From: Naegleria gruberi
Taxonomy: Eukaryota
Length of the DNA stretch: 64,000 nt
Reading direction: 5' to 3' (one strand)
Assembly: GCA_000004985.1 (NCBI GenBank)
Contig: GG738859.1
In this document: piece after piece, positions 1 to 64,000 of the stretch
How the letters are laid out: each line of letters opens with the position of its first letter
How positions within the stretch are numbered: position 1 is the first letter of the stretch
The notes under the pieces: model-generated
What the model saw: the letters and a program-made list of their open reading frames with translations, nothing else
Database searches by the model: none
What the model was told of the DNA's origin: nothing
Translations under genes and position numbers: made by a program

Positions 1-586
1 ACGAGCAAATTCTTTCAATTGTCTCAAGAAGTAATTCTTAATTCTCATATCTGGATGAGCTACTTGCATAAAGGCAAGAGTACTCTCCAATGACCAAGAA
101 TATTTGAAAATAAAATAAGCAGCAATTAAAACACATGACCTGGAATTTCCATGAAATGATTGCACTAAAACACACTCTCCCTTTTCGAATGCTTGATCTA
201 TAAAATTGGCTACACGTGTAATATTTCTATCTCTACTATCAAGTAAAACGGTTGTTGGAACATCCCTCCAAGGAAACGTTAAATATTCAATTCCATGATC
301 AGCATATATATTTGCAGCTTCCAATCCAGCACAGTTTACTACATGGCTCACTTTGTTTGAAAAAAGGAATTCATCATCTTGTGCAGCAATAGAATTTCCT
401 ACAAATAGACCATCCATAATTCTGACTGCTAATAAAAGTGTAGGACCAGGAGTTTCTACTGGTACAAAGTGTGGTTGCTGTTGTTGGTTTCCAAAACTTC
501 TGGAATTAGTTATTGTATGGTTGAATAACCCTCCTCCAAAATCGGAGGAAGAATTATTAGCAACCTTTGATATAATATTATTCATC
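1..586 (-). CDS. dual-specificity phosphatase-like protein (DSPc fold); catalytic Cys replaced by Ser, so a probable pseudophosphatase; 3' end runs off the window
   Basis: Minus-strand reading frame from ATG (plus 584-586) to position 1 with no stop. Translation MNNIISKVANN...MDGLFVGNSIAAQDDEFLFSNKVSHVVNCAG...KGECVLVQSFHGNSRSCVLIAAYFIFKYSW. It matches the DUSP signature VxVHCxxGxSRSxxxxxAY except C->S and H->Q. It invalidates the overlapping plus ORF 353..610. Confidence 0.5.
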
Positions 587-720
587 AGAGACGATTATTT
601 CGCTGAATAGTCTGACTATCAATGATGTCCTTAATGATGGGTTTTCTCTACTACAGTTAGCTTACAAGTTGTATTTGTAAATAGAGGGAACGGCTACTGT
701 TATTTTTTTAAAATTTAAAA

Positions 721-951
721 ATGTTTTCCCGCCATCAAGCAACAAGAGTAGAGCTGAATCAAGATGATGTAGCAGAGTTTGAAAGGACGATACAGGAAAT
801 CGAAGATGAATTATCAAGAAACCAACAAGTAGAGTCCGATCAACAACAACAAGTAGATAATAATTTAAATATTCCTTCTTCATTAAATAATAGAATTGAC
901 CCAAATACAGATATTAGAATTGGTTATTCGGAACAACAAAGAAGATTTTAA
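721..951 (+). CDS. small hypothetical acidic/Q-rich ORF (76 aa); weak support
   Basis: ATG-initiated ORF in the spacer between two minus-strand genes. Its stop (949-951) abuts the stop of the AK6-like gene (952-954). No recognisable domain. Confidence 0.2.
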   Translation: MFSRHQATRVELNQDDVAEFERTIQEIEDELSRNQQVESDQQQQVDNNLNIPSSLNNRIDPNTDIRIGYSEQQRRF

Positions 952-1561
952 TTATTTTTGAATTTTGTTTTGTACAAGAGAAACAATGAATTCTGCATTA
1001 TTATTCAGATCCATTATTGTGATGTTTTGCTTTTCAAAAACAATTTCTGGTTTGTAACTTTCTTGAGCTTCATCCGAACAAACTTGGAAAATTTCGCAAT
1101 CAACATTTTCTTGAACTTTTTGTTCTGAATATCCTCTCTTTTCCAAACGTTTAAATAATACATCAGGATCACATCTTAAAACAATAACAAAATCAATCCA
1201 TCGTTCTGGGAATAATTCACTACTATGATAATCGATAACAAATCCCTTTTCCAAATCAGATAATTTTTCTTCTAAATGATCCAAAAGTTTATCTTCATCA
1301 AGAACATATGTATCTCTTTCACTATCGAATTCCTCAACAAATTGTTCACCTTTAGCAATTTCGGAAACATTCAAATATTCATAATTTGTTAAATTAAGTT
1401 TTTCCTTTAAAGAATTGATAACAGCTTCTCCCATAACAGTCTTTCCGACACCAGGGGTTCCTGTCTCATAACGATATGTTAGATGATGATTTACTTCAAT
1501 GTCCAAACTTACCTGTGATGAGGATATTTGGATAGGTACGAAGATCTGGTGATGTTTGCAT
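952..1561 (-). CDS. AK6: adenylate kinase isoenzyme 6 / Fap7-like nucleoside-triphosphatase; 2 exons (1513..1561 and 952..1460), 52-nt intron 1461..1512
   Basis: Spliced product MQTSPDLRTYPNILITG|TPGVGKTVMGEAVINSLKEKLNLTNYEYLNVSEIAKGEQFVEEF...DYHSSELFPERWIDFVIVLRCDPDVLFKRLEKRGY. It has the P-loop GTPGxGKT and the AK6/Fap7 layout. The intron is gtaagt...tctaacat...acag. The track ORF starts at GTG 1578 and reads through the intron. Confidence 0.7.
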
Positions 1562-1612
1562 TTTTTAATTGAATTCACTCAAAAATTATTTGAAGTGCCA
1601 AATGTTATTTAT

Positions 1613-3703
1613 TCAGTTTTCTTCATCACTCATGGTACCATGTTGTTCTTTTGTTAATACTTGATGATCTTGTTCCTCTTCTTGCTCTGACTCATCCTGT
1701 TCTGATCTATCCTTAGTATCTGAAAAGACATAGAGTATGTGACACTCTCCACGACCAATATTTTTCATACTATATGAATTGAATGGTGGAATATGAATTA
1801 CAGATCCAAGTTTCATTTGGATGGCTGGGTTTGTATGTACAACGACGGATGCCTGACCTTTCAAAATATATAAAACCTCAGATTGGGTACTAGTATTGGA
1901 GCTTGGTTTTATACCACCAGGTTGAATTATTATTGTTCCTACACCTACACCCTTCTCTGTCAATGAACTGTAGATTGAAAGTTGTGCTGTATCTTCATTA
2001 GCTTTGATGGTAGCATAACCACCAGCCTTAGTTTCATCCTTTCTGAATTTGAAATGTGAACTTTGATGCATTTGGGCAGTAGCATAAATTTTAACATCCT
2101 CCTCTTCGCCAAACTCATTCATAACTTTGTAGATTCCATCAGTTACATCACTAAGTGGATCAACTTTTCTCTTTCTTGGCTCTACAGGAGCCTTCTTCTT
2201 CTTTTCTGGTTCTGTAACAACTGGTTTGACTTTCATTAGTTTACCAGCTTCCTTAGGCAAAGGTCTTTCATTTTCCCAAAATTTACATGGTTTAGTGACC
2301 TTTCTTCTCAATCTAGAATCCACAGAGTTACTTGTTTGAATGCCCAATGGATCTGTTCCATTATCAACATCCTCATTTTGAGTGCTGATAAGTGTTGTAT
2401 TGAGCATATCATTTTCTTCTTCATTTTCACTAACAGCAGCATTGAAATCTTCGTCGTCTTTGTAAACCTTTTCATTCACTTCTTTGGCTTCCTCGTCGTC
2501 TGTTTCATCTACATTTTCTATATCTTTTAAAAGAGCTTCTCTGAGTACATATTTTTCTCCAATCAGCTCTGTTTGCTTTTGGGAAAGTTTTACTTCTTCA
2601 TCACGATAAAAGTCTCGCCCTAAATCCACATTAGATTTTTCCAGCTGAGTAGGTCCAATACCAGAGTCCTCTAGTGTTGCTTTCGGTTGAGAAGATTTAT
2701 CAGATTCGTATTCAGATTCTGATTCAGGTTCTGATTGAGGAAGCGATGCAGGGAAACTTTTAAGTGCTTGTTTTTGTTGCCTAGATTTTAAACTTCTTCT
2801 ATTTTCTCTGTCATCTGATTCATCGTCATCTTGTTCTTCCTCAGAGGATGAGGATTTCTCATAAATATATTTCTTTGTTTTCCTAGGTTCTGATATCTTT
2901 CTTTTCTTAGGTTCTGGTTGGAATGTTTGTTCCTCCTGCTCTTCAAAAAGATTATCGAATGCATGATCATCATCTAAGCCTCCTTGTTCAATATCAAATG
3001 TAGGTGTAGGTGTAGGAGGTGCAATGATATCTGCAGCTTCTGCTGGTTGTTCTTCTTCCCTGAAGGTGTCTAGAACTGGTGAAACAGGTGGTAGGGATAT
3101 TTTAGGTGAATCGGGTTTCTTAGGTTGCTTAATTGTGACAGTTGGTATTTTCACAGAAGTGTCATCCTCGGAAGATGATGTGACATACTCCATTGAAGTT
3201 TTATCAATTTTAAGAGCTTCATCTGGAGATTGTTCATCACCTGATGAACGAAAAGTAACAGCTGTCTTTGAGCTTAGCATACTCATGGTATCATCACTAT
3301 CATTCATAGTAATGTTTGATAATGACAATACACTCGATTGGTCATCTCTATGTAATTGTTGATTAAAGTTCTGATTATTGTTTGCTTCAAAGAAGGCATT
3401 CGGATCAACAGAGTCGGTATTTACAATTATTTGTCCAGATCTTTTACCAATATTTTGGAAAGCATTCTGTGATGCCAACACATCATCATAACCTTCTCTT
3501 TGGCGGGTTCGTGGAATATAACCAGTACCTTCTCTTGTTTGTAAGGCTGATCTTCTAGGTGCTCTTTCCGCAAATAGTGCTGCTGTTAATGATGCAGATG
3601 GTGGTCCCATTATTGGTGGTTGTTGGTTGTTGGCATTTGATGATGATGGTTGTTGGTTACTATTTGATGCCGAAGGGAAACCATCTTGTCTTTCATTATT
3701 CAT
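1613..3703 (-). CDS. CENP-C/Mif2-like kinetochore protein: long disordered acidic/Ser-rich region, CENP-C motif, C-terminal cupin domain
   Basis: ATG at plus 3701-3703; the track start 3718 is TTG. A CENP-C-like motif SRLRRKVTKPCKFWENERP lies at about 2215-2325. The C-terminal cupin-like block is IYATAQMHQSSHFKFRK...GYATIKANEDTAQLSIYSS...GTIIIQPGGIKPS...VLYILKGQASVVVHTNPAIQMKLGSVIHIPPFNSYSMKNIGRGECHILYV. Stop is TGA. Confidence 0.5.
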   Translation of the reverse strand: MNNERQDGFPSASNSNQQPSSSNANNQQPPIMGPPSASLTAALFAERAPRRSALQTREGTGYIPRTRQREGYDDVLASQNAFQNIGKRSGQIIVNTDSVDPNAFFEANNNQNFNQQLHRDDQSSVLSLSNITMNDSDDTMSMLSSKTAVTFRSSGDEQSPDEALKIDKTSMEYVTSSSEDDTSVKIPTVTIKQPKKPDSPKISLPPVSPVLDTFREEEQPAEAADIIAPPTPTPTFDIEQGGLDDDHAFDNLFEEQEEQTFQPEPKKRKISEPRKTKKYIYEKSSSSEEEQDDDESDDRENRRSLKSRQQKQALKSFPASLPQSEPESESEYESDKSSQPKATLEDSGIGPTQLEKSNVDLGRDFYRDEEVKLSQKQTELIGEKYVLREALLKDIENVDETDDEEAKEVNEKVYKDDEDFNAAVSENEEENDMLNTTLISTQNEDVDNGTDPLGIQTSNSVDSRLRRKVTKPCKFWENERPLPKEAGKLMKVKPVVTEPEKKKKAPVEPRKRKVDPLSDVTDGIYKVMNEFGEEEDVKIYATAQMHQSSHFKFRKDETKAGGYATIKANEDTAQLSIYSSLTEKGVGVGTIIIQPGGIKPSSNTSTQSEVLYILKGQASVVVHTNPAIQMKLGSVIHIPPFNSYSMKNIGRGECHILYVFSDTKDRSEQDESEQEEEQDHQVLTKEQHGTMSDEEN

Positions 3704-4036
3704 TTTTGAATTATTCAACTGTTATTACTATTAAATATTTGTTGATGAGTTATATGTTGTCGATGTTTGATGATTCTCAAAACACCCAATACTAACGACT
3801 AACTTGGGATTGGAGTGGTTTTAAACGAGCAACACGCGTAGATTTGCACAATTTAAATATTTTTTTCAAATTTGTAACGGTAAATAATAATTGCCAATTG
3901 TGTTAAATACTAATAATATTATTGTTTTGAATTATTACTTAAATATTCGTTTTATTTTATAATAAACAATAATTTACATTTCTAACATTAACTTCTTGCG
4001 TTGTCAATAATATTATTATTTGAAACAGTCTAAAAA

Positions 4037-5214
4037 ATGATCTCATCATCAAATGCAAAAAACGAAGATAGTGCCTCTTCGGAACTTCCTCTCCCAACAC
4101 CATCATTAGATTCATCATTCAAAAAGAAGGTTGTGGAGAGAAATTGGCTCAACCAAGAATCTGAAGGAATTGATGCTTTAGCAAAGATTGAATTTCTTCA
4201 TACAATTCCAGGAGAGAAACAATTAAAATTTGTACCAAGTGTAAAGGGCATATTAACCAATGCTGTTCACAAAATGGCACTTCAACTCACTCAACAACAG
4301 GATGAAATTATCAATGAAGCAATGAATTTTTCTGCAACTAGTTTGATTACACAAAGTGGATCTAAAGCCATGCTCATGTCAAATGCTGTTGGAGCTGCGG
4401 AAGAACAACACAGAGGATCAATATTTGTTAGTTTGAGTAATGCATCTGATTTTGATCCGAATATGGGATTTGATGCTATTAAATCCAAGTTAACAAAGAC
4501 TAATAGTATTATCACAAAGGATATTCAGGAAATGTTTTTAAAATCAATTCCTCCTTGGAATTTTGTTACACCACACCATAACTGGAAAGTAAGACTACAT
4601 GGAGATAGAGCTGTTGGTAAAACAACTTTACAGAAGAGTCTTTGTAGAATGGGTAAGTGAAATAATTTTATTGTCAAATTTTTGACATTTGAAAGATACC
4701 AATATTGAACAACACAGAAATCAACATTGTGATACTGTTGGATCAATTACAACAAATACATTAATACCAATCAAATGTATTGATTCTGTGAAATGGATAG
4801 AGCTAGAAGTGATCGATGTTGGTGAAGGATGTGCTATCAATAATCCAATTTATAATTCATGTAAGTAATTTATATTAAGAATATCACTAATATACTTTGT
4901 TGGATCTATAACCAGACAATGTTAATGATTTTCATGCCCATCTAGTCTTATTTTCCATGGGACATTTTCAAAGCTTCAAGAATGCCAAAAACAAAATCAA
5001 ACAATTGAAAAAACAAACCAACAATATTATAGTTGTTGCAACTAAATCAGATGCTTTCCAAAATTTCCAAGTTACAGACATTGACATTGCCACTCTAGTG
5101 AAGGAATTTGATTTAAAGACTGCAGTATGTCTAGTCAATAGTCATGCTCAATTCGGATCTGAAAATAGTACCTATACCATTGTGGAAGAGTTGGCCGACT
5201 TACTTTTGGCCTAA
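4037..5214 (+). CDS. atypical small GTPase-like protein with ~175-aa N-terminal extension; 3 exons (4037..4652, 4696..4860, 4946..5214)
   Basis: Introns of 43 nt (gtaagtgaaat...tttgaaag) and 85 nt (gtaagtaattt...cactaat...catctag) restore one frame. G-motifs present: G1 GDRAVGKTT, G3 DVGEG, G4 TKSD (for NKxD), G5 NSHA. The track shows the exons as separate ORFs 4037..4660 and 4957..5214. Confidence 0.5.
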
Positions 5215-5323
5215 CTTTCACTTTTGATTGTTTTATAGTGAAACTCTTTTAGCTTCCTTTGATGATAGGCTTTTTAGATCAAGGCTTTGAAATATTTCTT
5301 GTTACAGCACCAAGTAGAAAAAA

Positions 5324-8300
5324 ATGCCACCATCACGATTTAGAAAGGTAATTGAGGATGATGAAGAGGAAATTCCTACTACAAGAGAGGATGTGGAGAG
5401 TGAACAAATCAAAGGTAGGAAAACTGAGAAGAAAGGAGGAATCAAAAGGAAAATTGTAGAATCTGATGATAGTAGTAGCAGTGAAGATGAGTTGGACGAA
5501 AGGCTTGAGTTGACTGATGAAGACGATATCGAATCTCTTTCTTCCAGAGATTCACCTGTGGTAGAATATGATGACAATGATGAGGAGATGGAAGAATATC
5601 CACAGTATAATAGATTATTGGAGAGTAAGTTTGCATACTAGCAATTCATATAAAATCTCTTATATTCAAAGTTGAAAAGGCTATTCTTGATAAACTTGAA
5701 GGAAGGTCTTGTGATCAGCAATTGATAATTCACTCCATTGAGATGAAAAATTTCAAATCATACAAGGATAACACACTGGTTGGTCCTTTCACCACTGGAT
5801 TAAATTGTATCATTGGATCTAATGGATCTGGAAAGAGTAATATTATCGATTCGATTTGTTTTGTGCTTGGATTTGAGTCTAAAGAGTTAAGAGCTAAGAA
5901 TCTAGACTACCTCATCAATGATCAGTGTTCATCTGATGAAGAGTCATTTGTCAAAATCAACTTTAATGTGATGAATGGTAAGAATGATTGTTTCAAGCAG
6001 TTTAGTATTCAAAGAAAGATTAAAAGAAATGATCACACAAGCTCCTACCATCTCTCTTCACCAAATGAGGAATCCAAAAAGATAACAAAAAAACAAGTGA
6101 GGGAATTACTGAATGAGTATGGAATTGACTTTGATTATCCTGATAGATTTATTGTTATGCAACATAATACCATAAAGATGGTAAAGCAAAACCCTTTAGA
6201 AATGCTGTTCCATCTTGAAAAATTATTTGGTACTGATAGAGTTCAAATTGAAATTAAGCAAGTTCAGGAAGATATTACAAAGCTCAGATCCGATATTGAA
6301 ATACATGAGAAAGAAAAGAATGATTGTGAAAAGGATCTAGAGTTATTAAAACCTATAGTCGAACACTATCAAAACTTTCAAAAGTTAGAAAAAAAGGTGG
6401 AGGAGACAAAAGCATCCATAAAAGAGAGTGAGCTGAAATGCCTAACATTCAAACTAGACAAAAGCAAGAGGGAGCTAAAGTCAATTACTTCTGAAATATC
6501 TTCTTTAGAAAGTAATCGTTCAAACTCAAAGATAGAAGAACAGCAACTGAATGAAAGTACTCAGAAACAAGTAGAGAAAATGGACACCACAGAAAAGGAA
6601 CTAGACCAGATAAAGAAAGTCACATCCAAGATTCAAAAGAATCTACTGAGGGTAAGACTTGAGAATGATTCCTACAATCAAAAAGTTCAGCACTTTGAAA
6701 TGGAATTAGAAAGAACCTCAAAGGAGTCTATTCAATTAGGAGAGGAAAAGAACGATTTGAATGTAATGAATTGTCATACAGAGGAAGATATTAAGTATTT
6801 AGAGAATTGCATTAACAGTCTTGAAAATGAGATTAATAGATTGACATCAAACATAGATGATGAATCTCAACAAATATTGATAGATTTGCAAAGAGAATTA
6901 AACGAGATAGTAACAAGTTATCGTTATACAGCATTAACATCTCGTAGTGTTAAATTAAGGGAATTGGAGGAGCAGATCGAAATTTTGAATCAAACATTTG
7001 ATCAAAAACAAAAAGAGAAAGTGGGCTTAGAAAATTATATGGAAGAAATTTCTGAATTGAAGAAATTAGCAGACTCAGAAGCCAGCATATTAGGAGATAA
7101 CTTGAAGAGAGTCCAAGAATCAATAGAACTCAAAAAGAAGCAGAGAATCAAGATAGAAGATGAAATATTTGACTTAGAAACATCCTCGATTCAAAAAGAG
7201 GAAGTTAATTCTCTTTTTTTAGATACCATAAAGAAAATTAGATCAGGGATAGATGGATGTTTTGGAACAATTCCAGAGATTTATAGAATCACTGATCAGA
7301 AATATGCAGTTTCCGTAAACTCAGTGCTTCATCCTTATTTAAAGAATACAGTAGTTGTTTCAAGCAGAGAAGTGGCATTGAAGGTAGTGAAGTTTTTTGA
7401 AAATGATCGTGCAGGATTGGTCAGTTGTGAAATTCTAAATGAGCTGAAGTTGTTGCCAAACCAATCCAGCACTAATCCTTTAGAATTGAAGCCACTTATT
7501 GAAGTTCTGGAATGTGAGGCTCAATACAGACCCTTACTAGAAAAGCACACCCAAGGATGGTTCATTACTGATTCGATAGAATGTGCAATGAAATACTCAT
7601 ATCATAACGGCAAAAGAAGAAATATTGTTACTCTCGATGGAAAGATATTTAAAAGCTTTGGAGAAATATCTTGCCACTATTCCAAAGATACTACCCCTCA
7701 CCAGATCAGTACTCAGTATTCTAAACTCAATACAAATTATTCAGATCATAACAAAGACATTGAGTATTTGTCTATTTTGAAAAAAAAGTTTAAAGATCTA
7801 GAGGAAATATGTGAAAGTCTCATCATGTCAATGAATGACATTAAGCAATCCATATCAGAAAAGGAAGTATTAACAAGAAATTATCAATCCCAAATCAAAA
7901 AAATTGGCTCTTCACTCTCAACTCTTTCCAGAAAATTGATATCTATCAAGAAGGATTTAGAGAGCAAACAGGAAACCTTCAAAAATACTATTTTAGCTCC
8001 AACTGAGGAAGCAGAGTTATTAGAAATAGAGACAATCAAGAAAGAATTAGAAATGAAAATCCATACTATTGAGAGTGTCGATAACAGTGGAAATTCATTG
8101 CCGAACCTCAAGAAAACCTTGTCAGAAAAACAAAAGGAGCATACTGTACTCAACAAGTTAAAAGAAACACAAAGCAAGAGATTGAATCAAATATCAGCTC
8201 TATTATCAAACCTTGCAGCAAAAAGAGAAAAATACACTAATGAATTAGATATTTTCAGAAAAGAAAACAATCAAGAGGAATTAGATTCATTAGAATCAGA

Positions 8301-9204
8301 AGTAGACTCTCTGAAAAGGCAAAAAGGTAAACTCGAATCAAAAAAAGAGGATTATTGTAACAAATTAAAAGAATTCAGACGAAACATTAAAAAATTAAGC
8401 CAAATAATTAATGAGAAAGACCTTCAAATCTCTAGAAAAGTGCAAGATAAGGAAAAAATCCAAGAGGATATCGACGAGCTAAAGTTGTCCATTTCTAAAA
8501 TAGCACAAAGTAATATCTCTTTGAAAGTAGACACAAAACTAGACTTGGAATTAGAGGAAAGGAGAAGGCTCAAACTGATATCTGAGCTCAAGCACATAAA
8601 TTCAGAACTGGAAGGTATACAAGATAGTGTGGATAAAAATTGTTTAGAAAAACAATCAACAGCCAAGAAAAAGCTGAAATTCACTAATAAGAGGCTCAAT
8701 AGTATCAATCAAAGAATTGAGAGCCTCGAACTATTGGAGTCAAAATTTCTTACCTTACGATATGAATTGTTTCACAAGGTTATTTCCAAAATTAATGAGA
8801 ACCTCTCTCAAATATTCAGAGATTTGAATAACAACTCAAACTGCTACATTTCTTACTATGAAGACAAGAAGACATTATTTGAAAAGGGTGTCAATATTTA
8901 TTGCAAGTACGATTCAGAGTGGAAAGAGTTTAGTAAGCTGTCTGGTGGTCAGAAAAATCTGGTTTGTTCTGTTCTTTCTAAAGCGCTAATGAGATGTTTT
9001 TCAACCAGTATTTGTATCTTTGATGAATTATGTAGCAGTTTAGACACCATCAATGTAGAGAAATTAGCCAAGCTCATCAAAAGCAGCTCTCTCAAAACTC
9101 AGTTCATTTGCATATCATTCAAGTTTTACGAGAAGGCAGATCATATCATTGGAGTATACCACCAAAATGGTGTTTCTTGTACTGTCCCATTCTCTAATAA
9201 ATAG
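5324..9204 (+). CDS. SMC-family ATPase, condensin type (SMC2/SMC4-like), with probable acidic N-terminal exon (5324..5624) joined by a 47-nt intron (5625..5671) to the main exon (5672..9204)
   Basis: Main exon: LIIHSIEMKNFKSYKDNTLVGPF...CIIGSNGSGKSNIIDSICFVLG (Walker A). Long coiled coils. Hinge: GTIPEIYRITDQKYAVSVNS...VVVSSREVALKVVKFFENDRAGLVSCEIL. C-terminal LSGGQKNLVCSVLSKAL...ICIFDELCSSLD (signature plus Walker B). The first ATG in the main frame (5743) would remove the conserved N-terminal strand, arguing for the spliced 5' exon MPPSRFRKVIEDDEEE...YNRLLE (acidic, as in SMC4 N-extensions). The track start 5722 is TTG. Confidence 0.55.
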
Positions 9205-9207
9205 AAT

Positions 9208-12200
9208 TTATTGTACATTAGTTAGTAAATCCCTGATGTTGTACTTCAAGGAGAACAGGTTTTGTTTGTTCTCTATTAGCAAACCAAGACCATCCACCCA
9301 ATTATTGTAATCTCGCTCATCAAAAGTAACAAATTCCATCTTTTTCTTATCAGTAATAATTATGAGCGAGAATCCACCTTCAAGATTTTTGTTAGTTGAT
9401 TCTTTGCTCTTGGAAACCTTGTCAATATGTTCAACCTTCAAAAACGATTCTGGAACTTTCTTCTTATTGTCTCTTATTAATATTCTCGTAAACTCCTGCG
9501 ATAAGCATACGTGCCTTAATACATATTCCGTATTGGACTTTTTCTTATGCAATAGGGTACCATTACACATGAACTGGAATTTATCCAGAACAAATTGAAC
9601 ATCCTCCTTACTCAAAGGTTTTGAATTTGGCCCAAACAATTTATATTGTTTGGATGCCAATAATCTTGAAATGTTTGATGAGGCAACACCAACAACACCA
9701 CCATTTGATGGATTAGCAACGGTTGTGTTGGTAGAGGTATTGGTAGGCTTTTTAGGTGTTGTGGTTTGAGGAGCTTTTTGAGTGGTTTCAGTTGTGACAG
9801 GTGTTTGATCCTTTGTTATTTCTGGCTCATTTTCATATTGTTCTTCCTCACTACCCTCCAGTGAATTATTTGAGTTTTCAAGAGTATGATCATCATTCTC
9901 GTGTCCCTCGTTTTCTCTCTCTGCTAAATCTGTATAGAAATCTTCATCAAAGTCCTCTAAAGAATTAGGATCCTTATTTCTCATATACATGCTATAGTAA
10001 CCACTCTTAGAAACTGGAGGAGGATTTGATTTCTCGTTCTTACTTGGCTTGATCGATCTCATTATAATATCTGCCCCACTGTTCTTCACATTTTCTACTG
10101 CTTGTAATTTGAGCTCCAATCTATGTCTTAAATGTTGTCTCTGAGCTCTTACTTGTGATATTTTGCCTGTATATGATGCCTCGATATCTTCTAAGTTCTT
10201 CTTCATGGCAGCAAGTTGTTTCTTGAGTGTCATTGTTGAATTTGTCAAGTTATTTAATTCTTTCTCTATCACAGAAATACTCTTTTCCAAAGGTTTAGTG
10301 ACTGAATCATAATCAGCAATAGTTTCTTTTACATCCTCCTCTATTATAGCTAAAAGGTTATCAATTTCTTGAACTCTTGTTTCTATTGAGACTTTTTCTT
10401 TTGTAATTTCACTTTCGAATTGTTTCTCTTGATTTGCAAGACTTTCAATTTCCCTTTCAAGGTTTTCTTTTTGGTTTATCATTGAATCAATTTCTTCGTT
10501 CGCTTTTTCTAACTCATCCTGCTTTTCTATTTTTTGTTTGTTGATTACCTTGACTTGGCTTTCAACATTATTGCTGGCATCAACATATTGAGAAACCTTG
10601 TCACATTTGCTTGTATCTACAATTCTTTGGATAACATCTTTGATTTGATAATAAGATCCAACCAATGCCTCACACCTAACAAATCTTTCCTCTGTTAATT
10701 TCATTTCATCATCTGTGCAATTCTCGATTTTATCTGCCACTTGTTTCTCAACTTCCTCTTTCTCCTTGTTATAACTCTCTTCGATTTCGTTCAATTGCGA
10801 AACAATTGATTCTATTTCTTCGTCACACTCTTGTCTATCTCTGATTAATCCTCCTATTTGTTGCTCTAATTCACTGACAATATTTGAAAAATGACCAAGT
10901 CTTTCTAATTCTCCCCTTTTTCGCTCTGAGTTTTCCCGCTCAACTTCTCCAATTGAGGATGAGGATATCTTTTCTTTGGCAACCTCGACCAACTTTTTAT
11001 CTTTCTCAAGTTTATCCCTTATCATGGAAATGTACTCTTCTCTTTCCTTTGATCTCTTTCTCTCAATGTCTATAAATGATTTAGATTGGTTAATATAGAG
11101 TTTCTTGAATGTATTGACTATAGACTCATATGGCAATTTGAAACCGATTTGATCAAATTCTATTGCTTCCCCAAGAAAATTGGCATTGAATGAATCAACA
11201 CACTGTCTTAGTTGTTGGAAATCAAGTTCTTCAGAAGAAAGTTCTAAAGCATGAGCAAGAATAGCCTCTGTTTCCTCTATTTCAATAGACATGGTATGTA
11301 CATAATTCTCAAGAGCTGAGAGTTTTCTCAATTCATTTTGAAGGTTTTCAATCCCGCTCTCCTTCTTGGATACATATTCTTGTTTTGCAGATAGGTTCTC
11401 TTGCTCCAATTCCTCAAGAATGATCCTCTTTTCGTCTATTAACTCACAAACTTCTTGTCTCTTAGATTCTGCATATACTTTCTTGGAATTAAGCTCGTCT
11501 ACAGCTCTATTATATTCAAACTTCAAGTCTATCAGAAATATCTCTAAAGGAAACTTTTCTCGTAATCTTTCTGTCCTTAAATAAATTTCTTTTTCTCTCC
11601 TTATTAATGTTGTGAGATTCTTTTTTTGGTCATCAGTCAATGTAGATCCTTCCAAAATCATTGAATTAGTTGATATTTGGGCTAACCACTCTGATTCATC
11701 ATTCTCCAGCTCTTTCAGATAACAATCAATGTCACTAATTTTGCTTGCAATCCTCTCAATGGTTGCATTAACTTCTATTAGCTGGTCTCTCTTTTGAATC
11801 AATTTGTCATCAACAGGATTTCTCCTTAAATCTGTTGGGATAGATAGGAGTGAATCCCTCTCTTTGATTAAATTGTTCTTTTTTTGCTCGTTTTGGATTA
11901 TTAGGTCTTTCAATTTTTTCTTTTCTCTTGTTAAAATCTTCAACTCTTTATCTTGTTTTTTCTGTAAAGTGTCAATCTTTAAATACATATTTTCGAGAGA
12001 GGTTTGTTTTTCCTTAATAATTATCTTTTCTTTTTCACATTCTTCTCTCTTTTGATTTTTGATTTCTCTTTCTTTTTGATCAAAAATTGAGATGGCTTTT
12101 TCAATCTTAGAAATTTGAGAGCTAACATCCTCTAACCTGTCGCTAACTAGTCTTTGTCTGTCTAATTCTAATGGGTTGTGGTCTGGTTGTGGGGCTATTT

Positions 12201-12642
12201 TAATAGATTTTGGAGTTACTGACTTTGTTTGAGGAGGAGGTCGGGTTTTTTGTGGTGGAGAATCCTTTACTGCGACTGGTTTGGGGGTTTTCTTTGTAGT
12301 TTCAACTGCTTCAACCTTGTTACTTCTTTTAAATACAGGCTCTTCTTCGTCATCACTTCCATCAGAAAATCCAGCTTCCTCCAAATCCTTTTCAATAGCT
12401 TCAAGCAATGACCTTGATGGAGAAATAAGTATACTATCCTCATCTAAAAGTTGTTGAGCCTCCTTTAGAAGCACTTCCCTTTCACTAATTCCTTTCCGAT
12501 TAGAAGTTTTTTGTTTTTGGTTGGGTTCTTGTTGCCTCAACCTTTCCTTAAAATCAGCAATTTCATCCTTATCTGATGATGCAAGAGGAGACGATTGCTT
12601 TCCACCACCTCTCATTGATTTTGGTTGTTGTGTTGGTGGCAT
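9208..12642 (-). CDS. large coiled-coil protein (1144 aa) with C-terminal PH-like domain
   Basis: ATG at 12640-12642; continuous ORF. More than 800 aa of heptad-rich K/E/Q sequence. C-terminal region KQYKLFGPNSKPLSKEDVQFVLDKFQFMCNGTLLHKKKSNTEYVLRH...GGFSLIIITDKKKMEFVTFDERDYNNWVDGLGLLI resembles a PH/GRAM-like fold. Family not identified. Confidence 0.45.
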   Translation of the reverse strand: MPPTQQPKSMRGGGKQSSPLASSDKDEIADFKERLRQQEPNQKQKTSNRKGISEREVLLKEAQQLLDEDSILISPSRSLLEAIEKDLEEAGFSDGSDDEEEPVFKRSNKVEAVETTKKTPKPVAVKDSPPQKTRPPPQTKSVTPKSIKIAPQPDHNPLELDRQRLVSDRLEDVSSQISKIEKAISIFDQKEREIKNQKREECEKEKIIIKEKQTSLENMYLKIDTLQKKQDKELKILTREKKKLKDLIIQNEQKKNNLIKERDSLLSIPTDLRRNPVDDKLIQKRDQLIEVNATIERIASKISDIDCYLKELENDESEWLAQISTNSMILEGSTLTDDQKKNLTTLIRREKEIYLRTERLREKFPLEIFLIDLKFEYNRAVDELNSKKVYAESKRQEVCELIDEKRIILEELEQENLSAKQEYVSKKESGIENLQNELRKLSALENYVHTMSIEIEETEAILAHALELSSEELDFQQLRQCVDSFNANFLGEAIEFDQIGFKLPYESIVNTFKKLYINQSKSFIDIERKRSKEREEYISMIRDKLEKDKKLVEVAKEKISSSSIGEVERENSERKRGELERLGHFSNIVSELEQQIGGLIRDRQECDEEIESIVSQLNEIEESYNKEKEEVEKQVADKIENCTDDEMKLTEERFVRCEALVGSYYQIKDVIQRIVDTSKCDKVSQYVDASNNVESQVKVINKQKIEKQDELEKANEEIDSMINQKENLEREIESLANQEKQFESEITKEKVSIETRVQEIDNLLAIIEEDVKETIADYDSVTKPLEKSISVIEKELNNLTNSTMTLKKQLAAMKKNLEDIEASYTGKISQVRAQRQHLRHRLELKLQAVENVKNSGADIIMRSIKPSKNEKSNPPPVSKSGYYSMYMRNKDPNSLEDFDEDFYTDLAERENEGHENDDHTLENSNNSLEGSEEEQYENEPEITKDQTPVTTETTQKAPQTTTPKKPTNTSTNTTVANPSNGGVVGVASSNISRLLASKQYKLFGPNSKPLSKEDVQFVLDKFQFMCNGTLLHKKKSNTEYVLRHVCLSQEFTRILIRDNKKKVPESFLKVEHIDKVSKSKESTNKNLEGGFSLIIITDKKKMEFVTFDERDYNNWVDGLGLLIENKQNLFSLKYNIRDLLTNVQ

Positions 12643-12704
12643 TTTTTTGATAATGAATAACAGAAAAGTAAATTGGCGGGAATAATTATTTGGTGGATGA
12701 ATTT

Positions 12705-13424
12705 TTATTCCAATCCATAGTTTTCCTTAATACGTTTTCTAGTTTGTTCAATTTTTTCCTTCTTATAACGCTTCGAGTCATCTTCAGTAGTTGAAGCATC
12801 AGAAGAGGTTGGTTCATAAGAAGTTGGTTGAATGGTTCCAGGAGTCATAAATCTATTACTTGTTGAGTAACCAGTCATTGGTTGTTGGAAGTTTCTTCTT
12901 TGCATTTCATCTCTACGAATGATTTCTTCTGGATCGAAAATTCTACTAGCTCCATTTGAGTCATCTTGTTGGAATGATGGTTGTGTTCTTCTACGATCAG
13001 TAAGACAAGCATGTGACATGACGAAGAATACTGTAAAGATATATCCTACAAAGAGAGTGGTGTACATTCCAGAGACGAGAACGAGCAATACGAGAGCAAA
13101 CAAGCAAGTGAGAATGGCCAAATTTTTGGTAACCTTTATACGACGCAAAACAATGATGTTGTCAGACTTGTGATAGGCCAAGAAGAAGAAAAGACTTAGA
13201 GCAAGGATTAAAACAGGGAAAAATAAATAGGAGAAGAGCATTGGTAAACACAACATAATCATGTTGATGAGCAAATAATTAGTTTGGAAAAATGTAATAG
13301 AATCCAATATTCTTGCTCTAAGTGGTTGTTTGTGATTTCTAAGTGAAGTATAGGCAAGAAATTCTCTAAGAGGTCGAAGAGGTGGAAGGAGTGGCTCCAC
13401 GTCAATAATTCCTGGTGTGATCAT
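12705..13424 (-). CDS. PRA1 (prenylated Rab acceptor / Yip3) family membrane protein
   Basis: ATG at 13422-13424. LRPLREFLAYTSLRNHKQPLRARILDSITFFQTNY followed by two long hydrophobic hairpins (LLINMIMLCLPMLFSYLFFPVLILALSLFFFLAY...; LAILTCLFALVLLVLVSGMYTTLFVGYIFTVFFVM). This matches the PRA1 layout (LRPW..F...YYQSNY motif region). Confidence 0.6.
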   Translation of the reverse strand: MITPGIIDVEPLLPPLRPLREFLAYTSLRNHKQPLRARILDSITFFQTNYLLINMIMLCLPMLFSYLFFPVLILALSLFFFLAYHKSDNIIVLRRIKVTKNLAILTCLFALVLLVLVSGMYTTLFVGYIFTVFFVMSHACLTDRRRTQPSFQQDDSNGASRIFDPEEIIRRDEMQRRNFQQPMTGYSTSNRFMTPGTIQPTSYEPTSSDASTTEDDSKRYKKEKIEQTRKRIKENYGLE

Positions 13425-13715
13425 TTTTTTTAAAATTTAAATAATTAATTTAATAATACATCACCAGTGTATTGATGGAAAACTACACGACTTTAGTCAA
13501 ACTACAAAGTCAAACTGTTATTTGTTATCCACACCTCAACCTATTTACTTCGATTCTATTTTGTTGTATGGCAACCACTTGTTGTATCATTTACAGTAAA
13601 ATAAACCTATTGGTGATTTACAGTTTTAAATATTTGTAATGAAAAGTATGAAAAAAGTAGAAATTTCCTTAAATAAATTTGTAATTTAATATTATTTGAA
13701 ATGTAATCTGGGGAA

Positions 13716-14537
13716 TTAATTTCCACCAGTGACACCTGAGATTGTACTTGTGAGAGATCTCTTAACAAAGAATGCCATGATCTGGTCCTTGGCACGACCA
13801 AGTGAGCTTCCTTCTTCATTGAAATGTCTATATAATAAGAGAACAATGATAACTTGATAAACTACATTGAATGCCCAAACAGCAGCCATAATAAAGCTAT
13901 AAATCATGGCAAATGTACCATCAGATTTAGTGATTAATTGCAAAGCTCCAACCAATCCACAAGCTCCCATTGATGGAACTCCAATAGCCATGAATAATGA
14001 AAAGATAATACCAACCAAATATGAAATGAATGCCAAAACATATCTTAAACGATCAGTTGACCAATTTGAAATTTGAAACCTACCTGGCAGAGTTCTTGTG
14101 TGCACAAGCACCATATGTCAACCAATATTGAGCAAAGAATGCAATAACTGGATAAAAGATAATATAACATCCACCAAGAGCAACTCCTCCAATATAATCA
14201 TAAACTCTACTAGTGACAAGAGCAATGATCAATCCGACAATGTTCAAAATTGCAATAATAATAAAAGCAATATATTCTCCCTATTTTGATGATGATTACA
14301 ATTATCATATTGTTAGATCACGATCACAATATAACCTACCAATCCCATCAAGGCTAAATACTTTTTTCTACCACAAGCAGAAATACTGTGATAAACTATA
14401 GGATAACATGGTGGAAAATTCTTAACTTTCTTTTGTTGTGGTTGTTCTACTTCCTCTTCAGAAGCAGCACTTTCATTGTCGTTTGTTTCCTCCGAAGCGG
14501 TCTGCTTCTTCCCGAAGAGACCTTTAACGTAATTCAT
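13716..14537 (-). CDS. SCAMP-like (secretory carrier membrane protein) 4-TM protein; 3 exons (14340..14537, 14084..14280, 13716..14043)
   Basis: Exon 1 ...KNFPPCYPIVYHSISACGRKKYLALMGL carries the SCAMP NFPP/CY motif. Introns are 59 nt (gtaggttata...gatctaacaa...caaaatag) and 40 nt (gtaggtttcaaa...cgtttaag); splice phases are consistent. The product is about 240 aa with four TM helices. There is no N-terminal NPF repeat region. Confidence 0.55.
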
Positions 14538-14740
14538 TTTTTTGTTATTAAAAAAGATTTCTAATTGGAAGGCAAACTCTATCTTCTGTCTAACACTGCC
14601 CTGTGATAGAAAATGTGGCCTTCCATCTGTTCAGATGACACTTTCTAATAAAACATTCCTCTATTGAACTCTATTGATCTATTTCGCTAACTGAGATGGA
14701 GTTTGATAAAAATATAGAAATCAATAATAATTTAATTAAT

Positions 14741-15439
14741 TTACATCTTTTTGAAACTGATTCGCATTGGTTGTTGTTTAATCTTCCATGATTGAAGACC
14801 TTCTCTAGCAGATGTAGCTTGTTCAATAGTTTCATATTCCACAAAGGCAACACCTTTCTCTCCTACCAATCTCAATTTCTTATATCCATCATAATTGTTG
14901 AATAATGTTTCAAGTAATTCTGAACTCTTTTCAACATCCCTTGGTAAATTTTCAATGAAAAGTACACTGCTTGGAACCAGATTTTCTTCCCTCCTAGATT
15001 GTTTAGATGATTCTTGTTTAACTTTCTTTGGTTTTTTCTGTTCTGGTTCTTCTTCAAGTCCGTGTTTAGCTCGTTTTTGTTCAACTCTCTTTGCTTTATA
15101 TTCTTCATAATTTCCATCTAATTTAGCTGTAGCATCACTTTTAGATTTTGCAAAATTAATATGCATTGGCTTATCATGGAATACATATCCATTTAATTTC
15201 TTCTTTGCTGCTGTTGCTGTTGCTACATCTTTAAATACAATAAAAGCTTGTCCTCTAGTCTTTTCATATCTACTTGCTATGACATCCAAAACTTCTCCGA
15301 ATTGTCCAAACATACTATATAATTGTTTTTTAAGAGTAGGCACTTTGATCTTTTCATTAATATTATTTATGTATATTGTGTTGTTTGGCATGATTTGTTC
15401 CTGATCATCGCCTGTAATTTCTTGTTGTGGTTGTTGCAT
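14741..15439 (-). CDS. U1 snRNP A / U2 snRNP B''-type protein (two RRMs)
   Basis: ATG 15437-15439; single exon of 232 aa. NTIYINNINEKIKVPTLKKQLYSMFGQFGEVLDVIASRYEKTRGQAFIVFKDVATATAAKKKLNGYVFHDKPMHINFAKSKSD matches RRM1 of U1A/U2B'' closely. A lysine-rich linker and a second RRM follow (VLFIENLPRDV...GVAFVEYE). Confidence 0.8.
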   Translation of the reverse strand: MQQPQQEITGDDQEQIMPNNTIYINNINEKIKVPTLKKQLYSMFGQFGEVLDVIASRYEKTRGQAFIVFKDVATATAAKKKLNGYVFHDKPMHINFAKSKSDATAKLDGNYEEYKAKRVEQKRAKHGLEEEPEQKKPKKVKQESSKQSRREENLVPSSVLFIENLPRDVEKSSELLETLFNNYDGYKKLRLVGEKGVAFVEYETIEQATSAREGLQSWKIKQQPMRISFKKM

Positions 15440-15658
15440 TTTTTGAAGGTGTAGTTAATCTAAAATGATCAATAAATTTAATTTTAATTAATTTAATATG
15501 ATAATTATAAAATTATATTAATTAAATAGAAACTGCTTCAAACATCCATGACATTATGGATCTTGGTTTCATCTGTTGGTTATCATCTATTGGTCTTATA
15601 ATTTGAATTACTTCCGATGTTGCTTTCATCAAATTATGATGTACAACAATGTTTTCTA

Positions 15659-16130
15659 TTACTGTTTTCTTGCCATCATTAAATTATGATGTCCAGAGTG
15701 GATATCACCAAAAACCCTGCAAACTCTCTGGCATGCATCGTCTATGGCAATTCTCTTCGCTTCCAATACTGCTTTACCTCTACTATCACATTGGAAATTT
15801 CCACAACCAATTTGTTCATGTGAGTTGAAGTTGTCGTATGTCATGGAAACAATTACACTCACACCTGCATGATAGGATAGAATGGTATTGTTTCCAATCT
15901 TCTTTTCCACCTCATCCACATAATCAACGTTAATATCTTTAATTTTCATTGTCAGTTTATATCTGTCAAAGTGTTTATACATGTCGGATTTCTCCTTTTG
16001 CGTTAATTGATGCTTTAGATAATTAATGATCATAATTTTAGCATCACAAACAAACCTTCTCAAAATACGTCATTCCCGAATCATCAATTTCAAATTCTTC
16101 ATTTGCTGATTGATCCAGTTGTTGTTCCAT
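15659..16130 (-). CDS. small Rad52/Mgm101-superfamily-like protein (~142 aa); 2 exons (16056..16130, 15659..16012), 43-nt intron with GTTTGT donor
   Basis: Spliced protein MEQQLDQSANEEFEIDDSGMTYFEK|HQLTQKEKSDMYKHFDRYKLTMKIKDINVDYVDEVEKKIGNNTILSYHAGVSVIVSMTYDNFNSHEQIGCGNFQCDSRGKAVLEAKRIAIDDACQRVCRVFGDIHSG. The block GxSVIVxMT...HEQIGCG...KAVLEAKRIAIDDACQR..R.FG parallels the Rad52 core (TAIVRVTL..G.YHEDIGYG...AAFERAKKSAVTDALKRSLRGFGN). Confidence 0.4.
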
Positions 16131-16154
16131 TTTTTATAAGAATATTTTCTTTAT

Positions 16155-16848
16155 TTACAGTTTGTGTGCTGTCTTATGTTCACAGACGTACTTAATTTCC
16201 TCAACTCTTTCTAAGAATGATTTATAGAAACTGTCAGCAATATGTAAGAATGGTTGTTCTACATTTCCATCATCAGTATTTGTGGCAGTTTGGAAGAATT
16301 CCAATCCACATTCCCTAGCAAATTCTTCACCTTGATGTCTAGTTACCTTTTCAAAAGCACCTAGGTCACTCTTATTTCCTACTAATACACCTAATAGTGA
16401 TTTGTCGTGCTTCTTTTGACTGCTGTTACTAGTTCTTACACTCTTACACAATCTGTACCATTTTGTTAAATTTGTAAATGTTTCTGGATTGGTTGCATCA
16501 TAGACAATAATAAAAGCATTCAAACCATCGATCTAATTCCGATTATTAATCAATGATTAAAATTCCAACTGAATTCATTGTACATACATATTCGTTGTAT
16601 GATTTTTCATAAATTGATGATCCACTAATATCGAAAATAAATAGTTCTACTTGATTTTCCTTTGGAATTGAATCATGTTGTTGTTCATTTGTAACAACAG
16701 GAACATCAATTGTTTTTGTATATAAATCAGCTCCAATTGTCATTAAATATTGATTCGGAAATGTTCTTTCTTTGAACATTTTGATAAGACTTGTTTTTCC
16801 AACAGTGGAATCTCCGAGAATACCAACTTTACATCTGAGTTTAACCAT
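16155..16848 (-). CDS. IFT27: IFT27 / RABL4-like intraflagellar transport GTPase; 2 exons (16588..16848, 16155..16532), 55-nt intron
   Basis: MVKLRCKVGILGDSTVGKTSLIKMFKERTFPNQYLMTIGADLYTKTIDVP...VELFIFDISGSSIYEKSYNEY|IDGLNAFIIVYDATNPETFTNLTKWYRLCKS...LLGVLVGNKSDLGAFEKVTRHQGEEFARECGLEFFQTATN. Compare human IFT27 MVKLAAKCILAGDPAVGKTAL...VELFIFDSAG...LCLVYDVTNE.SF.N..KW...LPGVLVGNKTDL. The track start (16941) is TTG; the intron donor gtatgt sits directly after the EY codon. Confidence 0.65.
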
Positions 16849-16986
16849 CTTTATGTTCCGTTTAAAATGTTTGTTCGATTTTTTCTGTAAGGTTTTTGTT
16901 GTTTTACTTATTGTACTTTGTATGAGGATTTTTGGCGCCAAAATTAAATACTGTTAGTTGTTGGTTAATTTATTCGTGATTTCTTT

Positions 16987-19900
16987 TTATTTCTTCTTGA
17001 TTATTTCTTCTAGATCATAGAGTGCTTCCTTAGCACCAATACGTTTCTTTGGATTGGAGACTAGACATGATTTGATAAGGGATGAAATTCGTTTAGGTAT
17101 GTTTTTCAATTCGAATTGATAATCCATTTCCTTGACGAATCTATCTTCATTTTGACAAATAGCAATCACTGCAATACTGGCATCCATTTCTAATCCTAAT
17201 ATCAGACCTGCCATTAAGATTCCAAATTGGAAAATGTCCAGTCTATCTGTAACAATATTTTGCGCTGTTGGATTTTGGAAAAAGTATTCAGGTGCAATAA
17301 ATACGCAATTTGTTTTGGAATTTTTCACTTGAGCTTCTTCAAATGATGAGAGAAGAACCTGTTCAATGTCATCATGATAGAGAATTGTTTGAGTATTAAC
17401 ATGACAATGAACAATATCTTGTGTGTGTAAGTAATTGAGGGCTTCTGCTATTTCTGAGGCTAATCTACAAACTTGGAGAGTTGTGAAGATTGTTGGAGGG
17501 GAAGATGAAATACTGGTCACCACTGATAGGGTATTCTTATTATCTTCTTCATCGAGATATGGCTTTCTTTCAGTATTGGAAAGAGAATTGATATTTGAGG
17601 AATAGGATGGAGTTAAATCACTAACAGAAACGTTATTGGAACGAGATCTCTTATATAAGATGAAATAATCAAGAGTGTTCATTTCATAGAATGGCTCTAC
17701 TAAACAGTGCATATTGATCCATGAAAATTTGTGAATGACAGGGGCTATGGATTTTGTGTAATGACACGAATTGAACATGGAATCAATAATATTAAATCCA
17801 TTAAAATAAAAATCAATATTATCAGTTCCATTCGTGACAACATTATTGATATCATCCATATAATCATCGCAGTATGGTAACTTTACAATCTTTGGTAAGT
17901 TCTTTTGTTGAGAGTTAGTTTGTGGTACAATAGTCATACAAGAATTAATGGGTAAGCATGTTATCTTGAAAGTATGCTCAGAATTTCCATATTTTCTTCT
18001 TTTAGAAGCAAGTAGTATTTCCTTTCCTCTCTTTGATTCCATAAATTTAGTAATTTTCAATTTTTCTATACTAATAAATTGATTAATGGCCCTCATAGAA
18101 AAAACTTCTGGAGTAAAACCTAACTGTGTCAGTGAGAGTACTCTTCTTGATGGTTTGTACAAACCCTGTACCTCCATATTATCTAGTGCAGAGAAGGAAT
18201 CCTCTTGATCTTCAATGTCATCCAAAGGGGTTGGAAGTCTGAGGGCAACCAGATTGTGTTTTTTAGAACTTTCATTGGTTTGGTAAGGAGCTGAAGATCC
18301 TTTAACAGGAGAAAAATTAGATAATGAGTTGATCTTTTTCAAAATATCTAACTTGAAAGAACCATATTGAAGTACCATCATTTTCGAATAAATAGACTCT
18401 GCCTCCTCTTCAGTCATGGTAAATGCACTTGTTGATTGTGAAGAGCGTTGAAACAGGCTTATTTGCGTATTATTTGATTTATCAGTATCCCAATATATGT
18501 TTTGTACTCCTCTTCTCAAAAGCATTTCAATATCTTCAATTGTTTCATAGAGGTCTTTGGATAGTATTCTCTCCTCAGGATGCACTGTCAACATTTGATT
18601 AACAATAATATCGACCAATCTCTCGTATAAATCTAAAAACTCTGTATCATATCTATAGTTCAATAAAATCATCTCTCTAATGTACACTCGTTTGGCATGA
18701 ATAGAAGTGGCATTAATGAGAGTTTCTAAAGACAAATCTAAACCTAGTATTTGGTAGAACAGTATACCTAGTGAATAAATATCTGAGGAATTGATAAGTG
18801 TCTCAGATATCGATTCCTTAATGTTAATACTGCAAACACTTTCCAGATCATTGTCACTTGAAATGTTTAAATTCTGAGAGGCCCATATAGGCGATGAACT
18901 CCTAATATAAATATTCTTTTTTGGACCATTAGTGATAAGATCTTTTAGCTCAGGGGAGTGGTATTCTGTAATTGATTTTTGATCGAATGAATATCTATTT
19001 GGGAATAATTTAAAATCGTTAAGGAATTTGTTTCCAGTAATCATAAATGTTAAATGGATAGAACCTGATGGATTGGGTATGGAAGCACTTGGAGATGGAG
19101 ATCCACCTTGTCCATCAATGGCAACACAAGAACTCCTCCTAAAACTTTCTGAAGAAAGGGCAGCATCTGATAATAAATGTTGAGTTGCCATACTTCTTCT
19201 GATATTTTCACTCAGACTGGATGAGCCTGCTTTTTGTAATATGGAAATTTTTGGAAAAGGATCTGTCAATATGACATCATAAGTTTGTTCAGTTGAAGTT
19301 TGACTGGTCATAGAATCTGATCTCTTTTTTGAAAAAAAGGATCTTGTTACTCGATTATTTGTAGTATGTGGTACTAAGAATATGTTTTCAGGTTTTAAAT
19401 TATGATGGGAATATCCCAGTTGATGTATCTGTACAACAGGAGCTAATATTTGTTTGAATAGCAAGATAGCTTCCAGTAATGAGAGATTTTTCCCCAATGT
19501 CTTTTGTTTTGAGATTACTGAGCTTAAATTTCTGTCAAAGTATGGCATGACAAGCATGACAAGAACTTGTTGATTTCCAGATGGAGAATTGAAAAAATTC
19601 TTATCCACATAAATCTTGAAAAACTTGTCATCCACCTTCTTTTCATCTCTTCTCGTGTTATGAAAAGTCATATACCAATAATTTTTCAATTCTTCAATAT
19701 ATCTTTCCAAAGGGAAAGAACCTGATTGATGAGAGTAGCTGTACCATTCATTAATTGTGCATTTGAAGAATTTTACAACAACTTGTCTACTGTTTGATGA
19801 ATATAAAGAAGATGAAAATTGTTTAGCTTGTTGGAGATTGTTTTGACTGTTTGTAAATTCCGATGTTCCACAAGATTGTTTTTTGTGTGCAACTTCTGTT

Positions 19901-20409
19901 GCTGAATAGGTATTTCCATGTTTTTCATCCAATCGTTTTAATTTAGTATACTTTTCGCAAATATACCACAAATTTGCATTTGGCTCCTCTTGGGGTGGTG
20001 AATTATTGGTCCACAGTTTCTTGTTTCTTCTCCTCACAACGACATGATCCATATGGAAGGTAATTTTAGAGTTGAGAGATTTAAAAACATTGGATTTCTC
20101 GCTTATTGTGTGGTGATGTGTTTCACTTGATGATTCCAATGCACTAAATTTTGAATCGAGTGCAGCTGATGATGATGGTGATGGTGACTTGAATGATTTC
20201 CTTCCATTACTTGTTGTTGAAGGAGAATGTGATGATGATTGTGGTTCCATGAATTCTGACTCATCGGAGGTGCCCAACCAATTCTCATAATCATTTCCAT
20301 CATCACTCCAGCCATCATCATGAGGAATAAATGTCGTTTCACTCGAAGAACTATCAATATAATCAGAGAATGAATTTGCAATTGCAGGAGAGGATTTATT
20401 TTGTCCCAT
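16987..20409 (-). CDS. large (1140 aa) protein with N-myristoylation motif (MGQNKSS) and two degenerate protein-kinase-like domains (probable pseudokinase)
   Basis: ATG 20407-20409; single ORF. Domain 1: ...LGYSHHNLKPENIFLV (HRD -> HHN), ILTDPFPK (DFG -> DPF), YHSPELKDL, SDIYSLGILFYQIL, HPEERI. Domain 2 near the C-terminus: LHTQDIVHCHVNTQTILYHDD, FIAPEYF, TDRLDIFQFGILMAGLILG. The catalytic Asp is replaced in both domains. Confidence 0.5.
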   Translation of the reverse strand: MGQNKSSPAIANSFSDYIDSSSSETTFIPHDDGWSDDGNDYENWLGTSDESEFMEPQSSSHSPSTTSNGRKSFKSPSPSSSAALDSKFSALESSSETHHHTISEKSNVFKSLNSKITFHMDHVVVRRRNKKLWTNNSPPQEEPNANLWYICEKYTKLKRLDEKHGNTYSATEVAHKKQSCGTSEFTNSQNNLQQAKQFSSSLYSSNSRQVVVKFFKCTINEWYSYSHQSGSFPLERYIEELKNYWYMTFHNTRRDEKKVDDKFFKIYVDKNFFNSPSGNQQVLVMLVMPYFDRNLSSVISKQKTLGKNLSLLEAILLFKQILAPVVQIHQLGYSHHNLKPENIFLVPHTTNNRVTRSFFSKKRSDSMTSQTSTEQTYDVILTDPFPKISILQKAGSSSLSENIRRSMATQHLLSDAALSSESFRRSSCVAIDGQGGSPSPSASIPNPSGSIHLTFMITGNKFLNDFKLFPNRYSFDQKSITEYHSPELKDLITNGPKKNIYIRSSSPIWASQNLNISSDNDLESVCSINIKESISETLINSSDIYSLGILFYQILGLDLSLETLINATSIHAKRVYIREMILLNYRYDTEFLDLYERLVDIIVNQMLTVHPEERILSKDLYETIEDIEMLLRRGVQNIYWDTDKSNNTQISLFQRSSQSTSAFTMTEEEAESIYSKMMVLQYGSFKLDILKKINSLSNFSPVKGSSAPYQTNESSKKHNLVALRLPTPLDDIEDQEDSFSALDNMEVQGLYKPSRRVLSLTQLGFTPEVFSMRAINQFISIEKLKITKFMESKRGKEILLASKRRKYGNSEHTFKITCLPINSCMTIVPQTNSQQKNLPKIVKLPYCDDYMDDINNVVTNGTDNIDFYFNGFNIIDSMFNSCHYTKSIAPVIHKFSWINMHCLVEPFYEMNTLDYFILYKRSRSNNVSVSDLTPSYSSNINSLSNTERKPYLDEEDNKNTLSVVTSISSSPPTIFTTLQVCRLASEIAEALNYLHTQDIVHCHVNTQTILYHDDIEQVLLSSFEEAQVKNSKTNCVFIAPEYFFQNPTAQNIVTDRLDIFQFGILMAGLILGLEMDASIAVIAICQNEDRFVKEMDYQFELKNIPKRISSLIKSCLVSNPKKRIGAKEALYDLEEIIKKK

Positions 20410-20885
20410 CCTTTTTCTAGACTTTCCAATTAAATTGTGAGGGCTGGTTGTTGATCAATTTTTTTGTTTGTTCAAAATACATTCTTGTTGTTAATTCAGT
20501 AATGATCGGTGATTAGTAGTGGTTGGATGACTAGACAGTATGACATGACTTCTTCATCACCTTGTTCATGATTTCAAAGTTGTGAAATAATCATTATACA
20601 GAATTGATTCCCTCTTCAAAGTTGAATCATCAATAAAGGAGGCTATTTGTTATCACACTTGAATGTTATTGGGAGATAATTCTGAATTAATCATTTCATT
20701 TTCCACTTTATAATCTCTTCTTGGAAATATTATTGATTCAGATTACGTTATTGCAATATTAGTCCCAATCTCCCGCCAAACTTGGTTGCACTGGAAAGTT
20801 TAAAAAAATAAAGCAAAAAAATACAACAACAGCTCTCAGTAGCTGTTGAAACAAGGAATTTAATTTATTGAGGAGTATATAAGAA

Positions 20886-23521
20886 ATGTCGTTTTTAAAT
20901 CCTCCAGAGATGTCAATTATTGTTACTCCAAGTTTAGATGAAATAGAACAGAGTGATTTGGAGAGGAAACAATTGGAGCAAGAGGAAATTGAAGCTGAAC
21001 GACTTCTTCCCGAGAGTTTTGATTTCACCAAGCTGAAGAAGCAATTATCATCGGAAAATATTGCAAAGAAATCCTTCACTGTGGATCCTGAGCAATTGAT
21101 AAACACTGTAACAATGTTACTTGAGACAGTGGAAAAGCAGGAAAAGAATATAAGGTCACTAGCAAAAGCAGTCGCTCAAAAAAGCGATTTTTCATTGAGC
21201 AGGCAGTCATCATTTAATACCGGTGTTATGATTACTGATCCACCAAAGAAGGATCTTCCATCCTCCAGACCAACCACTCCAAAAGTTGTACATAAGGAAA
21301 CTGTTTTTGTGAGGGAGGATGATCCTTTTATGAAGAACCAAATCCATAATTTAAACAATGAGTTTGCTATAATTCAAGAGGAATATACTCAACATGAAAC
21401 AAGACTCACAGAAGTCGAGGCTATTGTTCATGAACAATTAACAGAGGAGAAAATGAAAACTGAAAAGAAAATTGATGAAGCTAAAGAAATGATTACAGTA
21501 CTCAAATTTGACAAGGAGGAGTTGAGAAAACAAATGGATCAATTGAGACTGGATGTAAAAAAGGGATTGGAGGAAAATATTGAGTTTTTATCAAACGAAA
21601 TCAAGACACATTTTGATATTTCGAATGAAAATTTAGAAAGGCTTCAAGATGATTACAACCAAAAAATATCAGCCGTAAATTCTGACTTGGGATCCAAAAT
21701 TGTGGACATATCAAATAAGGTGGAATATAATTTTATGATATTTAAGGAACGAACGGAATCTCAAAAAAATGAAATTGAAGAACTAAAGTTCAGACTGACG
21801 AAACTGGAAGAAAATTTACTGAAAAAGATGGAAACCTTGTCAGATAAAATGGATAAGAATTTTCGATTACTGGAGAAGGATACCCTGAAAACTAACTACA
21901 TAACCAATCTGTTGTACGACGTATTTCAGCTGGATAAACATCTAATCACTGACTTGAATGATACATATGTACAGGAAAAGTTTCAAGCTAAGGAAGATAT
22001 TGGAAAATATTCCAAAATGAAAAAGGAGAAGAACAGACAAGAGTACAGAAAGATGTATACAGACATGTTAATGACCACTCCATGTTTTAAAACAATATAC
22101 GACAATTCCACAAACATTGTAAACGAGTTGAGATGGGAAACCAAATTAAGAATGGACAGAGAGGGTGACAAGGTGTTAGAAGAGTTTACTGATATTCGAG
22201 AATGTATGAAACGGTTTGTGACATTTCCAGAAGTGCGAGCAGCAATTAACGAGAATGAAATAGTGAGACAAGTAGTCAATACTGTGGGTACTCATGAAAA
22301 ACATATTGATACAATATTTACAAATTTTTTACCGAGAGAAGAGGCTTGGGAAGCCCTCAAACAAAAAGCAGATGAAAAGAATGTAGAGTTGAAAGCTGAT
22401 CGAAAGATTGTCAATGCTCTATTTGACTATTTGAACGAGAAATTGAATACTATTCTTGGGAAAACATCTACAGAAGAAATGATGGTATCTATTAAAAAGC
22501 TTGAAGAGAAAATCAAAAGTAAGGCAGATAAGCAGGAACTTATAGAAGCCCAGCAACCAATTTACCCTCCAAATATAATTAATATCGTGCGAAAGGATAT
22601 TTCTACAGAGGATCTAGTGGTAGGAATGGGTGTGAGTCAACCATGTCTCATGGCAAAAGGAGAATCCGAACAAAGTCACTCCAGTTCGTACAGATGCCTT
22701 AGTTGCAGTCGACCACTCTCTTCCAAAACGCCTTCAACAGCACCATCCGGTTCTCCTCCAAAAAGACAAAACTATTTAACTAACTTTGATCCTCTTCCTG
22801 TTCAAGCCTTAAGTGGAAATGAATCTGCTAGAGGAAAGTTGGGAACTACGTTGGGAGATCTTCAACAACAATTTCAACAACAACTTCAATTACAAATCAA
22901 TCCAAACACTAGCATTCAATCTGATAGTCCAAATACAAGTCCAAAGAAGGGAGAAAAAGAAAAACCAAACCTTATTCCACCAAGTAGCCCATCTGACTTT
23001 TTCGAAATACCCAAACTAAATTTGAAAAAAGTAATGATATCTGCAGAGTAAGTTTCTTAACACATTTTAAACTCTTACATTTAACAAGAATGGAAAATCC
23101 AATCTTTAAATATACTATTAAGAGCTCAGGTCGAAGTGCAGAAGAAGAATATGAAATGGTATCAGCAAGACGAGACAATACTGACCTTGATAAACCTCCT
23201 TCACAACTTCAAAATCAAAGAAAATCTCCAGACGATATGAGACCTAAACCACCAAAGAGTGCACCTCAAGGAGGGCAGAATAATTTTATGAGATATTCTC
23301 TGAAGAGTAATTTGGATCTTTCGAATAAAGTGCCAGGAACTGCAAGAGAAAAAGAACAGGAGAAAACATCTTCAGTAATGCCACACTCTGCAAGGCCAAA
23401 TTCTGCTAAAGAGTACAGGCTGAGAAGGAATGAAGGTCCTATACTTGTTGTAAAGCCAGCAACTGCAGCTCTGAAAAATAGACTCCCAAAGCTAAATGCA
23501 AGTCAAGCTTTAATTAAATAA
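20886..23521 (+). CDS. coiled-coil protein (~864 aa); 2 exons (20886..23047, 23089..23521) joined by a 41-nt intron
   Basis: ATG 20886. The 721-aa track ORF ends ...MISAE at a TAA that lies inside a gtaagtttcttaacacattttaaactcttacatttaacaag intron (23048..23088). Splicing gives ...MISA-E-MENPIFKYTIKSSGRS... in frame with track ORF 23090..23521. The middle is heptad-rich. There is a Cys cluster YRCLSCSRPL. No family assigned. Confidence 0.45.
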
Positions 23522-23596
23522 AACAAACCCTTCGTCTAGGTATGTCATGTTGAGCAAAAAATTAGCAGCAAATTACACAAATGCTAAAACAAAAAA

Positions 23597-25267
23597 ATGA
23601 AAAGAAGTGCTTCTGCATCTTGTGAAGGAGAAGAGCCTTCCAAGAAAACAAAACAATCTATGGAGCAAAACTTTATTTCGGAATTGGAAGAGATTGTAGA
23701 ATATTGTCGTGAACAATTCGAAAAAGAATCGGAAGACCCAGATTTCATTGCTGCAGAAATTGGAAATATTCAGAGGAAATTTTACGATTTGCAGAACAAG
23801 TATGAAAAATTCAAGACAATAATTTTAAAAGAGACTTTTACTGACTTGGAAGACTTGGAAACTATGTACAATGAAGCTGATGCAATGCTCAATGAGGCTA
23901 AAGAAGCATTGGCTTCATTTATTGCTTCTGAGGAAAAAACAGAAGGTGAAATCGAAACAGACGAAAATATTGAAAATTTCATTCCACTACCTGAGCTAAA
24001 TGAAGAAACAGAAGTAATACCATTTGAAAGAAGTGAATTAAGAGTAGAAAATATAGAACCCATCCCACTCTTAACATCAAGAAGTTGTTACATTTGTCAG
24101 AGACCCATTGAGAACTCCCCTGTAGTCTGTAAATATTGCTCTAACGCTTGCCATGGCCAATGCTGTGATAAACCAACAATACTGAGAGGAGAAGATACTA
24201 TGATTTGTGAAGTGTGCAGTTCAATCGAGACTGAAGGAGAACCTAATTTTTATTCACTGATAATTAAATCAAAGAATGGAAATGTTACACATGTTAATGA
24301 TATTGGTAATCAACTGAAAGGATTAAGCATTGATAAGTACAAAATCAAATGCCCAAAGTGTCAAGAATTAGTTGCACTAAAAGATTTAAATAGTCACACT
24401 GGAAGAAAATTTGAGTTTGATAAGTTTAGTGACTACCCTTTTGTTCCTTTTTCAGACGAGAAGAATAGAGCCGAAATATCTAGAGTTTTGATTGTTTTCA
24501 ATATCAGCAAAAAGACATTAACCAATATTTGTGAAAGGTACGAAAAAAGGATTGGTCCAGTGGAAATCAATGACATGTATTTAAATGATTCATATGGTAA
24601 TTTTTCAATGCACAAAGCTGTATTCATAACCTTAGAATCTGAAAAGCAAAGTTTTACACTTGCATTGTTTCTGAGCTCGTATTTAATAAGGAAGAATGGG
24701 TAAGTTTTTTTCACGTTTTAGCTTGCAATTTCAATGCAATTTAGTACTGATATCAATGTTCATCCTGTTGTATATTTTTGGAAGTCAAAAGCATTTCAGA
24801 TAGTTATTCCAAGCAAACACGAAATGGAGCTTGTCATACCACCAAAATTGGATGATTTTATTGAAAGAAAGTGGCAGGTAGCTTCAGACACTTCCAATAC
24901 CTTTTATGTAGTATTGAAGGATGTGGCTTATTGTTTTGCTCTTTTGAATACTGTACACGGATTAGTATTGGATAATAAGCAAATTGCAAAAGTTAAAGCA
25001 ATTCAAAATCCTGACACAGACAAGAGGACTGTATTAATTCTAAATATTTATTACGCCTCTATAGAACAATTCAAATATTTCATACTTGATTGTAATACTA
25101 GCTTTGATTTTGATTGGGACGTAATGGTTGAGGAGGATGGATGCCAAATGTTGGAGGACGAAAATTCAATTTCTATCAAGTTTCAATCTGAAGAAATTGC
25201 AAAAGCATTTGTAAATGATTTTAATGATTCCTTATTTAACGAACATCATTTACAAATGTTTAATTGA
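23597..25267 (+). CDS. zinc-finger protein (~543 aa); 2 exons (23597..24699, 24745..25267) joined by a 45-nt intron
   Basis: ATG 23597. Cys clusters CYICQRPIENSPVVCKYCSNACHGQCC...MICEVCS (PHD/RING-like) and KCPKCQELVALKDLNSHTG (TRAF/C2H2-like). The intron gtaagtttttttcacgttttagcttgcaatttcaatgcaatttag (24700..24744) joins ...LIRKNG to TDINVHPVVYFWKSKAF..., which continues as track ORF 24734..25267. Confidence 0.45.
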
Positions 25268-25312
25268 TTATTACCTATTTTACTCATTTTAAACAACAGC
25301 AAGAATTGTCCA

Positions 25313-26623
25313 ATGTCAACACCAAAATTGTACAAATACAGAAATCACAAAAAAGCTTCAAACAACAAAAAAATGTCCACAACAGAATCCAAGTCAATTT
25401 TCTCCAGAATTATTTCATACATTACCTCATGGTTTATGTATATTGTTCAAGCAATTTATTCTCTCTACAAGGATGAATTAGAAAGACAGTCACGAGACGA
25501 AACTGACTATAAAAAGTGGAAACTCTACGAAGAAATACAAAGAAACCAAGAACAACCTCAACAATATGATGAAGAAAGTGTTCTCGGAGGAACTTGTCCT
25601 TCTACAAGCACAGTTTCCATACAAGAACTAAAATCATCTTCGGAGAAGGAAGACGAAACTACAAAGATAGCAATTGAAGAAGATAAGAAGACTACCACTT
25701 CTCCTATTAAACAAGAAATTCCTGTCACTTCCTCTGTTACAGAAAAGGTTGTAGAGAAGGAAGAATCTCCAATGGTTGTCATCATCAAACCTAAAGTTGT
25801 CATCAGTGAGCCAACACCAATTGTTGAAAAGAAACCAGTAGAACAAGATAACAAACCTGTCATCACCAAACCAATCAATCCAATTATTGAAGAAACAAAG
25901 AAGATTCCAAATGAAACTGTCATCCAATCATCACCTCCTAAACCTGTCAAAGAGCCAGTTGCTGCCACAACTAAAATTACTCCAAAATCGACAAGTAATA
26001 GTACTAACAATGTTGCCACTCAACCAACAACTACTGCAACACCAGAAAAGCAATCAAAACCTGCTGAAATTTCAGGACTCATTGGAGAACGTTTAAAGAT
26101 GAAGAAGTTTAGAAACTTTTCTGGAAATGCATACAATTCCTTAATCAAACCAAGTAGTAAGGAAGATGCAAACAATAAGAAGGAAGTTACATCTAGTACT
26201 ATCACTACTCCAGTCGCTTCAACTCAAGAGGTAATTCAACAATCTAATAACCAACTCATTCAAAGAAAGTTGAGTTCCAAACCAAAGAAGGTTTCAAGAC
26301 GTCCTTCTCAACAAACCATCAAGCATTCAGATATTTTGGCAAAATTAGAAGAAGAAGCAACTATTGACTTGCCAGATGTTGAAAAATTCAAAGAATTGGA
26401 AGAATTTTCTCAATTGGAAAAGAAGGTTGGTCTCGAAAATGCAATCAAACAAACGAAGGAAAAGAAGAGTACAACTGCTCCACCACCTCCACCTCTTTCT
26501 CAAGTTGTAAATGTAAATACTAATGATGCCTCTCCATCCAAAACAAAGAGTGCTAAGGTCACACTTGATGCCATCTTGAATGCCAAGGGTTCACTCAGAA
26601 AAACCACTGAAGAATGGAAGTGA
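25313..26623 (+). CDS. proline/threonine-rich protein with N-terminal TM segment, PPPPP tract and C-terminal WH2-like motif (putative actin-binding)
   Basis: ATG 25313, only 45 nt after the previous gene's stop. Hydrophobic IFSRIISYITSWFMYIVQAIYSL. A long P/T/K/E-rich region (PVITKPINPIIEETKKIP..SSPPKPVKEPVAATTKITP). C-terminal TTAPPPPPLSQVVNVNTNDASPSKTKSAKVTLDAILNAKGSLRKT resembles poly-Pro plus a WH2 motif (LxxIxxG..LKK). Confidence 0.4.
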   Translation: MSTPKLYKYRNHKKASNNKKMSTTESKSIFSRIISYITSWFMYIVQAIYSLYKDELERQSRDETDYKKWKLYEEIQRNQEQPQQYDEESVLGGTCPSTSTVSIQELKSSSEKEDETTKIAIEEDKKTTTSPIKQEIPVTSSVTEKVVEKEESPMVVIIKPKVVISEPTPIVEKKPVEQDNKPVITKPINPIIEETKKIPNETVIQSSPPKPVKEPVAATTKITPKSTSNSTNNVATQPTTTATPEKQSKPAEISGLIGERLKMKKFRNFSGNAYNSLIKPSSKEDANNKKEVTSSTITTPVASTQEVIQQSNNQLIQRKLSSKPKKVSRRPSQQTIKHSDILAKLEEEATIDLPDVEKFKELEEFSQLEKKVGLENAIKQTKEKKSTTAPPPPPLSQVVNVNTNDASPSKTKSAKVTLDAILNAKGSLRKTTEEWK

Positions 26624-27317
26624 AATTGTGATTATGCATTAGCTGTTGTAACTGCACAATCTTTTTATTGGGGTGGTGATGGTTATATTGACTACTCTCG
26701 CAAATAGTGAATGTTAATGAATATCTACAAATAATCGTTAAATTATATTAATAATAATATAATACTATTATATTATTTAAATATTGGAGTAAAGTAACAC
26801 GGAGCAAATTCAACACAATGTTAAATAATAAATTAAAATGTTGTTACAAATAGGTGCTACACAATAATTGTGAGTGATGAGAAGGTGTAAAAGATTTTTA
26901 CATTATTGTACAAAACCAACAACATCCTTCACTCTTTCCTTGATATTCCACAGCATCACGATGATGATCCTCTAAATTTACTTTCCGATAATTATCATTT
27001 TGATCCGATGATGTATTTTCATAGCGTGAGAATGTTGGACGTTCTCCACGTGGAGTCTGAGCAACTTCATCGCCAAGGTCAAAAGGTGTTGAAATGTTGT
27101 GCTTTCTTGTCATGTTTGTGTGGCAATTAATTATTGGCGAGTGTTGGCTGTTCAAAGTTGTGTGGATTTTTTAAGCTGTGTTTGAATTGACATGCTCCAA
27201 TTATCTTCAAATTAGTTTTGCTTTTAGTGTGTTAAAATGTTTGAACGGAAAATCATTCATTAACATGCAGCCATTTTGGACTGGATTCACTGAGATTCAC
27301 TTTGAAAATCTGTGTGT

Positions 27318-30300
27318 TTATTCATCATCAGAATCGTCTAGCAATAAATCATCAACAGTTTTAACCACTCGTGTTGGTTTCTTCTGGGTTGGAATGACGA
27401 CTGCAGTTGATCTTTTACGAGATGAGGTTGGGATGGCAGTTCCTGTAAAGCTACCAATTGCGTTTCTTCTCGTTTTAATAACCTTTTGTGTACTTGTTGC
27501 CGAGGAGACTGATACAGTTGAGGGTGGCTCAGAAATTGGAGAAACAGTTTCAACAGCTGGAGCACTTGTTGGCTTTTCCTCTTGTCTTTTCTTAGCATAT
27601 GAAGTGAGTAAAGAACCCAAATCATCGTCATCATCATACTCAACTTGATCGATTTTTGACTTTTCTTCTTTAAGAATTGATTTTACCATGTCATCATCTT
27701 CATCTTCAGAGCTTGAATCATCAGTTTTGGATTTCACATTTCCATTGGTTGCTGTTGGTGGCTTCACTTGGGCTGATGTGATTGGTTGTTGAGGTAGAAT
27801 AGTTTCTTCATCATCATATTCAGTATCTTCATTCATTTCCTGTTGTTGCTGAAGGGCTAAGAGTTCTTTAAGCACTCGCTCAGTATCATCTTCATCATCT
27901 TGTTCAATTGCTGGACTTGGAGTTAAAGCAGGTGACATGACTGCAATGTCCTTATTTGGTGATGAAAAATTAACTGTTGAGCTAGGAAGAGCTGGCTTTG
28001 GCTGTTCTTGTTGTACTTCTGGAACCACTTGTTTTGGTACAGGTTCTGGTTCAGGTACTGTGGATTGGTTGTGGAGTAGTATTGATTATTGGCTCAACAA
28101 TTTCTTTTGTTTCAGGAATAAATATTTCTGGTTCCTCCTTGGTGGCTGTAACCTCCACTACTGGAATTACAGGAATAAAGACTTGTTTTTCTGCTTCTTT
28201 TGGTTGTGGAACAATTACTGGCTCGGCATCTTGTGTATCCTTAAGAGTTTCAGGAATTAATTCTGGTGTGGTTACAACTTCAATTGATGGCAATTCTGTA
28301 GTAATTAATTTTTCAATAACTTGTTCTGGAATAATTGGTTCCTCTTGTTTTGGTTCTTCCTGAGGCATAGTAGAAATAGACACAATTGGAATTTCAACAA
28401 TCACTTCCTCAGGTATTGTTGGAGCTGTTACAATTTCTGGCTCACTAACAATTTCACTTTTAACTGGTTCATCCACAACAGAAATAACAGGAGTGCTTTC
28501 CACTACTACAGGTTCAGGAATAGTCGACTCAGTTGGTGTATTCTCTGTTTCGGCGACAATTTCACTTTCAGGAGGCACAATAACCTCTGGCTCTTTAACT
28601 TCTTGTTCAATGATTTTGTCTTCTTCTGTTGGTATTATTGGCTCTTCAATATAAACTGGAGTGTGAGCTGCTACTGGAGGTAAACTTTCTACAATTGGTG
28701 TTTCTGTAATTATTGGAGTTTCATCTTGTACTTTAGGCTCCTCAATAATTACTGGAACAATCAACCCAGGAATTAATGATTCAACAGATGCAATAGGAGT
28801 AGAGATTACAGTTTCAGAAGGTTTCTCCTCAGTTGTGGTAACTGAAGGCTCTTGAACAATTACCTCTTCTTTGACAGCCATTGGTGAAGTGTTTTGCTCT
28901 GGTAGTGGGCTTATTGGTGGAGTAGATACATTTGGTGATTCAGTTTTAACAGAAATATCTTGAGTTGGTGTTGCAGTAATAACAGGAGTGACAGTCAACT
29001 CATCGCCATAACCCTCATCGTCATAGGATTCGACTTTTGATGGCTCAACCGGTGTAGAAACCACAGACTTTGGCTCAATTACAAATTCCTCTTTGTGATC
29101 ACTGAAAGCAACTGCCTTCTTTTTCTTTGATGAGATTACGAATGATTTTCTTGTAGTTGGTACTGTAGTGGTTGGTGAGCTAGCGACTGGTGTGGTTGGT
29201 GTTTCCTTATTGTTTGGAACTTTCTTGATATTGGAAATTACCTTCTTTGATCCTACAGTAATTGGTTCAATGCTTGGAGTAACAGCATCCTCAACGATTG
29301 GGGATGAAACTGTTGTTTCTTCTTGAAGTGGAATTTGAGGAGTTGGCGTCTCTTCCTTTGTTGGAGTGTTGGTTTCGAATGAGCTTTCGTCTAAATGTTT
29401 TGCTGGTACATTTTGAGTATTTGATTCCTCCTCTTCGTCAGTAAGATCAAAATCAGAATCCTCATCTTTCTTTGGTTGAGTTTGTGGTTCTTCAACTTTC
29501 TTCAATGAGGCAAATGTTGTAGAGCTAGTAATTGGTCCAAATTCAATTACATCAGAAAGTGTAGAAGCAAGAAAATCTCTTTCCTCTTGTGGAATTCTCA
29601 TAGAACTTCTATTCTTAATTTGAGCAACATCTTGATCCTTCTTTTTGAACATTTTGAAAACTGACTTGGCTTTTGATCTTCCTTTTGGTTCATCAGTTGC
29701 CAAATTAATAATTGGCATTGAATTGACTTTTTCATGATGTTTAGGTGTTGAAGCTGGCTTGCTAGATTTCTTACTTCTTGGTGTCTCCTCATCTCCACTG
29801 AATGTTCCAAAGTCAGAATCTGAGCTCTGTCCAGGATCATTGAATGGTGCAATGACTTTCAACTTTTCTGGAGTAACTCCTGGTAATAAAGTTTCTTGTT
29901 CATCGAAAGAATCAAAATCAGAGTCAGATCTCGCAGCACTAACAACTGTAACTTGATTTTCAATATTTTCTTCATCAACAATTGATTGTGTTCCAATAAT
30001 AGAGGTTGCCATTGCATTTTGTAATGCAGATGAAACTTCAGGTGTTTCTGTTTCTATTTCAGGTGTTTTAGGTGTTGTTGGTTCAGGTGTCTTTTCTTTA
30101 ACAACGATTGGTGCTGATACGCTTGTTGGTTGTACCACAGGTGGTTTCTCAGGTGTAGCTTTGATTTCTTCATCTACCTCACCACTCTTAGCAAGTAATT
30201 CCTTTAGAATATCATCCTCGTCATCGTCATCTTCAATTGGTTCTGGCTTCTTTGGTTCAACAGGTGGCTTTTCAGGTGTTGCTTCTTTTTTGGTTGCAGC

Positions 30301-33279
30301 AACTACTACTGGAACAAGAATAGGAGTAAGATTGAGTGGATTAGTAGTAGCTGCTTGTTCTGCCTTCTTTGGTTCATTGAATTGAGTTGCTGAACGATCT
30401 CTTTCACCGGTAACATTTGAGGTTGCTAAAACGGTTGTAGTTGGACTAATGAAAGTTCTTCCTCTAGATCTGAGAACACTCTCCTTTCTCTTCTTTGTCT
30501 CTGCATCATCGTTCTTTTCGTTCAGAAGGGATTCCAATAAATCGTCGTCATTGAGATATTTCTGCATGTTGGTTTCTGGAATTGGAACTGAAAATTTCTT
30601 TTCAGGAGGGGTTGAATTTGCTTCTGGTTGTTTAACAGTATCCTTTCTTCTAATTATATTAATGGTAGCTCTCTTATTTATCATGGAGCCGACAGCATCT
30701 CCAGCTGTCTTTTCCAACTCTGATCTCAAAAAGACTCCCTTATTTCTCTTTCTATTACTGTTGATATTTTGAATTTCTTCATCTGAGATTTTGAGTGAGG
30801 TTTCATTCTCTACCTTTTCTAATTCTTTCAATTCGGCAATTTTAGCTGAATAGTGTTGCTTAATATTTCTGTGTCTCTTTTGGATTCTACTTCTCTTGTC
30901 AGAGTCGCTGGCACTATCTGATTTTTCTTGCTCTCCATACTTGAAAATTGATTGATTGACCACCAAGGAAACATTCAAGAAATCACTTCTTGGTTCCAAA
31001 TTCAAAGATTTGGCAATCAGAGCATCGCTTCCATATTTAGTTCCCTTTGCCTTGATAAATGAAAGTCCTCCCACTTCAGTAGCTCCATACTTTTCAAAGT
31101 TTGGAGTGTCTGCAATACCAAACACTGGATGGACTTCAAGAACTGGCATTTGTTTGTTGCCCAATCTTGAAATTCTTTTCAAGTCCATACTTGCGAAAAA
31201 GTCCTGTTGATGATTTTTAGCTCTAGGGGTTGCTGCAACCATGTCTTCACTAGAGGAGGGATCACTCTTCTTCTTTATCTTTCCAAGTAAAAAGTCGCTG
31301 AGACTATTCATGGCCTTGTTTTGTGAAGAATTCTTCTTGAGCTTGTTCATAAAATCTTCCAATTCTTGCTTGTCCTTATTTTGAGTTGTCTTCTTGATTT
31401 GTTCAGTGAGGTTTTGCTTTGGTGTCAGAGTAATTTGTTGGTTCTTTTCATCGAGATAGCCCATTTCATTTAGTAAACTTAACCACTTAGTACCACCATC
31501 ATTTCTCAATTGGCCTAAGAGTTCAATAACCTTTGTTGACCTTTCTTCAAGTTCTGGAAATTCTTCCTTGACTTTCTTTGCATCTTCTTCTGGATTGGAT
31601 TGAACTTTTGACGGAGCATTCTTTGAATATTCAGGAATTTCATTGAAAACTCTTTTCTTTTTCTTTTTAGATTTCTTATTCTTTCCTTCCTTCTTTTTCT
31701 TCTTCTTTTCCTCTTTAACTTGTTTGACTTCTTCTTGGATGAGTGATTTGGAACTGCTACTCTTCTTGATTTGTTTTCTCAAATCCACAAAGTTATCATT
31801 TTCAATATCAGCATCACTACCATCAGTGTCACTCATACTGCCATTTTGCGAACTGGTATCAGTGGCTGTTGAAGAACCTGTTTGTGAGAGATTGAGAATA
31901 TCCATGATGTCCTTCTTCAGATATTTGACACCATCTAGAACAAATTCTTCACTAATATTTCTTCTGAAATAGGACAGAATAGTTCTGTGGTAATTTCCAT
32001 ATCTACAAATTTCCATGTTACCACTCAGTTGAAGATCATGAAGCTTGTTGAAAAATTGCAATTGCTTGATTTCTTGCCATGCCGTTAATTGATTAGATCT
32101 AAGATTGATCCGTTTAAGATGAGAACTAGAATTGGCTGTTATTCTCCTAAGATTTTCAGCAACATCTTGATTGAGTTGGTTATTCTCCAAGTTAATTATT
32201 TCTAATTTAGGGCAAACAACACCATGGAATGAATCTAAGCTTTCCAATTCATTGAATGCCAAGTTGAGTTCGATTAAATTTGGTAAATTAATAGTGATAC
32301 AATTCTTTTCCTCTGTGTCTTTCTTCCTTAAAATAGTGTGTAAATTGTTGTGTGAAAGATTTAAAACCATCAAATGGCTCAACACGAAATGCTTTCCCAC
32401 ATCATTGAAAGCATCAAAAATTGAAATTTCCAAATTGGTATTTTTCAAAATGAAAACCTTCAACTTGTTCACTAACAAATCAATAAATGCTGGTTTAGAA
32501 AATATTGGTGGAACCTCTCCCTTCTTAAACCAAACATTGGAAATGTTCAAAACCTCCAAAACTTTGAAAACATCTTTCGACTTTTCGGAGAATTCATTCT
32601 TTTGTTCTCTATCATCTGGTTCCAAGAAAATATCAAACAGTAATTGCTCGTCAATACTAATCAAATTTAACACTCTCAGTGTCTCAGAAAAATCATGGAA
32701 AATATTTCTTTCAATCCTCAAAAATTGTGAATCCAAAACTGTCAATCCTTCCAAATTGATTGTCTTGAATGCTGACTCTTCTATTGAACATGTTGATATT
32801 CAAAAAATTGAATCCAATTACTTACCTGTTGTCTCATCGTTCGTAATAAATTTTCCTTTAATATACAATAATCTTGTAAAATTTGATCGAATAATCAAAT
32901 GTTTCAAGTTGTGAAAAAGTGTCAAATCAACCTCAACATCTTCAGTTTTGTTTGATTGCATTGGACCTTTCTTTGTCTTGTTTGTTTCCAATTGTAAAAC
33001 TCGAATATTCTTAAAAATGTAAATAAATCTCTCAAAATCAGTATTAGTCAACTCGGTAATAAATTCATTATCAACAATTTGCTCAACAAACCAAGAGAAG
33101 AAACTCTTTTTTTCTTTCTGTTTTCGTTTAAATTCCTTAACTCGAGCATTTAAAATTCTCAAAATTTTGTATTTCATTTTCAAAATCTTTGAATTTGGTA
33201 CTTTATGATTGACCATTCCAAATAAAGAATCATAACGAATTTTGTTCATCAAGTGATGAAAATAAATAGTACTAATCAT
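27318..33279 (-). CDS. giant (~1950 aa) protein: N-terminal leucine-rich repeats, poly-Lys tract, very long P/E/V/I/T-rich PEVK-like region, acidic C-terminus; at least 2 exons plus a frame disruption near 28030-28060
   Basis: Exon 32826..33279 (ATG 33277-33279). A 45-nt intron 32781..32825 (gtaagtaattggattcaa...gttcaatag) leads to exon 32780..~28052 (track ORF 28051..32754, whose M is TTG). LRRs: LEVLNISNV, LNLSHNNLHTIL, LNLAFNELESLDSF, INLENNQLNQ, INLRSNQLT, LQLSGN. Then KKKKKKEGKNKKSKKKKKR. Then about 900 aa of PEVK-like sequence (PEVIVPPESEIVAETENTPTESTIPEPVVVESTPVISVVDEPVKSEIVSEPEIV...). Track ORF 27318..28028 (GTG start, different frame) continues the same composition (TVPEPEPVPKQVVPEVQQEQPKP...) and is probably the C-terminus of the same gene. 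Confidence 0.5.
28052..30900 (-). repeat. low-complexity coding repeat region (PEVK-like P/E/V/I/T-rich degenerate tandem repeats) inside the giant gene
   Basis: The translation is dominated by short degenerate units (EPxV, PEVI, TPxxE, VVxS). The nucleotide sequence is a degenerate repeat of gaa/cca/gtt/att/aca codons. It generates many spurious antisense ORFs in the track (e.g. 27998..28363, 28321..28683, 30161..30385). Confidence 0.5.
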
Positions 33280-33435
33280 TGGCAGGAGTGGATTTTCATC
33301 GAGTGCAAACGGTGATTTGTCTTGTTAATATTTCAAATCATCATTTCAATAAAATCATCATCACACCATGTAAAAACAGTTGTGTTGTTATAATAATTTT
33401 GTTGTTTTTTGATAATTAGAGACATTAAAAACAAA

Positions 33436-33846
33436 CTACCTACTTTCTTCAATGTATGCTCCGTTGCTTTGTAAATACTTTTCAACCCATTCCGAATGAA
33501 TTTTCTTCCTCCTTTCCCACCATCTTTCAATTATTGATTTTTCCACTTCCAAAGTTTCCTTTCTAGAATTTGTTAAATTATTGTTGCTGTTGTTATCGGT
33601 GGGATTTGTTTGGTTATTATCATAATCATTCATTAGAAAGGGGTCCACACCACAAACTGTCAAAAAATCATTAGTGATTCGGAGAGGTTCTTTCGTATTA
33701 TTATTTGAAGGTGTGGTATAGGGATATAGGTGAGTCACATTCATGAATTGATGAGCACGAGTAAGTAGTTTTTCACCGTGCTCTATTAGATAGAGTGAAA
33801 AAAGTTTTAGGATGTCTTCTGCATCCACGGCTTTGGCAGATGACAT
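33436..33846 (-). CDS. 136-aa ORF (N-rich, WW..ERRKK); either a separate small gene or a 5' exon of the downstream giant gene
   Basis: ATG 33844-33846. It ends ...AYIEESR-TAG, where GAAGAAA|gtaggtag is a possible phase-1 donor. An acceptor ...attaacaag|AC... 40 nt before the giant gene's ATG would be in frame (N-K-S-P-F-A-L-D-E-N-P-L-L-P-M-I-S...). The implied intron is ~124 nt, longer than the others. Confidence 0.3.
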   Translation of the reverse strand: MSSAKAVDAEDILKLFSLYLIEHGEKLLTRAHQFMNVTHLYPYTTPSNNNTKEPLRITNDFLTVCGVDPFLMNDYDNNQTNPTDNNSNNNLTNSRKETLEVEKSIIERWWERRKKIHSEWVEKYLQSNGAYIEESR

Positions 33847-34111
33847 TTTTTTTGATTATTATAATTATGTTTGATTAGGATGCTTGATATTTCAGAATCG
33901 GTGTAACGAAACTATCATAAATCAACACCAATGTTTTTTATCTTTCTCCATTACTAAGTACTTGATGGAAATCTAAATATCGAGTTCACAAAGATTGATC
34001 TCCCATTTTCATTCAAATGAACACAGATAATGTCAAGATAATTTCATTCTTCATTCCAAAAGAAAGAAAATGCATTTTCTTTACAGAAATAATTTAGTTT
34101 ATATTTACAAG

Positions 34112-35467
34112 TTAATGGTGGTTAATATCTTTACATTTAGAACAGAGGCAGTGAACTGGACCAATATGTTTAGCAATACAGAGGTCAGCTGGGTGAGACT
34201 TTCTTGATTCCAAATAATCATTTACAAAGTCTTCAATCTTTTGCTTACTGACATTAGGCATGACAATACAGTGAGCAACAGTTCCTTCACAGGCAAGTTG
34301 CCACTTCTTGACAAATTCCTCATCCATTGGTCGTTCCAAAACAATTGTATTTGAGTGATCGTTCAATAAGCATCCAACTCCGGCTTCTTTCAATAATTTG
34401 ATCATGTACTTGGCATTTTCTAAACACTTTCTGGCATCTGAGGCAAATCCTTCAGTTCCCTTCTTTCTCAAAGTCAACCACAAGTATAAAGAAGCTTGTC
34501 CATTTCTTGAACCCATGATAGTGGTATCAACACTGTTAAGATAATCAATGTGACTCTTCAATGTTTCAACATATCTCTTTCTAGTAATTGTGACACCACA
34601 TGGCATTGGACAACCCATAAATTTGTGACCAGAAACTGAAATTGAACCAATTGGCTTGGTAAAGTTAACTTCGAGAGCTTCTTCAATAAATGGCAAAATC
34701 AAAGCAAACAATGCACCATCACAGTGAATGAAGAATTCATCTTCAGTGTATCCAGTTCTCTTGAAAATTTCCAAAATTGTATCCAAGTTATCAACTGCAC
34801 CTTTAACAGTTGTACCAATGTTAACGTTCATAACAATTGGTCTCTTCTTCTTTCCGATAGATAAATCTTCAGTTTCAACTCTATTCTTAATCAATTCTTG
34901 TTCAAAGATTGCATAATCAATTTCACCAGTGAAAAGTGTTGGAACTCTAATTTCTGGCATTCTGTACAATTTGGCAGCCTTAGATACAGAGTAGTGAGAT
35001 TCACGTGAGGAAACCAAAACAGCATCTGGGAATTGTTCTCTACCTAACAAGATACCATACAAATTACCTTCTGTTCCACAATTTGTGACATATCCCCAAT
35101 ATTCATCATGGCTCCAATTCTTGGTATTGTCCTTATCTTCACATGGACCAATTTTCCACAACTTGGCAAAGAATTCCAAAACAGATTGTTCAAAAGCTCT
35201 AGAGTGAACACCATAATTTGATTCAACAAAAGGATCACCCAAATTGTTAACTGAATAACGTAAGAATGGTGACAATTCTTCATGATTATAACTCAAATTG
35301 TAAGGATAACCAAAGTGGTGATAGGTTCTTTCTTCAATATGTTTCTTATATTGATCGAGAATATCTTGTGTTGAGAGATTTTCATTTATGACAAAGTTGA
35401 AATTCTTATCAACGATTTGTGGACCATTGGTTGAAGTGCTATTACTGTTAGTTGTTGTTGATTCCAT
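34112..35467 (-). CDS. PLP-dependent group II decarboxylase of the serine decarboxylase / bacterial-type histidine decarboxylase subfamily
   Basis: ATG 35465-35467; single exon of 451 aa. HFGYPYNLSYNHEELSPFLRYSVNNLGDPF...GYVTNCGTEGNLYGILLGRE...ISVSGHKFMGCPMPCGVTITRKRYVE (PLP-Lys in S-G-HK-F). The overall layout matches plant SDC and Gram-negative HDC rather than animal DDC/HDC. Confidence 0.8.
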   Translation of the reverse strand: MESTTTNSNSTSTNGPQIVDKNFNFVINENLSTQDILDQYKKHIEERTYHHFGYPYNLSYNHEELSPFLRYSVNNLGDPFVESNYGVHSRAFEQSVLEFFAKLWKIGPCEDKDNTKNWSHDEYWGYVTNCGTEGNLYGILLGREQFPDAVLVSSRESHYSVSKAAKLYRMPEIRVPTLFTGEIDYAIFEQELIKNRVETEDLSIGKKKRPIVMNVNIGTTVKGAVDNLDTILEIFKRTGYTEDEFFIHCDGALFALILPFIEEALEVNFTKPIGSISVSGHKFMGCPMPCGVTITRKRYVETLKSHIDYLNSVDTTIMGSRNGQASLYLWLTLRKKGTEGFASDARKCLENAKYMIKLLKEAGVGCLLNDHSNTIVLERPMDEEFVKKWQLACEGTVAHCIVMPNVSKQKIEDFVNDYLESRKSHPADLCIAKHIGPVHCLCSKCKDINHH

Positions 35468-36444
35468 CTTGTTGTGTTTAGTTAAAAAAGACAGTAAGTA
35501 GCAAAGAGAGAGGTTGAGTGTGGAGTTGTTTTTTTGTGCTTGGAAAATGTTGTGGCACAGATGTACGTCGATTTAAATTGAAGGGTCCTATTCTCAATAG
35601 AATCATTATTGAATGCTCATCATTATATTTAAATCGTCATGATGCTGGTCGCCACTGATGATTCATCAGCACAATAATATTCCTTCATCACAAGTGACGC
35701 ACTAATGATGAAAGGAAGAGCAAATGAAGAGAGAGGAGAATTTTCATCTTTTCAAAATTGAATTGAACCAATTATTCTACACAATTATTAACCACCTCAA
35801 ATGAGCGTTAAAATAAACCTTGGCAAAAACTCAGCAAAAGCGCGAACCGTAGATGTATGTGCTACTATAAATGCTCAACAAGTAATGGCGCCAACTTGAG
35901 CGCACGTCTCTGATGCTTATACCCGTACAGAATGTTCACAGGAAAATTATCAAAAGGAACCAAGGTTTCAAATTTGAACCATCAAAACATGGGAAGAGAA
36001 TGTTACTGGAATGATTTATATGGTTGTATCAGGTTTGATTTTGTTGACCATTTGGTCTTTCTGTTTCGTATCAGTTTCTAACAATTATAAAATCCTTAAG
36101 CACCTTGTTGAGTAAAGATAACAAGAAGATATTGTTAAAAGTGTGGTCAGCACTTACATATTTGGTGATGGAAACTGTGAACCAATTTTTCCAATGAAGA
36201 TTCATAACTTGCCACATCATGAAGCAAAGATATCATTAGGAAGATATTGATCATCTATTACAAATTGACTGAATATCTGTAATCTCCGTTGAGAATTGAA
36301 ACTTTACAATTTTATTGAGATGTCTGATCTACAGAAATTTCGTCAAACTACAGAAATAATTAAGATAACCATTCTAATACCAGATTTAAATAGAATTACA
36401 ATCAAGTCAGGTGTCATCAGTCCAATTATAATATTCAAAAAAAA

Positions 36445-36993
36445 ATGAACGTAAGATCAATCTTGACTGTCCTCGTTGTGTTGCTCGTCGCCGTATGCTA
36501 CTTGCATGGTGTCACTGCCATCAAACCACAAGCCAAAATGGCAGGTGTCAAGGAATTGAACAGAAATAACTTTAAATCATTTGTTAAGAATAATGAAAAT
36601 ATTCTTGTTGAATTCTATGCTCCAGTATGTTATCAAAAATTATTCGGATGAAAATTCTAAATATCTTGTTGTTATTACACTTTCAATATTTCTAATATTT
36701 TATTGGAATACAAATATTCGAAATTTGATATTTGATGAAACTAATACAAATAGTGGTGTTATTATTCTAAGGAATTCGCTAATGAAATGAAGAAGCTCGG
36801 TAAGATGAAATTGTCAGGTGTCAAGGTTGCCAAGATCAATGGTGACAAGTTCTCTGGTATTGCCAGAAAGTACAAGGTTGATGGTTTCCCATCTATTTTG
36901 TTGATCAAGAATGGTGAAGCTGTTGAATACAAGGGTGTTCAAAACACTGCTAGAAAGGTCAGACAATTCGTCAAGAAGAATATTTCTGCTTAA
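36445..36993 (+). CDS. secreted/ER thioredoxin-fold (PDI-like) protein with CxxS active site (WCYYS); 2 exons (36445..36624, 36754..36993), 129-nt intron
   Basis: Signal peptide MNVRSILTVLVVLLVAVCYLHGVTA. Exon 1 ends ...NILVEFYAP. The intron gtatgttatc...aactaatacaaatag splits the active-site motif. Exon 2 begins WCYYSKEFANEMKKLG...VDGFPSILLIKNGEAVEYKG. This matches the Trx/PDI a-domain (EFYAPWCGHCK...GFPTI) with the second Cys replaced by Ser. Confidence 0.65.
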
Positions 36994-37125
36994 ATAAATT
37001 CTTCTCTATGTCTACCTTTGAACTCAGTTATACACCCGATGAATCATTGTTTTATTTCAATGAAAAAGAATAATTACATTTAAATTTACATTCAAAAAGG
37101 TTAAATTCATCTACTAACTCGAGAA

Positions 37126-37198
37126 GCCGACATAGCTCAGTTGGGAGAGCGTAAGACTGAAGATCTTAAGGTCCCTGGTTCGATCCCTGGTGTCGGCA
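37126..37198 (+). tRNA. tRNA-Phe (anticodon GAA), 73 nt, no intron
   Basis: GCCGACATAGCTCAGTTGGGAGAGCGTAAGACTGAAGATCTTAAGGTCCCTGGTTCGATCCCTGGTGTCGGCA. It folds as a cloverleaf and is near-identical to metazoan-type tRNA-Phe (recalled from memory). There is one U-U mismatch in the T stem. A TTTT terminator lies 3-6 nt downstream. Confidence 0.9.
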
Positions 37199-37271
37199 AA
37201 TTTTAACACCCAAAACTTTTAATTCAAGTTAAAATAAATTTATTCAATCAATTTTTGTAAATAAAAGAAAA

Positions 37272-38207
37272 ATGAGTGACAACAATCACAGCCAGCAGGA
37301 GGAATTTGCCAACAATATCCAACATCAACCGGATATCATTCAACAACAACAGCAACCAAACAATAACTTTTCCAACGATGTACCATCATCATCATCATCA
37401 GGGTCATCGGATTTTTACATAAATAATTCTTCATCACCAATGCAGGACAATATGTTCATGGATAATTCATCATCATCATTTAATATGAATTATATGCCAC
37501 CTTCTTTTAATAATCAATTTAATCCGAATCAAATATATAATCAAGCTGCTAATCAATTTTCGCCACAACCAAATAATAATATGAATTTTATGAATCCAAC
37601 AGTTTATGCTCCACCAATGAATCAAAATCCACAAACATTACAGGAAATGATTGAACAAAAAAGTAATTATATTCCACCAGAGAAACGAGTTGTCAGACCA
37701 TTACCATTATCTCCATTCATGGAAGGATTTGATTCAATGGAACAAATTCAAAAACAATTGGCTATTAAGAAAGCTATTGAAACAATGACTGAATCATGTG
37801 TTTCTAAATCTGCTTTTGCAGCTGTTGCTGGTACAGTTTTGGGAGGTGCTTTTGGTATTATTAGTGCCAGTTTTACACTTGAAAATACATATATGAAAAC
37901 TCCACAACAAATTATTCGTGAAGAATCAATGACAGGAAGGGAGAAAGTGAGAGAATACTTTAGAGAAACAAAGAATAGATGTGTCAGTATGGGTAAATCA
38001 TTTGGTGCTGTTGGTGCTTTATATAGTTTCTTTGAATGTAGTTTGGAGAAGGTGAGAGGTAAGAAAGATGTTAAGGGAAGTTTAATGGCTGGTTGCATTT
38101 CTGGTGCTGTTCTGGCTAGAAAAGCTGGTATTGGTCCAATGATTTTAGGTTGTGCTACATTCAGTGCTTTCAGTGGTGCTATTGATTATTACACTGAATA
38201 TACTTAA
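37272..38207 (+). CDS. Tim17/Tim22/Tim23-family mitochondrial inner-membrane translocase subunit (Tim23-like, with N/Q-rich N-terminal extension)
   Basis: ATG 37272. The N-terminal ~170 aa are N/Q/S/P-rich (QQQQQPNNNFSN...NQFNPNQIYNQAANQFSPQPNNNMNF). The C-terminal 4-TM core carries GxxxG-type motifs: FAAVAGTVLGGAFGIISASF, GKSFGAVGALYSFFECSLEKVRG, GSLMAGCISGAVLARKAGIGPMILGCATFSAFSGAIDYY. Confidence 0.65.
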   Translation: MSDNNHSQQEEFANNIQHQPDIIQQQQQPNNNFSNDVPSSSSSGSSDFYINNSSSPMQDNMFMDNSSSSFNMNYMPPSFNNQFNPNQIYNQAANQFSPQPNNNMNFMNPTVYAPPMNQNPQTLQEMIEQKSNYIPPEKRVVRPLPLSPFMEGFDSMEQIQKQLAIKKAIETMTESCVSKSAFAAVAGTVLGGAFGIISASFTLENTYMKTPQQIIREESMTGREKVREYFRETKNRCVSMGKSFGAVGALYSFFECSLEKVRGKKDVKGSLMAGCISGAVLARKAGIGPMILGCATFSAFSGAIDYYTEYT

Positions 38208-38372
38208 TTAGTAAAAAGAGTTTAAATTTTGTTTCACTTTGGACTTGAAAGATTATTTTGGTGCATTTTCATAAATAAGCACTCTGCTGAGTTCCACAAA
38301 CAACTTTATCAATAAGGTTTACTTGTTTCCTTTCGCTACTTTTTTGAGAGAATTCAAATCAGCTAAAAAAAT

Positions 38373-39050
38373 ATGATACACGAAAGTCCAACATATTCAA
38401 ACGATTCCTCACCAAGTGCTCTAGTGTTGGCTGATTCACAATTTAGTTCCTCCCCAATTGAAACAGAAGAGGAAAAGTACATTCAACAGCAATACATTAA
38501 TAGGAAACTGAAAAAAGAAGGAATAACAACAGGTAATCAATTTCTTTCTAGATTTTCAGAGAAACACTCAACGCAACAATGTCTATTAGGTTGCATTATC
38601 ACATCAGGATTGATTTGCTTTTCCTTGTTTTGCATGGGAATTGTCCTATTGTTCATTTTCAGTGTTGTTTCGTTTACAATAATCGATTATGGAAATTACA
38701 ATTTTCAAAAAACATGTTCAGTGTTGGATATTTCATGTAATGATAGTCAACTGTGTAGAGGAATTTTGTCGTACGGAGGAAAGAATTATACAAGTCAGGA
38801 TGAATATCCACTCGATTGTAATGTTTGGAAAGAAGTAAGAAAGGGAATTTCAGTACCATGTTATTTTAACAAGGCAGAAAAGCTGTCAATGCTCTATCCA
38901 CTAGTTGTCTTTGATGATTGGTCACTGCTTATTTCCTCCTCCTCATTGATGGTATTGGTTCCAATAAGTGGTCTGATATGTGCAATCCTCATGATTTGTT
39001 CAGTGAAACATGGAAATGTGTGGGGTAAAAATAGCAAGATAAACAGGTAG
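38373..39050 (+). CDS. hypothetical membrane protein (225 aa, 2 predicted TM helices, Cys-rich loop)
   Basis: ATG-initiated ORF. Hydrophobic stretches LLGCIITSGLICFSLFCMGIVLLFIFSVVSFTII and LISSSSLMVLVPISGLICAILMI. No family recognised. Confidence 0.35.
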   Translation: MIHESPTYSNDSSPSALVLADSQFSSSPIETEEEKYIQQQYINRKLKKEGITTGNQFLSRFSEKHSTQQCLLGCIITSGLICFSLFCMGIVLLFIFSVVSFTIIDYGNYNFQKTCSVLDISCNDSQLCRGILSYGGKNYTSQDEYPLDCNVWKEVRKGISVPCYFNKAEKLSMLYPLVVFDDWSLLISSSSLMVLVPISGLICAILMICSVKHGNVWGKNSKINR

Positions 39051-39137
39051 TGATTGGTTCATCCACCTTCTGAGAAGATTATTTCCAATAAGAATTAAAT
39101 CTTGAATATTTTGAATTTGTGTGTATATTTACAAAGA

Positions 39138-39638
39138 TTAATTAACATAGTCCATCAAATCATCATTATCAGCTGTTACATCAACGTGTTCCTGTAACGT
39201 TTCAGCATTTACATGTTGCACCTTTGTTGGAACAACAGGAGAATATGTTAATACTTCATCATCCAAATCCAAGACATCATCTTCATCATCGTCATGTCTC
39301 TCAGGTTCTTTAATTCCTAATTTTCTCCTTATATCACCTAAAGCCTTTGTAATAAATTCCAAATCACTTTTCATTTCCTTCATCATGAATTGATGAATTT
39401 GAAAATCCTTTTGAATATTTGGCAACTCTATCGAGCATTTATCATTAATTTGTTGTAATTGTTCATTGGTATGTTTCATAGCCTTGACAGCTTCTACTTG
39501 CTTAGCATGAATTTGTTGCATATCTGTTGGGTGAAGAGCAGCATTCATAATACTGTCCACAAATAATTTACTTGTCGATGACGATTGTTGTTGCTGATCA
39601 ACTTGTTCCGAAGTTGATGAAGATAATATTTGACTCAT
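39138..39638 (-). CDS. small coiled-coil protein, KxDL-motif (KXD1/BORCS4-like) candidate
   Basis: ATG 39636-39638; 166 aa. IMNAALHPTDMQQIHAKQVEAVKAMKHTNEQLQQINDK...QFMMKEMKSDLEFITKALGDIRRKLG contains a KxDL motif (KSDL). Its helical layout resembles the KXD1 family, but the assignment is from memory and tentative. The acidic C-terminus is DDDEDDVLDLDDE. Confidence 0.4.
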   Translation of the reverse strand: MSQILSSSTSEQVDQQQQSSSTSKLFVDSIMNAALHPTDMQQIHAKQVEAVKAMKHTNEQLQQINDKCSIELPNIQKDFQIHQFMMKEMKSDLEFITKALGDIRRKLGIKEPERHDDDEDDVLDLDDEVLTYSPVVPTKVQHVNAETLQEHVDVTADNDDLMDYVN

Positions 39639-39683
39639 TTTTTAAAATTAGATTTTTTGAATTATTTTGAAATTATTTTTTAT

Positions 39684-41273
39684 TTATTTCTTCTTATGAG
39701 AAAGGAGCATGAGGGAAGCAACAAAACTTAAAATCATCTTCTTCTTAACTTCAACAATATCTTCCCACAATAAGAAAACAACAGCACCAATCTTTCTGGC
39801 AACTGAAATGGCATACTTGGCATTTTGTTCCTTATCATCAGAAATCATTTCAAGGTTACAAGATTGTGGTGAAATAGCGTGACACAAATTGATCAAGAAA
39901 ACACCATCAGTCAATGATGAATCTTCAAATGATGAAATAGTAGTGTGACCAACAGTCTTGTTAGCCCATTTGAGAACGTCATCTTCACTAACAGCCTTAC
40001 CACCACCAAGATTTTTCAAAGTATCAAGGAGTGAAATCTTCATCAATTGCCAGACGACAGCCAAAACAAGTTTCTTGTTACCATCATTAATATCCTTTCC
40101 TGAAATGTTATTGACCTTAACACCAATATGTTCAGAAGCAGCAACACAAACATTACAATTTCCAACAGCTTGGAAAACATTTCTTGGATACTTTTCAATC
40201 TTCTTTCCTTCAAGACATCCTGGTTTAATCTTTTCCAAAATTTCAGCAAACATTCTTCCATCACGCAAATCATCGAACAAGTTAGCAACGTTAACTCCCA
40301 AACTTTGAATCCAGAAAGTGAAAGCTCTTTCTTCTCTAGTACCTTCACCATCCAAATCCAAAAGATTTGCATAATCAGTCATATCCTTAGGAGCTTCAAG
40401 AGCTGGCCTTGTGTTGAAAAGGTTGGCAACAAAGGCAAGGTTGAGCTTTGAATTACCCTTAACAACATCAAGTGGTTTGACGAGTTTTCTACAATCAATC
40501 TTGGCAGCTTCATTCAACATCTTATCAGCTCTCTTTTCCATATCAGATTCATTCAATGGTGATAAAGTACAACATTCTGGAGCAATTTGCTTCAAGAGAC
40601 GAGTATAAATTTCAGAGTCTGTAACATCGGATGAAAAGTTGGTGATTTTTCTTGATGATCCACTCTTATCCATATGATAGTTAACCCATCTCATAAGAAT
40701 TTCTTCAGTTGGTAATTTAATAAAGCTTTCCAAAGATTCACCTTCCTTCAAGAGGAGAACCAATTCAGGATGGTGCTTGATTGAAATATCCTTAGTAAGA
40801 CATCTCTTAAGAACTTGCCACAATAATCCTAGGACAATGTGTGGTAGACCTTCTTGAATACTGGTTCTGGTAATGTTAACAGTTTTACAACCAATACCAG
40901 CAGCAGAGTTGATGGCCAATTCCAAGTTTTCATTAAGTTGCCATGGATTCAAATTTCCCTTCATGTTAATGACACGTTCGTCAATAGTTTGAGGAGAAGC
41001 AATATTAATTAATTTACTATTAACAATTACCAAAAAATCATCTCTGTTTAAAAAAACCTACCAAAAGATGATACCATCCTTAAGTTTATCAAACAAAGCT
41101 TCACTGTGAATAGGAAGCTTTGACTTGACATCCTTATCCTCTCTAAGTTCGTTGGAAATGTATTCAGAAAAACTTTCGACTTCAGCCTTATCGAATGAGT
41201 GAGTACCAGTTACACCACTCACTGAGGTAGTATTTTCAGAACGACTGGTAAGCTTTGCTTGTGTTGAGGACAT
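39684..41273 (-). CDS. fimbrin/plastin-type actin-bundling protein (four CH domains) lacking the N-terminal EF-hand headpiece; 2 exons (41062..41273, 39684..41016), 45-nt intron
   Basis: Exon 1 MSSTQAKLTSRSENTTSVSGVTGTHSFDKAEVESFSEYISNELREDKDVKSKLPIHSEALFDKLKDGIIF. Intron gtaggtttttttaaacagagatgattttttggtaattgttaatag (41017..41061). Exon 2 CKLINIASPQTIDERVINMKGNLNPWQLNENLELAINSAAGIGCKTVNI...GLPHIVLGLLWQVLK.... The spliced junction DGIIFCKLINIASPQTIDER matches human plastin [20 protein letters not shown]. The unspliced sequence has an in-frame TAG. Confidence 0.8.
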
Positions 41274-41850
41274 TTTTTATTGTGATTGTATTGTACTGGT
41301 GTCTCCAAGCGCCCTTTTGTGGGTTTCACATTGGAATATTGAGAAAATGCTTGTTTGTGGGATTCTTTAGATGCTGTTTCTCGATCTCCATGTATAAAAA
41401 TCAACTCTTTGAGGTCGAATAATATTGATCATTATGAGAAATATGAGTATAGTGCTGTATTATATTACTGTCAAGTGACATTTAACTTGAAGATCAAGTC
41501 GCTTATTAAGGAATAAATAATCAACAAGTGGAAGAGAGCTCTCCCAACATTCTATTTTTAAAGTATAACAGAACATGTTCTGTACTTAGAGCTGTTCACC
41601 ATCTTTCATTATCAAAATATTGCCAGCTTGAATGTCACCTTCTCAAATTTATTAAGGATATAACACTTGAAAGTTGTTCAAAGGAATAAAAATTGTAGAT
41701 CACACTTGTTATCATTTAAAGGAATTTTGTACCAAACATGTTGGATACCTTTGTACAAAAATGCAATATCTGTCCTAATTCAAAGTTTCTAGGGTTGGCG
41801 CCACAGTAAATTTAAAGCCGTTTTGTCGTTGAGGTGAATTTAAAAAAAAA

Positions 41851-42336
41851 ATGCTGACCTCAAAAACAAGAAGAGACAGTAGTGAGAGGAGTAGAACAGG
41901 AAGCACGCAGAGAGTGATTAGACAAAATGGAGAGTTGTTTGGAGTGATACACGAAAGTAGAGCATCAAAAACAGCAAGGGATGATTACTTTCGACCGGAA
42001 TCAACCTACTCATCATCATTTGTAGTACCTAGAACATCCGATCAGCTCAACTCATCAGGTTCTTCTTTTAAAAAACCATTAATGCCTTATAAAATGAATG
42101 CTCCTAGAAATATGCTACCAGTTAGATTCTCTCATGATACTGTTCAAGGAAGGAAGAATGCCAGAAACAGCAGTCAATTCAATCTGAGGGATGGAGCTAA
42201 TTCTGATCGAACACGGTTTAGGACAACCAATCAAGTGAGCTACATTAATCATTCGGGTGGTCTTCCTGTTGGATTTGAAAATAAGGGGATACTGAGCGAG
42301 AAAACAAAGTGGTTCCACAAACGTCAAATGGATTAA
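41851..42336 (+). CDS. hypothetical basic Ser/Arg-rich protein (161 aa)
   Basis: ATG-initiated ORF after a 570-nt spacer. Composition is R/S/T-rich. No recognisable domain. Confidence 0.3.
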   Translation: MLTSKTRRDSSERSRTGSTQRVIRQNGELFGVIHESRASKTARDDYFRPESTYSSSFVVPRTSDQLNSSGSSFKKPLMPYKMNAPRNMLPVRFSHDTVQGRKNARNSSQFNLRDGANSDRTRFRTTNQVSYINHSGGLPVGFENKGILSEKTKWFHKRQMD

Positions 42337-42949
42337 CAGCTCCTTATTTCCCATCCTCTTCCTTCATCATTGTACATATTAAAAAAAGCTAAGCCCAGAT
42401 GATTATTGATTAATATTCAAACAATTGTCTCTCCTAGATATTTAAATAAACTTTTATTCTGAAAATGGTTGATACTTTTGTAACCTGTTTTGAATTACAA
42501 CCTCTTAACCATTTGATCCTGCAACCTCTGAATTCTAATACTTCAACATTATTGAACTCAAAGTGACAATACATTTGTGTTGATAATATTCATCCCAATG
42601 AGACAAACTTTGTTGAACTTAAAGTTGACACCCTTAGACACCAATTAAAGGTTGATAATCTCTTTCTCTAAATGTCTCTCTCTTCATAAATCTCCAGCAG
42701 ACAAGGCATTAAAGATTATAAACCATCCATTATCATAATATTCCAGCCACAAGTGCAAACTTGAAAAACAAAAAACAACAAGACCATTCCAAGACAATTA
42801 TACCAAATATCCTCTGTAATAGTCTGTCCAATACAAGGCCCATTTCTTTTGAAAGTTTACCGATATCAAAAACGTTAATTAACCAACAACAAGCAACTCA
42901 TAGCCCAACATATTAAACCAACAAAAAAACACTCCAACCGAAAAACAAC

Positions 42950-44380
42950 ATGACGCAAGAGGATCCATACGGAAACGATGAAGATCTTCTCATAATTGAC
43001 AATCATAAACCCCTTAGTGTTGTTCAACAACTTGTACCAAAGGAGGAACCACCTCAGTCAAAACTTCCACTGGAAGAAATAGCAGAAAATGAGCGTTCAA
43101 CCTTAACAAAGAGTACCTCTCATCCTAATTCTCTTTCTCCTCGATTGAATTCGCTATCTATTGTGAATAGTGAAAATAATGGAGTTGTTTCTCAAAGTAG
43201 TATAAGAAGAAAATCAATTGTATCTAATAGTCCTATCATTCCTCCTAAAACCTTCTCATCACTTAAAGATGATTTTAAAATAATGTATAGAGTCTTTACT
43301 CATCTTACCTATGTAGAATTAATCCGAGTTGGAAATACTTGTTCTTTCTGGAGAATGATACTAAGAGATTGTGAAAAACTTAGCAAACAAAAAGAGAAAC
43401 TCATGGGTGTTGAGTACGTCGATTTATATGAGAGAGAATGCAAAAGATTATGGCCTTCTAATCATGATGTGTCGAGATACCCACCAGAGAGGCCACTTGC
43501 ACCAACTGCTGAAACATTCAAAGTGAAAAATGATGACGAGGAAGAAATTAAACCATCATCACAAAGAAGAGCATCCATCCTTGAACTTGACACAGGAGGT
43601 TATAGAAGAATGCTTCTCGATAGAAATAGAGAAAACGAGTTATTCCCTATTGTATATTTAGAATTTTCAAAAACATCAAGACAATCCTATCTAAGCAATA
43701 ACAGTAGTGAATTTGTGAGTTTGGGAAGAGTTGAAATTAAATTGAATAAGAAAGAAGCCCCTAAGGCAGCAGAGAATTTTAGATGTTTGTGCACAGGAGA
43801 AAAGGGATTATCTCCAAATTCAATTCCTCTCTATTTTAAGGGTGCAACCATGCACAAAGCACTCCAAGCCACTTTTATTCAGGGTGGTGATATTGTCTAT
43901 TCAGGTGCTAGTGGATGGTGGCAAGCTCAATATGGAAAGGAAATTGCATCATCAAGAAACGACCCAATTGCAGTAGAGGGAGAAGGATCTGAAAGCATTT
44001 ATGGACAAACTTTTGATAGTGACTCCAGTGAATTATGTCACAATCCTGGATCCGTTTCTTGTGTTGTTAAACCTGGTAATGGATGTCAATTTAATATTTG
44101 TGTAACAAAGTGTAAAGAGCTAGATGGAAAGCAAATTGTATTTGGAGAAGTTGTTAAAGGTCAAGAAGTTGTCAGAAAGATTGAAACAATTATCCTTATT
44201 GCTCAGCAAGCCGCACCTGAAGATCAAGAGGTGGTCTTTATCAAGGCTTGTGGTCAAACTGGTTTCAGTGGAAAAACATTCGACATGTGGACTCATGAAA
44301 TACTGACCGAGGTAATGGAAGAACCAAAAACAGTTGTACGAAATGAACCAGTGAAATCGAGAACATGCCAAATTTTATAA
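42950..44380 (+). CDS. F-box protein with C-terminal cyclophilin-like (PPIase-fold) domain
   Basis: ATG 42950. Disordered N-terminus. F-box-like IMYRVFTHLTYVELIRVGNTCSFWRMILRDCEKL. Cyclophilin-like VEIKLNKKEAPKAAENFRCLCTGEKGL...GATMHKALQATFIQGGDIV...SIYGQTFDSDSSELCHNPGSVSCVVKPGNGCQFNICVTKCKELDGKQIVFGEVVKG. Compare [45 protein letters not shown]...GKSIYG.KF.DE.F.L.H...G.LSMAN.GPNTNGSQFFI.T....WLDGKHVVFG.V..G. The catalytic Arg/His positions are altered. Confidence 0.55.
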   Translation: MTQEDPYGNDEDLLIIDNHKPLSVVQQLVPKEEPPQSKLPLEEIAENERSTLTKSTSHPNSLSPRLNSLSIVNSENNGVVSQSSIRRKSIVSNSPIIPPKTFSSLKDDFKIMYRVFTHLTYVELIRVGNTCSFWRMILRDCEKLSKQKEKLMGVEYVDLYERECKRLWPSNHDVSRYPPERPLAPTAETFKVKNDDEEEIKPSSQRRASILELDTGGYRRMLLDRNRENELFPIVYLEFSKTSRQSYLSNNSSEFVSLGRVEIKLNKKEAPKAAENFRCLCTGEKGLSPNSIPLYFKGATMHKALQATFIQGGDIVYSGASGWWQAQYGKEIASSRNDPIAVEGEGSESIYGQTFDSDSSELCHNPGSVSCVVKPGNGCQFNICVTKCKELDGKQIVFGEVVKGQEVVRKIETIILIAQQAAPEDQEVVFIKACGQTGFSGKTFDMWTHEILTEVMEEPKTVVRNEPVKSRTCQIL

Positions 44381-44512
44381 TAGAAATATTTATTTAATAA
44401 AACATTAACTTTAATTCATTCTTTTGTTAACATAATTATTAATTCAATTAAAAGCTTGTCAATTTGAAATTGAAAAACAATTAAAATTCAAATAATTTGG
44501 ACTTCAAAAAAA

Positions 44513-47451
44513 ATGAGCACACATCATCGTAGTTCAAGTCTCCATCAGGAGAATAAAAAACACAAATCAAAGCACATCAGTAAGCGTCAATTAAAGAAGG
44601 AAAGTAAAGGTCGTGTTGAACATGAAGGTGGTCTCAAAGCATCTCAAATGAAGAAGACTCATCAAAACGCCAAAGCTCAACGTAAACAACGTGCTAAACA
44701 AGTTCGGGATAACAAGAAACAACAAATTTTATATAGACAACGTTTGGGAAGAAGTGGCAATCCACCAAGAATTGTCTCTGTCATGTCTTTGAGTGGACAA
44801 GGTATGTTGATGATTTAAATTTCCTCCGAGTTTTAACCGAATTAAAAGATGAAGGAGAAGTTGAAAGTGTATTTTCTGATATTATGAGTAGAAGTGAAGA
44901 ATTTGAAAGTGGAAAAATTAATTTGAATGATTTGGATTTTTCTAGTGTTCGTTCAATTCGGTAGGTAATCAAATGATAATTGACTAACCATTTCAATAGT
45001 CTTCAAAAGGAATTCCAACAAAAATCACTTACTCTCTTCTGTGTGAAACAAGCAAATTCTAGATCTGTTTTGGATGCTGCTAAAGTTTCCGATATTATGA
45101 TTTTTGTTCTTCCAGCTCAAAGTATTCAATTCAATGGTAATCAAGAACCATCCTTACATCCAACTGCTAAATATAATCTCTCACTTCTTAGAGCTCAAGG
45201 TTTACCATCTAGTATTGTCGTTTTACAAGGATTGAATCAAATTTCTCAAAAAAAGCAAAATGATGTGAAACAAGTTGTTAACAAGATTATGAAGGATGAA
45301 ATTCCAGACTTTGAAAAGGTCTTTTCATTGACTTCAACAACAAATAGTATGGATGATTCTGCCAATTTTGAAACTACCAAGACAGAAATGAAACAAATTT
45401 TGTTACGTTTGAATTCATTAACACCAAAAACTATCTATTGGAGAGAAAATCATCCATACATGATTGTGGAAAATCTTGAATTCATCAAGAAGGATCAATC
45501 TGAAATCAATGAATTATCAGATGAAAATAGTAATAATGGTACACTTGTTATTCGTGGATATTTACGTGGTAAACCAGCCAGTCCAAATCAACTTTTCCAT
45601 CTTGTCAATTATGGTACTTATCAATTGGATAAAATTGTTTTGGAAAAGGAAAATTCACATGCTTACTCAAAGAAGAAACAACAAGGTTCTAGTTCAAATG
45701 CAATGGAAGATGACAAGGTTGGTACTAGTCAAATGAGTACAACTGCTGATTCCAATGAACCAAAAACCTTGTTACCAGATGAAAAGCAAGAATCTCTTCA
45801 AACTGCTCTTGAACCAAATCTTATGGATGGTGAACAAACCTTGCCAACCAAGGAAGATTATGAAATGGAATTGGCTAACCAAATTACTGAAAAACAAGCT
45901 GGTTATGTTTACCATAAGAAGGTTGTTCCAAAGGGTATGACTCCAACTGAAGCTGCTTGGATTATTGACCATTTGGAAGATGCTGAAGAAGACCAATCCG
46001 ATGAGGAAGAAGATGAAATGATTGATGAAGCCAACAGAGCTGTTGCTGCTGATGAAGAAGAAAGACGTGTCGATTTCAATTTTGATATTGCTTCTGAAGC
46101 TCAAACTCATATTGAAAAACACTTCAACTTGGACGAAATGGATGAAGATATGACTGAAGAAGAAAGAATTGCTGAAATGATGCGTGCCATTAAATCCAGA
46201 AAGGAGATGAAGAATGAAATGGATTATCCTGATGAAGTTGATACACCATTAGATATTCCAGCTCGTGTCCGTTTCCAAAAATACAGAGGTTTGAAATCAT
46301 TCAGATCTTCACCATGGGATGCTGAAGAAAATTTACCATTGGATTATTCACGTATTTTCAGATTTAAGAATTTCCAAACATCTCAAAAGCTTGCTTTGGA
46401 AGGTTTTGATCCAGAAAATGATTACAATTTATGGGAAAATTATATCACTCTCCACATTGCTAATGTTCCAGCCAACATGTGTGAAGTTATTCAACAAAAG
46501 AAGGAACCACTCATTGTCTTTGGTTTACTTAAACACGAACAAAAGACCAGTCTTGTCCATTTACTTGTAAAGAGAACTAACGACTCAGTTGTTGTTAAAC
46601 AATCAACAAGTTATGATCCATCTGATAATATTACAAAGATGATTGAATACCATCCTCAAGAAGACGATGATGGTGAAGAAGAGCCAATACCTGGTGCTGA
46701 AGTTGAAGAAAATCCAATCAAATCTAAGGATGAACTTATTATTCAAATTGGTTTCAGAACATTTAAATGTAATCCTATTTATTCGGAACATAATCCTAGA
46801 AATGATAAGCACAAATACGAAAGATTCTTTGCTCCATATCGTTTCCTTATTGCCACAGTGTATGCTCCAGTAACCTTTAAACCTGCACCTGTTTTAATGT
46901 TCCGAAGGAATAATAAGAATACCATGTCACTTGTTGACAATATGATTGTACAAACTGAACCATCACAAACTCTTGATCAACCAAATCTTGACTTTGTTGG
47001 TCATGGCACAGTTCACGGTGTTGATCCATACCGTAGAGTTATTAAGAAGATTATTCTTACTGGTCACCCTTACAAACTTCATAAGAATCAAGTTGTTGCT
47101 CGTTACATGTTCTTCAATCCAGAAGATATTCGTTGGTTCAAACCAGTTGAAGTTTATACTAAATATGGTAGACATGGTATTATCAAAGAAGCTGTTGGTA
47201 CTCATGGTTATATGCGTTGTTTATTCGATGATATTGTCCTTCCAAAGGATACTATTTGTATGAATTTATACAAGAGAGTTTTCCCAAAGTGGACCACAGA
47301 GAGTTCATCCCTGTTAGCAGGTCCAACTATTTCAATTCCTCGTCCACTTAAACAAACTACATCATCTGGTGGTGCTTACCTCAATGAAGAAGCAATTAGA
47401 AGATTGGGTATTATGTCCAAATCTGAAGAATTAGAAATGATTGAAGACTAA
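44513..47451 (+). CDS. TSR1: ribosome biogenesis protein TSR1 (pre-40S GTPase-like factor); 3 exons (44513..44801, 44849..44960, 45000..47451)
   Basis: MSTHHRSSSLHQENKKHKSKH...RQRLGRSGNPPRIVSVMSLSGQ aligns with the TSR1 N-terminus (HRS.LKQ.NK..KSKHASKG...PP..V.VVPL). Downstream: ...LDAAKVSDIMIFVL..., EVDTPLDIPARVRFQKYRGLKSFRSSPWDAEENLPLDYSRIFRFKNFQ, HPYKLHKNQVVARYMFFNPEDIRWFKPVEVYTKYGRHGIIKE..GTHGYMRCLFD, LYKRVFPKWT. Introns are 47 nt (gtatgttgat...aattaaaag) and 39 nt (gtaggtaatc...tgactaacc...caatag). Confidence 0.8.
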
Positions 47452-47566
47452 ATTATTAAAAAACTATTCATGTATGCTCCTTCAGTTGTTTTAATTGAAA
47501 ATTATTTTCGACTTTAGTCCTTAATATATTCATCCAATTTAAATTTCAAAAAAAATATAATTTAAT

Positions 47567-48685
47567 TTAATTGAATGGAAGTTCTGTTTCATCGAATTGG
47601 AATTCCTCTTCAACAGTCTTAGGTTCTTCTTGAGTTTTTTGTTCTTGTACAATACCATCAGTTTGTTTCATTTCACCATCAATACTAAGTTCTCCTTGTT
47701 TAGCTCCACACCATGTTGTTGTGAATTGAATAGTTTGTCCTGCCACCAGTTCATGTAAAAGTTTTTCATTTGGAATAAAAACAGAGGCATTGAACATGTT
47801 GAGCACTTTACAAAAAACTCTTCTAGTGTTATAATTAACATTTGTGATTGTACCTCTCAAAATTGTTCCGTATGTTGGTGAAAACAAGATAAATGTTGCT
47901 GCAATAGTTACTGCTGAAACGGATGGGTTAGTATCAAACTGTATCACTGATCCTTCTTCCAAAATTTTAACATTTTCAACACCCATTACAAATCCTCTCA
48001 ATTTAGTATCATATCCATTTACAAGGTGATAGGCTCTATCGAAAAGTTGTTTCTCTATTAATTTTTCCATTTCTGTTTGGGTTGTTTGTTTCACTTCTTG
48101 TTCCCCTGATAGGAAATCACTTCCATTAGAAAGTGCCATATGTGTTTGATAAATTCCACCATAATTATAAAGTGGGTATGTCATGACGGCTCTCCTTTTC
48201 ACAAAGAAGACATTGTAGTCAAACTCTTCTGGAAAGAGTTTTCTTATTGTTTCTTCGTCTCTAAAGAATTTCGAGAATTTAGGAGCAACTTGTTTGATTT
48301 GGTCTTCACAAATTGTTGTGAATTGAGGCTTCTTCTTTCTGTATTCGTCGTGGCTAAATTGTGTTCTGATGAAATTCCAAAAAGTTGGTGTGTGTTCAAG
48401 ACGAGAGATGAAACTAACAAGGGTCAATGTACGATAAAAGACAGACTTGTTAGAATCAAAGAATTCACAAACAATATTTGAGAGTTGTTTCTTTTGTTGT
48501 TCATCCATTTCCACAAGACCGGAATCTGTTTTTACATTTTCTTTAACAGCAGGTCTTTCCTTTTCTCTAAAAACCTTCTTCTTTTTAGATTCATTGTTTT
48601 CTTGTTGTTCAACTACGACAACTTCCTCATCGACAGGCAACTCGTCCGCTTTTCTCTTCTTGTCTTGGGCCATTTTTTTCATCAA
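47567..48685 (-). CDS. hypothetical protein (~372 aa) with K/E-rich N-terminus and possible C-terminal OB/S1-like beta domain
   Basis: First ATG gives MKKMAQDKKRKADELP...; the track start 48688 is TTG. Single ORF. C-terminal region KILEEGSVIQFDTNPSVSAVTIAATFILFSPTYGTILRGTITNVNYNTRRVFCKVLNMFNASVFIPN is beta-rich. No confident family assignment. Confidence 0.4.
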   Translation of the reverse strand: MMKKMAQDKKRKADELPVDEEVVVVEQQENNESKKKKVFREKERPAVKENVKTDSGLVEMDEQQKKQLSNIVCEFFDSNKSVFYRTLTLVSFISRLEHTPTFWNFIRTQFSHDEYRKKKPQFTTICEDQIKQVAPKFSKFFRDEETIRKLFPEEFDYNVFFVKRRAVMTYPLYNYGGIYQTHMALSNGSDFLSGEQEVKQTTQTEMEKLIEKQLFDRAYHLVNGYDTKLRGFVMGVENVKILEEGSVIQFDTNPSVSAVTIAATFILFSPTYGTILRGTITNVNYNTRRVFCKVLNMFNASVFIPNEKLLHELVAGQTIQFTTTWCGAKQGELSIDGEMKQTDGIVQEQKTQEEPKTVEEEFQFDETELPFN

Positions 48686-48827
48686 CAAAATTTTGAATTT
48701 TGAGCAACAACAATTGTTCCTTCATCAGAGAGAAGAATTAAATCATCACAAACGCAAACAACTTGTTTCATAGTATATGTGATTCATGTTCGTTTTAACA
48801 ACAACAAATAGAAATAAAGTACAAGGT

Positions 48828-49268
48828 TTAATGCTTCAAGAAGTGAAGATCAACAGCAGAAGGTAACAATGCCTTCATACTGCTTTCCAAAACTTCATTA
48901 GTTTCCGAATTGACAATTAAAACAGGGAAGTCATTAGTCTTATCATCAACAAATTCTTGGAGAACTTGTCTACAAGCACCACAAGGTGTAACTCCAATGT
49001 TTGTAGAAACAACAATACCCTTGATACAATGACAATTGTTGGAGACCATCTTCATGACAGCACATCTTTCAGCACAGATGGTGAGGCCATAACTTTGGTT
49101 TTCAACATTGCAGCCAGTATAAAGTTGTCCATCGTCTCCTAGAATGCAAGCTCCTACATGAAACTTAGAGTATGGACAATAGGCAATTTTTTGTGTGTCA
49201 ATGCTCTTGCTAATCATGGTTTCCTTGAGAGCTGGATCCTTTTGGAAGATGGATTGTTGTTCTTGCAT
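48828..49268 (-). CDS. cytidine deaminase (homotetrameric CDA type, zinc-binding)
   Basis: ATG 49266-49268; 146 aa. AYCPYSKFHVGACILGDDGQLYTGCNVENQSYGLTICAERCAVMKMVSNN...TPCGACRQVLQEF has the CDA zinc ligands (C/H-AE...PCGxCRQ) and spacing. Confidence 0.85.
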   Translation of the reverse strand: MQEQQSIFQKDPALKETMISKSIDTQKIAYCPYSKFHVGACILGDDGQLYTGCNVENQSYGLTICAERCAVMKMVSNNCHCIKGIVVSTNIGVTPCGACRQVLQEFVDDKTNDFPVLIVNSETNEVLESSMKALLPSAVDLHFLKH

Positions 49269-49597
49269 TTTGTGTATTGATTACAGTAGTACTACTAGTA
49301 AGGATGCTTGTTGTATTTACTTGTTTGGTTCTGAAGTCCAAGGTGAAGAGAGCGAGGCTAATTCAAAATAAAAGGCTTTGCCCGTGTGATCCAGATATTT
49401 TTTTCTAATAAACAACACATTTTTGCAGTATCAAGATATTAATATCGTGGGAGCAGCAAACCAGGGTTTTCTTTCCACTTAAACCCACTTTAAAACAAAT
49501 GCCATAAAGACATCAAGTTAGAGTTAATTTTCATTATCATCTCCAAATTTGGTGGATTGAATGCGAACTTTTGTGAGAATTATACGCTTCGTAAGGA

Positions 49598-49670
49598 TCC
49601 CCCTTAGCTCAGTCGGTAGAGCGTCAGACTGTTAATCTGCAGGTCGGTGGTTCGAGCCCACCAGGGGGAG
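49598..49670 (+). tRNA. tRNA-Asn (anticodon GTT), 73 nt, bacterial/organellar-like sequence type
   Basis: TCCCCCTTAGCTCAGTCGGTAGAGCGTCAGACTGTTAATCTGCAGGTCGGTGGTTCGAGCCCACCAGGGGGAG. Cloverleaf with a 7-bp acceptor stem (U1-A72), D arm GCTCAGTCGGTAGAGC, anticodon loop CUGUUAA, T arm GGTGG/TTCGAGC/CCACC. There is one U-C mismatch at the top of the anticodon stem. TTTT lies 8 nt downstream. Confidence 0.75.
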
Positions 49671-49768
49671 AATATGTTTTATTAATTTGTTGCTTGTGGA
49701 GTTTTGACTACCAACAGGAGTTGAGAATAACCTTCAGCAGTGATCGAAAAAAATCTAAGATTAAAAAA

Positions 49769-51930
49769 ATGAGCGCCAGAAGAGAAGCCGATAGCATCAC
49801 ACTCACACAATTAAAACAATTAGGATGTGAAGTTGAAGAGTCTGTTACTTCTATGGCTGATGTAGATAAATTCTTATTGTATAAAGCTACCGTTATTTGT
49901 CTTAGAGCTATTGCAAGAGGAAATAACAGAGAACCTGATGATTATCCGGAAGACCTTCCTTACGAAATTAGTACTTGTTTTAGAACCTGTACTGCTCTCA
50001 CCCAGTCTATCAAGGTTTGTAGATGACAATTAAAATTATATTGGAAATATTAATTATTTGGAATTAATCGGATCATCAAAATAATTAGGAATACGGATTT
50101 AGAGGAGATATGACTTTTGATCAATTTTTATATCCTAATGAAATGGTTACCCGTCATATTCTTATTTGGTTAGTTGAACAAGCAACATCTTTTATGACTG
50201 ATCAACAAAATAATGAAGGTGCTAACGAAGGAGAAGCAAGTAAGAGACAAACTGTTCAAGCCAGAATGAACTCGGTCCTTTCATTCTTTGTAAATTCTAC
50301 TTGGACTGTGAAAAATCAAAATGGTACCGAAAAAGTGTCAATTGATGTAACCTCTTCAACAAAGAGTTGGGATAATGAAAATATTCGATGGAATAGTTAT
50401 CCTGTGAATTCACAAGCTTCTATGAATGCCTTTTTGTTGGCTGCTTTGAAGAGTGGAGGTTTACCAACTGTTAGTAGAGATTCTGGACTTATGGAAAATT
50501 TAAAGTCAACATTTACTGTTGGAGGAAACGCTAATGATGAATTGTGTGAAAAACATGCCATGTTGTACTATAGAAAGTTTGGACCATACATTTCCGAACA
50601 AATTTTAGCAAAGGATCAAATGGCTTCCACTGTATTTGAAGAAAATGCTCGTGAATTATTATTGGAACAACAACGTGAGGACGAATGGAATGATTTGGGT
50701 ATTGATTCTGGATTAACTCGTGAAGAATACTTTAAACAAAAACAGCAAAAAATCAATACTAAGGTTTCAGATGTTCTTAAGGGAGGAAGTTCTAAATTTG
50801 TTGACAATGATGATTCTGCAAGCTCTGAAGATGGAATGCCATCCCTTTCTGACTTGTTGCAATCATTGAAGAATAATAGAAAGATTGATACATCATCAAC
50901 TTTCTCAAAGAGAAAACTCTTTGAAAATGAAACTGATGATGTGTCTAAAAAATTGCTCACTACCAATCCATTGGCTCCAAAAGAAAAGCAAAATGCAGCC
51001 AATATCGAAGAGGAAAAGAAGAGAAAGGAAGAGGAAAGACAACAAGAATTGGATGAATTACAATCTGTTTTGGATAAAGTTAATGAAAAGATTGATCAAG
51101 CTGAAACAGCTAAGGATACTCTTGTCTCAGAAATGAAAAAACTAGAAGAGGCCATCACAGAGGAAAAACAAAGAAAGAAACAATTGGAAGAGGAGTTTAC
51201 CATCAACAAGACTGCTGCTATTGTTTTGCAAGATAAGGAAAAGAACATTAAGCAATTAGAATCAATGACTGAACAAGCAGAACAACGATTAAAAACTCTG
51301 AAACAGGAATGGGAACAACACAGCACACCTCTGAAAGAAAGAGAAGCCATGTTAAAGGAAAAGATAAAAGATCAAAAGAACGAATACAAGGATTTGGTAA
51401 ATGTTTCAAAGGAACTTCGTGAACAAATGAATGAATTGATTCATACCATTAGATCCAAGGAAGAGTTAATTTCAAAGAAGAAACAAGAATATGAAGAAAT
51501 GCCAAAAGAATCAGATCGTGCCAGTTATGTTACCAGAATTTTGGATGTTGTTAAAAATGTGGAAAAGCAAAACGAAGAAATTAGCAAGGTACTTAAGCAA
51601 AGCAGAGAGTTGAGTGACAACACTAGTGATTTATCAGAAAAGCTCGGTAGAACCTTCCAAGAAAATGAAGAAAATATCTTCAAGGAAGCTCAAAAGGATA
51701 CTGAATACAAGCAACTTTACAAAGATCTCCTTGAAATTAGAAGTCTTTACGAAGCTCTAATTGAACAAGTTCAATTGAACGGCAAGGCTTTGAATACTAT
51801 CAGAGATTTGGACAATCAAATTGATGTCATTTCTGAACGTAATGATACTCTAAATATTGAGAAGATTACAAAGGATTTACAAACAATCCAAGAAGAGAAC
51901 GTAAAATTGCAAAAACAACTCATGAAGTAA
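49769..51930 (+). CDS. CCDC22: CCDC22-like protein (Commander/CCC complex subunit); 2 exons (49769..50014, 50089..51930), 74-nt intron with GTTTGT donor
   Basis: Exon 1 MSARREADSITLTQLKQLGCEVEE...PYEISTCFRTCTALTQSIK; exon 2 EYGFRGDMTFDQFLYPNEMVTRHILIWLVEQA.... The N-terminal FLYP(S/N)E motif region matches. A long coiled coil follows. C-terminal DRASYVTRILDVVKNVEKQNEEISKVLKQSRELSDNTSDLSEKLGRTFQENEENIFKEAQKD...ALIEQVQLNGKALNTIRDLDNQI parallels the CCDC22 C-terminus as recalled from memory. The track ORF 49694 start is TTG. Confidence 0.55.
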
Positions 51931-51952
51931 AAATTTTGAAATAAACCCTTAT

Positions 51953-52963
51953 TTATACTAATTGACCTTTTGATTTCTTCTTATCCCAAACAAATAAAAC
52001 TTGGTCTAAGAATTCTTGATCTTCTGAAACAATTTTTACAACTTGAAGTGAGCTTGGTGTGTTGTGTTCAATATCTCTTTCGTAGGCATATTTCAAAATT
52101 GAATCAATCATAATTTCGGCAGCTTTTCTCTTTGGGAAATTCAAACTCAAACAAGGCATTGAAACTACATGGCCTTCACATTCATCAACCTTGGCCAATG
52201 TTGCAAAAACTGTTTTTTCGAGAATATCTTCTTCCTTTGATTTACCTCCACTCCAAACAGGACCTGTGACATGAATCACATTTTTACACATTAAACTTCC
52301 ACCTTCACTAGGAACAACAAAGGCATTTGCTGGTTTGAGTTCTCCTCCAATTTTTTCCAAAGTAGCCTTACGTTTTTCCAAATACTTTTCACCACCTCTT
52401 CTGGAGATGTTATATGATAAAAAATCTTCTTCTTCCAATTTACCATTTGTTGGATTAACAATGACGTCAACCTTTTGAAGTGTTAAATCTCCTTTTGTAA
52501 CTTGAAGTTCCATAATTCTTCTTCTAAAAACAACAGCAGTCTTTCTCAAAATTTCTTCCTCCATATCTGTTTCTTTGAATTGGTCGGAAGCATACTTATA
52601 GAAAATTAAAATTGCTAAAACCGAAAGTGTAATAGTTCTGGCCATACTGAATACAGGATTTTCCTCCTTTTCTTGTTTTAAACGAGCTCTCAATTCAGGT
52701 GGAACACCTCCTGGTCTAGCATGGAAAGGAACATAGTCTTTAGAAACTTTACCAGTGAAGGCTGATTTAAAATCGGCATCATTGTCAGAGTAATTTGTCA
52801 ATGTAAATTTTGGATCACTTTTATCAGCACTAATTCTACCACTATGAAAACTTCTCATCAATTCGTTCATAATTCCACATCTGTTGCTCATCAGCCATTT
52901 CCGAGAAATATTCTTATTATTGGCGAGAACGGTTTTAATAATTGAAATTTCCCTCTTATTCAT
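51953..52963 (-). CDS. macro-domain (ADP-ribose-binding/hydrolase fold) protein with N-terminal transmembrane anchor
   Basis: ATG 52961-52963; 336 aa. TM ITLSVLAILIFYKY. Macro core TKGDLTLQKVDVIVNPTNGKLEEE...RRGGEKYLE...ANAFVVPSEGGSLMCKNVIHVTGPVWSGG matches GDIT..DAIVNAAN...GGGV...IHTVGP.W. Confidence 0.55.
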   Translation of the reverse strand: MNKREISIIKTVLANNKNISRKWLMSNRCGIMNELMRSFHSGRISADKSDPKFTLTNYSDNDADFKSAFTGKVSKDYVPFHARPGGVPPELRARLKQEKEENPVFSMARTITLSVLAILIFYKYASDQFKETDMEEEILRKTAVVFRRRIMELQVTKGDLTLQKVDVIVNPTNGKLEEEDFLSYNISRRGGEKYLEKRKATLEKIGGELKPANAFVVPSEGGSLMCKNVIHVTGPVWSGGKSKEEDILEKTVFATLAKVDECEGHVVSMPCLSLNFPKRKAAEIMIDSILKYAYERDIEHNTPSSLQVVKIVSEDQEFLDQVLFVWDKKKSKGQLV

Positions 52964-53158
52964 TTTTTTGTTTTATTCAATCAAATTTGCGCTCATTAAA
53001 AACGGAATAATTATTATTAAAAATTATTAACTTCAAATACTTATCCTAATATAACTATTAAATGTAAATAATAAAAGATAATATTAAAATTTCAAAATAA
53101 ATTATTCTGTTGTTGTTTGTCATGAAGACTTCCCGCTGTTAAAGAAGATTAAAAAAAA

Positions 53159-53863
53159 ATGTCATCAAGTACACAACCTAATCCATCACTGCCTAGTAAT
53201 ACAACACCATCAAATACGTCATCGGGAATAAATCCAACAGGAAATAGTAATACAAACGGGTCTAATCAAGCAAATGTTGCTGACAAGGATATTCAAAACG
53301 TACCTAAGGATGCTATCATTGTTGAAAAGATTTTACAAAGTATGGGAATTAATGAATTCGAACCAAGAGTTATTGAACAATTATTGGAATTAGTCTATAG
53401 ATATATAACGGAAGTTATTGAAGATTCGTATGTTTATATGGACCATGCTTCAAGGTCTGATTTGGACTTGGAAGACATCCGATTAGCCATTCAAACAAGA
53501 GTAAATCATTCATATACAGAGCCACCACCAGTTGAGGTTAGTAGAATAAGTTACAATTCGTGATGTTAATGACAAATGATTAACAAAATATAGTTTTTAC
53601 TTGAAGTGGCCAGTCAGAAGAATTCACAACCAATCCTCTTACCTAAAAAACAACGTGTATTATTACCTCCACAACATCATTGTCTCTCTAATAGAAACTA
53701 TCAATTTGCTAAGAGTTCACCAAGTGACGATCTAGGATCTAGAAAGAGACGAAAGCAATCCGAAGCCATGGTAATCGATGAAAATAATGATCAACTAGAA
53801 GTACAACAAAATGAAAATTCACTCTCATCATACGGAGGTGAATCTAGAATGACTGATGAATAA
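53159..53863 (+). CDS. TAF9: TFIID subunit TAF9 (histone-fold); 2 exons (53159..53536, 53594..53863), 57-nt intron with GTTAGT donor
   Basis: VPKDAIIVEKILQSMGINEFEPRVIEQLLELVYRYITEVIEDSYVYMDHASRSDLDLEDIRLAIQTRVNHSYTEPPPVE|FLLEVASQKNSQPILLPKKQRVLLPPQHHCLSNRNYQFAKSS. Compare TAF9 [97 protein letters not shown]...CLTAPNYRLKS. The N-terminal 45 aa are N/S/T-rich. Confidence 0.75.
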
Positions 53864-53975
53864 TTGTAAATTTAAACACACAAAATATTAACAAAATTAA
53901 TAGAAACACACAAGAAATTATAATAAATAGATGATATTTAAATAGTTGAATAAAGAATTAATCAAATATTAAAAA

Positions 53976-55051
53976 ATGCCAATTCTAAGAGGAGGTAAAC
54001 AACCAGTACGAGCAATAACTTTCAACCCTAAAGGAAAATTACTAGTCGGAACCAAAGAAGGAACTTTGAGACTACACAATGAATATCACACAGCAGAAAA
54101 TACCACCACAACACCATCGAGAGTAAGTTTTTAGATTGGAGCCTTTGATCCGAGGCAAATTATCAATAGCAACCTAGAGATGTTGAATATCAAGGAGCAA
54201 ACAAAGGAGATGTTACACAAGTGAAATTCAATCCTTGTTGTTCACATCAATTTGCTTGTATTACATCAAAGGGATGTTTGAGAATTTTCGATACAAAACA
54301 AACAACATATACTGGAGGAGCTCCAACAACACAATTGAATGTAAATGATCTTTATTTGAAATGTTTTGATTGGTGTCCAACAGGACATAGAATGGCTGTT
54401 GTAGATTCAAAGAATAATATTACAATATATCAAATAGATGGTACACATCCAACAAATATTGGAGAAGTAACATCTAGCTCAAAACTCACTCTGAAAGAAC
54501 GTGTGAGTTTTCCAGTGGAAATTACTGACCTGATGTGGGATAGGAAAGGAAAAACTTTATACATTGCTAGTGAAAATGGACGTATTTATTATGTGAGGGA
54601 GGACGAAAAAATTGCAACCTATGTTTCAAAAGTATTCAACCCAATGATTGACGAAAACATTAGAGAACCATATATTCTAGTTGGAAGGTCAGCAATAACT
54701 TGTTTGGATATATCACATGATGACAAGTATCTCATAGTAGGTTCAGAAGATTCAGCTGTCTCAGTATTTGAGATACAAGATTTGATTTGTGTACATAATT
54801 TCTCTGATATAGGATCTCTTGTGACCACTGTATCTGTACGATTATTACAAGGAAAGTATTTGATATTATTTTCCACAAGGAATGATGAGAAGAAAGTAAC
54901 TGGTATTTTCTTAATGAATTTAAATGACGGAAAGATGTTATTCAAGACTGAGCGTGACGGTATTTCAAAAGCAATTTTACATCCTTCAATGAATTATATT
55001 GCCTTTTGCCAAGATAGCTCTCCTTATGATGTGATAGTGGAGGGTTTTTAA
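53976..55051 (+). CDS. WD40-repeat protein (~343 aa); 2 exons (53976..54122, 54170..55051), 47-nt intron
   Basis: Exon 1 MPILRGGKQPVRAITFNPKGKLLVGTKEGTLRLHNEYHTAENTTTTPSR. Intron gtaagtttttagattggagcctttgatccgaggcaaattatcaatag. Exon 2 QPRDVEYQGANKGDVTQVKFNPCCSHQFACITSKGCLRIFD.... Repeated WD-like blades (..VAV.DSKNNITIYQ, ..LYIASENGRIYYV, ..LIVGSEDSAVSVFE). The track ORF 54221 starts at GTG. Confidence 0.55.
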
Positions 55052-55209
55052 CTATCCATGTCTTAATAAAAGAATATTCTATTTTTGACAGCTATCATTT
55101 GTTTTCATCATTCAATACAACTGAGTCACCTTACAAAACTTTCCCGCCAAAATAAACTTTTTCATTTGAAAATTATTACAGTTAGGGAGTTTAAAACAAC
55201 AACAAAAAA

Positions 55210-56343
55210 ATGTTCCCATTTACCGACGTTGAGACAAAGGAAAGATTGGCTATCGAGAAGAGAAGACAAGCAGAAGAGGAAAGAAGGAAGAGAATTCTTG
55301 ATCCAAAGGCAAGAACAATGGGTTTAGATGTTGCTGGTATACAATCACAAATTGAAGAAAAGGAGCAAATAAAGAAGCGAGAACAAGACCGTGATAGATA
55401 TTTCGACCAAGCCTCCCTTGTTCATGCAAAGGTTGCCAACATTATGGAGAAGGAAATGCATCAAACTAAAAAACAAGTTTATAAGGAAGTCAATGATTTT
55501 AGAAAAAACGAACAGTTACCTCATACAAGAAGGGAATTTGATTTAAATGATCCTGATGAATTGAAAAAGAGTAGACCAATCAGAGTTGGTGACTATGATC
55601 CTAGCTTGACGATTTCAGGAGGGCAAATTATGCACGGAGAGGACTTGGGTCGTGAAGAAAGACTTAAAGCTCAGCAAGACCAATTGAAGTGTTGGGTCTC
55701 AGAACAAGTCAATGAAAAACAAATGGTAAAGGAAAAGGAAGATTTGGAAAGAAAATTATTCGAGCAAAAGGAATTGGAAATTCAAAGATTGACCTATGAA
55801 TTAAGGGAAAAAGAGAATATGATAAAACTTGAAAAGGAAAGAGAAAGAAAAGAATTCAACGTTGAACAATGGAATGACAAGGAAGAGAAAGAAAAGCTTC
55901 AAAGAGAGAAAGAAGAATTAGATAAATTAGAAGAAATACAGAATCAACTCAATAGTCATCTCCTTAATGAGGCATTCCACACAACTCTCAATGTTAATGA
56001 TCCTAATAGATTTAGACCAGATCACTTCAAGCATATGAGACCAGATCAATACGAACACATTGAACAAGTAAGACAAGAACAACTCAGAGAATTACAACAA
56101 AAGAGAGATACGGAAAGTTTAAATCAACAATATTGGGATAAGAAACGTTTGCTTGAAACAAAGATGGCAGGCTTACAATTAAGAGAACAAGAACGAGCAA
56201 AGAAGCAGCAAGCAGCTGAACTTTTAGAATTACACAAAAGGCAAGCTGAAGAAAAGAAACAAAAGGAAAAGTTTGTAAATCAAGTGTATGCTAATGAGGT
56301 CACAGAGGATTTTTTCAATCGTTTTGGAACAAGCAGTCGTTAA
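55210..56343 (+). CDS. charged R/E/K-rich coiled-coil protein (377 aa), tentatively RIB43A-like (flagellar protofilament ribbon family)
   Basis: ATG 55210; single ORF. Highly charged helical sequence (ERLAIEKRRQAEEERRKRILDPKARTMGLDVAGIQSQIEEKEQIKKREQDRDR...), ending ...TEDFFNRFGTSSR. The family call rests on recollection of RIB43A-like proteins and is not verified. Confidence 0.3.
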   Translation: MFPFTDVETKERLAIEKRRQAEEERRKRILDPKARTMGLDVAGIQSQIEEKEQIKKREQDRDRYFDQASLVHAKVANIMEKEMHQTKKQVYKEVNDFRKNEQLPHTRREFDLNDPDELKKSRPIRVGDYDPSLTISGGQIMHGEDLGREERLKAQQDQLKCWVSEQVNEKQMVKEKEDLERKLFEQKELEIQRLTYELREKENMIKLEKERERKEFNVEQWNDKEEKEKLQREKEELDKLEEIQNQLNSHLLNEAFHTTLNVNDPNRFRPDHFKHMRPDQYEHIEQVRQEQLRELQQKRDTESLNQQYWDKKRLLETKMAGLQLREQERAKKQQAAELLELHKRQAEEKKQKEKFVNQVYANEVTEDFFNRFGTSSR

Positions 56344-56479
56344 ATGTAAATAAACTCCAATTGTAATTTATAATTAAATTGTTTCTTAATTTTCCAATTC
56401 TATTTTAAAAATTGAATAGTTTCCTAGTGGTTTGTGACAAGCACTCCTTCAATATTTTACAAGTTACTATCAACATTAT

Positions 56480-57007
56480 TTACGTTAAATTGATAGATTT
56501 TGGTTCCAAACTGACTTTTTGTGAAACAAGTGAATAAAATTGATTCATCTTTTCATTCAATGCCTTTTGGTAATTATCCAAAATATACACATATTTGTCT
56601 TGAAGACAGGCTTGATTTGGATCATCTTTTTTTTGTGTTGTTGTTGTTGTTGATGTTGCTGTGTTATTAGTAGTAGATGATGTGCCTGCTGCAGCAGTAG
56701 ATGATGATTGGACTTGTCTCTTCTTTTTCTCTCTTGTTACTGTTGGTGTAGGAACAGGGATCGGAGAGTTAGATTCCTCAGGTGTTGTTTCAGGACTTGG
56801 TTCTTTTCTCTTCTTTTGTGATTTTGGTGTTTTTGGTGCTTTTGGTGTTGTTGATGCTTTTGGTGGTTTTGTGAGGGGAGCCTCTACACATTCCAATCCT
56901 CTCTTTTGACAACGTTCACAAGGTCTCTTCATATCACAACGAAGGTGAGCCTTCCTACATCCAGCACAAGCTCTTCCCACTTTCCCTCGCTTGTTTTCTC
57001 CTCTCAT
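56480..57007 (-). CDS. Zn(II)2Cys6 binuclear-cluster (Gal4-type, fungal-type) DNA-binding protein
   Basis: First ATG at 57005-57007 gives MRGENKRGKVGRACAGCRKAHLRCDMKRPCERCQKRGLECV, i.e. CxxCx6Cx5CxxCx6C. A basic T/P/K-rich linker and a C-terminal helical region follow. The track start 57058 is non-ATG. Confidence 0.6.
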   Translation of the reverse strand: MRGENKRGKVGRACAGCRKAHLRCDMKRPCERCQKRGLECVEAPLTKPPKASTTPKAPKTPKSQKKRKEPSPETTPEESNSPIPVPTPTVTREKKKRQVQSSSTAAAGTSSTTNNTATSTTTTTQKKDDPNQACLQDKYVYILDNYQKALNEKMNQFYSLVSQKVSLEPKSINLT

Positions 57008-57242
57008 TTTTTTACTATTTAAAAATAAAAAATACTTTTCACTACAATCTATTCGCACCTAAAGCAAGGATTAGGAAACGATTCTTTTTGCTTGCTTTTC
57101 TCGTCGCACATGTTTTTTGTTTCACACTAATTTTTTGTTTTAGCTCATTTCTTGCTTTAGTATCTTTCTGAGGTGTGTAGTTTGTAGTGCTATCAAATAA
57201 CGTGGTATTTGCTTAAAGAGTATTCATTTAAATATTAAAATT

Positions 57243-57316
57243 TGCCTCCCTTGGGAATCGAACCCAAGACCTCTGTCTTACTAGGACAGCGCTACTGCCA
57301 ACTGAGCTAGGAAGGC
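57243..57316 (-). tRNA. tRNA-Thr (anticodon AGT), ~73 nt
   Basis: Reverse complement GCCTTCCTAGCTCAGTTGGCAGTAGCGCTGTCCTAGTAAGACAGAGGTCTTGGGTTCGATTCCCAAGGGAGGC. It has a 7-bp acceptor (one G-U), anticodon stem CTGTC/GACAG, loop CTAGTAA and T arm TTGGG/TTCGATT/CCCAA. The D-stem pairing was not resolved. An oligo-T terminator lies downstream on the minus strand. Confidence 0.85.
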
Positions 57317-57424
57317 TTCACATTCATTCCACAACAATCCTCAATATAATAACTTTTTTCTCAAATCTTGTGCTAAAATATTAACAGACGACTGAAAGAC
57401 AACCTTGTTAAATAAAGACAAAAT

Positions 57425-59566
57425 TTATTTTTCTTTTCTCTTGGCCATCTTTCTGTCGAGGGCACCCAAAACTTTCTTTCTCAAACGAATATTCTTTGGT
57501 GTAACTTCAATAAGTTCATCTTGTTGGATATAAGTCAAAACTTCTTCCAATTGGAATACTCGAGGTGGAGATAATCTGATAGTATCTTCCTTACCTGCTG
57601 CTCTCATGTTAGTCAAGTGTTTTTCCTTACAAGGATTAACTTCAATATCATTTTCTCTACTGTGTTCACCAACAATCATACCTTCATAACATTCAGCTGA
57701 TGGATGAATGAAAATATTACCTCTAGCTTCAAGTGGACCTAAAGCATAAGGTGTACCTTTACCACCTTCAAGTGAAACCATGACACCCTTTCTAGTCTTT
57801 TCAATAGGTCCCTTGTATGGTTCATAATCACTGAAAATGTGAGTGAGCATACCTTCACCACGAGTATCAGTTCTGAATTCAGAAGCATAACCAATGAGAC
57901 CACGAGTTGGAACTCTATAAAGTAATTTAGCCTTAATACCATCAACCTTATAATCAATCATTTCACCCTTTCTCTTAGCAAGCTTTTCCATACATTGAGC
58001 AGCCAAACCATTATCAACATCAATTGTAACTTCTTCAATTGGTTCCAAAATATCATCCTTACCACCACCTTCAACATCCTTAAAGATGACTCTTGGAGGA
58101 GAAACTTGGAATTCATAACCTTCTCTTCTCATATTTTCAATAAGTACAGCCAATTGCATTTCACCACGACCCATAATTTCAAAAGCTTCACCCATTGGTT
58201 TAATTGTTAAACTGACGTTCATTTCAGCTTCCTTCAATAAACGAGCACGAAGTTGAGTTGCAGAACATAATTTACCTTCCTTACCAGCCAATGGACTGTC
58301 ATTGACAAGGAACATTACAGACAAAATTGGAGGATCAATTGGTTTAGCTTCAATTGGAGTTGTAACTTGTTTAACATCACAAACTGTATCAGTAACACTG
58401 GCCTTTGAAATACCAGCAATGGATACAATAGAACCAGATAAAGCTCTCTTTACAGGTGTTCTTTGCATACCAATTCTTTGCATGACTTGTAAAACTTTAC
58501 CTTCTTCTAAAACTTCACCAGTTCTACTCATAACTTTAACTCTATCACCTGGTTTAACGGCACCACCATACATTTTACCAGTAACAATTCTACCGAAAAT
58601 TCTATCATAATCAACTGTACTAACAAGCATTTGGAATGGACTTGCAGCAGATGGTCTAACTTTTGGACATGGAATATGTTCCAAAATTGCTTCAAAGATT
58701 GGAGCTGTATTCTTTCTTTCATCCTTTTCAAAATCTTTAACTGCCCAACCACTCTTGGCACTGGCATATAAAATTGGGAAATCCAATTGTTCATCATTAG
58801 CTCCCAAATCAATAAATAAGTCATAAACTTCATTTTCAACTTCACCTCCAATACGAGCAGTTTCACGATCTGATTTGTTGAAAATAACAATTGGTTTCAA
58901 TCCATGTTCTAAGGCCTTTCTCAAAACAAACTTTGTTTGAGCCATAACACCTTCAGTAGCATCAACAAGTAAACAAACACCATCAACCATTGACATGACT
59001 CTTTCCACTTCACCTGAAAAATCAGCATGTCCTGGAGTATCAACAATATTGATAATATATTCACCCTTATATTGAACTGATGTCAATTTAGCCATAATTG
59101 TAATACCTCTTTCCTTTTCCAAGTCCAAACTATCCATTGTACGTTCTTCAGCATCATCTTTAATTGTACCTGTTTGTTTTAATAAACAATCAATCATTGT
59201 TGTTTTACCTGTATCGACGTGAGCAATAATTGCCAAGTTACGAATATTCTTTACTGTGACAAATCCTTCGGAATCAGCTTCAGATTCAACTTGAGGAATA
59301 TCTAAAATATTGATATAATTGGATCCAGATAAATCAACTTTGGAATCATGTTGACGTAAATTTGAGGAGAAGAAACGTTCTTGTTGTTGGGAAAGTAATC
59401 TTTGTAAAAGAGAATGTTTTTGGAGGAGATTAGAGTGCTCAAAGTGGAACCCTTGTGAAAAAACAGATGAGGCAGCCCCGATACAAGGTTTTGACTGTGA
59501 TGATGAAGAAGCAATCTTCCTGACGATACGACTACCACTGGCGACAAGGTTTTTAGAGTTGAGCAT
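57425..59566 (-). CDS. typA: BipA/TypA translational GTPase (bacterial type) with ~110-aa N-terminal organellar targeting-like extension
   Basis: 713 aa, single exon. [29 protein letters not shown]...[83 protein letters not shown]... plus the BipA-specific C-terminal domain (...[42 protein letters not shown]...). The N-terminal [27 protein letters not shown]... is Ser/Arg-rich and presequence-like. Confidence 0.85.
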
Positions 59567-59772
59567 TTTTTATCTTCAAGGAAAAGGGTCATTTTTCACA
59601 ACACTCACCATTTTGATTGAAAATTTTCAAAGAACGAGAGTGATGAGTATCGGCTAGTTTTTTGTGCTGCTGGGTTATTTGATTAATGGAGTTTTTCAGA
59701 TATGGAATGGATGATAAAATGAAAAATTAAACTAAATAACAAGAATTTAAAAATCAATATGTAATAAAGATT

Positions 59773-62760
59773 TTACTTTTTCTTTTTAAGTGGAGAGCCA
59801 GATTTTAGAATCTTTTTCTTCTTTGGCTCAATTGATGGCGCTCTAGGTTTGCTTTGTGGTTGTTGTTTGCTTAGGGCAGGTGTTGTGTTTTTAACTAAGG
59901 ATCTCAGTTGGCCTAGTTCCTTTCCATGATGATTGATATCCTTCATGAGATCCATCATCTTTTGCTTGTAGTCTTTGAATTCATTGTTACATTCTTCTTG
60001 GAGTTTTTCAAAATCCTTCAATCTGGTTATGGAATGGGTGTTAGAAGTGTCTGTGTCTTCAGCTCCTGAAATTTCGAGTTGAGAAAGGTCTTCTTTTTTT
60101 CTTCTTACAACAACAGTACTACTGACGTTGTATTCGACCTCATCCTTCTTTTGATCCTTAGTTGGAGGGTGAGATAAATTAGGGGAATGATTTGTTTTTT
60201 GTTTTGATATTTCTACTACAGCCTTTTTGAAACGTCTCTTCTTTCTCTTAATTGTGCTACAGGATGATCCACATTCAGACTCTTCAAGTGAAGAATCAGA
60301 ATCAGAGTCTGTATCATCACTTGAATTGCTTGAATCCTCTATATGTGATTGAGATGTTTCATTCAGCTTGGGTGATGCCATCTTTGGTTCGGCTTTTCTA
60401 AAGAGTGGTTTAATACTATCAGATGTTTCTCTAACCTCTGAATCTCTTGATTTCGTTGAATCTCTTGTTACTCTTGAGCCACCATTGATATTTGGAGAGG
60501 GGTTCATTACATTATTAATGCTCTCTAAATGTTCACATCTTCTTTGGAGCCTTTCATTCTCTTTCTTTTCATTGTCAACTGTTTTCCTGAGCTCGATTAT
60601 CTTTTCTTCAAACATTTTCTCTCTTTTCATTATTTGATCCTTTAGCTTTTCATACTCTTCAGAAAACTTGGATTTTTGTTTTTCGGCTATCAACTGCAAT
60701 TTCTTTGATCGTTTTCTTTCTTCCTCATATTTGATTTTGTACTGATCTAATTGCTCTTCGACTGTTTTTTTAAGATTCAAAAACTTGGCTTCATATTCCT
60801 CAATCCTTTTTTCGCTTTCTAATTTCTGATCCCTTAGTTGACTTTCACTCTTGAGCAACTCTTTTACTCGTTGATTGTATTTTTCCTCTTCCTGCAATAT
60901 GATGTTTTCTTTTTCATTACTTAGATTAACAAGGGTTTGTCGCAGTTCTTGATAGTTTCTTGCCATATCTTTGGATTCACTTTCCAACTCCTTGATTTTT
61001 TCCTCTTTTTCCATGTAGCTTCGTCTTTCCTCTTCAATTTTCTTTGAGAGGGCTTCCAAGGTATCGTGTTGTTGTTGAATTCTGTTCATGTTAGAATTAA
61101 ATTAACATATGACAACTTACTGACTAGTTAATTTTTCATTTTTCTCTTTTAGTTCCTTGGATTTAACCTTATGGTTTTTAACTGTTTCATCAATCTTTTG
61201 TGAAAGCTCTTCATTATATTTCCTCAAATCATTGACTTCTGTTCCTAGCTGCTCAGCATGTTTTTTAATTTCCCTAGAGTGATTTAACAATTCGTCATAT
61301 CTCTTTCTAATATTTACATAAGATTTTTCCTTTTCCTTCCATTCAGTCTCCTTTTCCTTAAGAGTTTTTTGAAGTTGATTTGCTTCGTCTGTTTTGGCTT
61401 GTAATTTTTGTCTTAGTTGCAAAAGCTGCTCGTTTTGCTTCTTTGTTTTTGAACTTAAATCTGCTGACTCATTGCATGATGTTATTATTCTCTCATTCCA
61501 TTCCTTTTCTTTTTGTTTGAACTCTATCCATTTCTCTTCGTATAAACCTCTAAGTGCTTGGAGTTCTAAATCTTTTTCTCGTTCAATAGTTGAGGTTCTT
61601 TCTTCGTGAGCTTCAAGAAGTGCTTCATACTCCACAACTTGATTTGATAGAGATGCTAGTCTTCGTTCATAATCTCTTAACAAAACATCTTTCTCCAGAT
61701 CTCTTTTCTTCTTTTCCACTCGAACTCGATCATCCTCAATTCGTTCTGGTTGTTGGTTGATTGGCCTTTGCTTTTTGGTTTGTGGTTGAGTTTCCTTAGC
61801 CTTAGGTAATTTAGGAGCAATTATTGGAGAAACATCACTAGGTTCAGGGCTTGCAAAAGTAACATTGGGGGTTATTTTTTTTTGAGCTTGGTTTTCAGCT
61901 ACCACTTGTTGGGCAATTTCTGAAACAACGGCCTTTGGAGGAATTTTAGTTTCTGTTGAAGCTTTTACAGAAACAGGTCTTGTTTTCATTGTATTTACAT
62001 TGTCTTCAGTTTCTGTTAACTCAATTTGAGTTGTTTCATCGTCGCTACATTGAGAAATGTCATCAAATGTGAATGGTGTTGCACCCTGTTTTTTTCTTTC
62101 TTCGTTTTCCCTTCTATGTTTCTCCAGTAGTTGATTTACTGATGTTGGTGGTTTAGAAACTACTTGTTTCTTGGGTATGTATTGCTCTTCCTCCTCCTCT
62201 TCCTCAATGTCTGTGTTTTCAATTTGATCATCCTCTGTATCGCAATAAGTTTCTATCACAACTTGTTTGCGATTAGTATTATTTAGTTTTTTGCCTGGTT
62301 TAATTTCTTCAACATCCTCAATTAGAACGCTGATATCACTGTTTTCATCATGAGATGATTGAAGCAGATCATCTTGTATTGAGGAGAGACTCTTCATCTC
62401 TGCTTGCATTTCTCTCAGTGAGGAAAAGATGGCTGATGGTTTGATCAGTTTTTTGTTTCCTTGTTGTTCGTGACAAGAATCTACCATTACTGGAGATTCC
62501 ATGTCTGTATTTTCCTCTTCCAAATATTCATCTTCATCATAATGTTGATTCTCCTCATCATTAATTTCCGTATATTTAAATAATTTTGTTTTTGATGTTC
62601 GTATTGATGATGTATTTTCGATTGAAGGGGTTTTCTTCCTTAGTGATGATACATTTACTTTTTCCTTGTTAATCTGAGAGTGAGTGGTATTGGGCGAAAG
62701 TGTTGTTTGTCTTATTGATGAGCCAAGCACTCGTTTTGTTTGTTGAGAATTTTCATACAT
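59773..62760 (-). CDS. long coiled-coil protein (~983 aa); 2 exons (61121..62760, 59773..61081) joined by a 39-nt intron
   Basis: ATG 62758-62760. The upstream track ORF ends ...KLTSQ-TAA inside the intron gtaagttgtcatatgttaatttaattctaacatgaacag (61082..61120; branch ttctaac). Splicing gives ...KLTS-Q-IQQQHDTLEALSKK... in frame with track ORF 59773..61089. That ORF's apparent ATG lies inside the intron. The sequence is K/E/Q-rich and heptad-rich throughout, with a basic C-terminal tail. Confidence 0.5.
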
Positions 62761-62811
62761 TTTTTTCTTATTGGCGGGAAATTTTTGGCGCCAATTAACT
62801 ACACATATTTA

Positions 62812-64000
62812 TTATTGAAAATGTGAAGGGTACTTTGCCAAATAGGATTGAAGTGATTCTTGAATTTCATCAGTAAGTGATTCAAGTAGAATTTTTTTCT
62901 GTTCTCCAGATTCCATATTCTTAATTGAAATTTTACCTCCCTTCAATTCATCCTCTCCAATAATAATTGTGAGGAGTGATTTACTTTGTTGGGCTTGTTT
63001 CAATTGTTTTGATAAATTTCCCTTCTCAAAATAATTGATTGTAATGCCTTGTTTACGTAATTGTTGGGATAGAATAATAGCAAATTTAGACATTTCCTGA
63101 TCAATAGCTTCATTTGTGCCTCTGACGACTGAAACGAATACTTTTGGAATGTATTCTGGTTGAGGTTGAGTATTTCCCTTTTCCAGTTCTTCCATAATTA
63201 AGGAAAGTCTTTCAAATCCACTAGCCCAACTAGTTAGATGTTAAATTTTGAAATATTTTGTTAATATCAAAACAGAGTTAACTTACCCAACAGCTGGAAT
63301 TTGTTGATTGGCTCCTAATTGTTGAGATAATGTATCATAACGCCCACCTGCGAGAATGGTTGATTTGGCACCAATAACATTGCTCTTAAATTCAAATGTT
63401 GTATGGGTATAGTAATCAAGACCTCTAATAAGAGATGAGTTAATCTTGTATGGAATTTTCAACCATTTCAATCCTAAAAGTACATTTTCAAATCGTTTTC
63501 TATTTTCCTCACTTTGAAATTGAGCTAATTGGGGCATATCATGTTTTTCAATCAAATTTGCAATAAAATCTTCATCCTGTTTAGAGTCGAGAATTCTCCA
63601 AATTCTTCTTGGATTATTTTCTGCAATGGCAATTTCAACTCTAGCTCTACTGTCCTTTGAAAGATTTTCCTCCTGATCAAATAATTCCTTATTCTTTTTA
63701 ACATATTCTAAGAGAGCATGTTGATAATTTTCACGTTCTTTCAAAGTTCCAATAGAGTTAATTTCCAATTGAAATACATCATTTCTACCATCAAGAACAT
63801 TTGTTAAAAATTGATAAGCCATTTCCAAAGATTCCAAATCACTTTGATAATGATCACTTCCTAAATATTCCACTCCAAATTGATGAAATTGACGATATCT
63901 TCCTTTCTGTGGTCTTTCGTATCTAAACATTGGTCCATAATAGTAAATTCTTTGTTTTGTTGAGAGAGCATTTTCGATAACACTTCTCATAATTGGTGCT
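62812..64000 (-). CDS. histidyl-tRNA synthetase (class II aaRS), 5' end beyond window; 57-nt intron 63230..63286
   Basis: Upstream exon (63287..>64000): ...RIYYYGPMFRYERPQKGRYRQFHQFGVEYLG...GLDYYTHTTFEF...ILAGGRYDTLSQQLGANQQIPAVG. This is HisRS motif 2/3 (FRYE...QKGRYRQF; GGRYD). Downstream exon (62812..63229): WASGFERLSLIMEE...VFVSVVRG...LLTIIIGEDELKGGKISIKNMESGEQ is the anticodon-binding domain. The intron is gtaagttaactctg...catctaactag. Confidence 0.8.

Follow-up and report, generated by a model that had tools for sequence, protein, structure and literature searches.

A probable plant-type L-serine decarboxylase gene of Naegleria gruberi belongs to an old, eukaryote-wide family

We analysed a window of 64,000 nucleotides from Naegleria gruberi (contig GG738859.1 of assembly GCA_000004985.1) and found that it carries, on its minus strand, an intact gene for a group II PLP decarboxylase that, judged by its sequence, is most likely a serine decarboxylase (SDC) rather than a histidine decarboxylase (HDC). 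The gene is a largely ordinary member of a single, old, eukaryote-wide SDC family. Sequence comparisons indicate that it did not come from bacteria in recent times and that its vertical descent reaches back at least to the ancestor shared by Naegleria and Willaertia. We consider it probable that the open reading frame (ORF) encodes a functional, PLP-dependent L-serine decarboxylase of the plant type (EC 4.1.1.-), predicted to be cytosolic and homodimeric. The gene has the following features.

34112..35467, minus strand: complete single-exon SDC coding sequence, an ATG-to-stop ORF of 451 aa plus stop, for a putative plant-type L-serine decarboxylase (group II PLP decarboxylase)
34850..34879, minus strand: 30 in-frame coding bases (gtt…aag, VETEDLSIGK, aa 197-206) spliced out as an intron by the public N. 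gruberi model
35300..35308, minus strand: Y54-P55-Y56, putative substrate-pocket motif, from a gap-free alignment with 8jg7; Tyr56 corresponds to AtSerDC Tyr111
34622..34633, minus strand: S279-G280-H281-K282, the predicted PLP Schiff-base lysine and phosphate-binding His, invariant in the alignments; K282 corresponds to AtSerDC Lys314
34541..34543, minus strand: Y309, predicted catalytic-loop tyrosine, from a gap-free block with 8jg7; corresponds to AtSerDC Tyr341 and is invariant in alignments A1 and A2
34133..34180, minus strand: putative C-terminal zinc knuckle C430-x9-C440-x-C442-x2-C445, from the motif table and alignment, with the metal ligands predicted from their spacing
35108..35149, minus strand: Naegleria-specific insertion G107-H120 (GPCEDKDNTKNWSH), from alignments A1 and A2

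The first-pass annotation of this DNA had placed the gene at exactly this span, and the frame indeed runs from ATG to stop without interruption; the strand, which that annotation did not give, is minus. Its description of a protist-like nuclear genome also fits: the window protein is identical to the public N. gruberi protein P0001, labelled only 'predicted protein', apart from a 10-residue gap in the P0001 model, and its neighbours are typical eukaryotic genes (Tim17 family, CH-domain, cyclophilin, SMC, Tsr1 and CCDC22). The single-exon structure that it reported holds for the window ORF and is shared by the N. fowleri ortholog and by those on two further Naegleria contigs. Synteny with N. 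fowleri was not conserved, the immediate neighbours being different, which is evidence neither way.

The 10 residues missing from P0001 are exactly aa 197-206. The corresponding DNA opens with GT and closes with AG. Other Naegleria orthologs retain the segment in frame, and its 5' end reads GAG in N. fowleri and GAA in P0004, leaving no GT donor. Between N. gruberi and P0002, the segment showed two synonymous and zero non-synonymous changes. These comparisons indicate that 34850..34879 is coding, that the intron in the public gene model is wrong and that the 30 bases should be restored.

Orthologs were present in three other Naegleria sequences (including N. fowleri) and in Willaertia; among further Discoba, the euglenid Ploeotia and Diplonema carry the gene. 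Measured against the three Naegleria orthologs, dN/dS was 0.06-0.16, with dS of 0.7-1.95. The gene is intact and under purifying selection.

The protein matched Pfam family PF00282 (1.4e-21). Its best sequence match was 8jg7, the solved Arabidopsis serine decarboxylase (AtSerDC), which aligned end to end over aa 24-444 with an E value of 1.8e-145. Bacterial HDC matched at 1e-76, and animal-type DDC and GAD chains at only 1e-9 to 1e-10; the match to DOPA decarboxylase (E 7e-9) was confined to aa 145-359. The AF2 model of the window protein (pLDDT 79, pTM 0.80) likewise had 8jg7 as its best fold match (TM 0.80/0.88, rmsd 2.4 Å). The earlier assignment to the branch of SDC and Gram-negative HDC, and not to the animal DDC-like enzymes, was thus correct, as was the PLP site on which it relied: S-V-S-G-H-K-F is present at aa 277-283, with K282 as the PLP lysine.

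AtSerDC (8JG7; the Rontein-type plant SDC) and the tea enzymes CsSerDC and CsAlaDC (8JIJ, 8JIK) aligned with the Naegleria protein over their full length at 50-57% identity, and AtSerDC has in common with it the fold, the PLP-binding and catalytic residues and the motif G-Y-P-Y-N-L. The plant enzymes differ from it in having an N-terminal extension of ~60-110 residues, where the Naegleria protein has 23 low-complexity residues, and in lacking two Naegleria-specific insertions, aa 107-120 and 197-206; CsAlaDC differs further in carrying Phe at the specificity position. We found no counterpart of the insertion G107-H120 in Willaertia, other eukaryotic SDCs or bacterial homologs in alignments A1 and A2, and the 10-residue block aa 111-120 within it had a mean pLDDT of 54. 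The HDC of Photobacterium phosphoreum (7ERU/7ERV) belongs to the same subfamily, with the same fold, the S-G-H-K PLP site and 36-38% identity, but Gram-negative HDC has Y-P-E in place of Y-P-Y, runs to about 375 aa and has no C-terminal zinc knuckle. Animal DDC-like HDC and the aromatic amino-acid decarboxylases also fall in the PF00282 superfamily and use PLP chemistry but are remote, with E about 1e-9 across about 215 residues and 16-19% identity in the fold search.

In AtSerDC, the cofactor is held by Lys314, His313, Asp282, Ala284, His201, Thr252, Gly174/Thr175 and Ser352, Tyr341 in the catalytic loop is essential for activity, and Tyr111, the third residue of the YPX motif, selects serine (PMC11407765). 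Mapped through gap-free blocks, K282, H281, D250, A252, H158, T220, G131/T132, S320 and Y309 of the Naegleria protein were all kept. The site S279-K282 was invariant in alignments A2 and A3, and Y309 lies within a flexible loop, 309-320, whose low pLDDT is as expected. YPY was present in all eukaryotic sequences of the first tree set (31/31); elsewhere, the third residue of the motif varied, with YPE in the bacterial HDC 7erv and YPV in Pedobacter-type proteins.

Earlier descriptions treat SDC as plant-specific and regard its zinc finger as peculiar to the two crystallised plant enzymes. The Naegleria knuckle has the 1/11/13/16 spacing of the plant Cys3His finger, with Cys replacing His, and would bind zinc through four cysteines. 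The plant finger is a 17-residue loop with three Cys and one His (PMC11407765). This Cys4 variant is common to Heterolobosea, Ploeotia, P0007, P0026 and Amoebidium, streptophytes having Cys3His. That heteroloboseans, a euglenid and an ichthyosporean all carry the knuckle speaks for an old origin within eukaryotes. The knuckle was absent from every bacterial homolog examined. It was also missing from the SDCs of chlorophytes, ochrophytes, Mayorella and Diplonema and thus does not define the whole SDC clade.

The first-pass annotation had left the substrate as serine or histidine. The serine part stood and the histidine part did not, in view of the YPY motif, the zinc knuckle and the placement in the eukaryotic SDC clade. 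A histamine-producing HDC is what UniRef and NCBIfam-style names would suggest: the window protein scored 426.8 bits against the NF002748 'histidine decarboxylase' equivalog (cut-off 305), UniRef names P0003, the N. fowleri ortholog, and many other clade members histidine decarboxylase, and the fold and level of identity to the Photobacterium enzyme are those given above. However, NF002748 is non-discriminating, since it gave the proven AtSerDC 466.5 bits and a true HDC 595.3, and thus cannot separate SDC from HDC activity. The pocket motif is that of SDC and not the G-Y-P-E-S of HDC, the knuckle is specific to SDC relative to HDC, and the protein fell in the eukaryotic SDC clade with at least 99% support, far from HDC. 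In addition, Arabidopsis SDC is described as highly specific for L-serine (PMC3317708). We therefore regard the histidine reading as very unlikely.

Tea AlaDC evolved from SDC. A comparable shift, by which the Naegleria enzyme would decarboxylate alanine, threonine, cysteine or a similar small amino acid instead of or besides serine, also seems improbable to us, if a little less so than histidine. Tyr111Phe alone opens alanine activity in the plant family, the Naegleria protein has the two insertions of its own lineage (aa 107-120 and 197-206), and the bacterial YPY proteins nearest to it are uncharacterised; yet the determinant is Tyr and not Phe, G-Y-P-Y-N-L is identical to that of AtSerDC, and the motif was invariant in every eukaryotic SDC examined. 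Serine is thus the substrate suggested by one specificity residue together with clade membership. Within this clade, the 'histidine decarboxylase' labels that N. fowleri and numerous protist and algal proteins carry are unreliable, and the evidence points to serine decarboxylase. Our literature search found no paper on serine decarboxylase in Naegleria.

To place the gene, we used neighbour-joining trees only, bootstrapped with five kinds of distance or site treatment: p, Poisson, Kimura, gamma (a = 1 and 0.5) and slow sites. All eukaryotic sequences formed one clade with 99-100% bootstrap support in every treatment, and within it the Heterolobosea, comprising the four Naegleria sequences and Willaertia, were recovered at 92-100%. 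Profile scores lay at 656-672 bits for eukaryotic SDC, the figure of 666 standing against 478 in the closest bacterial group and 330 in the one after it. The closest prokaryotes reached 44-51% identity, versus 55-64% for other eukaryotes. An exhaustive HMMER search gave eukaryotic sequences as its top nameable clusters (diatom, Diplonema, grasses and Raphidocelis at 54-55% and 52%, and Picocystis at 43%), and the best bacterium-sized protein in that search was 51% identical.

The nearest prokaryotic relatives were YPY decarboxylases of cyanobacteria, Chloroflexota, Parachlamydiaceae and Eremiobacterota (L001-L025 and P0132). They share YPY with eukaryotic SDC and join it in a clade of 100% support, outside which the Gram-negative HDCs were placed, but they are about 365-385 aa long, have neither N-terminal extension nor zinc knuckle and fall outside the eukaryotic clade. 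Gene context among these relatives independently favours the serine reading. Two cyanobacterial YPY copies adjoin a gene for a transporter resembling ethanolamine permeases (TIGR00908, 341 bits). The gene for the sister sequence P0132 lies 17 bp downstream of a cytidylyltransferase-like gene, on a contig with about 50% GC and compact genes. Against a phage collection, P0132 matched only Acinetobacter-phage hdc genes, at 39.6% identity.

Horizontal acquisition had been considered plausible in the first-pass annotation, on the strength of a patchy eukaryotic distribution, with the lack of introns taken as consistent but not diagnostic. The patchiness is real: T. brucei has no SDC homolog and kinetoplastids are without the gene (PMC5413845). 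Apicomplexan SDC is known as an activity with no gene assigned to it (PMC6071779, PMC5413845), and the Plasmodium comparison proposed in the first-pass annotation thus had no sequence to draw on. A transfer from bacteria into Naegleria or a recent ancestor would accord with this patchy distribution, with the intron-free gene and with the embedding of the eukaryotic clade in the bacterial YPY group; we nevertheless judge it extremely improbable. Eukaryotes were monophyletic at no less than 99% in all treatments, the gene is nested within that clade with orthologs across related taxa, throughout Naegleria and in Willaertia, which is largely what the first-pass annotation had named as refuting its idea, and the best prokaryote, at 49-51% identity, is more distant than even remote eukaryotes at 55-64%. 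The zinc knuckle is held in common with eukaryotes only. Codon usage and GC3, proposed earlier as a check for foreign origin, proved native: GC3 was 0.297 versus 0.264±0.042 in the neighbouring genes, CAI was 0.806 versus 0.733±0.049 and RSCU lay inside the neighbour range, so that none of these measures gave a compositional signal of transfer relative to the neighbours. Because eukaryotes are embedded among the bacterial YPY group, it is plausible that the eukaryotic family as a whole came from bacteria in the distant past.

Clearly more credible, though still unlikely in our view, is that the heterolobosean ancestor received the gene from another eukaryote, such as prey or an alga, rather than from a discoban or early eukaryotic ancestor. 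Under none of four distance models were Discoba (Heterolobosea plus the euglenid) monophyletic in any replicate (0/200 for each model). Heterolobosea instead joined Mayorella and P0026 weakly (54-57%), and Euglenozoa grouped with ochrophytes (54%). The SDC family has at least one clear incongruent placement, Amoebidium falling inside Chloroplastida with 100% support, and the absence from kinetoplastids points the same way. Against this, no donor lineage was supported, with deep nodes all below 60%, and poor resolution is to be expected of a single gene at such depth; the gene occurs in three Discoba lineages, and the Cys4 form of the knuckle, which streptophytes do not have, links Heterolobosea with Ploeotia, P0007, P0026 and Amoebidium. 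Since Discoba were never monophyletic in the gene tree, we limit vertical descent to Heterolobosea and make no claim of greater depth. On its contig, P0026 adjoins a second decarboxylase gene.

By analogy with the plant enzyme, serine would form an external aldimine with the PLP held on K282, Tyr56 of Y-P-Y selecting its hydroxymethyl side chain. The aldimine would then be decarboxylated, and Tyr309 of the mobile loop would protonate the quinonoid intermediate, with release of ethanolamine and CO2; the C-terminal Cys4 zinc knuckle would stabilise the fold. Ethanolamine may then pass through the CDP-ethanolamine (Kennedy) pathway to phosphatidylethanolamine (PE) and its derivatives. SDC would in this way supply free-living and pathogenic Naegleria with de novo ethanolamine upstream of that pathway. 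Later enzymes of the pathway are reported from N. gruberi, whose set comprises Ect/Pct, Ept/Cpt, Pem, Pss and Psd (PMC5573378).

In a proteomic study of N. fowleri, a protein best matching the tomato SDC-family 'HDC' P54772 showed increases of 2.9x and 8.2x in highly pathogenic trophozoites, and this 'histidine decarboxylase' was among 22 candidate pathogenicity factors (PMC4082629). Going by its best-hit label, the entry is presumably the ortholog of Naegleria SDC. We tentatively propose, as an idea with somewhat less than even prospects, that this pathogenicity-factor candidate is a plant-type SDC, that Naegleria makes its own ethanolamine, and that the Cys4 zinc-knuckle SDC is ancient, occurring in Discoba, Ichthyosporea and streptophytes, and has been lost many times rather than being 'plant-unique'. 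To our knowledge, humans have no route of serine-to-ethanolamine decarboxylation. If the proposal is true, SDC would be a candidate for selective drug targeting in primary amoebic meningoencephalitis. The annotation, metabolic, evolutionary and gene-model points change no paradigm. Psd and Pss give N. gruberi other routes to PE (PMC5573378).

The unbroken ORF at 34112–35467 (minus strand, ATG to stop) encodes a 451-amino-acid (aa) protein that carries the motif S-V-S-G-H-K-F at aa 277–283 and matches Pfam PF00282 (pyridoxal-dependent decarboxylase) at 1.4e-21. A search of all Protein Data Bank (PDB) sequences returned Arabidopsis serine decarboxylase (SDC; AtSerDC, 8jg7) as the top match (E 1.8e-145, aa 24–444), followed by tea alanine decarboxylase (CsAlaDC, 8jij/8jik; 1.6e-137), Photobacterium histidine decarboxylase (HDC, 7erv/7eru; about 1e-76), and Streptomyces methionine decarboxylase (about 4e-33). 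For animal GAD and DDC the values were only about 1e-9 to 1e-10. The PF00282 match and this order confirm the first-pass annotation's description of a pyridoxal-dependent decarboxylase of the SDC/bacterial-HDC type, not the animal DDC-like type. Because the 8jg7 alignment has long gap-free blocks, the residue roles reported for AtSerDC and CsAlaDC (PMC11407765) could be mapped directly.

Active-site residues, AtSerDC equivalents, and roles (PMC11407765 and the 8jg7 alignment)
K282, Lys314: PLP Schiff base
H281, His313: phosphate binding
D250, Asp282: PLP N1
A252 and H158, Ala284 and His201: ring stacking
T220, Thr252: PLP O3
G131 and T132, Gly174 and Thr175: phosphate binding
S320, Ser352* (adjacent subunit): phosphate binding
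Y309, Tyr341: essential mobile-loop Tyr
Y56, Tyr111 (Y-P-X motif): substrate specificity

The third Y-P-X residue sets activity, with Tyr specifying serine and Phe alanine (PMC11407765). The protein reads G-Y-P-Y-N-L, as does AtSerDC, whereas bacterial HDC has G-Y-P-E-S, and G-Y-P-V is found in the group of Pedobacter, Paraburkholderia, and Variovorax. The C-terminus, C430-x9-C440-x-C442-x2-C445, shares the 1/11/13/16 spacing of the plant zinc knuckle (C-x9-C-x-C-x2-H), although its fourth ligand is Cys; judging from this spacing, the four cysteines are putative metal ligands. We modelled the fold with AlphaFold2 from an alignment of 31 sequences (pLDDT 79, pTM 0.80); confidence was low only at the N-terminal 20 residues, the dimer-interface/active-site segments 55–58 and 75–79, and the mobile loop 309–320. 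The best PDB fold match of the model was 8jg7 (TM 0.80/0.88, rmsd 2.4 Å), with AlaDC second and bacterial HDC third. By every sequence-level criterion tested, the protein belongs to the plant-type SDC family; what sets it apart is a Cys4 knuckle, a pair of lineage-specific loops, and the absence of a long N-terminal extension. Our literature search found no paper linking serine decarboxylase and Naegleria, and for Plasmodium SDC, which the first-pass annotation proposed for comparison, no gene has been identified (PMC6071779, PMC5413845). We regard the protein as an uncharacterised, partly misannotated member of a known family.

UniRef applies the name "Histidine decarboxylase" to the N. fowleri ortholog and to many relatives from algae and plants, and our protein scored 426.8 bits against the NCBIfam equivalog NF002748 (histidine decarboxylase; cut-off 305). 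As a control, AtSerDC, a biochemically proven and crystallised serine decarboxylase (PMC11407765), scored 466.5 bits and a true HDC 595.3 bits. Passing NF002748 therefore cannot tell HDC from SDC, and this equivalog is a likely source of the systematic misnaming of SDC-clade proteins in our match list. Pocket motif, putative zinc knuckle, and phylogeny all favour SDC over HDC.

Both the annotation and the gene model of the Naegleria enzyme needed correcting. The best database match, a "predicted protein" of N. gruberi (P0001, 441 aa), is identical except for a 10-residue internal gap, corresponding to this segment:

34850–34879, minus strand: gtt…aag, 30 nt in frame with a GT start and AG end, encoding VETEDLSIGK (aa 197–206), absent from P0001

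The segment is kept in frame in the other Naegleria sequences. It opens with GAG in N. fowleri and GAA in the homolog P0004, so neither has a splice donor there, and N. gruberi and the homolog P0002 differ across it by two synonymous and zero non-synonymous changes. Together, these observations show that the segment is coding and that the public 30-nt "intron" is an artefact, plausibly caused by the absence of this loop from plant SDCs. A further Naegleria-specific insertion lies at aa 107–120. In ortholog DNA from N. fowleri (L067) and two Naegleria-like contigs (L066 and L068), each SDC gene is one uninterrupted ORF. Among the Naegleria orthologs, dN/dS was 0.06–0.16 and dS 0.7–1.95 (Nei–Gojobori), indicating strong purifying selection.

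The first-pass annotation considered horizontal acquisition plausible. The identity to P0001 and the ordinary eukaryotic neighbours of the gene establish the window (GC 31–38%) as Naegleria nuclear DNA, not a contaminant.

Other features of the window
Other long ORFs: Tim17/22/23 family; four-CH-domain fimbrin-like protein; cyclophilin; LRR protein; SMC; protein kinase; CENP-C-like; Tsr1; CCDC22; macro domain; TypA/BipA
37126–37198, plus strand: tRNA-Phe (GAA), intergenic, between the SDC gene and the Tim17-family gene
49598–49670, plus strand: tRNA-Asn (GTT), intergenic
57243–57316, minus strand: tRNA-Thr (AGT), intergenic

Adjacent ORFs at 36445–36651 and 36787–36993 (plus strand) look like a two-exon gene for a small secreted protein with a thioredoxin fold, with a signal-peptide-like N-terminus and …FYAP.C… in the first, …DGFPSILLIKNGE… in the second, and an intron of about 135 nt between; introns thus do occur in genes near SDC. 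The tRNA-Thr gene adjoins that of a full-length translational GTPase of the TypA/BipA type (57425–59566, minus strand; domains GTP_EFTU, EFG_C, and BipA_C), typically a bacterial or organellar protein. No local synteny around SDC was found between the window and N. fowleri (L067), the flanking genes being wholly different (Tim17, CH-domain, and LRR versus Aminotran_5, kinesin, ADH, and an RRM protein).

Compared with the window ORFs, the SDC gene showed no compositional anomaly of the kind a foreign origin might leave: GC3 was 0.297 versus 0.264 ± 0.042 in 27 other long ORFs, the RSCU correlation with pooled neighbours was a typical 0.90, and CAI was 0.806 versus 0.733 ± 0.049, at the well-adapted end. 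Its closest database matches were four Naegleria sequences (84–98% identity) and Willaertia magna (60%). Every other named match among the best 120 was eukaryotic (Mayorella, diatoms, Triparma, green algae, and land plants; 50–61% identity), with no bacterial name; by cluster look-up, P0014 comes from the euglenid Ploeotia vitrea, P0009 from the ichthyosporean Amoebidium, and P0129 from Diplonema ambulator. In prokaryotes, a motif-seeded scan covering 185,579 genomes placed the closest relatives at 44–49% identity (Gloeocapsa and other cyanobacteria, Limnocylindrales/Chloroflexota, Parachlamydiaceae, and Eremiobacterota), followed by Nostoc (about 42%) and Pedobacter, Paraburkholderia, and Variovorax (37–40%). 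A Parachlamydiaceae MAG has a tandem pair, in which another PLP-decarboxylase paralog of greater divergence (L007:1–849, plus strand) immediately precedes the YPY decarboxylase on its upstream side. Because the motif-seeded scan is biased towards SDC-like motifs, we also searched 1.84 billion cluster representatives exhaustively with HMMER and obtained 423 clusters with E ≤ 1e-30. The top-scoring nameable clusters were eukaryotic (Stauroneis, Diplonema, grasses, and Raphidocelis at 54–55% and 52%; Picocystis at 43%), and the best bacterium-sized protein was P0132 (383 aa, 51% identity).

We built neighbour-joining (NJ) trees (200–300 bootstraps, 373 columns) from 31 eukaryotic and 19 prokaryotic sequences plus Photobacterium HDC. 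All eukaryotes formed one clade (99.7–100%), within which the four Naegleria sequences and Willaertia grouped at 97%; eukaryotes and YPY bacteria united at 100%, with YPV bacteria and HDC outside. By NJ, P0132 was sister to all eukaryotic SDCs (98%). Trees from p, Poisson, and gamma (a = 1 and 0.5) distances and from slow sites only recovered eukaryotes at 99–100% and Heterolobosea at 92–100%, and both nodes reached 100% without distant outgroups. Against profiles of eukaryotic SDCs from which Heterolobosea had been left out, the protein scored 666–672 bits; the YPY-bacterial profile gave it 478 and the YPV profile 330, and trimming the zinc tail did not change the results.

This eukaryotic nesting, together with orthologs in the related Naegleria and Willaertia, is the pattern that the first-pass annotation named as refuting horizontal acquisition, and it argues against a bacterial donor or a recent event; we do not regard the N. 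gruberi SDC as a case of horizontal transfer. The eukaryotic family as a whole probably derives from one ancient bacterial YPY-type gene, with the knuckle added early. Branching order within eukaryotes is poorly resolved: Chloroplastida plus Amoebidium received 100%, all other eukaryotes 75%, Heterolobosea plus the homolog P0026 54% (57% with Mayorella added), and Ploeotia, P0007, and Diplonema with ochrophytes about 54%; a clade of Heterolobosea and euglenids received 0%. T. brucei has no homolog (PMC5413845), so losses of SDC have occurred. The gene tree fits vertical descent in Discoba and an old eukaryote-to-eukaryote transfer into Heterolobosea alike; we consider such a transfer unlikely.

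Heterolobosea, Ploeotia, P0007, P0026, and Amoebidium share the Cys4 form of the knuckle, and streptophytes have the Cys3His form; among the sequences examined, chlorophytes, ochrophytes, Mayorella, Diplonema, and all bacteria have no knuckle. The "plant-unique" zinc-finger SDC thus appears to extend to several protist lineages. The Amoebidium parasiticum (Ichthyosporea) protein P0009, with Cys4 and not Cys3His, nests inside Chloroplastida adjoining Pyramimonas (100%), which could reflect alga-to-opisthokont transfer or transcriptome contamination. At L062 (2601–3810, minus strand, beside 3918–5174, plus strand), P0026 is flanked, in divergent orientation, by another PF00282 gene whose call is split in two. 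P0026 has Phe in place of the catalytic-loop Tyr (…KEFHSND…) and so may be an inactive or altered paralog.

The predicted SDC would decarboxylate serine to ethanolamine. Its N-terminus is short and acidic or neutral with no obvious targeting signal, which suggests a cytosolic location. Reported N. gruberi lipid enzymes (ethanolamine/choline-phosphate cytidylyltransferase, ethanolamine/choline phosphotransferase, PE methyltransferases, PS synthase, and PS decarboxylase; PMC5573378) offer a candidate pathway for the product to enter. In N. fowleri proteomics, a protein whose best match was the tomato SDC-family "HDC" P54772 rose 2.91-fold and 8.22-fold under two highly pathogenic culture conditions and was one of 22 candidate pathogenicity factors (PMC4082629). 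We infer that this protein is the SDC ortholog. To our knowledge, humans have no SDC enzyme; one that they seem to lack would thus be apparently up-regulated in virulent N. fowleri.

Among the closest homologs of eukaryotic SDC, two cyanobacterial YPY decarboxylases (on L006 and L001) each adjoin an APC permease (L006:2–1303, plus strand; L001:3–875, minus strand) whose best match is TIGR00908 "ethanolamine permease" (340.7 bits, incomplete at the locus edge). These permeases share 64% identity, and the arrangement suggests a bacterial serine-decarboxylase/ethanolamine-transport pair. P0132 has the following neighbour on L069, a compact contig of about 50% GC that also carries a gametolysin-like peptidase M11 gene near P0132:

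L069:171–626, plus strand: cytidylyltransferase-like gene, 151 aa (PF01467/TIGR00125)
L069:643–1794, plus strand: P0132, 383 aa, YPY, without a zinc tail, 17 bp downstream of the cytidylyltransferase-like gene

Follow-up and report, generated by a model that had tools for sequence, protein, structure and literature searches.

On the minus strand of the window, by which we mean the whole 64-kb stretch of Naegleria gruberi DNA that was analysed, there very probably lies an intact and functional two-exon gene for a fimbrin that has the four-CH core and no EF-hand headpiece, and whose product would be expected to bundle actin and to be insensitive to Ca2+. As we propose it, a single 45-nt intron would be spliced out of a Cys codon in the CH1 motif DGIIFCKLIN to give a 514-aa protein, in which a disordered leader of ~24 residues would run directly into the four-CH actin-crosslinking core. 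The spliced product is identical over its entire length (100% identity, 100% coverage) to XP_002679081.1 / EFC46337.1 / UniProt D2V9Z2 (NAEGRDRAFT_65679), which means that the window is nuclear DNA of N. gruberi and that the intron and the gene model are already public; GenBank has listed the gene, the intron and the protein ever since the N. gruberi genome was released, and the class has been known since the work on Tetrahymena. The deposited name is 'predicted protein' and the word 'fimbrin' is absent from it, and the entry can now be named a headless fimbrin paralogue.

Gene structure and the 45-nt intron

Read from the sequence, the gene has two exons on the minus strand with a 1545-nt CDS for 514 aa. 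Exon 1 (41273-41062, 212 nt) encodes residues 1-70 and the first two bases of Cys71, the 45-nt intron (41061-41017, phase 2) runs from GT to AG (GTAGGT...AATAG, GTAGGTTTTTTTAAACAGAGATGATTTTTTGGTAATTGTTAATAG), and exon 2 (41016-39684, 1333 nt with the TAA at 39686-39684 counted) encodes the remaining part of CH1 and the whole of CH2-CH4. The ATG at 41273 is the first start codon past an in-frame stop, a TAA at 41279-41277 of the same strand, two codons 5' of it. The N-terminal leader (residues 1-24) occupies 41202-41273, actin-binding domain 1 (ABD1, CH1+CH2, residues ~25-272) occupies 40413-41201, a span that includes the intron, and actin-binding domain 2 (ABD2, CH3+CH4, residues ~294-510) occupies 39699-40349, all on the minus strand and the two domains as placed by alignment with 1aoa and 3byh_B, respectively.

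Left unspliced, the frame from 41273 is a 71-codon ORF terminated by a TAG at 41060-41058 inside the intron, and a second ORF, of 449 codons, occupies another frame between 41033 and the TAA of exon 2. The original prediction had rightly recognized an in-frame TAG inside the intron, and its coordinates for it, 41059-41061, were off by one. Because the unspliced frame does meet this TAG, the locus could be taken for a pseudogene or a stop-truncated gene, whose sole product would be either the 71-aa peptide of exon 1 or a protein started internally and lacking part of CH1. Against this, excision of exactly 45 nt from GT to AG takes out the stop and restores a gap-free invariant CH1 motif, N. fowleri and N. 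lovaniensis have an intron at the same position, the 514 codons contain no further stop and are 71% identical to N. fowleri with 51/51 family-invariant residues kept in the homologue alignment, and the full protein gives a confident structure model. We therefore consider a broken gene extremely unlikely.

The intact gene with its intron removed has the junction ...KLKDGIIF-C-KLINIASPQTIDERV (KDGIIF-C-KLINIA), in which the Cys codon is divided after TG, and which aligns ungapped with fimbrin cores; the claim that the splice recreates the conserved DGI(I/V)(F/L)CK(L/M)IN is thus borne out. The orthologues of N. fowleri (514 aa, 71% identity) and N. lovaniensis (516 aa) carry GT-AG introns of 286 nt and 162 nt, respectively, at the identical Cys codon and in the identical phase of KDGI(I/V)LCKLIN. 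When the possible joins were scored with an HMM of 117 homologues from which the Naegleria A clade was left out, the junction 41061/41017 ranked first among 40 in-frame stop-free GT-AG joins (729.2 vs 709.5 bits for the runner-up). The 39 further combinations leave formal room for a different junction, and with it a slightly altered CH1, but each of them removes or adds residues in a conserved CH1 helix, they score about 20 bits or more lower, and none coincides with the intron position of the orthologues, so that the use of any of them is scarcely conceivable. The exon junction given in the original prediction, 41062/41016, is correct, and it agrees both with the orthologue introns and with the best of the 40 joins. 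As for a U2-type intron, removal from GT to AG restores an open conserved frame, and the position is shared with the orthologues. We regard the 45-nt intron as well supported, the splice and the transcription start being placed by comparison at the protein level.

The description of this intron as cryptic, and of the gene as having the look of a pseudogene, did not hold, since the same model is deposited as XP_002679081.1 and candidate introns of 40-60 nt recur in the window. In a crude census made without homologue comparison, candidate introns of 39-59 nt with the form GT[AG]NGT...YAG, each bridging open stretches of at least 60 codons, were seen on the plus strand at 24700-24744 (45 nt) and 44961-44999, and on the minus strand at 32825-32781 (45 nt), 63286-63230, 61120-61082, 16587-16533 and 14339-14281. 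If these candidates are real, introns as short as this would be typical of the N. gruberi genome.

The four-CH core and the EF-hand headpiece

A Pfam search of the spliced 514-aa product gave four stretches of CH domain (E 8.3e-75), and no EF-hand family was matched even with the cutoff relaxed to E<=1. Among PDB sequences, the protein aligned with the S. pombe fimbrin actin-crosslinking core 1rt8 (E 2e-121, query residues 25-508), with plastin-3 7r94 (E 5e-119), where the alignment starts only at human plastin residue ~109, and with the Arabidopsis fimbrin core 1pxy (E 9e-119), and all three alignments cross the splice junction ungapped, an agreement far greater than chance would give. Taken by domain, query residues 15-272 align with human T-fimbrin ABD1 1aoa (E 1.6e-68), on which the modeled ABD1 gives a fold match of TMt 0.86, and residues 294-510 align with the fimbrin ABD2 3byh_B (E 7.6e-47), whose fold was matched as well. 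The AlphaFold model, calculated from an input alignment of 40 homologues, has a mean pLDDT of 87.9 and a pTM of 0.81, and includes a confidently predicted helix at residues 68-77 that spans the splice junction within CH1. It superposes on 1rt8 with TM 0.82/0.90 and an rmsd of 2.8 Å and on 1pxy with TM 0.80/0.86, implying that the native product would be essentially the headpiece-deleted 'fimbrin core' of the crystallographers. Judged by the four-CH core, the end-to-end homology and the matching compact fold of the model, the protein is a member of the fimbrin/plastin family.

The conserved opening of the fimbrin core, the HS[FY] motif, is preceded by ~24 residues, close to the 'about 20 aa' before CH1 that had been predicted. 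This leader, MSSTQAKLTSRSENTTSVSGVTGT, of 24 residues, is Ser/Thr-rich and predicted to be disordered, with pLDDT <50 at residues 1-17, and it is conserved in three Naegleria species, N. gruberi, N. fowleri and N. lovaniensis having the N-terminus MS(S)T..KL..R.ENTTSVSGV in common. Its counterpart in EF-hand fimbrins is, by alignment, the distal stretch of the linker between headpiece and CH1. A leader that is both conserved and aligned in this way makes the gene look like a 5' truncation with its start codon inside the linker; if the leader is a remnant of the linker, the 5' EF-hand coding region would have been lost and a new start taken up within the linker.

The headpiece with two EF-hands that belongs to the canonical EF-EF-CH1-4 architecture is absent from the protein and from the 64-kb window. 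With an HMM built from 37 fimbrin headpieces (at least 85 aa) among the retrieved homologues, a search of six-frame fragments of the whole window with filters off gave a best E of 1.4 (6.6 bits), and the 514-aa protein itself scored E 0.15. As positive controls, the same HMM found the EF-hand exon of Willaertia magna in genomic sequence at E 3.4e-24 and scored the Willaertia protein at 6.5e-35. The PROSITE EF-loop pattern, which occurs twice in each of the EF-hand fimbrin controls, matched once in the entire window, at 59335 on the minus strand, ~18 kb away and within an unrelated 714-aa ORF. In a tblastn search of the window with four EF-hand headpieces, only the exon-1 linker was matched and all else had E>0.4. 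The 577-nt intergenic region upstream of the fimbrin gene (41274-41850), which ends at a divergent plus-strand ORF, was without EF-hand coding potential and without a known RNA gene by tblastn, HMM, EF-loop pattern, Rfam and ARAGORN. The layout is instead the headpiece-less, Tetrahymena-type one, in which a native protein without an EF-hand domain starts just ahead of CH1. Both the call of a fimbrin without an EF-hand headpiece and the absence of an upstream EF-hand exon, made in the original prediction, are therefore upheld.

We considered that the gene model might be incomplete at its 5' end, the headpiece lying on an unrecognised upstream exon that is either far away (>22 kb, past the end of the window) or highly divergent. 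Such an arrangement has some appeal since Willaertia magna, the closest genome-bearing relative outside Naegleria, has an EF-hand fimbrin whose headpiece is split by an intron, and since AG dinucleotides occur within exon 1. However, neither the headpiece HMM nor the EF-loop pattern yields a headpiece on either strand of the 64 kb, and the TAA two codons before the ATG closes the frame, so that exon 1 cannot simply reach further upstream. Conservation of the Met and the leader extends to all three species, and dozens of headless fimbrins derived from transcripts likewise start with Met at this place in the alignment. The fimbrin orthologues of N. fowleri and N. lovaniensis have a divergent gene that begins 233-237 nt upstream of them, and with this neighbour at ~235 nt, the headpiece HMM found no match upstream of either orthologue on the strand of the fimbrin gene. 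A tblastx comparison of the N. fowleri locus with the window showed similarity that begins inside exon 1 and none 5' of the start codon. We consider a missed headpiece exon very unlikely and keep the natively headless gene as our reading.

Genomic surroundings

Downstream of the fimbrin gene and on the same minus strand lies a KxDL-motif gene (39638-39138, 166 aa, Pfam PF10241, E 6e-20), and because its ATG stands 45 nt past the fimbrin stop, the 3' end of the fimbrin gene and the 5' region of the KxDL gene must either overlap or closely abut. A tRNA-Phe(GAA) gene lies further on, at 37126-37198 on the plus strand (Rfam, 67.9 bits; ARAGORN), and neither Rfam nor ARAGORN found an RNA family in or upstream of the fimbrin gene. 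On the other side, the divergent ORF of 161 aa (41851-42336, plus strand) is a putative gene with no Pfam match, and is followed by a 476-aa ORF of cyclophilin-type PPIase (42950-44380, plus strand, E 2.7e-27). A weak, sub-threshold F-box-like match lies N-terminal to the cyclophilin domain, a pairing that would be an unusual domain combination if real.

N. fowleri and N. lovaniensis show synteny around this fimbrin gene, its flanks there containing a NAD_binding_4/Sterile gene, a divergent gene of ~755 aa and an RGS gene. There are no such neighbours near the N. gruberi copy, implying a rearrangement of the region that separates N. gruberi from the other two; tblastx found no neighbours common to the N. 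gruberi and N. fowleri loci, so synteny is unusable between these two. The headpiece HMM gave a weak match (E 0.014, 11 bits) in the N. lovaniensis locus at 4816-3026 (minus strand), within the divergent neighbour of ~753 aa. This match is on the strand opposite to the fimbrin gene, and the N. fowleri counterpart scored E 2.2; noise, or a match to some generic helix-loop-helix stretch, is the probable explanation.

Headless fimbrins in Naegleria and other protists

NAEGRDRAFT_65679, which we call paralogue A, is one of two fimbrin/plastin paralogues in Naegleria. The other, paralogue B (N. gruberi XP_002678185.1, 'actin bundling protein'), has a four-CH core ~55% identical to that of paralogue A, is likewise headless, and was found in N. 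fowleri and N. lovaniensis too. The Willaertia magna fimbrin differs from them in that its 605 aa retain two canonical EF loops, in a headpiece interrupted by a 56-nt intron (locus L002 5001-6877). In an NJ tree without support values, it groups with Naegleria paralogue B, and no Willaertia counterpart of paralogue A was among the top matches listed. An epimerase-domain gene lies immediately upstream at both the Willaertia fimbrin locus and the N. fowleri paralogue B locus, and no EF-hand exon was detectable in the 8 kb upstream of N. fowleri paralogue B (locus L003 8001-9939), the locus used for this check. The retained EF loops of the Willaertia counterpart, the missing EF-hand exon of N. 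fowleri B and the shared epimerase neighbour together suggest that paralogue B lost its headpiece on the Naegleria stem, after the split from Willaertia.

Headless forms, with 0-45 residues before the core, make up 74 of the best 120 homologues, and 69/74 of them begin with Met, while in 37 of the same 120 the headpiece measures 85 aa or more. The headless group takes in the two Acrasis kona proteins, the two Percolomonas transcripts and the two Balamuthia proteins, and headless and EF-hand forms interleave in the NJ tree, whose branches carry no support values. Surveys that had N. gruberi among their taxa list fimbrin in every eukaryote examined (PMC3748353), and our search of the literature returned no paper on the architecture of Naegleria fimbrins. 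We give about even weight to the broader reading in which protist fimbrins have lost the headpiece repeatedly and widely, the ciliate case being no oddity and both Naegleria paralogues being without it.

Inferred function and comparison with known fimbrins

By homology, each ABD of the Naegleria protein would bind one actin filament, so that a monomer would crosslink filaments into tight bundles. In plastins, a Ca2+-binding EF-hand pair together with a switch helix is described as turning bundling off (PMC10533516). The actin-binding domains of human plastins (PLS1/LCP1/PLS3) and Dictyostelium FimA are homologous to ABD1 and ABD2 of the Naegleria protein, whereas their EF-hand pair is absent from it, and before CH1, where plastins have their switch helix, it has only ~24 residues, of low confidence at 1-17, that align with the distal linker. 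With the EF-hand headpiece absent, the plastin-type Ca2+ off-switch should not act on bundling, by analogy with the Tetrahymena fimbrin. The latter is described as being without an EF-hand domain and as bundling actin independently of Ca2+ (PMC4832064, PMC10533516, citing Shirayama & Numata 2003), and the protist precedent invoked in the original prediction can be found there (PMC4832064). The two proteins are likened by their described architecture and belong to different supergroups, one being from a ciliate and the other from a heterolobosean; Ca2+-independent bundling is reported for the Tetrahymena protein and predicted for the Naegleria one. S. pombe Fim1 core (1RT8) and Arabidopsis fimbrin core (1PXY) resemble the Naegleria protein as compact four-CH cores, but these are laboratory truncations of EF-hand-bearing proteins, whereas the core-only form of Naegleria is a native gene product. 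Ca2+ control could be exerted in trans or via other bundlers. More speculatively, the Ser/Thr-rich leader might be a phosphoregulatory site, by likeness to L-plastin and Sac6; phosphorylation of the Sac6 linker is described in PMC4832064.

The evolutionary pattern that emerges from the comparison, in which both Naegleria fimbrins are headless while Willaertia retains the headpiece, is the sole element of this analysis that is mildly new. The majority of the closest homologues, protist and environmental, are headless, a point that bears on any extension of the Ca2+ regulation of plastins across eukaryotes. If headpiece loss has indeed taken both Naegleria paralogues, an amoeba that is among the fastest crawlers would be left without any fimbrin that Ca2+ could switch.

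What the first reader, a model, noticed from the sequence alone, without database searches (positions are those of the whole stretch)
42950..44380. F-box fused to a cyclophilin-like domain with altered catalytic residues
An SCF substrate-adaptor F-box (IMYRVFTHLTYVELIRVGNTCSFWRMIL) is followed by a cyclophilin fold. The PPIase catalytic Arg (FHRIIP -> MHKALQ) and other active-site positions are changed. This suggests the cyclophilin fold is used as a proline-peptide recognition module for ubiquitin-ligase targeting rather than as an isomerase. The domain combination is uncommon.
Basis: partly seen in the sequence, partly recalled or inferred. Interest (0 to 1): 0.5.

Follow-up and report, generated by a model that had tools for sequence, protein, structure and literature searches.

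The report
Lipid-anchored F-box protein with dead cyclophilin
This Naegleria gruberi gene encodes one protein with a weak F-box, a cyclophilin domain that has lost most of its catalytic residues and a conserved lipid-anchor signal, so it is probably a membrane-tethered ubiquitin-ligase adaptor found only in Naegleria and its relatives.

Summary
ORF 42950-44380 (+) is one uninterrupted 476-aa gene, identical to N. gruberi XP_002678964.1, which is annotated only as "cyclophilin".

- **Cyclophilin domain:** the match is strong (PF00160, E=2.7e-27; AlphaFold2 pLDDT >90; TM about 0.85 to solved cyclophilins). The active site is degraded: R55K, F60T, F113N, W121E and H126Q. A roughly 28-aa insertion follows the GGD motif.
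- **F-box:** it is real but weak. It scores below Pfam's cut-off in this protein (E=0.0012), yet all 10 relatives found match at the same position and 3 pass the cut-off. A family profile hits solved F-box proteins almost exclusively (20 of 21 hits; best E=3.6e-4). The canonical Leu-Pro Skp1 contact is replaced by Asp-Asp.
every member with a C-terminus ends in a CaaX box (CQIL here), which predicts geranylgeranylation. Human FBXO10 carries a proven CTIL.
- **Distribution:** named members come only from Heterolobosea (Naegleria, Willaertia, Acrasis); four others come from unnamed environmental or unlabelled assemblies. Only Acrasis kona keeps Arg55.

Most likely function is a prenylated, membrane-tethered SCF substrate receptor that uses a non-catalytic cyclophilin fold as its binding module. 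Skp1 binding, prenylation and the ligand are all inferred. I rate it a new variant of known kinds, of moderate interest.

The parts
42950..44380 (+). Complete single-exon gene, 476 aa plus stop. Identical to N. gruberi XP_002678964.1, annotated 'cyclophilin'.
   Evidence: ORF listing. Exact-sequence look-up.
42974..43003 (+). N-terminal acidic/hydrophobic motif NDEDLLIIDN (aa 9-18). It is shared with N. lovaniensis and N. fowleri (DDDLLIIDN) and loosely with other members. The rest of aa 1-100 is poorly conserved and predicted disordered.
   Evidence: Alignments. AlphaFold2 pLDDT <50 for aa 7-110.
43259..43381 (+). Divergent F-box-like domain (aa 104-144, SLKDDFKIMYRVFTHLTYVELIRVGNTCSFWRMILRDCEKL). 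N129, W134 and R135 are invariant in the family. The canonical Leu-Pro position is D107-D108.
   Evidence: Pfam PF12937 E=0.0012 and PF00646 E=0.017. 10 of 10 relatives match at the same place. PDB profile search: 20 of 21 hits are F-box proteins, FBXW7 E=3.6e-4. Low-confidence three-helix prediction H103-117, H121-124, H130-143.
43421..43483 (+). Family-specific linker motif 1, DLYERECKRLWPSNHDVSRYP (aa 158-178). L159, E163, C164, R166, L167, W168, P169, D173, R176 and Y177 are invariant from Naegleria to Acrasis. It may be the displaced terminal 'LW' helix of the F-box (inference).
   Evidence: Alignments A5 and A6. Predicted helix 155-167.
43574..43648 (+). Family-specific linker motif 2, SILELDTGGYRRMLLDRNRENELFP (aa 209-233), directly preceding strand beta-1 of the cyclophilin fold. 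G216, M221, N226, N229 and P233 are invariant.
   Evidence: Alignments. Helices 218-223 and 227-231 in the model.
43646..44272 (+). Cyclophilin-like domain (aa 233-441) of the long alpha1-beta3-loop type. Active-site changes: R55K (K303), P58Q, F60T, M61F, F113N (N382), W121E (E390) and H126Q (Q395). H54, Q63, Q111 and F112 are kept.
   Evidence: PF00160 E=2.7e-27. PDB sequence hits down to E=5e-26. AlphaFold2 pLDDT about 90-98. Foldseek against PDB gives TM(target) 0.80-0.87 to cyclophilins. Residue table.
43895..43978 (+). Insertion of about 28 aa (VYSGASGWWQAQYGKEIASSRNDPIAVE, aa 316-343) in the loop after GGD, the '70s loop' that borders the CypA active-site groove. The YSG..GWW core is invariant in the Naegleria clade. 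Acrasis lacks the insertion.
   Evidence: Alignments. It splits the HMMER matches to PDB cyclophilins into two stretches. Model pLDDT is 61-68 with two short helices.
44366..44377 (+). C-terminal CaaX box CQIL (aa 473-476), preceded by the basic stretch KSRT. It is a predicted geranylgeranylation signal.
   Evidence: Cys at position -4 and Ile at -2 occur in every member with a C-terminus: CQIL x4, CHIL, CLIL, CTIL x2, CTIF, CNIL. The preceding ~30 residues are poorly conserved. CTIL of human FBXO10 is experimentally geranylgeranylated (PMC11042265).

Best explanation
The gene encodes a Heterolobosea-specific, three-part adaptor protein. (1) A divergent F-box-like helical motif lies behind a disordered N-terminus. 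(2) A cyclophilin fold follows whose isomerase active site has decayed and whose groove is remodelled by a conserved insertion. (3) A C-terminal CaaX box ends in Leu. Proposed mechanism, step by step. The CaaX cysteine (C473) is geranylgeranylated, which tethers the protein to a membrane (inferred from the motif and its strict conservation). The F-box-like motif docks onto Skp1 and so onto a Cul1-Rbx1 ligase (inferred from homology only). The non-catalytic cyclophilin-like domain acts as the substrate- or partner-binding module, plausibly for a proline-containing segment of a membrane-proximal protein, which is then ubiquitylated (inferred). Shown here: the single-gene architecture, the fold, the residue changes, F-box homology at family level, CaaX conservation and the taxonomic restriction.
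For: The gene is one ORF and is identical to the annotated N. gruberi protein. The same architecture occurs in 10 relatives from Naegleria, Willaertia, Acrasis and uncultured or unlabelled assemblies, several as single ORFs on their contigs. For the F-box, 10 of 10 members match PF12937 and PF00646 at the homologous site and 3 pass curated cut-offs. The family profile finds FBXW7 (3.6e-4), FBXL5 (4.6e-4), FBXO5, FBXO22, Cdc4, FBXW8, FBXO44, FBXL2, KDM2A/B and Skp2, making 20 of 21 hits. The cyclophilin fold is certain. Catalytic decay is consistent across the family. Arg55 is Lys in all 6 Naegleria-clade sequences and Ser in Willaertia and in the relatives of Acrasis; it is kept only in A. kona. 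F60, F113, W121 and H126 are also replaced. In CypA, R55A leaves 0.10% activity, and F60A, F113A and H126Q lower kcat/Km (PMC2643488). Human cyclophilins with divergent sites (PPIL2, PPIL6, RANBP2, SDCCAG-10, the last with Glu at position 121) show no isomerase activity and no cyclosporin binding, and their authors suggest they may still bind proline peptides (PMC2911226). Meanwhile the scaffold, both linker motifs and the CaaX box stay conserved. CaaX-bearing F-box proteins are a known working design: FBXL2, and FBXO10 with CTIL.
Against: The F-box scores below Pfam's gathering thresholds in this protein. No Pfam match covers profile positions 1-6, and the Leu-Pro dipeptide is Asp-Asp in all Naegleria sequences, so Skp1 binding could be weak or lost. 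AlphaFold2 confidence for the F-box region is low, with pLDDT 44-55. No ligand, no Skp1 interaction, no prenylation and no localisation was or could be tested. Lys at position 55 together with retained H54, Q63, Q111 and F112 could leave some residual activity or peptide binding of the normal kind. A. kona keeps a near-canonical site, so the family may have started as, and partly remains, an active isomerase.
Confidence: 0.55

Rival explanations
1. The protein is a prenylated, membrane-anchored cyclophilin-like scaffold or chaperone that does not work through SCF. On this view the F-box-like segment is a degenerate remnant, or a helical motif used for another interaction, and no ubiquitylation is involved.
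For: The Leu-Pro Skp1-contact motif is absent and all Pfam matches begin at profile position 7-9. Scores are below curated cut-offs in 7 of 10 members. The AlphaFold2 confidence is low. The best-scoring full-length PDB relatives include FBXO5/Emi1, an F-box protein that acts mainly as an APC/C inhibitor rather than an SCF receptor (my own knowledge).
Against: The core of the motif, including invariant N129, W134 and R135 and the hydrophobic pattern, is conserved from Naegleria to Acrasis. That argues for a maintained function. The profile hits are almost exclusively F-boxes. [quoted passage not shown] FBXO22, a Skp1-bound F-box protein in the PDB, aligns in register, and as I recall its sequence it has Asn-Leu rather than Leu-Pro there (memory, not tested).
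Confidence: 0.25
2. The protein is a still-active, membrane-targeted peptidyl-prolyl isomerase. Lys replaces Arg55 functionally, and the protein isomerises prolines in a membrane-associated client. The F-box serves only to place it in a complex.
For: H54, Q63, Q111, F112 and the GGD motif are retained in the Naegleria clade. The A. kona member keeps R55, P58, Q63, F113 and H126. Databases name these proteins 'cyclophilin' or 'peptidyl-prolyl cis-trans isomerase'.
Against: Five positions whose single mutation cripples CypA or abolishes cyclosporin binding are changed at once. The Willaertia orthologue has also lost H54, R55 and Q63, yet it keeps the rest of the architecture. Relatives of Acrasis have R55S and H126N. 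Human cyclophilins with comparably divergent sites are inactive in vitro.
Confidence: 0.12
3. The fusion is an annotation or assembly artefact, so that the F-box and the cyclophilin really belong to separate genes or exons.
For: None found.
Against: The reading frame is continuous with no stop. The product is identical to the reference gene model. The same order of F-box, linker motifs, cyclophilin domain and CaaX is found on independent contigs from several species. The conserved linker motifs bridge the two domains.
Confidence: 0.02

Closest known systems
Geranylgeranylated F-box proteins FBXL2 and FBXO10 (human)
   Same: They have an F-box plus a C-terminal CaaX box ending in Leu. FBXO10's CTIL is the same tetrapeptide as in the N. 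fowleri and L003 members. The lipid anchor places an SCF receptor on membranes (PMC11042265, PMC9988375).
   Different: Their substrate-binding domains are LRR (FBXL2) or PbH1 repeats (FBXO10), not a cyclophilin fold. There is no detectable sequence relationship outside the F-box, where FBXL2 scores only E=0.12. This is an analogy of design, not orthology.
PPIL2 / Cyp60 (U-box cyclophilin)
   Same: An E3-ligase-type domain lies N-terminal to a cyclophilin domain. That domain has a divergent active site and shows no tetrapeptide isomerase activity and no cyclosporin binding (PMC2911226).
   Different: PPIL2 has a U-box that recruits the E2 directly, whereas this protein has an F-box that would work through Skp1-Cul1. 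No U-box was detected here. PPIL2 is nuclear and spliceosome-associated and has no CaaX box.
Naturally inactive cyclophilins: PPIL6, SDCCAG-10/CWC27 and the RanBP2 cyclophilin domain
   Same: The cyclophilin fold is used as a non-catalytic binding or scaffold module. Position 121 is non-Trp and non-His (Glu in SDCCAG-10, as here). PPIL6 appears among the sequence and fold hits.
   Different: The partner domains and cellular contexts differ. None has the 26-30 aa insertion after GGD, an F-box or a CaaX box. There is no specific phylogenetic affinity: the best matches are ordinary long-loop cyclophilins such as TvCyP2, Cyp40 and CypG.
Wheat F-box cyclophilins (TaCYP23-2-6B, TaCYP26-1-6B, TaCYP26-6-6A)
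   Same: They carry the same two Pfam domains in one predicted protein, as listed in Table 5 of PMC7641896.
   Different: They are known only from genome-wide annotation, are small (about 23-26 kDa) and are from plants. They did not surface as relatives in the profile search, so they are presumably an independent fusion. Their CaaX status and active-site state were not examined here.

Membership tests
F-box domain (Pfam PF00646 / PF12937) | Profile match at or above the curated gathering score | tested here: not met
   The window protein scores 19.0 bits (cut-off 24.3) and 15.5 bits (cut-off 20.5). Orthologues N. lovaniensis (27.0), N. fowleri (27.9 / 23.6) and P0317 (21.7 for PF00646) pass; W. 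magna scores 24.2.
F-box domain (Pfam PF00646 / PF12937) | Family-level homology to proven F-box proteins, in register | tested here: met
   The 8-sequence profile searched against 177,635 PDB sequences gave 21 hits, 20 of them F-box proteins. FBXW7 scored E=3.6e-4, FBXL5 4.6e-4 and FBXO5 1.1e-3. The 5-sequence profile gave 10 of 11.
F-box domain (Pfam PF00646 / PF12937) | Conserved Leu-Pro at the start of helix 1 (main Skp1 contact) | tested here: not met
   D107-D108 occupy that register in all Naegleria-clade sequences. Acrasis-type members have Phe-Pro shifted by one residue. All Pfam matches start at profile position 7-9.
F-box domain (Pfam PF00646 / PF12937) | Three-helix bundle of about 40-50 residues | tested here: inconclusive
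   AlphaFold2 predicts helices 103-117, 121-124 and 130-143, but with pLDDT of only 44-55. The shallow-alignment run gave the same helices at pLDDT about 35.
F-box domain (Pfam PF00646 / PF12937) | Binding to Skp1 and assembly into SCF | not testable with these tools
   No complex prediction was available, and this needs a pull-down or co-folding with Naegleria Skp1.
Cyclophilin-type PPIase (Pfam PF00160) | Profile match above the gathering score, and the cyclophilin beta-barrel fold | tested here: met
   96.4 bits against a cut-off of 21.7. AlphaFold2 pLDDT is above 90 over aa 230-460. Foldseek TM(target) is 0.80-0.87 to solved cyclophilins.
Cyclophilin-type PPIase (Pfam PF00160) | Catalytic and substrate-pocket residues R55, F60, Q63, F113, W121/H and H126 | tested here: not met
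   Only Q63 is retained, with H54, Q111 and F112 also kept. The changes are R55K, F60T, F113N, W121E and H126Q.
Cyclophilin-type PPIase (Pfam PF00160) | Peptidyl-prolyl isomerase activity and cyclosporin A binding | not testable with these tools
   Loss is predicted by analogy with CypA mutants and with the inactive human isoforms.
CaaX-prenylated proteins (GGTase-I substrates) | Cys at position -4 from the C-terminus, an aliphatic a2 residue, and X = Leu or Phe | tested here: met
   The window protein ends in CQIL. Relatives end in CQIL, CHIL, CLIL, CTIL, CTIF and CNIL. Cys and Ile are invariant while the preceding tail is variable.
CaaX-prenylated proteins (GGTase-I substrates) | Actual attachment of a geranylgeranyl group and membrane association | not testable with these tools
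   The only support is precedent: CTIL in human FBXO10 is geranylgeranylated.
PPIL2-type U-box cyclophilins | U-box domain N-terminal to the cyclophilin domain | tested here: not met
   No U-box or RING family appeared in the Pfam scan at E<=10.

The most novel reading that the evidence does not exclude
Heterolobosean amoebae, including the pathogen Naegleria fowleri, have a lineage-specific class of SCF substrate receptor. In it a catalytically dead cyclophilin, remodelled by a conserved GWW-containing insertion, reads a proline-containing degron. The whole ligase is held on a membrane by a geranylgeranyl anchor. This would be the first F-box receptor shown to use a PPIase fold for substrate recognition, and an example of an isomerase becoming a degron reader. 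A. kona (Arg55 kept) may preserve the earlier active-site state, though the direction of change was not tested.
Probability: 0.35. Interest if true: 0.55.

Novelty: new variant of a known kind. Interest (0 to 1): 0.4.

Why it matters
F-box proteins define what SCF ubiquitin ligases degrade, and the nature of the substrate-binding domain is the key to that specificity. A cyclophilin fold in that role has not been characterised. If it works as proposed, it adds a new type of degron reader and a clear case of an enzyme fold repurposed as a binding module, with members carrying different active-site states (A. kona versus Naegleria and Willaertia). The conserved CaaX box places it among the very few lipid-anchored F-box proteins, a class only recently understood in human cells (FBXL2, FBXO10). 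The family is confined to Heterolobosea and is present in N. fowleri, so it is a lineage-specific component that could be probed for biology or selectivity. As it stands, it is an uncharacterised protein that public databases annotate only as 'cyclophilin' or 'hypothetical protein'.

Tried and rejected
- **AlphaFold2 on the five orthologues alone.** Mean pLDDT was 33.7, so the model was unusable. I repeated the run with a 97-sequence alignment. That resolved the cyclophilin domain but not the F-box.
- **The search for homologous proteins with the F-box+linker alignment A5.** It returned nothing, not even the known orthologues. I treat this negative as a tool failure, not as evidence.
- **Hits P0005-P0016 of the first search.** They looked like strong relatives (E down to 1e-62), but they are tandem multi-cyclophilin proteins whose scores add up over repeats. 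They have no F-box and no CaaX box, so I rejected them as orthologues. The same effect swamped the search with the A. kona protein.
- **Twelve further proteins from the exhaustive search.** Their matches ran past the end of the cyclophilin domain. None has an F-box or a CaaX box, so they are not family members.
- **Literature searches.** A search for F-box + cyclophilin + Naegleria found nothing relevant. A search for 'cyclophilin-like domain' + F-box found only the plant review that lists wheat F-box cyclophilins.
- **Kipreos & Pagano F-box review by PMC id.** The look-up failed because the paper is not held, so I give no figure for how often the Leu-Pro is conserved.
- **Neighbouring genes.** A fimbrin-like gene with four CH domains lies upstream on the minus strand, and Tsr1 lies downstream. 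They give no functional clue, as expected for a eukaryote.
- **A flagellar (PPIL6-like) role.** I set this aside because the similarity to PPIL6 is no better than to ordinary cyclophilins.
Full report
**What is there.** The window is AT-rich eukaryotic DNA, with GC about 0.32-0.38. ORF 42950..44380 on the + strand is an uninterrupted 476-codon frame. An exact-sequence look-up shows that its product is identical to XP_002678964.1 / EFC46220.1 / UniProt D2V9Z4, named 'cyclophilin [Naegleria gruberi]'. The window is therefore N. gruberi, and the reference gene model is this same single exon.

**Cyclophilin part.** Pfam gives PF00160 at E=2.7e-27 (96.4 bits, cut-off 21.7) over aa 257-417. A sequence search of the PDB returns 139 cyclophilins, the best at E=5e-26. 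Each match is split into two stretches by an insertion. With a 97-sequence alignment, AlphaFold2 models aa 230-460 at pLDDT about 90-98. Foldseek against the PDB gives TM-scores of 0.80-0.87, normalised to the target, for ordinary cyclophilins. The fold is not in doubt.

**Active site.** I aligned the protein and its relatives to human CypA.
- Changed in the window protein: R55K, P58Q, F60T, M61F, F113N, W121E and H126Q. The A101-N102-A103 stretch is V-V-gap.
- Retained: H54, Q63, Q111 and F112.
- A roughly 28-aa insertion (aa 316-343, YSG..GWW core) follows the GGD motif, in the loop that borders the CypA groove.

Published data quoted in PMC2643488 give R55A 0.10% residual activity and lower kcat/Km for F60A, F113A and H126Q. 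Davis et al. 2010 (PMC2911226) found that the human isoforms with divergent sites show no tetrapeptide isomerase activity and no cyclosporin binding. Those isoforms are PPIL2, PPIL6, RANBP2 and SDCCAG-10, the last with Glu at position 121 as here. The same authors suggest these domains could still bind proline peptides. Loss of catalysis in the window protein is therefore a well-grounded prediction, not a measurement.

**F-box part.** In the window protein the matches are PF12937 at E=0.0012 (19.0 bits, cut-off 24.3) and PF00646 at E=0.017 (15.5 bits, cut-off 20.5), over aa 110-144. They are significant for a one-protein search of the library but below the curated thresholds. The family settles the question.
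- All ten relatives match both models at the homologous position.
- N. lovaniensis (27.0 bits), N. fowleri (27.9 and 23.6 bits) and P0317 (21.7 bits for PF00646) pass a curated cut-off. Willaertia misses by 0.1 bit.
- A profile of the region from five orthologues, searched against 177,635 PDB sequences, gave 11 hits, 10 of them F-box proteins.
- With eight members the profile gave 21 hits, 20 of them F-box proteins aligned in register. FBXW7 scored 3.6e-4, FBXL5 4.6e-4 and FBXO5 1.1e-3, followed by FBXO22, Cdc4, FBXW8, FBXO44, FBXL2, KDM2A/B, FBXO6, Skp2, FBXO3 and FBH1.

There is one caveat. Every Pfam match begins at profile position 7-9. The register given by the PDB alignments puts D107-D108 where canonical F-boxes have Leu-Pro. 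Acrasis-type members have Phe-Pro shifted by one residue. The LP dipeptide is a major Skp1 contact, so Skp1 binding cannot be assumed. It is not strictly required either. [quoted passage not shown] FBXO22, which has been solved together with Skp1, aligns in register, and as I recall its sequence it has Asn-Leu there (memory, untested). AlphaFold2 predicts three helices in the region, but only at pLDDT 44-55.

The protein ends in KSRTCQIL, which is a CaaX box.
- Every family member whose C-terminus is available has Cys at -4, Ile at -2 and Leu or Phe at -1. The endings are CQIL (window, P0001/P0267, P0002, P0266), CHIL (P0122), CLIL (N. lovaniensis), CTIL (N. fowleri and the L003 gene), CTIF (Willaertia) and CNIL (A. 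kona).
- The roughly 30 residues before it are poorly conserved, so the motif is under selection.
- By established knowledge of prenyltransferase specificity, X = Leu directs geranylgeranylation by GGTase-I.
- CTIL is the CaaX box of human FBXO10, which has been shown to be geranylgeranylated and thereby targeted to the outer mitochondrial membrane. FBXL2 is a second geranylgeranylated F-box protein (PMC11042265).

Two family-specific linker motifs are invariant or nearly so from Naegleria to Acrasis. They are DLYERECKRLWP..DVSRYP (aa 158-178) and ..GGYRxMLLDxNxENELFP (aa 209-233). They physically bridge the two domains, which is further evidence for one functional unit.

**Distribution.** The first homology search found only four full-architecture relatives: N. 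lovaniensis, N. fowleri and two environmental contigs. The other strong hits were tandem multi-cyclophilin proteins. An exhaustive HMMER search of 1.84 billion representative proteins with the five-sequence profile added Willaertia magna KAL9648676.1 and Acrasis kona KAL0488672.1. Nothing outside this group matched the N-terminal half, and twelve borderline candidates were inspected and rejected. A search with the A. kona protein added two relatives from assembly GCA_016850925.1. In locus L003 that gene has one short intron and ends in CTIL. All named members are Heterolobosea.

The active-site states differ between branches.
- A. kona keeps H54, R55, P58, Q63, F113 and H126 and has no insertion.
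- Its relatives from GCA_016850925.1 have R55S and H126N.
- The Naegleria clade has R55K plus the other changes and the insertion.
- Willaertia has additionally lost H54 (to D), R55 (to S) and Q63 (to K).

What is conserved across the family is therefore the architecture, not the chemistry.

**Most likely mechanism.** I propose a geranylgeranylated, membrane-tethered F-box protein. Its cyclophilin-like domain serves as the binding module for a substrate or partner, plausibly through a proline-containing segment, and delivers it to Skp1-Cul1-Rbx1. The shown steps are the single gene, F-box homology at family level, the cyclophilin fold, the residue changes, CaaX conservation and the lineage restriction. 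The inferred steps are Skp1 binding, prenylation, membrane localisation, the ligand and ubiquitylation. Overall confidence is about 0.55. There are two main rivals. In the first, the F-box is degenerate and the protein is a lipid-anchored cyclophilin-like scaffold outside SCF (about 0.25). In the second, it is still an isomerase (about 0.12). An annotation artefact is essentially excluded.

**Comparison with known systems.**
- It works like FBXL2 and FBXO10 (F-box plus CaaX), but it shares no substrate-binding domain with them.
- It resembles PPIL2 (an E3-type domain plus an inactive cyclophilin), but it has an F-box rather than a U-box, and no U-box was detected.
- Its cyclophilin domain behaves like the inactive human isoforms PPIL6, SDCCAG-10 and RanBP2.
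- F-box plus cyclophilin has been listed for three wheat gene models (PMC7641896). These are uncharacterised and did not appear as relatives, so the pairing is uncommon but not unique.

I found no paper on the Naegleria protein.

**Verdict.** The item is a new variant of known kinds: an F-box receptor, a pseudo-enzyme cyclophilin and a CaaX-anchored E3 adaptor. The triple combination is apparently undescribed. Interest is 0.4. It is a tidy, testable, lineage-specific architecture rather than a surprise to specialists.

Noticed in passing
window 42974-43003 (aa 9-18): The motif NDEDLLIIDN near the N-terminus is conserved in N. lovaniensis and N. fowleri (DDDLLIIDN) and loosely in other members, inside an otherwise unconserved, predicted-disordered region. 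From memory, the pattern fits short-motif consensuses such as an acidic-flanked SUMO-interaction motif or a clathrin box (L-phi-x-phi-[DE]). That reading is speculative and untested.
   Followed up: partly
window 44513-47451 (+): The downstream gene is a Tsr1-type 40S ribosome-biogenesis factor (RIBIOP_C E=1e-103, AARP2CN, Tsr1 G-like domain). It appears to be split by one intron: a basic first exon from ATG 44513 ends near 44802 at a GTATGT donor, and the long ORF resumes before 44980.
   Followed up: partly
window 39684-41033 (-): The upstream neighbour on the opposite strand encodes a fimbrin/plastin-like protein with four calponin-homology domains (PF00307 E=6e-68). The 161-aa ORF at 41851-42336 (+) has no Pfam match.
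   Followed up: partly
window 37126-37198 (+), 49598-49670 (+), 57243-57316 (-): Three tRNA genes are scattered among the protein genes: Phe-GAA, Asn-GTT and Thr-AGT.
   Followed up: no
protein database, cluster of the window protein: The window protein is in the searched collection, but its 90% cluster is represented by a 35-aa JGI fragment (P0265). This probably explains why the first homology search returned no self-hit or N. gruberi entry. Absence of a self-hit in that tool should not be read as absence from the database.
   Followed up: yes
L003 4001-5188 (+), assembly GCA_016850925.1 contig JAESGV010002432.1: The Acrasis-like family member is split by a roughly 30-nt intron (gtaagc...aatag, about 4922-4951) inside the cyclophilin domain. 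The prokaryote-style gene call truncates it to 307 aa and calls the last exon separately (78 aa, ending CTIL). Two G-alpha gene fragments lie just upstream on the opposite strand. The source organism of the assembly is not named in the data available.
   Followed up: partly
(tool behaviour): the search for homologous proteins, given the alignment of the F-box+linker region (A5), scored 1801 candidates but reported none at E<=0.01. That result omits even known orthologues that share long exact words with the query. The negative result is therefore not trustworthy.
   Followed up: no

Follow-up and report, generated by a model that had tools for sequence, protein, structure and literature searches.

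A nuclear tRNA-Asn(GUU) gene with a U1-A72 first pair in Naegleria gruberi, probably a dispersed copy of the standard cytosolic type

A tRNA-Asn gene among nuclear genes

The window, by which we mean the whole 64-kb stretch of Naegleria gruberi DNA analysed here, is gene-dense and has a GC content of about 34%. Its proteins are of eukaryotic nuclear kinds: Tsr1, a cyclophilin, a CCDC22-like protein, a Macro protein, SMC, a kinase, Tim17, a fimbrin-like CH protein and a cytidine deaminase. An exact-sequence look-up of six ORF products found four on record, three of which fall into clusters with Naegleria gruberi accessions. Between the divergent cytidine deaminase and CCDC22-like genes, a tRNA-Asn gene sits alone in an intergenic region of about 500 nt (Table 1). 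The products of the flanking genes match N. gruberi nuclear proteins exactly, EFC46220 and EFC46327 among them, from a 530-kb scaffold, and no organellar or bacterial genes were found next to it among the window neighbours. The CCDC22-like gene has one intron (exon 1 ends in ...ATCAAG, followed by gtttgt); automated gene calls on another contig, L001, split this gene into two ORFs. The nuclear context reported in the initial annotation is thus borne out by the identity of the neighbours and by this intron.

Table 1. Coordinates of the tRNA-Asn gene, its elements and other features in the window
Feature	Position	Strand	Remarks
tRNA-Asn(GTT) gene	49598-49670	+	73 nt; ARAGORN and Rfam
Putative internal Pol III A box, TAGCTCAGTCGG	49605-49616	+	tRNA positions 8-19; read from the sequence
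U27.C43 mismatch	49625, 49641	+	Top of anticodon stem
Anticodon GTT	49631-49633	+	tRNA positions 34-36; U33 before, A37 after
Putative internal Pol III B box, GGTTCGAGCCC	49649-49659	+	tRNA positions 52-62; read from the sequence
TTTT run	49677-49680	+	7 nt past G73; probable Pol III terminator
Cytidine deaminase gene	48828-49268	-	Divergent upstream neighbour; ORF; Pfam dCMP_cyt_deam_1 on identical product; N. gruberi annotation
CCDC22-like gene	49769-51930	+	One intron; ATG at 49769, 98 nt downstream of tRNA-Asn
tRNA-Phe(GAA)	37126-37198		Eukaryotic type; ARAGORN, Rfam
tRNA-Thr(AGU)	57243-57316		Eukaryotic type; ARAGORN, Rfam
TypA/BipA-type translational GTPase	57425-59566	-	ORF; domains GTP_EFTU, EFG_C, BipA_C

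The tRNA-Asn(GUU) named in the initial annotation is a real gene. ARAGORN and Rfam agree on its exact ends (TCCCCCTTAGCTCAGTCGGTAGAGCGTCAGACTGTTAATCTGCAGGTCGGTGGTTCGAGCCCACCAGGGGGAG), and the Rfam model RF00005 scores 67.9 bits against a gathering threshold of 29 (E=1.2e-12), with model positions 1-71 of 71 covered. All seven pairs of the acceptor stem are Watson-Crick in the pairing table, the first of them formed by T1 of the gene with A72 (U1-A72), and the discriminator base is G73. The D arm reads GCTC/AGTCGGTA/GAGC, with a D loop of 8 nt that lacks positions 20a/b; the variable loop has 5 nt (AGGTC) and the T arm reads GGTGG/TTCGAGC/CCACC. The only non-canonical pair in the cloverleaf is U27.C43. 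Asn identity is defined by the GUU anticodon together with G73 (PMC9976931), and the gene carries both G34-U35-U36 and G73. A reading as a pseudogene or SINE was rejected on account of the perfect cloverleaf, the high score and the absence of repeated flanks from the window. The GC content of the gene is 60%, and that of its non-coding flanks is 35%.

The putative A box matches the TRGCNNAGTGG type of consensus and the putative B box matches GGTTCGANNCC, a fit to consensus which suggests that both elements are functional. The gene does not encode CCA; its 3' flank is AATATGTTTTATT. The tRNA-Phe and tRNA-Thr genes of the window have an analogous 3' flank (AATTTTAA) and likewise no encoded CCA. 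Directly 5' of all three genes there is a purine-rich GAA or GGA (...GGA for tRNA-Asn), and on the 3' side all three flanks start with AAT and have TTTT within 3-7 nt. The oligo-T run described earlier is present and follows a gene end without CCA. Taken together, the A box, the B box, the missing CCA and the TTTT run correspond to the layout of a nuclear tRNA gene transcribed by Pol III.

The three tRNA genes lie inside 20 kb of the window, and its first 37 kb hold none. The ORF for the TypA/BipA-type factor, 109 nt from tRNA-Thr, encodes a protein of bacterial or organelle type that is nucleus-encoded.

Likeness to bacterial, phage and eukaryotic tRNAs

The highest full-length identities came from viral-contig scans, in which two contigs, L153 and L155, carried tRNA-Asn genes identical to the Naegleria gene at 67/73 positions. 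Their acceptor stems are identical to the Naegleria one, which upholds the earlier statement that T1 pairing with A72 resembles bacterial tRNA-Asn. The first of the two belongs to a tailed phage and carries a terminase and an array of four tRNA genes; in the second, an integrase lies beside the tRNA, as is characteristic of a prophage inserted at a bacterial tRNA-Asn. Because of this terminase and this prophage integrase, a giant-virus origin of the closest viral matches was rejected. The tRNA-Asn of Aeromonas caviae, with encoded CCA and within a tRNA operon, matches at 66/73, and Acinetobacter phages reach up to 87.8% identity. In sampled GTDB genomes, a looser pattern retrieved 120 bacterial loci with 65 distinct sequences, among which the best tRNA-Asn matches at 64/73. 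Of these 65 sequences, 59 begin with T, and CCA, which is common but not universal in bacterial tRNA genes, is encoded in nearly all. The resemblance to proteobacterial-type tRNA-Asn, with bacterial and phage genes at 88-92% identity, is therefore real.

The resemblance extends to details. Like the Naegleria gene, the bacterial and phage tRNA-Asn genes (A. caviae, Burkholderiales, L153 and L155) have U1-A72, G73 and TCC...GGA ends, the same D arm with an 8-nt D loop lacking 20a/b, G26, C43 and the AGGTC variable loop. The 27.43 pair is mismatched on both sides of the comparison, U.C in Naegleria and A.C in the closest bacterial and phage sequences, with C43 in common. The differences amount to 6-9 positions, and the pairs 29-41 and 50-64 are changed on both sides and still Watson-Crick. 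Unlike the Naegleria gene, these genes almost always encode CCA and lie in tRNA operons or arrays or beside prophage integrases; neither an encoded CCA nor an operon, array or other bacterial context was found for the Naegleria tRNA-Asn.

Exact matches were also sought. The query, a 35-nt core that takes in the Naegleria tRNA-Asn from its D arm to its anticodon stem, had no match in 185,579 bacterial and archaeal species, each represented by one genome. Every prokaryotic or phage sequence found differs from the Naegleria tRNA-Asn at at least six positions. The exact 3' 25-mer of the gene did not occur in 2.9 million viral contigs, in which the 3' 25-mer of the human sequence, used as a control, did not occur either, so that this comparison does not discriminate between the two. 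Scans of JGI metagenomes and of viral sequences with the 35-nt core retrieved only phage-type tRNA-Asn genes, and these have G1-C72. The genes in question form a freshwater phage family (L122-L135 and L138-L150; JGI metagenome and IMG/VR) that has the exact core and does not encode CCA, and some of its members lie in tRNA arrays. The E. coli gene that comes closest to the Naegleria gene codes for tRNA-Ile, with an identity of about 78%, so similarity at such a level crosses isotypes.

On the eukaryotic side, the known cytosolic tRNA-Asn sequences of animals, yeast and plants have G1-C72. The literature was searched for printed eukaryotic tRNA-Asn sequences and yielded human fragments only. Human tRNA-Asn-GTT has the anticodon, G73, the T arm, the A and B boxes, the lack of encoded CCA, the oligo-T run and the dispersed intergenic setting in common with the Naegleria gene, and differs in its D arm, its acceptor stem and the first pair, G1-C72 (C72 as read in PMC11476591). 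Overall the two are about 71% identical, an approximate figure.

The T arm (GGTGGTTCGAGCCCACC) is that of human cytosolic tRNA-Asn, as read from a printed 3' fragment (PMC11476591): it is identical at 17/17 positions, against 15/17 for the closest bacterial matches. Likewise, the D arm (TAGCTCAGTCGGTAGAGC) is that of human cytosolic tRNA-Lys-TTT (PMC12217144). Compared with human tRNA-Lys(UUU) (tRNA-Lys-TTT-3-1), the Naegleria tRNA-Asn is identical at 16/16 positions of the D arm and 15/17 of the anticodon arm, where one difference is G34 in Naegleria against U34, and G73 is common to both; the human tRNA differs in its G1-C72 acceptor stem, T arm, anticodon and identity. Since both arms occur unchanged in human cytosolic tRNAs, neither is diagnostic for a bacterial or organellar origin, and their use as bacterial or organellar markers in the initial annotation does not hold. 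The D arm that it had quoted as the eukaryotic norm is presumably the type of human and other animal tRNA-Asn, whereas the host is a heterolobosean amoeba.

A similar picture emerged for the body of the molecule. Over positions 8-48, human tRNA-Lys3 matches the Naegleria gene at 37/41 and the best GTDB bacterial tRNA-Asn (L097) at 38/41. Over positions 8-65, the figure is 46/58 for human tRNA-Lys3 and 43-53/58 for 80 bacterial and phage tRNA-Asn that had been preselected for an identical D arm.

The U1-A72 pair itself has native eukaryotic counterparts, as human cytosolic tRNA-Asp and tRNA-Glu carry it (PMC12217144), which implies that eukaryotic processing and export handle it routinely. Human tRNA-Asp(GUC) also has G73 and TCC...GGAG ends, as in the Naegleria tRNA-Asn; the eukaryotic tRNA-Asp and tRNA-Glu differ from it in their D arm (TAGTATAGTGG type), anticodon and body. 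To judge from these comparisons, what separates bacterial from eukaryotic here is only the acceptor stem, and essentially the 1-72 pair.

The locus in a second isolate and in other heteroloboseans

A second N. gruberi isolate (ENA ERZ929261, run ERR1078381, contig L151) likewise has the tRNA-Asn beside this deaminase gene. Its tRNA agrees with that of the window at every position assembled (72/72), and the 5' flank has SNPs; a tRNA that is invariant in two isolates beside a variable flank fits constraint on the tRNA. The contig (positions 1-72) ends at tRNA position 72, one base before the 3' end of the gene. On contig L001 (1-780), the CCDC22-like gene from about 49766 is joined to an unrelated sequence of about 770 nt, apparently the 3' end of a zinc-finger-like gene. 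Neither contig contains the roughly 95 nt that separate the tRNA-Asn from the CCDC22-like gene (window 49670-49766). This difference 3' of the tRNA-Asn may reflect either a genuine rearrangement or an error of assembly at a repeat.

In N. lovaniensis, another Naegleria species, Willaertia, Acrasis and an environmental relative, the loci around the cytidine deaminase and CCDC22 genes held no tRNA-Asn, and no tRNA gene of any kind occurred in the roughly 115 kb of these heterolobosean loci, metagenome contigs included. Beside the three tRNA genes of the window, this lack fits an unusually large tDNA complement in N. gruberi. Judged by gene order and product sizes, N. lovaniensis, Willaertia and a Naegleria-like metagenome contig keep the deaminase gene next to a downstream 373-aa gene. 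On the other side of the deaminase gene, these loci (L160, L161 and L164) have a Myb-domain or RCC1-like gene where the window has tRNA-Asn and CCDC22. The tRNA-Asn thus lies at a synteny breakpoint (window 48828-49769) found only in the N. gruberi lineage. Its absence from the corresponding loci of relatives means that the copy arrived or survived there only in this lineage. Such a location is expected of one copy in a dispersed multigene family that turns over.

The size of this family can be gauged from the genome as a whole. For N. gruberi, 924 tDNAs have been reported; 883 of them are intact, with 84% as singletons (PMC2888827). With 883 intact tRNA genes, tens of tRNA-Asn copies are to be expected, and the lone tRNA-Asn met in a 64-kb window would then be far likelier to be of the majority type than a rare foreign one. 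The majority-type status that we propose for the gene is based on this copy-number prior. A search of the protein database for spurious ORFs translated across the tRNA, aimed at other Naegleria copies, gave no candidate.

Standing and origin of the gene

We consider it probable that the locus holds a functional nuclear Pol III tRNA-Asn(GUU) gene that is of the lineage's standard cytosolic type and one of its dispersed copies. The gene and its structure, its nuclear context, the lack of CCA, its occurrence in two isolates and its lineage-specific location are observations; from them we infer expression, cytosolic use and membership in the majority family. The internal A and B boxes would direct transcription, with termination at the downstream T run. 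RNase P would then remove the 5' leader, the trailer would be trimmed and CCA would be added post-transcriptionally. Charging by AsnRS would rely on G34-U35-U36 and G73, and the mature tRNA would supply the cytosolic ribosome with a decoder of AAC and AAU codons. The U1-A72 pair would then be a trait of the lineage's tRNA-Asn and not the mark of a foreign copy. Counting against this explanation, the best full-length matches are bacterial and phage sequences at 88-92%, against about 71%, an approximate figure, for human tRNA-Asn. The G1-C72 pair of the known animal, yeast and plant sequences and the U1-A72 pair reconstructed for the bacterial ancestor of tRNA-Asn count against it as well. A lineage-specific cytosolic variant had been listed in the initial annotation as the less interesting alternative; we judge it to be the most probable reading.

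The foremost alternative, which we hold to be unlikely, is that the tRNA-Asn family is of bacterial descent, having either displaced the cytosolic G1-C72 type or been kept, with both GatCAB determinants, for mitochondrial import. In its first form, a shade less likely still, the whole Naegleria cytosolic tRNA-Asn family would descend from a bacterial-type gene that replaced the ancestral eukaryotic G1-C72 type. Either the mitochondrial ancestor or, at a later time, a bacterium or phage would have served as donor, and adaptation to Pol III, loss of CCA and nuclear amplification would have followed. Such a replacement would account for the acceptor stem identical to that of some bacterial and phage tRNA-Asn, for the high overall identity, and for the common details beyond consensus, namely G26, C43 with a non-Watson-Crick 27.43 pair and the AGGTC loop. 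It also agrees with a reconstruction of ancestral tRNA-Asn, in which U1-A72 is inferred for the bacterial ancestor and G1-C72 for the archaeal ancestor and LUCA (PMC13433404). However, two substitutions suffice to turn G1-C72 into U1-A72, and tRNAs occupy a small sequence space, whereas the databases of bacterial and phage sequences are very large. The acceptor stem alone discriminates, the range of the bacterial and phage bodies takes in the human tRNA-Lys3 value, and the T arm is closer to human tRNA-Asn than to the best bacterial matches. In addition, neither the exact 35-nt core in the prokaryotic species nor the exact 3' 25-mer in the viral contigs was found.

It is improbable, to a greater degree, that the gene is a nucleus-encoded tRNA-Asn of bacterial or organelle type that is imported into mitochondria, as a substrate of a bacterial-type GatCAB or of organellar enzymes. 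Mitochondrial GatCAB of eukaryotes serves Gln-tRNAGln and is not known to serve Asn, which speaks against this role. In bacteria, GatCAB amidates Asp-tRNAAsn and recognises it by U1-A72 and a D loop without the extra positions 20a/b (PMC1635274, PMC2811023, PMC13433404); both determinants are present in the Naegleria tRNA-Asn and count in favour of import. Moreover, Naegleria mitochondria must import some tRNAs, given that their DNA has genes for only about 20 and is without at least trnA, trnC and trnG. Nevertheless, the genes reported missing from the mtDNA of the Naegleria clade, compared with deeper heteroloboseans, are trnA, trnC and trnG, not trnN (PMC7900873). Naegleria mtDNA is also 74.7-77.8% AT (about 22-25% GC), a composition so far from the 60% GC of the gene that the latter is not a recent mitochondrial copy, and mitochondrial flanking sequence is absent. 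The copy-number prior further disfavours a rare special-purpose gene as the only tRNA-Asn of the window. A recent NUMT was rejected as well, in view of a composition unlike mtDNA and flanks of nuclear type.

The last alternative, a single copy recently transferred from a bacterium or phage, for example from an amoeba-associated proteobacterium, and possibly non-functional, is very improbable: the identity to proteobacterial and phage tRNA-Asn, the location specific to the N. gruberi lineage and the bacterial-derived genes that the N. gruberi genome paper reportedly describes speak for it, but CCA is not encoded, unlike in nearly all bacterial and phage relatives examined, co-transferred bacterial genes and tRNA-operon neighbours are absent, the 35% GC flanks are Naegleria-like with the leader and trailer style of the neighbouring tRNAs, the closest prokaryotic sequence differs at no fewer than six positions with no exact core match, and the tRNA is identical in two isolates although the flank varies.

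With CCA not encoded, nuclear flanks, 60% GC and no exact core match in the 185,579 prokaryotic species, the organelle-derived, mitochondrial-import and horizontal readings offered in the initial annotation gained no support, and on present evidence the bacterial-origin and mitochondrial-service readings are unsupported. Either would matter more than the reading we prefer. If the family were bacterial in origin, it would add to the rarely documented cases in which a core cytosolic tRNA was replaced by a bacterial-type gene, and a tRNA-Asn that served mitochondrial translation would likewise be of greater consequence.

If the gene is the standard cytosolic tRNA-Asn, as we think probable, the finding is a small comparative footnote. 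The G1-C72 pair known from animal, yeast and plant tRNA-Asn would then not be universal in eukaryotes, and features that look 'bacterial' by a metazoan yardstick could be native in deep-branching protists.

Follow-up and report, generated by a model that had tools for sequence, protein, structure and literature searches.

The open reading frame at positions 57425-59566 on the minus strand of the Naegleria gruberi DNA analysed here (64,000 nucleotides, hereafter the window) is in all probability the nuclear gene for the mitochondrial form of the bacterial-type translational GTPase TypA/BipA (mTypA). It encodes a complete BipA with intact GTPase motifs, lies among eukaryotic genes and belongs to the eukaryotic mTypA clade, and its product has been reported to co-fractionate with mitochondria. 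The main points were already known: GenBank has carried the gene under the bare label 'GTPase' since the genome of 2010, the mTypA classification and the targeting prediction date from 2015, and in 2021 the Naegleria protein was found in purified mitochondria. Our analysis adds three modest points: an R-x-[F/Y]|[S/A] processing motif conserved across the mTypA clade, the prediction that the mature protein begins at S67, and a four-cluster test favouring an alphaproteobacterial over a plastid-type origin.

Results

Gene identity and genomic context

The complete single-exon coding sequence (57425..59566, minus strand) starts with ATG, contains no introns and specifies 713 aa followed by a stop codon; it was delimited from the list of open reading frames, an exact database match and a TIGR01394 score above cutoff. 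The encoded protein is 100 % identical to XP_002679085.1 (EFC46341.1, UniProt D2VA03), the gene for which sits on a 530-kb N. gruberi nuclear scaffold, and its orthologues share 86 % (N. fowleri), 81 % (Willaertia) and 59 % (Acrasis) identity. The flanking genes, encoding RIB43A, CCDC22, Tsr1, Zn2Cys6 and WD40 proteins, are eukaryotic, the codon usage correlates with that of the neighbours (RSCU r=0.89), and the GC content of the gene is 36 %. These data, together with the domains described below, bear out the initial annotation in its proposal of a nuclear-encoded bacterial-type BipA/TypA with eukaryotic flanks and matching codon usage. The two context genes it named are also present in the window: a Tim17/22/23-family protein gene at 37272-38207 on the plus strand and a HisRS open reading frame at 63283-63990 on the minus strand.

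An alternative 5' exon, suggested by an in-frame ATG, directly followed by GTGAGT, 45 nt upstream of the start codon, was rejected because the 11-codon upstream frame ends in TGA and the reading frame would not be restored by any AG acceptor close by, and because MLNSK is the start in the RefSeq model as well as in the proteomics database entry.

Domain architecture

The protein is a full-length BipA with the characteristic C-terminal domain, as had been claimed. The NCBIfam equivalog TIGR01394 ('translational GTPase TypA') scores 779.5 bits against a cutoff of 757.3 and aligns end to end (profile 1-593 of 594, aa 108-706). The nearest solved structures are those of enterobacterial BipA/TypA (8ewh, 4zcm and 5a9v, E about 1e-167), to which the alignment is continuous except for short indels, with residue 105 paired with BipA residue 2.

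Five domains follow one another, all encoded on the minus strand. The G domain (domain I, aa 106-299, 58670..59251; Pfam PF00009 GTP_EFTU, E=4.7e-53) contains the G1 motif AHVDTGKT (nt 59201-59224, checked by translation), G2 RGITI, G3 DTPGH including the catalytic His180, G4 NKSD and G5 SAK; residues G120, K121, T122, T156, D176-H180, N230, K231 and D233 occupy invariant columns of an 18-sequence alignment. Domain II, a beta-barrel (aa 310-397, 58376..58639), is recognised by PF22042 and PF03144 and is all-beta in the AF2 model with a pLDDT of 80-92, while the alpha/beta domain III, with approximate bounds (about aa 410-495, 58082..58339), was placed from the continuous alignment to 8ewh and the AF2 secondary structure. 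Domain V (EFG_C, aa 506-590, 57797..58051; PF00679, E=7.6e-21) leads into the BipA/TypA-specific C-terminal domain (aa 593-700, 57467..57790; PF21018 BipA_C, E=1.4e-45, profile 1-108 of 110), after which the protein ends in a basic tail (…RKMAKRKEK). Pfam detected neither EFG_IV nor a G' insertion in the protein. The lepA model TIGR01393 reached 180 bits, below its cutoff of 534, and the enterobacterial TypA equivalog NF007583 (PRK10218) 584.8 bits, below its cutoff of 1260; the latter equivalog is narrow, and organellar forms are expected to lie outside it. The C-terminal domain is weak in the AF2 model (pLDDT below 50 for residues 591-667) because the underlying alignment held only 18 sequences, so that the use of the model is confined to the N-terminal disorder and to domains I, II, III and V.

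N-terminal extension and processing motif

The G domain is preceded by an N-terminal extension of 104 aa, which must be translated since no in-frame Met occurs between M1 and M124 and the latter lies just past the P-loop. The initial annotation had described it as about 110 aa long and rich in Ser and Arg; its Ser content is indeed high (20 % versus 4.4 % in the remaining protein), but it is not enriched in Arg (4.8 % versus 6.1 %). Extensions of 44-146 aa are found in all members of the eukaryotic clade but Neoconidiobolus, whereas bacteria are without them.

A cleavable presequence is suggested for no more than roughly the first 66 residues. This predicted mitochondrial presequence (aa 1-66, 59369..59566, minus strand) was delimited from composition, charge, amphipathicity, the AF2 model and published predictors. 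It is Ser-rich, net +8/-2, with E43 as the first acidic residue and a charge of +5/-0 over aa 1-42, and its segment aa 4-21 is amphipathic with a hydrophobic moment of 0.59. The region cannot be aligned even among Naegleria species, and in the AF2 model it has a pLDDT below 50 and no secondary structure, the disorder extending over aa 1-86.

At the end of this region, R64-F-F-S67 (59366..59377, minus strand; RFFS on translation) fits the R-3-type processing-peptidase motif. The form [R/K]x[F/Y][S/A] occurs in the extensions of 19/19 eukaryotic orthologues, while composition-preserving shuffles placed it in 2.3 +/- 1.4 orthologues and in 8 at most (2000 shuffles). Judged by this motif, cleavage would take place after F66 and leave S67 as the mature N-terminus.

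The following acidic N-terminal tail (aa 67-104, 59255..59368, minus strand) is predicted from the alignment, the translation and the AF2 model to be kept on the mature protein. From about aa 78 it includes an acidic stretch of ~27 residues that is conserved in Naegleria, N. fowleri included, and in Willaertia, with the consensus DLSGS..ILEIPQVESE.DSEGFV.V, and its end, 'GFVTV', resembles 'GCV.V' of the chytrid orthologues. The AF2 model has a short extra beta-strand at residues 103-105, by which the tail may extend the G domain.

Phylogeny

The initial annotation offered the gene as a marker of alphaproteobacterial versus cyanobacterial origin, and the sequence comparisons place it on the alphaproteobacterial side. 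In a sample of 600 bacterial genomes, all of the 52 top matches belong to Alphaproteobacteria, one of them labelled just 'uncultured proteobacterium', and identity to the N. gruberi protein is no higher than about 53 % even in the closest bacterium. Matches on plasmids and chromids in tblastn reached 50.8-53.3 % identity in Alphaproteobacteria and at most 49.7 % elsewhere. The mean identity is 52.8 % to Alphaproteobacteria, 49.6 % to other bacteria and 42.8 % to plastid-type TypA (cTypA), which within land plants averages 74.5 %. No cyanobacterial BipA was present in the best 80 of 600 pattern matches or in the 40 of 57 tblastn plasmid records listed, and the plastid lineage was represented by plant and algal cTypA as a proxy, including the chloroplast-localised Suaeda SsTypA1. 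Unlabelled 603-aa sequences considered as cyanobacterial candidates turned out to be algal (one of them, P0380, is 87 % identical to Chloropicon cTypA).

All trees are neighbour-joining distance trees on 582 columns. In the first of them, which included all unlabelled 50 %-identity representatives, long branches between mTypA and the root hid the link to Alphaproteobacteria, and it was replaced by bootstrap split tests and then by a four-cluster test on named taxa. In the latter, the split uniting mTypA with Alphaproteobacteria against other bacteria with cTypA received 93-97 % bootstrap support and both alternatives 0 %. Monophyly of mTypA including the N. gruberi protein was supported at 92-97 % with named taxa only and at 62-88 % when all unlabelled representatives were added; the clade spans Heterolobosea, plants (Triticeae), chytrids, a basidiomycete, dictyostelids, Paulinella and Rhodelphis. 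The cTypA clade was monophyletic at 100 %, and grouping of the Naegleria protein with it received 0 %. When a strong gamma correction is applied, mTypA comes to lie among AT-rich lineages (Rickettsiales/Pelagibacter-like), which could be an artefact.

Published evidence on localisation

The exact protein is listed by Atkinson 2015 (BMC Genomics 16:78), who counted one mTypA in N. gruberi (Additional file 2) and gave its targeting result as 'mTypA ... EFC46341.1 Naegleria_gruberi C 2 M 2' (Additional file 7). The TargetP non-plant network thus assigns it to the mitochondrion with reliability class 2 and the plant network assigns the same N-terminus to the chloroplast, also with reliability class 2; the plant-network call shows only that the predictors cannot separate both signal types. 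The mitochondrial-targeting scores in the data of Horváthová 2021 are 89 (TargetP), 75 (MultiLoc) and 43 (PSORT II). In that study, the protein is included in the putative mitochondrial proteome of 946 proteins (Supplementary Data 2, sheet 1) with 10 unique peptides and 24.5 % coverage by mass spectrometry, its intensity running NaN, 24.3 and 26.1 as the mitochondrial enrichment of the fractions rises toward the densest one, and it shares its functional category with the adjacent mitoribosomal L30 row. This assignment comes from gradient co-fractionation with partly co-purifying peroxisomes, not from microscopy. Clade membership alone is no proof of a mitochondrial location, since one of the apicomplexan proteins classed as mTypA by Atkinson 2015 is Toxoplasma TgBipA, which resides in the apicoplast (PMC12838348). 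A presequence of either mitochondrial or plastid type had been proposed for the Naegleria protein; the TargetP non-plant network, the proteome and the phylogeny agree on the mitochondrion, and the plastid option is excluded, with 0 % bootstrap for a grouping with cTypA.

Discussion

The N. gruberi protein is a listed member of the mTypA subfamily of Atkinson 2015 and shows no categorical difference from it. Its peculiarities, shared with Willaertia, are a Thr where His is usual in the G1 motif AHVDTGKT, DFSGEVER instead of DFGGEVER, and an unusually long extension with the conserved acidic stretch of ~27 residues ahead of the G domain. The bacterial BipA/TypA of E. coli and Salmonella (PDB 5a9v-5aa0, 4zci, 8ewh) has the same five domains (G, II, III, V and BipA-CTD) and about 47 % full-length identity (tblastn), with the GTPase motifs all intact in the Naegleria protein, which differs in being nuclear-encoded, in its 104-aa extension and in having the mitoribosome as its probable target. 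The plastid factors cTypA/SVR3 (Arabidopsis At5g13650, Suaeda SsTypA1) and the apicoplast TgBipA are likewise nuclear-encoded organellar BipA proteins with a targeting extension and presumably serve a comparable function on the bacterial-type ribosome of their organelle, but cTypA forms a separate clade with about 43 % identity and another destination organelle. The mitochondrial EF4, mLepA/Guf1, which N. gruberi also has (Atkinson 2015), is a sister bacterial-type translational GTPase kept in mitochondria and acting in suboptimal conditions; it belongs to a different family, with a LepA_C domain where the Naegleria protein has BipA_C.

The bacterial-type character of an intronless gene whose best non-eukaryotic matches are Alphaproteobacteria at 51-53 % could raise the suspicion that the assembly is contaminated with bacterial DNA or that Naegleria acquired a bacterial typA laterally in very recent times, the extension being a fortuitous upstream frame. 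This suspicion is effectively refuted and we give it almost no credence, as the closest bacterium is far more distant than N. fowleri, Willaertia or Acrasis, eukaryotic genes lie on both sides within the 530-kb scaffold, the codon usage is native, the extension has no internal start before the P-loop and shares its processing motif with the extensions of all 19 eukaryotic orthologues, and in the trees the protein joins the mTypA of plants, fungi and amoebozoans. An equally negligible chance is left to a plastid-type cTypA/SVR3 orthologue, which would point to a cryptic or lost plastid or to gene transfer from an alga. The chloroplast call of the TargetP plant network speaks for it, yet it is refuted at the level tested by 0 % bootstrap support for its union with the SVR3/cTypA of land plants and green algae, Suaeda SsTypA1 included, by the lower identity to cTypA than to Alphaproteobacteria, by the separate monophyly of cTypA and by the presence of the protein in the mitochondrial proteome. 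Moreover, Heterolobosea, Naegleria among them, are not known to possess a plastid.

Two further explanations accept a mitochondrial protein. Its gene might have been gained laterally from an alphaproteobacterium by the heterolobosean ancestor and not vertically via LECA, and the patchy distribution of mTypA, which is absent from animals and yeasts and outside the cluster of which the kinetoplastid 'exTypA' falls (Atkinson 2015), would fit such a gain, as would the lower support for a single mTypA clade with unlabelled long-branch representatives and the possibly artefactual nesting under gamma correction. Given the monophyly obtained with named taxa across a wide eukaryotic span, a single ancient acquisition is the simpler account; the architecture of presequence and R-3 motif is also common across the clade, and we consider lateral gain improbable. 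Slightly less probable still is a main role other than ribosome assembly or translation, be it as a stress-signalling GTPase or as a dual-localised protein with a cytosolic function. How bacterial BipA works is itself debated, as it is seen by some as a translation regulator and by others as an assembly factor, and binding to the 30S subunit that depends on ppGpp has also been reported (PMC5207388). Our literature searches found no functional characterisation of any mTypA, the function and targeting of which Atkinson 2015 describes as untested. Against such a role, all domains that contact the ribosome in BipA-70S structures are present and well conserved, including the C-terminal domain and the basic C-terminal helix, the proteome category code is that of mitoribosomal L30, and the retention of a full translational GTPase architecture without ribosome binding would be hard to explain.

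In the favoured reading, the mTypA gene would have descended from the alphaproteobacterial ancestor of mitochondria, and its N. gruberi copy belongs to a patchy but eukaryote-wide clade. We hypothesize that the precursor is synthesised in the cytosol, that its basic, Ser-rich, acid-free N-terminus directs import into the matrix, presumably via TOM/TIM23, and that a processing peptidase then cuts it, most likely at R64-F-F|S67, leaving a mature protein of ~72 kDa composed of the ~38-residue acidic tail and the five BipA domains. The about 47 % identity to structurally characterised BipA suggests factor-site binding and ribosome-stimulated GTP hydrolysis. Like bacterial BipA, the protein in its GTP form would bind the bacterial-like mitoribosome at its GTPase-associated centre and extend its C-terminal domain toward the A site and the peptidyl-transferase centre, and it may support large-subunit assembly and/or translation in suboptimal conditions, e.g., in the cold. 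By analogy, this ribosome binding and physiological role draw on bacterial BipA, which sits at the ribosomal factor site with its C-terminal domain touching A-site tRNA and 23S rRNA and is required for 50S assembly at low temperature (PMC5207388). Related observations are that the plastid homologue SVR3 is required for chloroplast development in the cold (PMC3022910) and that a mitochondrion-targeted TypA/BipA is among the listed ribosome-assembly GTPases of the jakobid Andalucia (PMC7050145). A bolder idea, which we regard as rather unlikely, is that the extension is more than a targeting signal, with the ~38-residue acidic tail as a mitochondrion-specific BipA module, and that mTypA is a LECA-age large-subunit assembly factor; the tail could then be an adaptor to mitoribosome-specific features or a regulator of the GTPase cycle.

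It is textbook knowledge that Naegleria mitochondria have bacterial-type ribosomes, and mitoribosome assembly has mostly been studied in animals and yeast. The initial annotation, which took the gene to imply an organelle with such ribosomes, overstated the significance, as the class of the gene had also been published. What value remains lies in the gene as a well-behaved representative of a factor that has been little studied, and its database annotation 'GTPase' could become 'mitochondrial translational GTPase TypA/BipA'. Should the bolder idea hold true, animals and yeasts would have lost, in mTypA, an ancestral factor of LECA age for the assembly of the mitoribosomal large subunit, and Naegleria or Dictyostelium would be useful models of bacterial-style mitoribosome biogenesis.

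Gene identity and genomic setting

The ORF at 57425-59566 (-), whose coordinates were exact in the initial annotation, spans 2142 nt in the ORF listing of the window (713 codons plus stop) and encodes an intact trGTPase. The complete BipA domain set is present, with the C-terminal domain and the basic C-terminal helix. Pfam places the trGTPase G domain at aa 106-299, domain II at aa 310-397, EFG_C/domain V at aa 506-590 and the BipA/TypA-specific C-terminal domain at aa 593-700 (E=1.4e-45), and the NCBIfam equivalog TIGR01394 'translational GTPase TypA' matches end to end with 779.5 bits (curated cutoff 757.3 bits), which bears out the reading as a full-length BipA. The nearest solved structures are enterobacterial BipA 8ewh, 4zcm and 5a9v (E about 1e-167), and the structure alignment opens with query residue 105 opposite BipA residue 2. 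All G-motif residues, catalytic His180 included, lie in invariant columns of A1, an alignment of 18 sequences. In the Naegleria/Willaertia clade of A1, the G1 motif reads AHVDTGKT (59201-59224 (-)), with Thr replacing the His of the near-universal AHVD-H-GKT, and DFSGEVER follows switch II instead of DFGGEVER; both changes are probably neutral. Acrasis and two relatives have Val at the same G1 position.

The protein is 100 % identical to N. gruberi XP_002679085.1 / EFC46341.1 / UniProt D2VA03, labelled only 'GTPase' in the database and encoded on a 530 kb scaffold. Nearby ORFs are typically eukaryotic (RIB43A, CCDC22, Tsr1, a Zn2Cys6 factor, WD40, SMC, a kinase and a CENP-C-like protein), the GC content of 36 % is in line with the neighbourhood, and codon usage correlates with the pooled neighbours at RSCU r=0.89, the neighbours themselves reaching 0.74-0.91 against the pool. 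The gene is thus native and nuclear, and bacterial contamination is ruled out.

The Tim23-type and HisRS genes named in the initial annotation were both found. The former (37272-38207 (+)) encodes a 311-aa Tim17/22/23-family protein in which a long N-terminal region precedes a C-terminal Tim17/Tim22/Tim23 domain (aa 176-301, E=8e-27), a layout that agrees with a Tim23-like component of the presequence translocase. The latter, a 235-aa histidyl-tRNA synthetase core-domain ORF (63283-63990 (-)), covers only HisRS profile positions 87-300 and evidently runs on in further exons or past the window end. Two genes lie directly downstream of BipA. One encodes full-length RIB43A (55210-56343 (+), E=4e-109), a flagellar protofilament-ribbon protein in keeping with an amoeboflagellate; the other (56480-57058 (-)) encodes a small protein whose DNA-binding domain is a Zn2Cys6 binuclear cluster of the 'fungal' type. 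On the other side, two Lys/Glu-rich coiled-coil ORFs of 438 aa (59773-61089 (-)) and 547 aa (61117-62760 (-)), both without a Pfam match, lie just 27 nt apart and could be a pair of exons from a single, intron-split gene. The intergenic gap between BipA and the upstream gene, about 206 nt in all, holds an 11-codon uORF (MVSVVKNDPFP, 59576-59611 (-)), whose in-frame ATG precedes the BipA start codon by 45 nt and whose TGA stop lies 9 nt ahead of it. GTGAGT directly after the uORF ATG resembles a splice donor, and a second ATG at 59592 is out of frame.

Relatives and lineage

The mitochondrial subfamily mTypA was defined by Atkinson 2015 as previously unreported and probably already present in the mitochondrial ancestor; one mTypA is listed for N. 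gruberi in Additional file 2 (PMC4342817). The closest relatives of the protein are heterolobosean (N. fowleri 86 %, Willaertia 81 % and Acrasis 59 % identity), followed by chytrids, dictyostelids and unnamed protist transcripts (53-58 %) and then by Alphaproteobacteria (51-53 %). Among 600 sampled bacterial genomes, the top 52 matches were Alphaproteobacteria, one labelled only 'uncultured proteobacterium', and Firmicutes, Betaproteobacteria, Acidobacteria and Verrucomicrobia ranked only below these. Tblastn against plasmids and chromids gave 50.8-53.3 % for alphaproteobacterial sequences and <=49.7 % for all others, among 40 of 57 matches listed. In an HMMER scan of 50 %-identity representatives with cluster look-ups, sequences from Triticeae, Coprinopsis, Paulinella and Rhodelphis joined the mTypA clade, and a dinoflagellate plastid-type seed recovered proteins named 'TypA-like SVR3, chloroplastic' from land plants and green algae (cTypA), among them Suaeda SsTypA1.

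Neighbour-joining trees with bootstrap were built from 582 well-aligned columns, by distance methods only, with the root unknown and no verified cyanobacterium included. They supported Heterolobosea and cTypA at 100 % each and N. gruberi with cTypA at 0 %, which speaks against the plastid half of the proposed 'mitochondrial or plastid' assignment. The mTypA core (Naegleria, plant, chytrid and dictyostelid) stood apart from all named bacteria and cTypA at 76-88 %, and with named taxa only, mTypA monophyly reached 92-97 %. In a four-cluster test, likewise with named taxa only, mTypA plus Alphaproteobacteria against other bacteria plus cTypA received 93-97 % and both alternatives 0 %. Mean identity of the Naegleria protein was 52.8 % to Alphaproteobacteria, 49.6 % to other bacteria and 42.8 % to cTypA, an order common to 9/9 mTypA sequences tested. 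The phylogeny thus joins eukaryotic mTypA with Alphaproteobacteria and argues against recent bacterial contamination. Under strong rate correction mTypA falls among AT-rich Rickettsiales/Pelagibacter-like lineages, a nesting that may be an artefact.

P0390 ('MAG TPA: Hyphomonas adhaerens'), nominally alphaproteobacterial, fell with the cTypA clade in a Kimura-distance tree and was left out of the tree tests; its contig may be mis-binned. P0380, an unlabelled ENA protein of 603 aa considered as a cyanobacterial candidate, is 87 % identical to Chloropicon cTypA and therefore algal.

A two-part N-terminal extension

By the start of the structure alignment, the N-terminal extension comprises 104 residues, and it must belong to the protein since the first in-frame Met after M1 is M124, just past the P-loop. 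Bacterial BipA in A1 starts 0-3 residues ahead of the G domain, and extensions of 44-146 residues occur in all but Neoconidiobolus of 19 other eukaryotic clade members checked. The extension was described as Ser/Arg-rich; it is Ser-rich (20 %), but its Arg content (4.8 %) is below that of the remaining sequence. Up to about residue 70 the extension is unalignable in A1 even across N. gruberi, N. fowleri and Willaertia. Within this stretch, five basic and zero acidic residues fall in aa 1-42, and for aa 4-21 the helical hydrophobic moment is 0.59 and the net charge +4. The 27 residues at aa 78-104 (59255-59335 (-)) are acidic and conserved in these three species (consensus DLSGS..NIL[DE]IPQ[VI]ESE.D..GFV.V), and the closing 'GFVTV' is similar to the 'GCV.V' that stands directly ahead of the G domain in the chytrid orthologues of A1. 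An AlphaFold2 model with A1 as input gives pLDDT <50 without secondary structure for aa 1-86 and a short extra beta-strand at 103-105 running into the confidently modelled G domain.

At the junction of the two parts lies R64-F-F-S67, an R-3 type motif, R-x-[F/Y/L]↓[S/A], which in yeast is the remnant of processing by MPP and Icp55. The form [R/K]-x-[F/Y]-[S/A] occurs in the extension of 19/19 eukaryotic orthologues, 7-49 residues ahead of the G domain with Phlyctochytrium as the sole exception, although the extensions are otherwise unalignable. Composition-preserving shuffling (2000 trials) placed it in 2.3 +/- 1.4 sequences (maximum 8), which is no formal probability because the sequences are related. 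As the surrounding sequence is unconserved, this pattern argues for selection on the motif. From the two-part layout, the junction motif and the modelled disorder, we predict a cleavable presequence of 66 residues and a mature protein that begins at S67 and retains ~38 residues as an acidic tail. The proposed targeting role would thus hold for roughly the N-terminal two-thirds of the extension and not for the acidic tail, whose conserved segment may be a mitochondrion-specific add-on staying on the mature protein.

Location and proposed function

Clade membership alone cannot fix the compartment, since Toxoplasma TgBipA is apicoplast-localised (PMC12838348), yet belongs to a group labelled mTypA by Atkinson. 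For Naegleria, published proteomics and the lack of a known plastid settle on the mitochondrion. In Horváthová et al. 2021, organelle fractionation of N. gruberi yielded a set of 946 putative mitochondrial proteins, assigned by their co-fractionation with 376 markers (PMC8134430). Their Supplementary Data 2 (sheet 1) contains XP_002679085.1 with 10 unique peptides and 24.5 % coverage, intensities climbing toward the most mitochondria-enriched fraction, mitochondrial scores from TargetP (89), MultiLoc (75) and PSORT II (43), the top BLAST match 'TypA [Candidatus Odyssella thessalonicensis]' and the functional category of the adjacent mitoribosomal L30 row (PMC8134430). The entry 'mTypA gi|284092700|gb|EFC46341.1|_Naegleria_gruberi C 2 M 2' in Additional file 7 of Atkinson 2015 (PMC4342817) likewise denotes a mitochondrial call by the TargetP non-plant network. 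In the jakobid Andalucia, a mitochondrion-targeted TypA/BipA is among the ribosome-assembly GTPases (Gray et al. 2020, PMC7050145).

Our literature search found no functional study of any mTypA. By analogy with bacterial BipA as reviewed (PMC5207388) and with plastid SVR3 and its cold-sensitive phenotype (PMC3022910), we infer a role as a mitoribosome GTPase. The protein would be imported via the presequence pathway, cleaved between F66 and S67 and bound in a GTP-dependent manner to the mitoribosome factor site, where its C-terminal domain would reach the A site and peptidyl-transferase region, like in E. coli BipA-70S complexes, and could serve in assembling the large subunit and/or in translation when conditions are suboptimal.

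The BipA observation is confirmed and its organellar reading is supported with small corrections. The N. gruberi mTypA gene as such is already known. New here are the R-3 motif shared across the clade, the predicted start of the mature protein, the conservation of its acidic tail and the four-cluster test.
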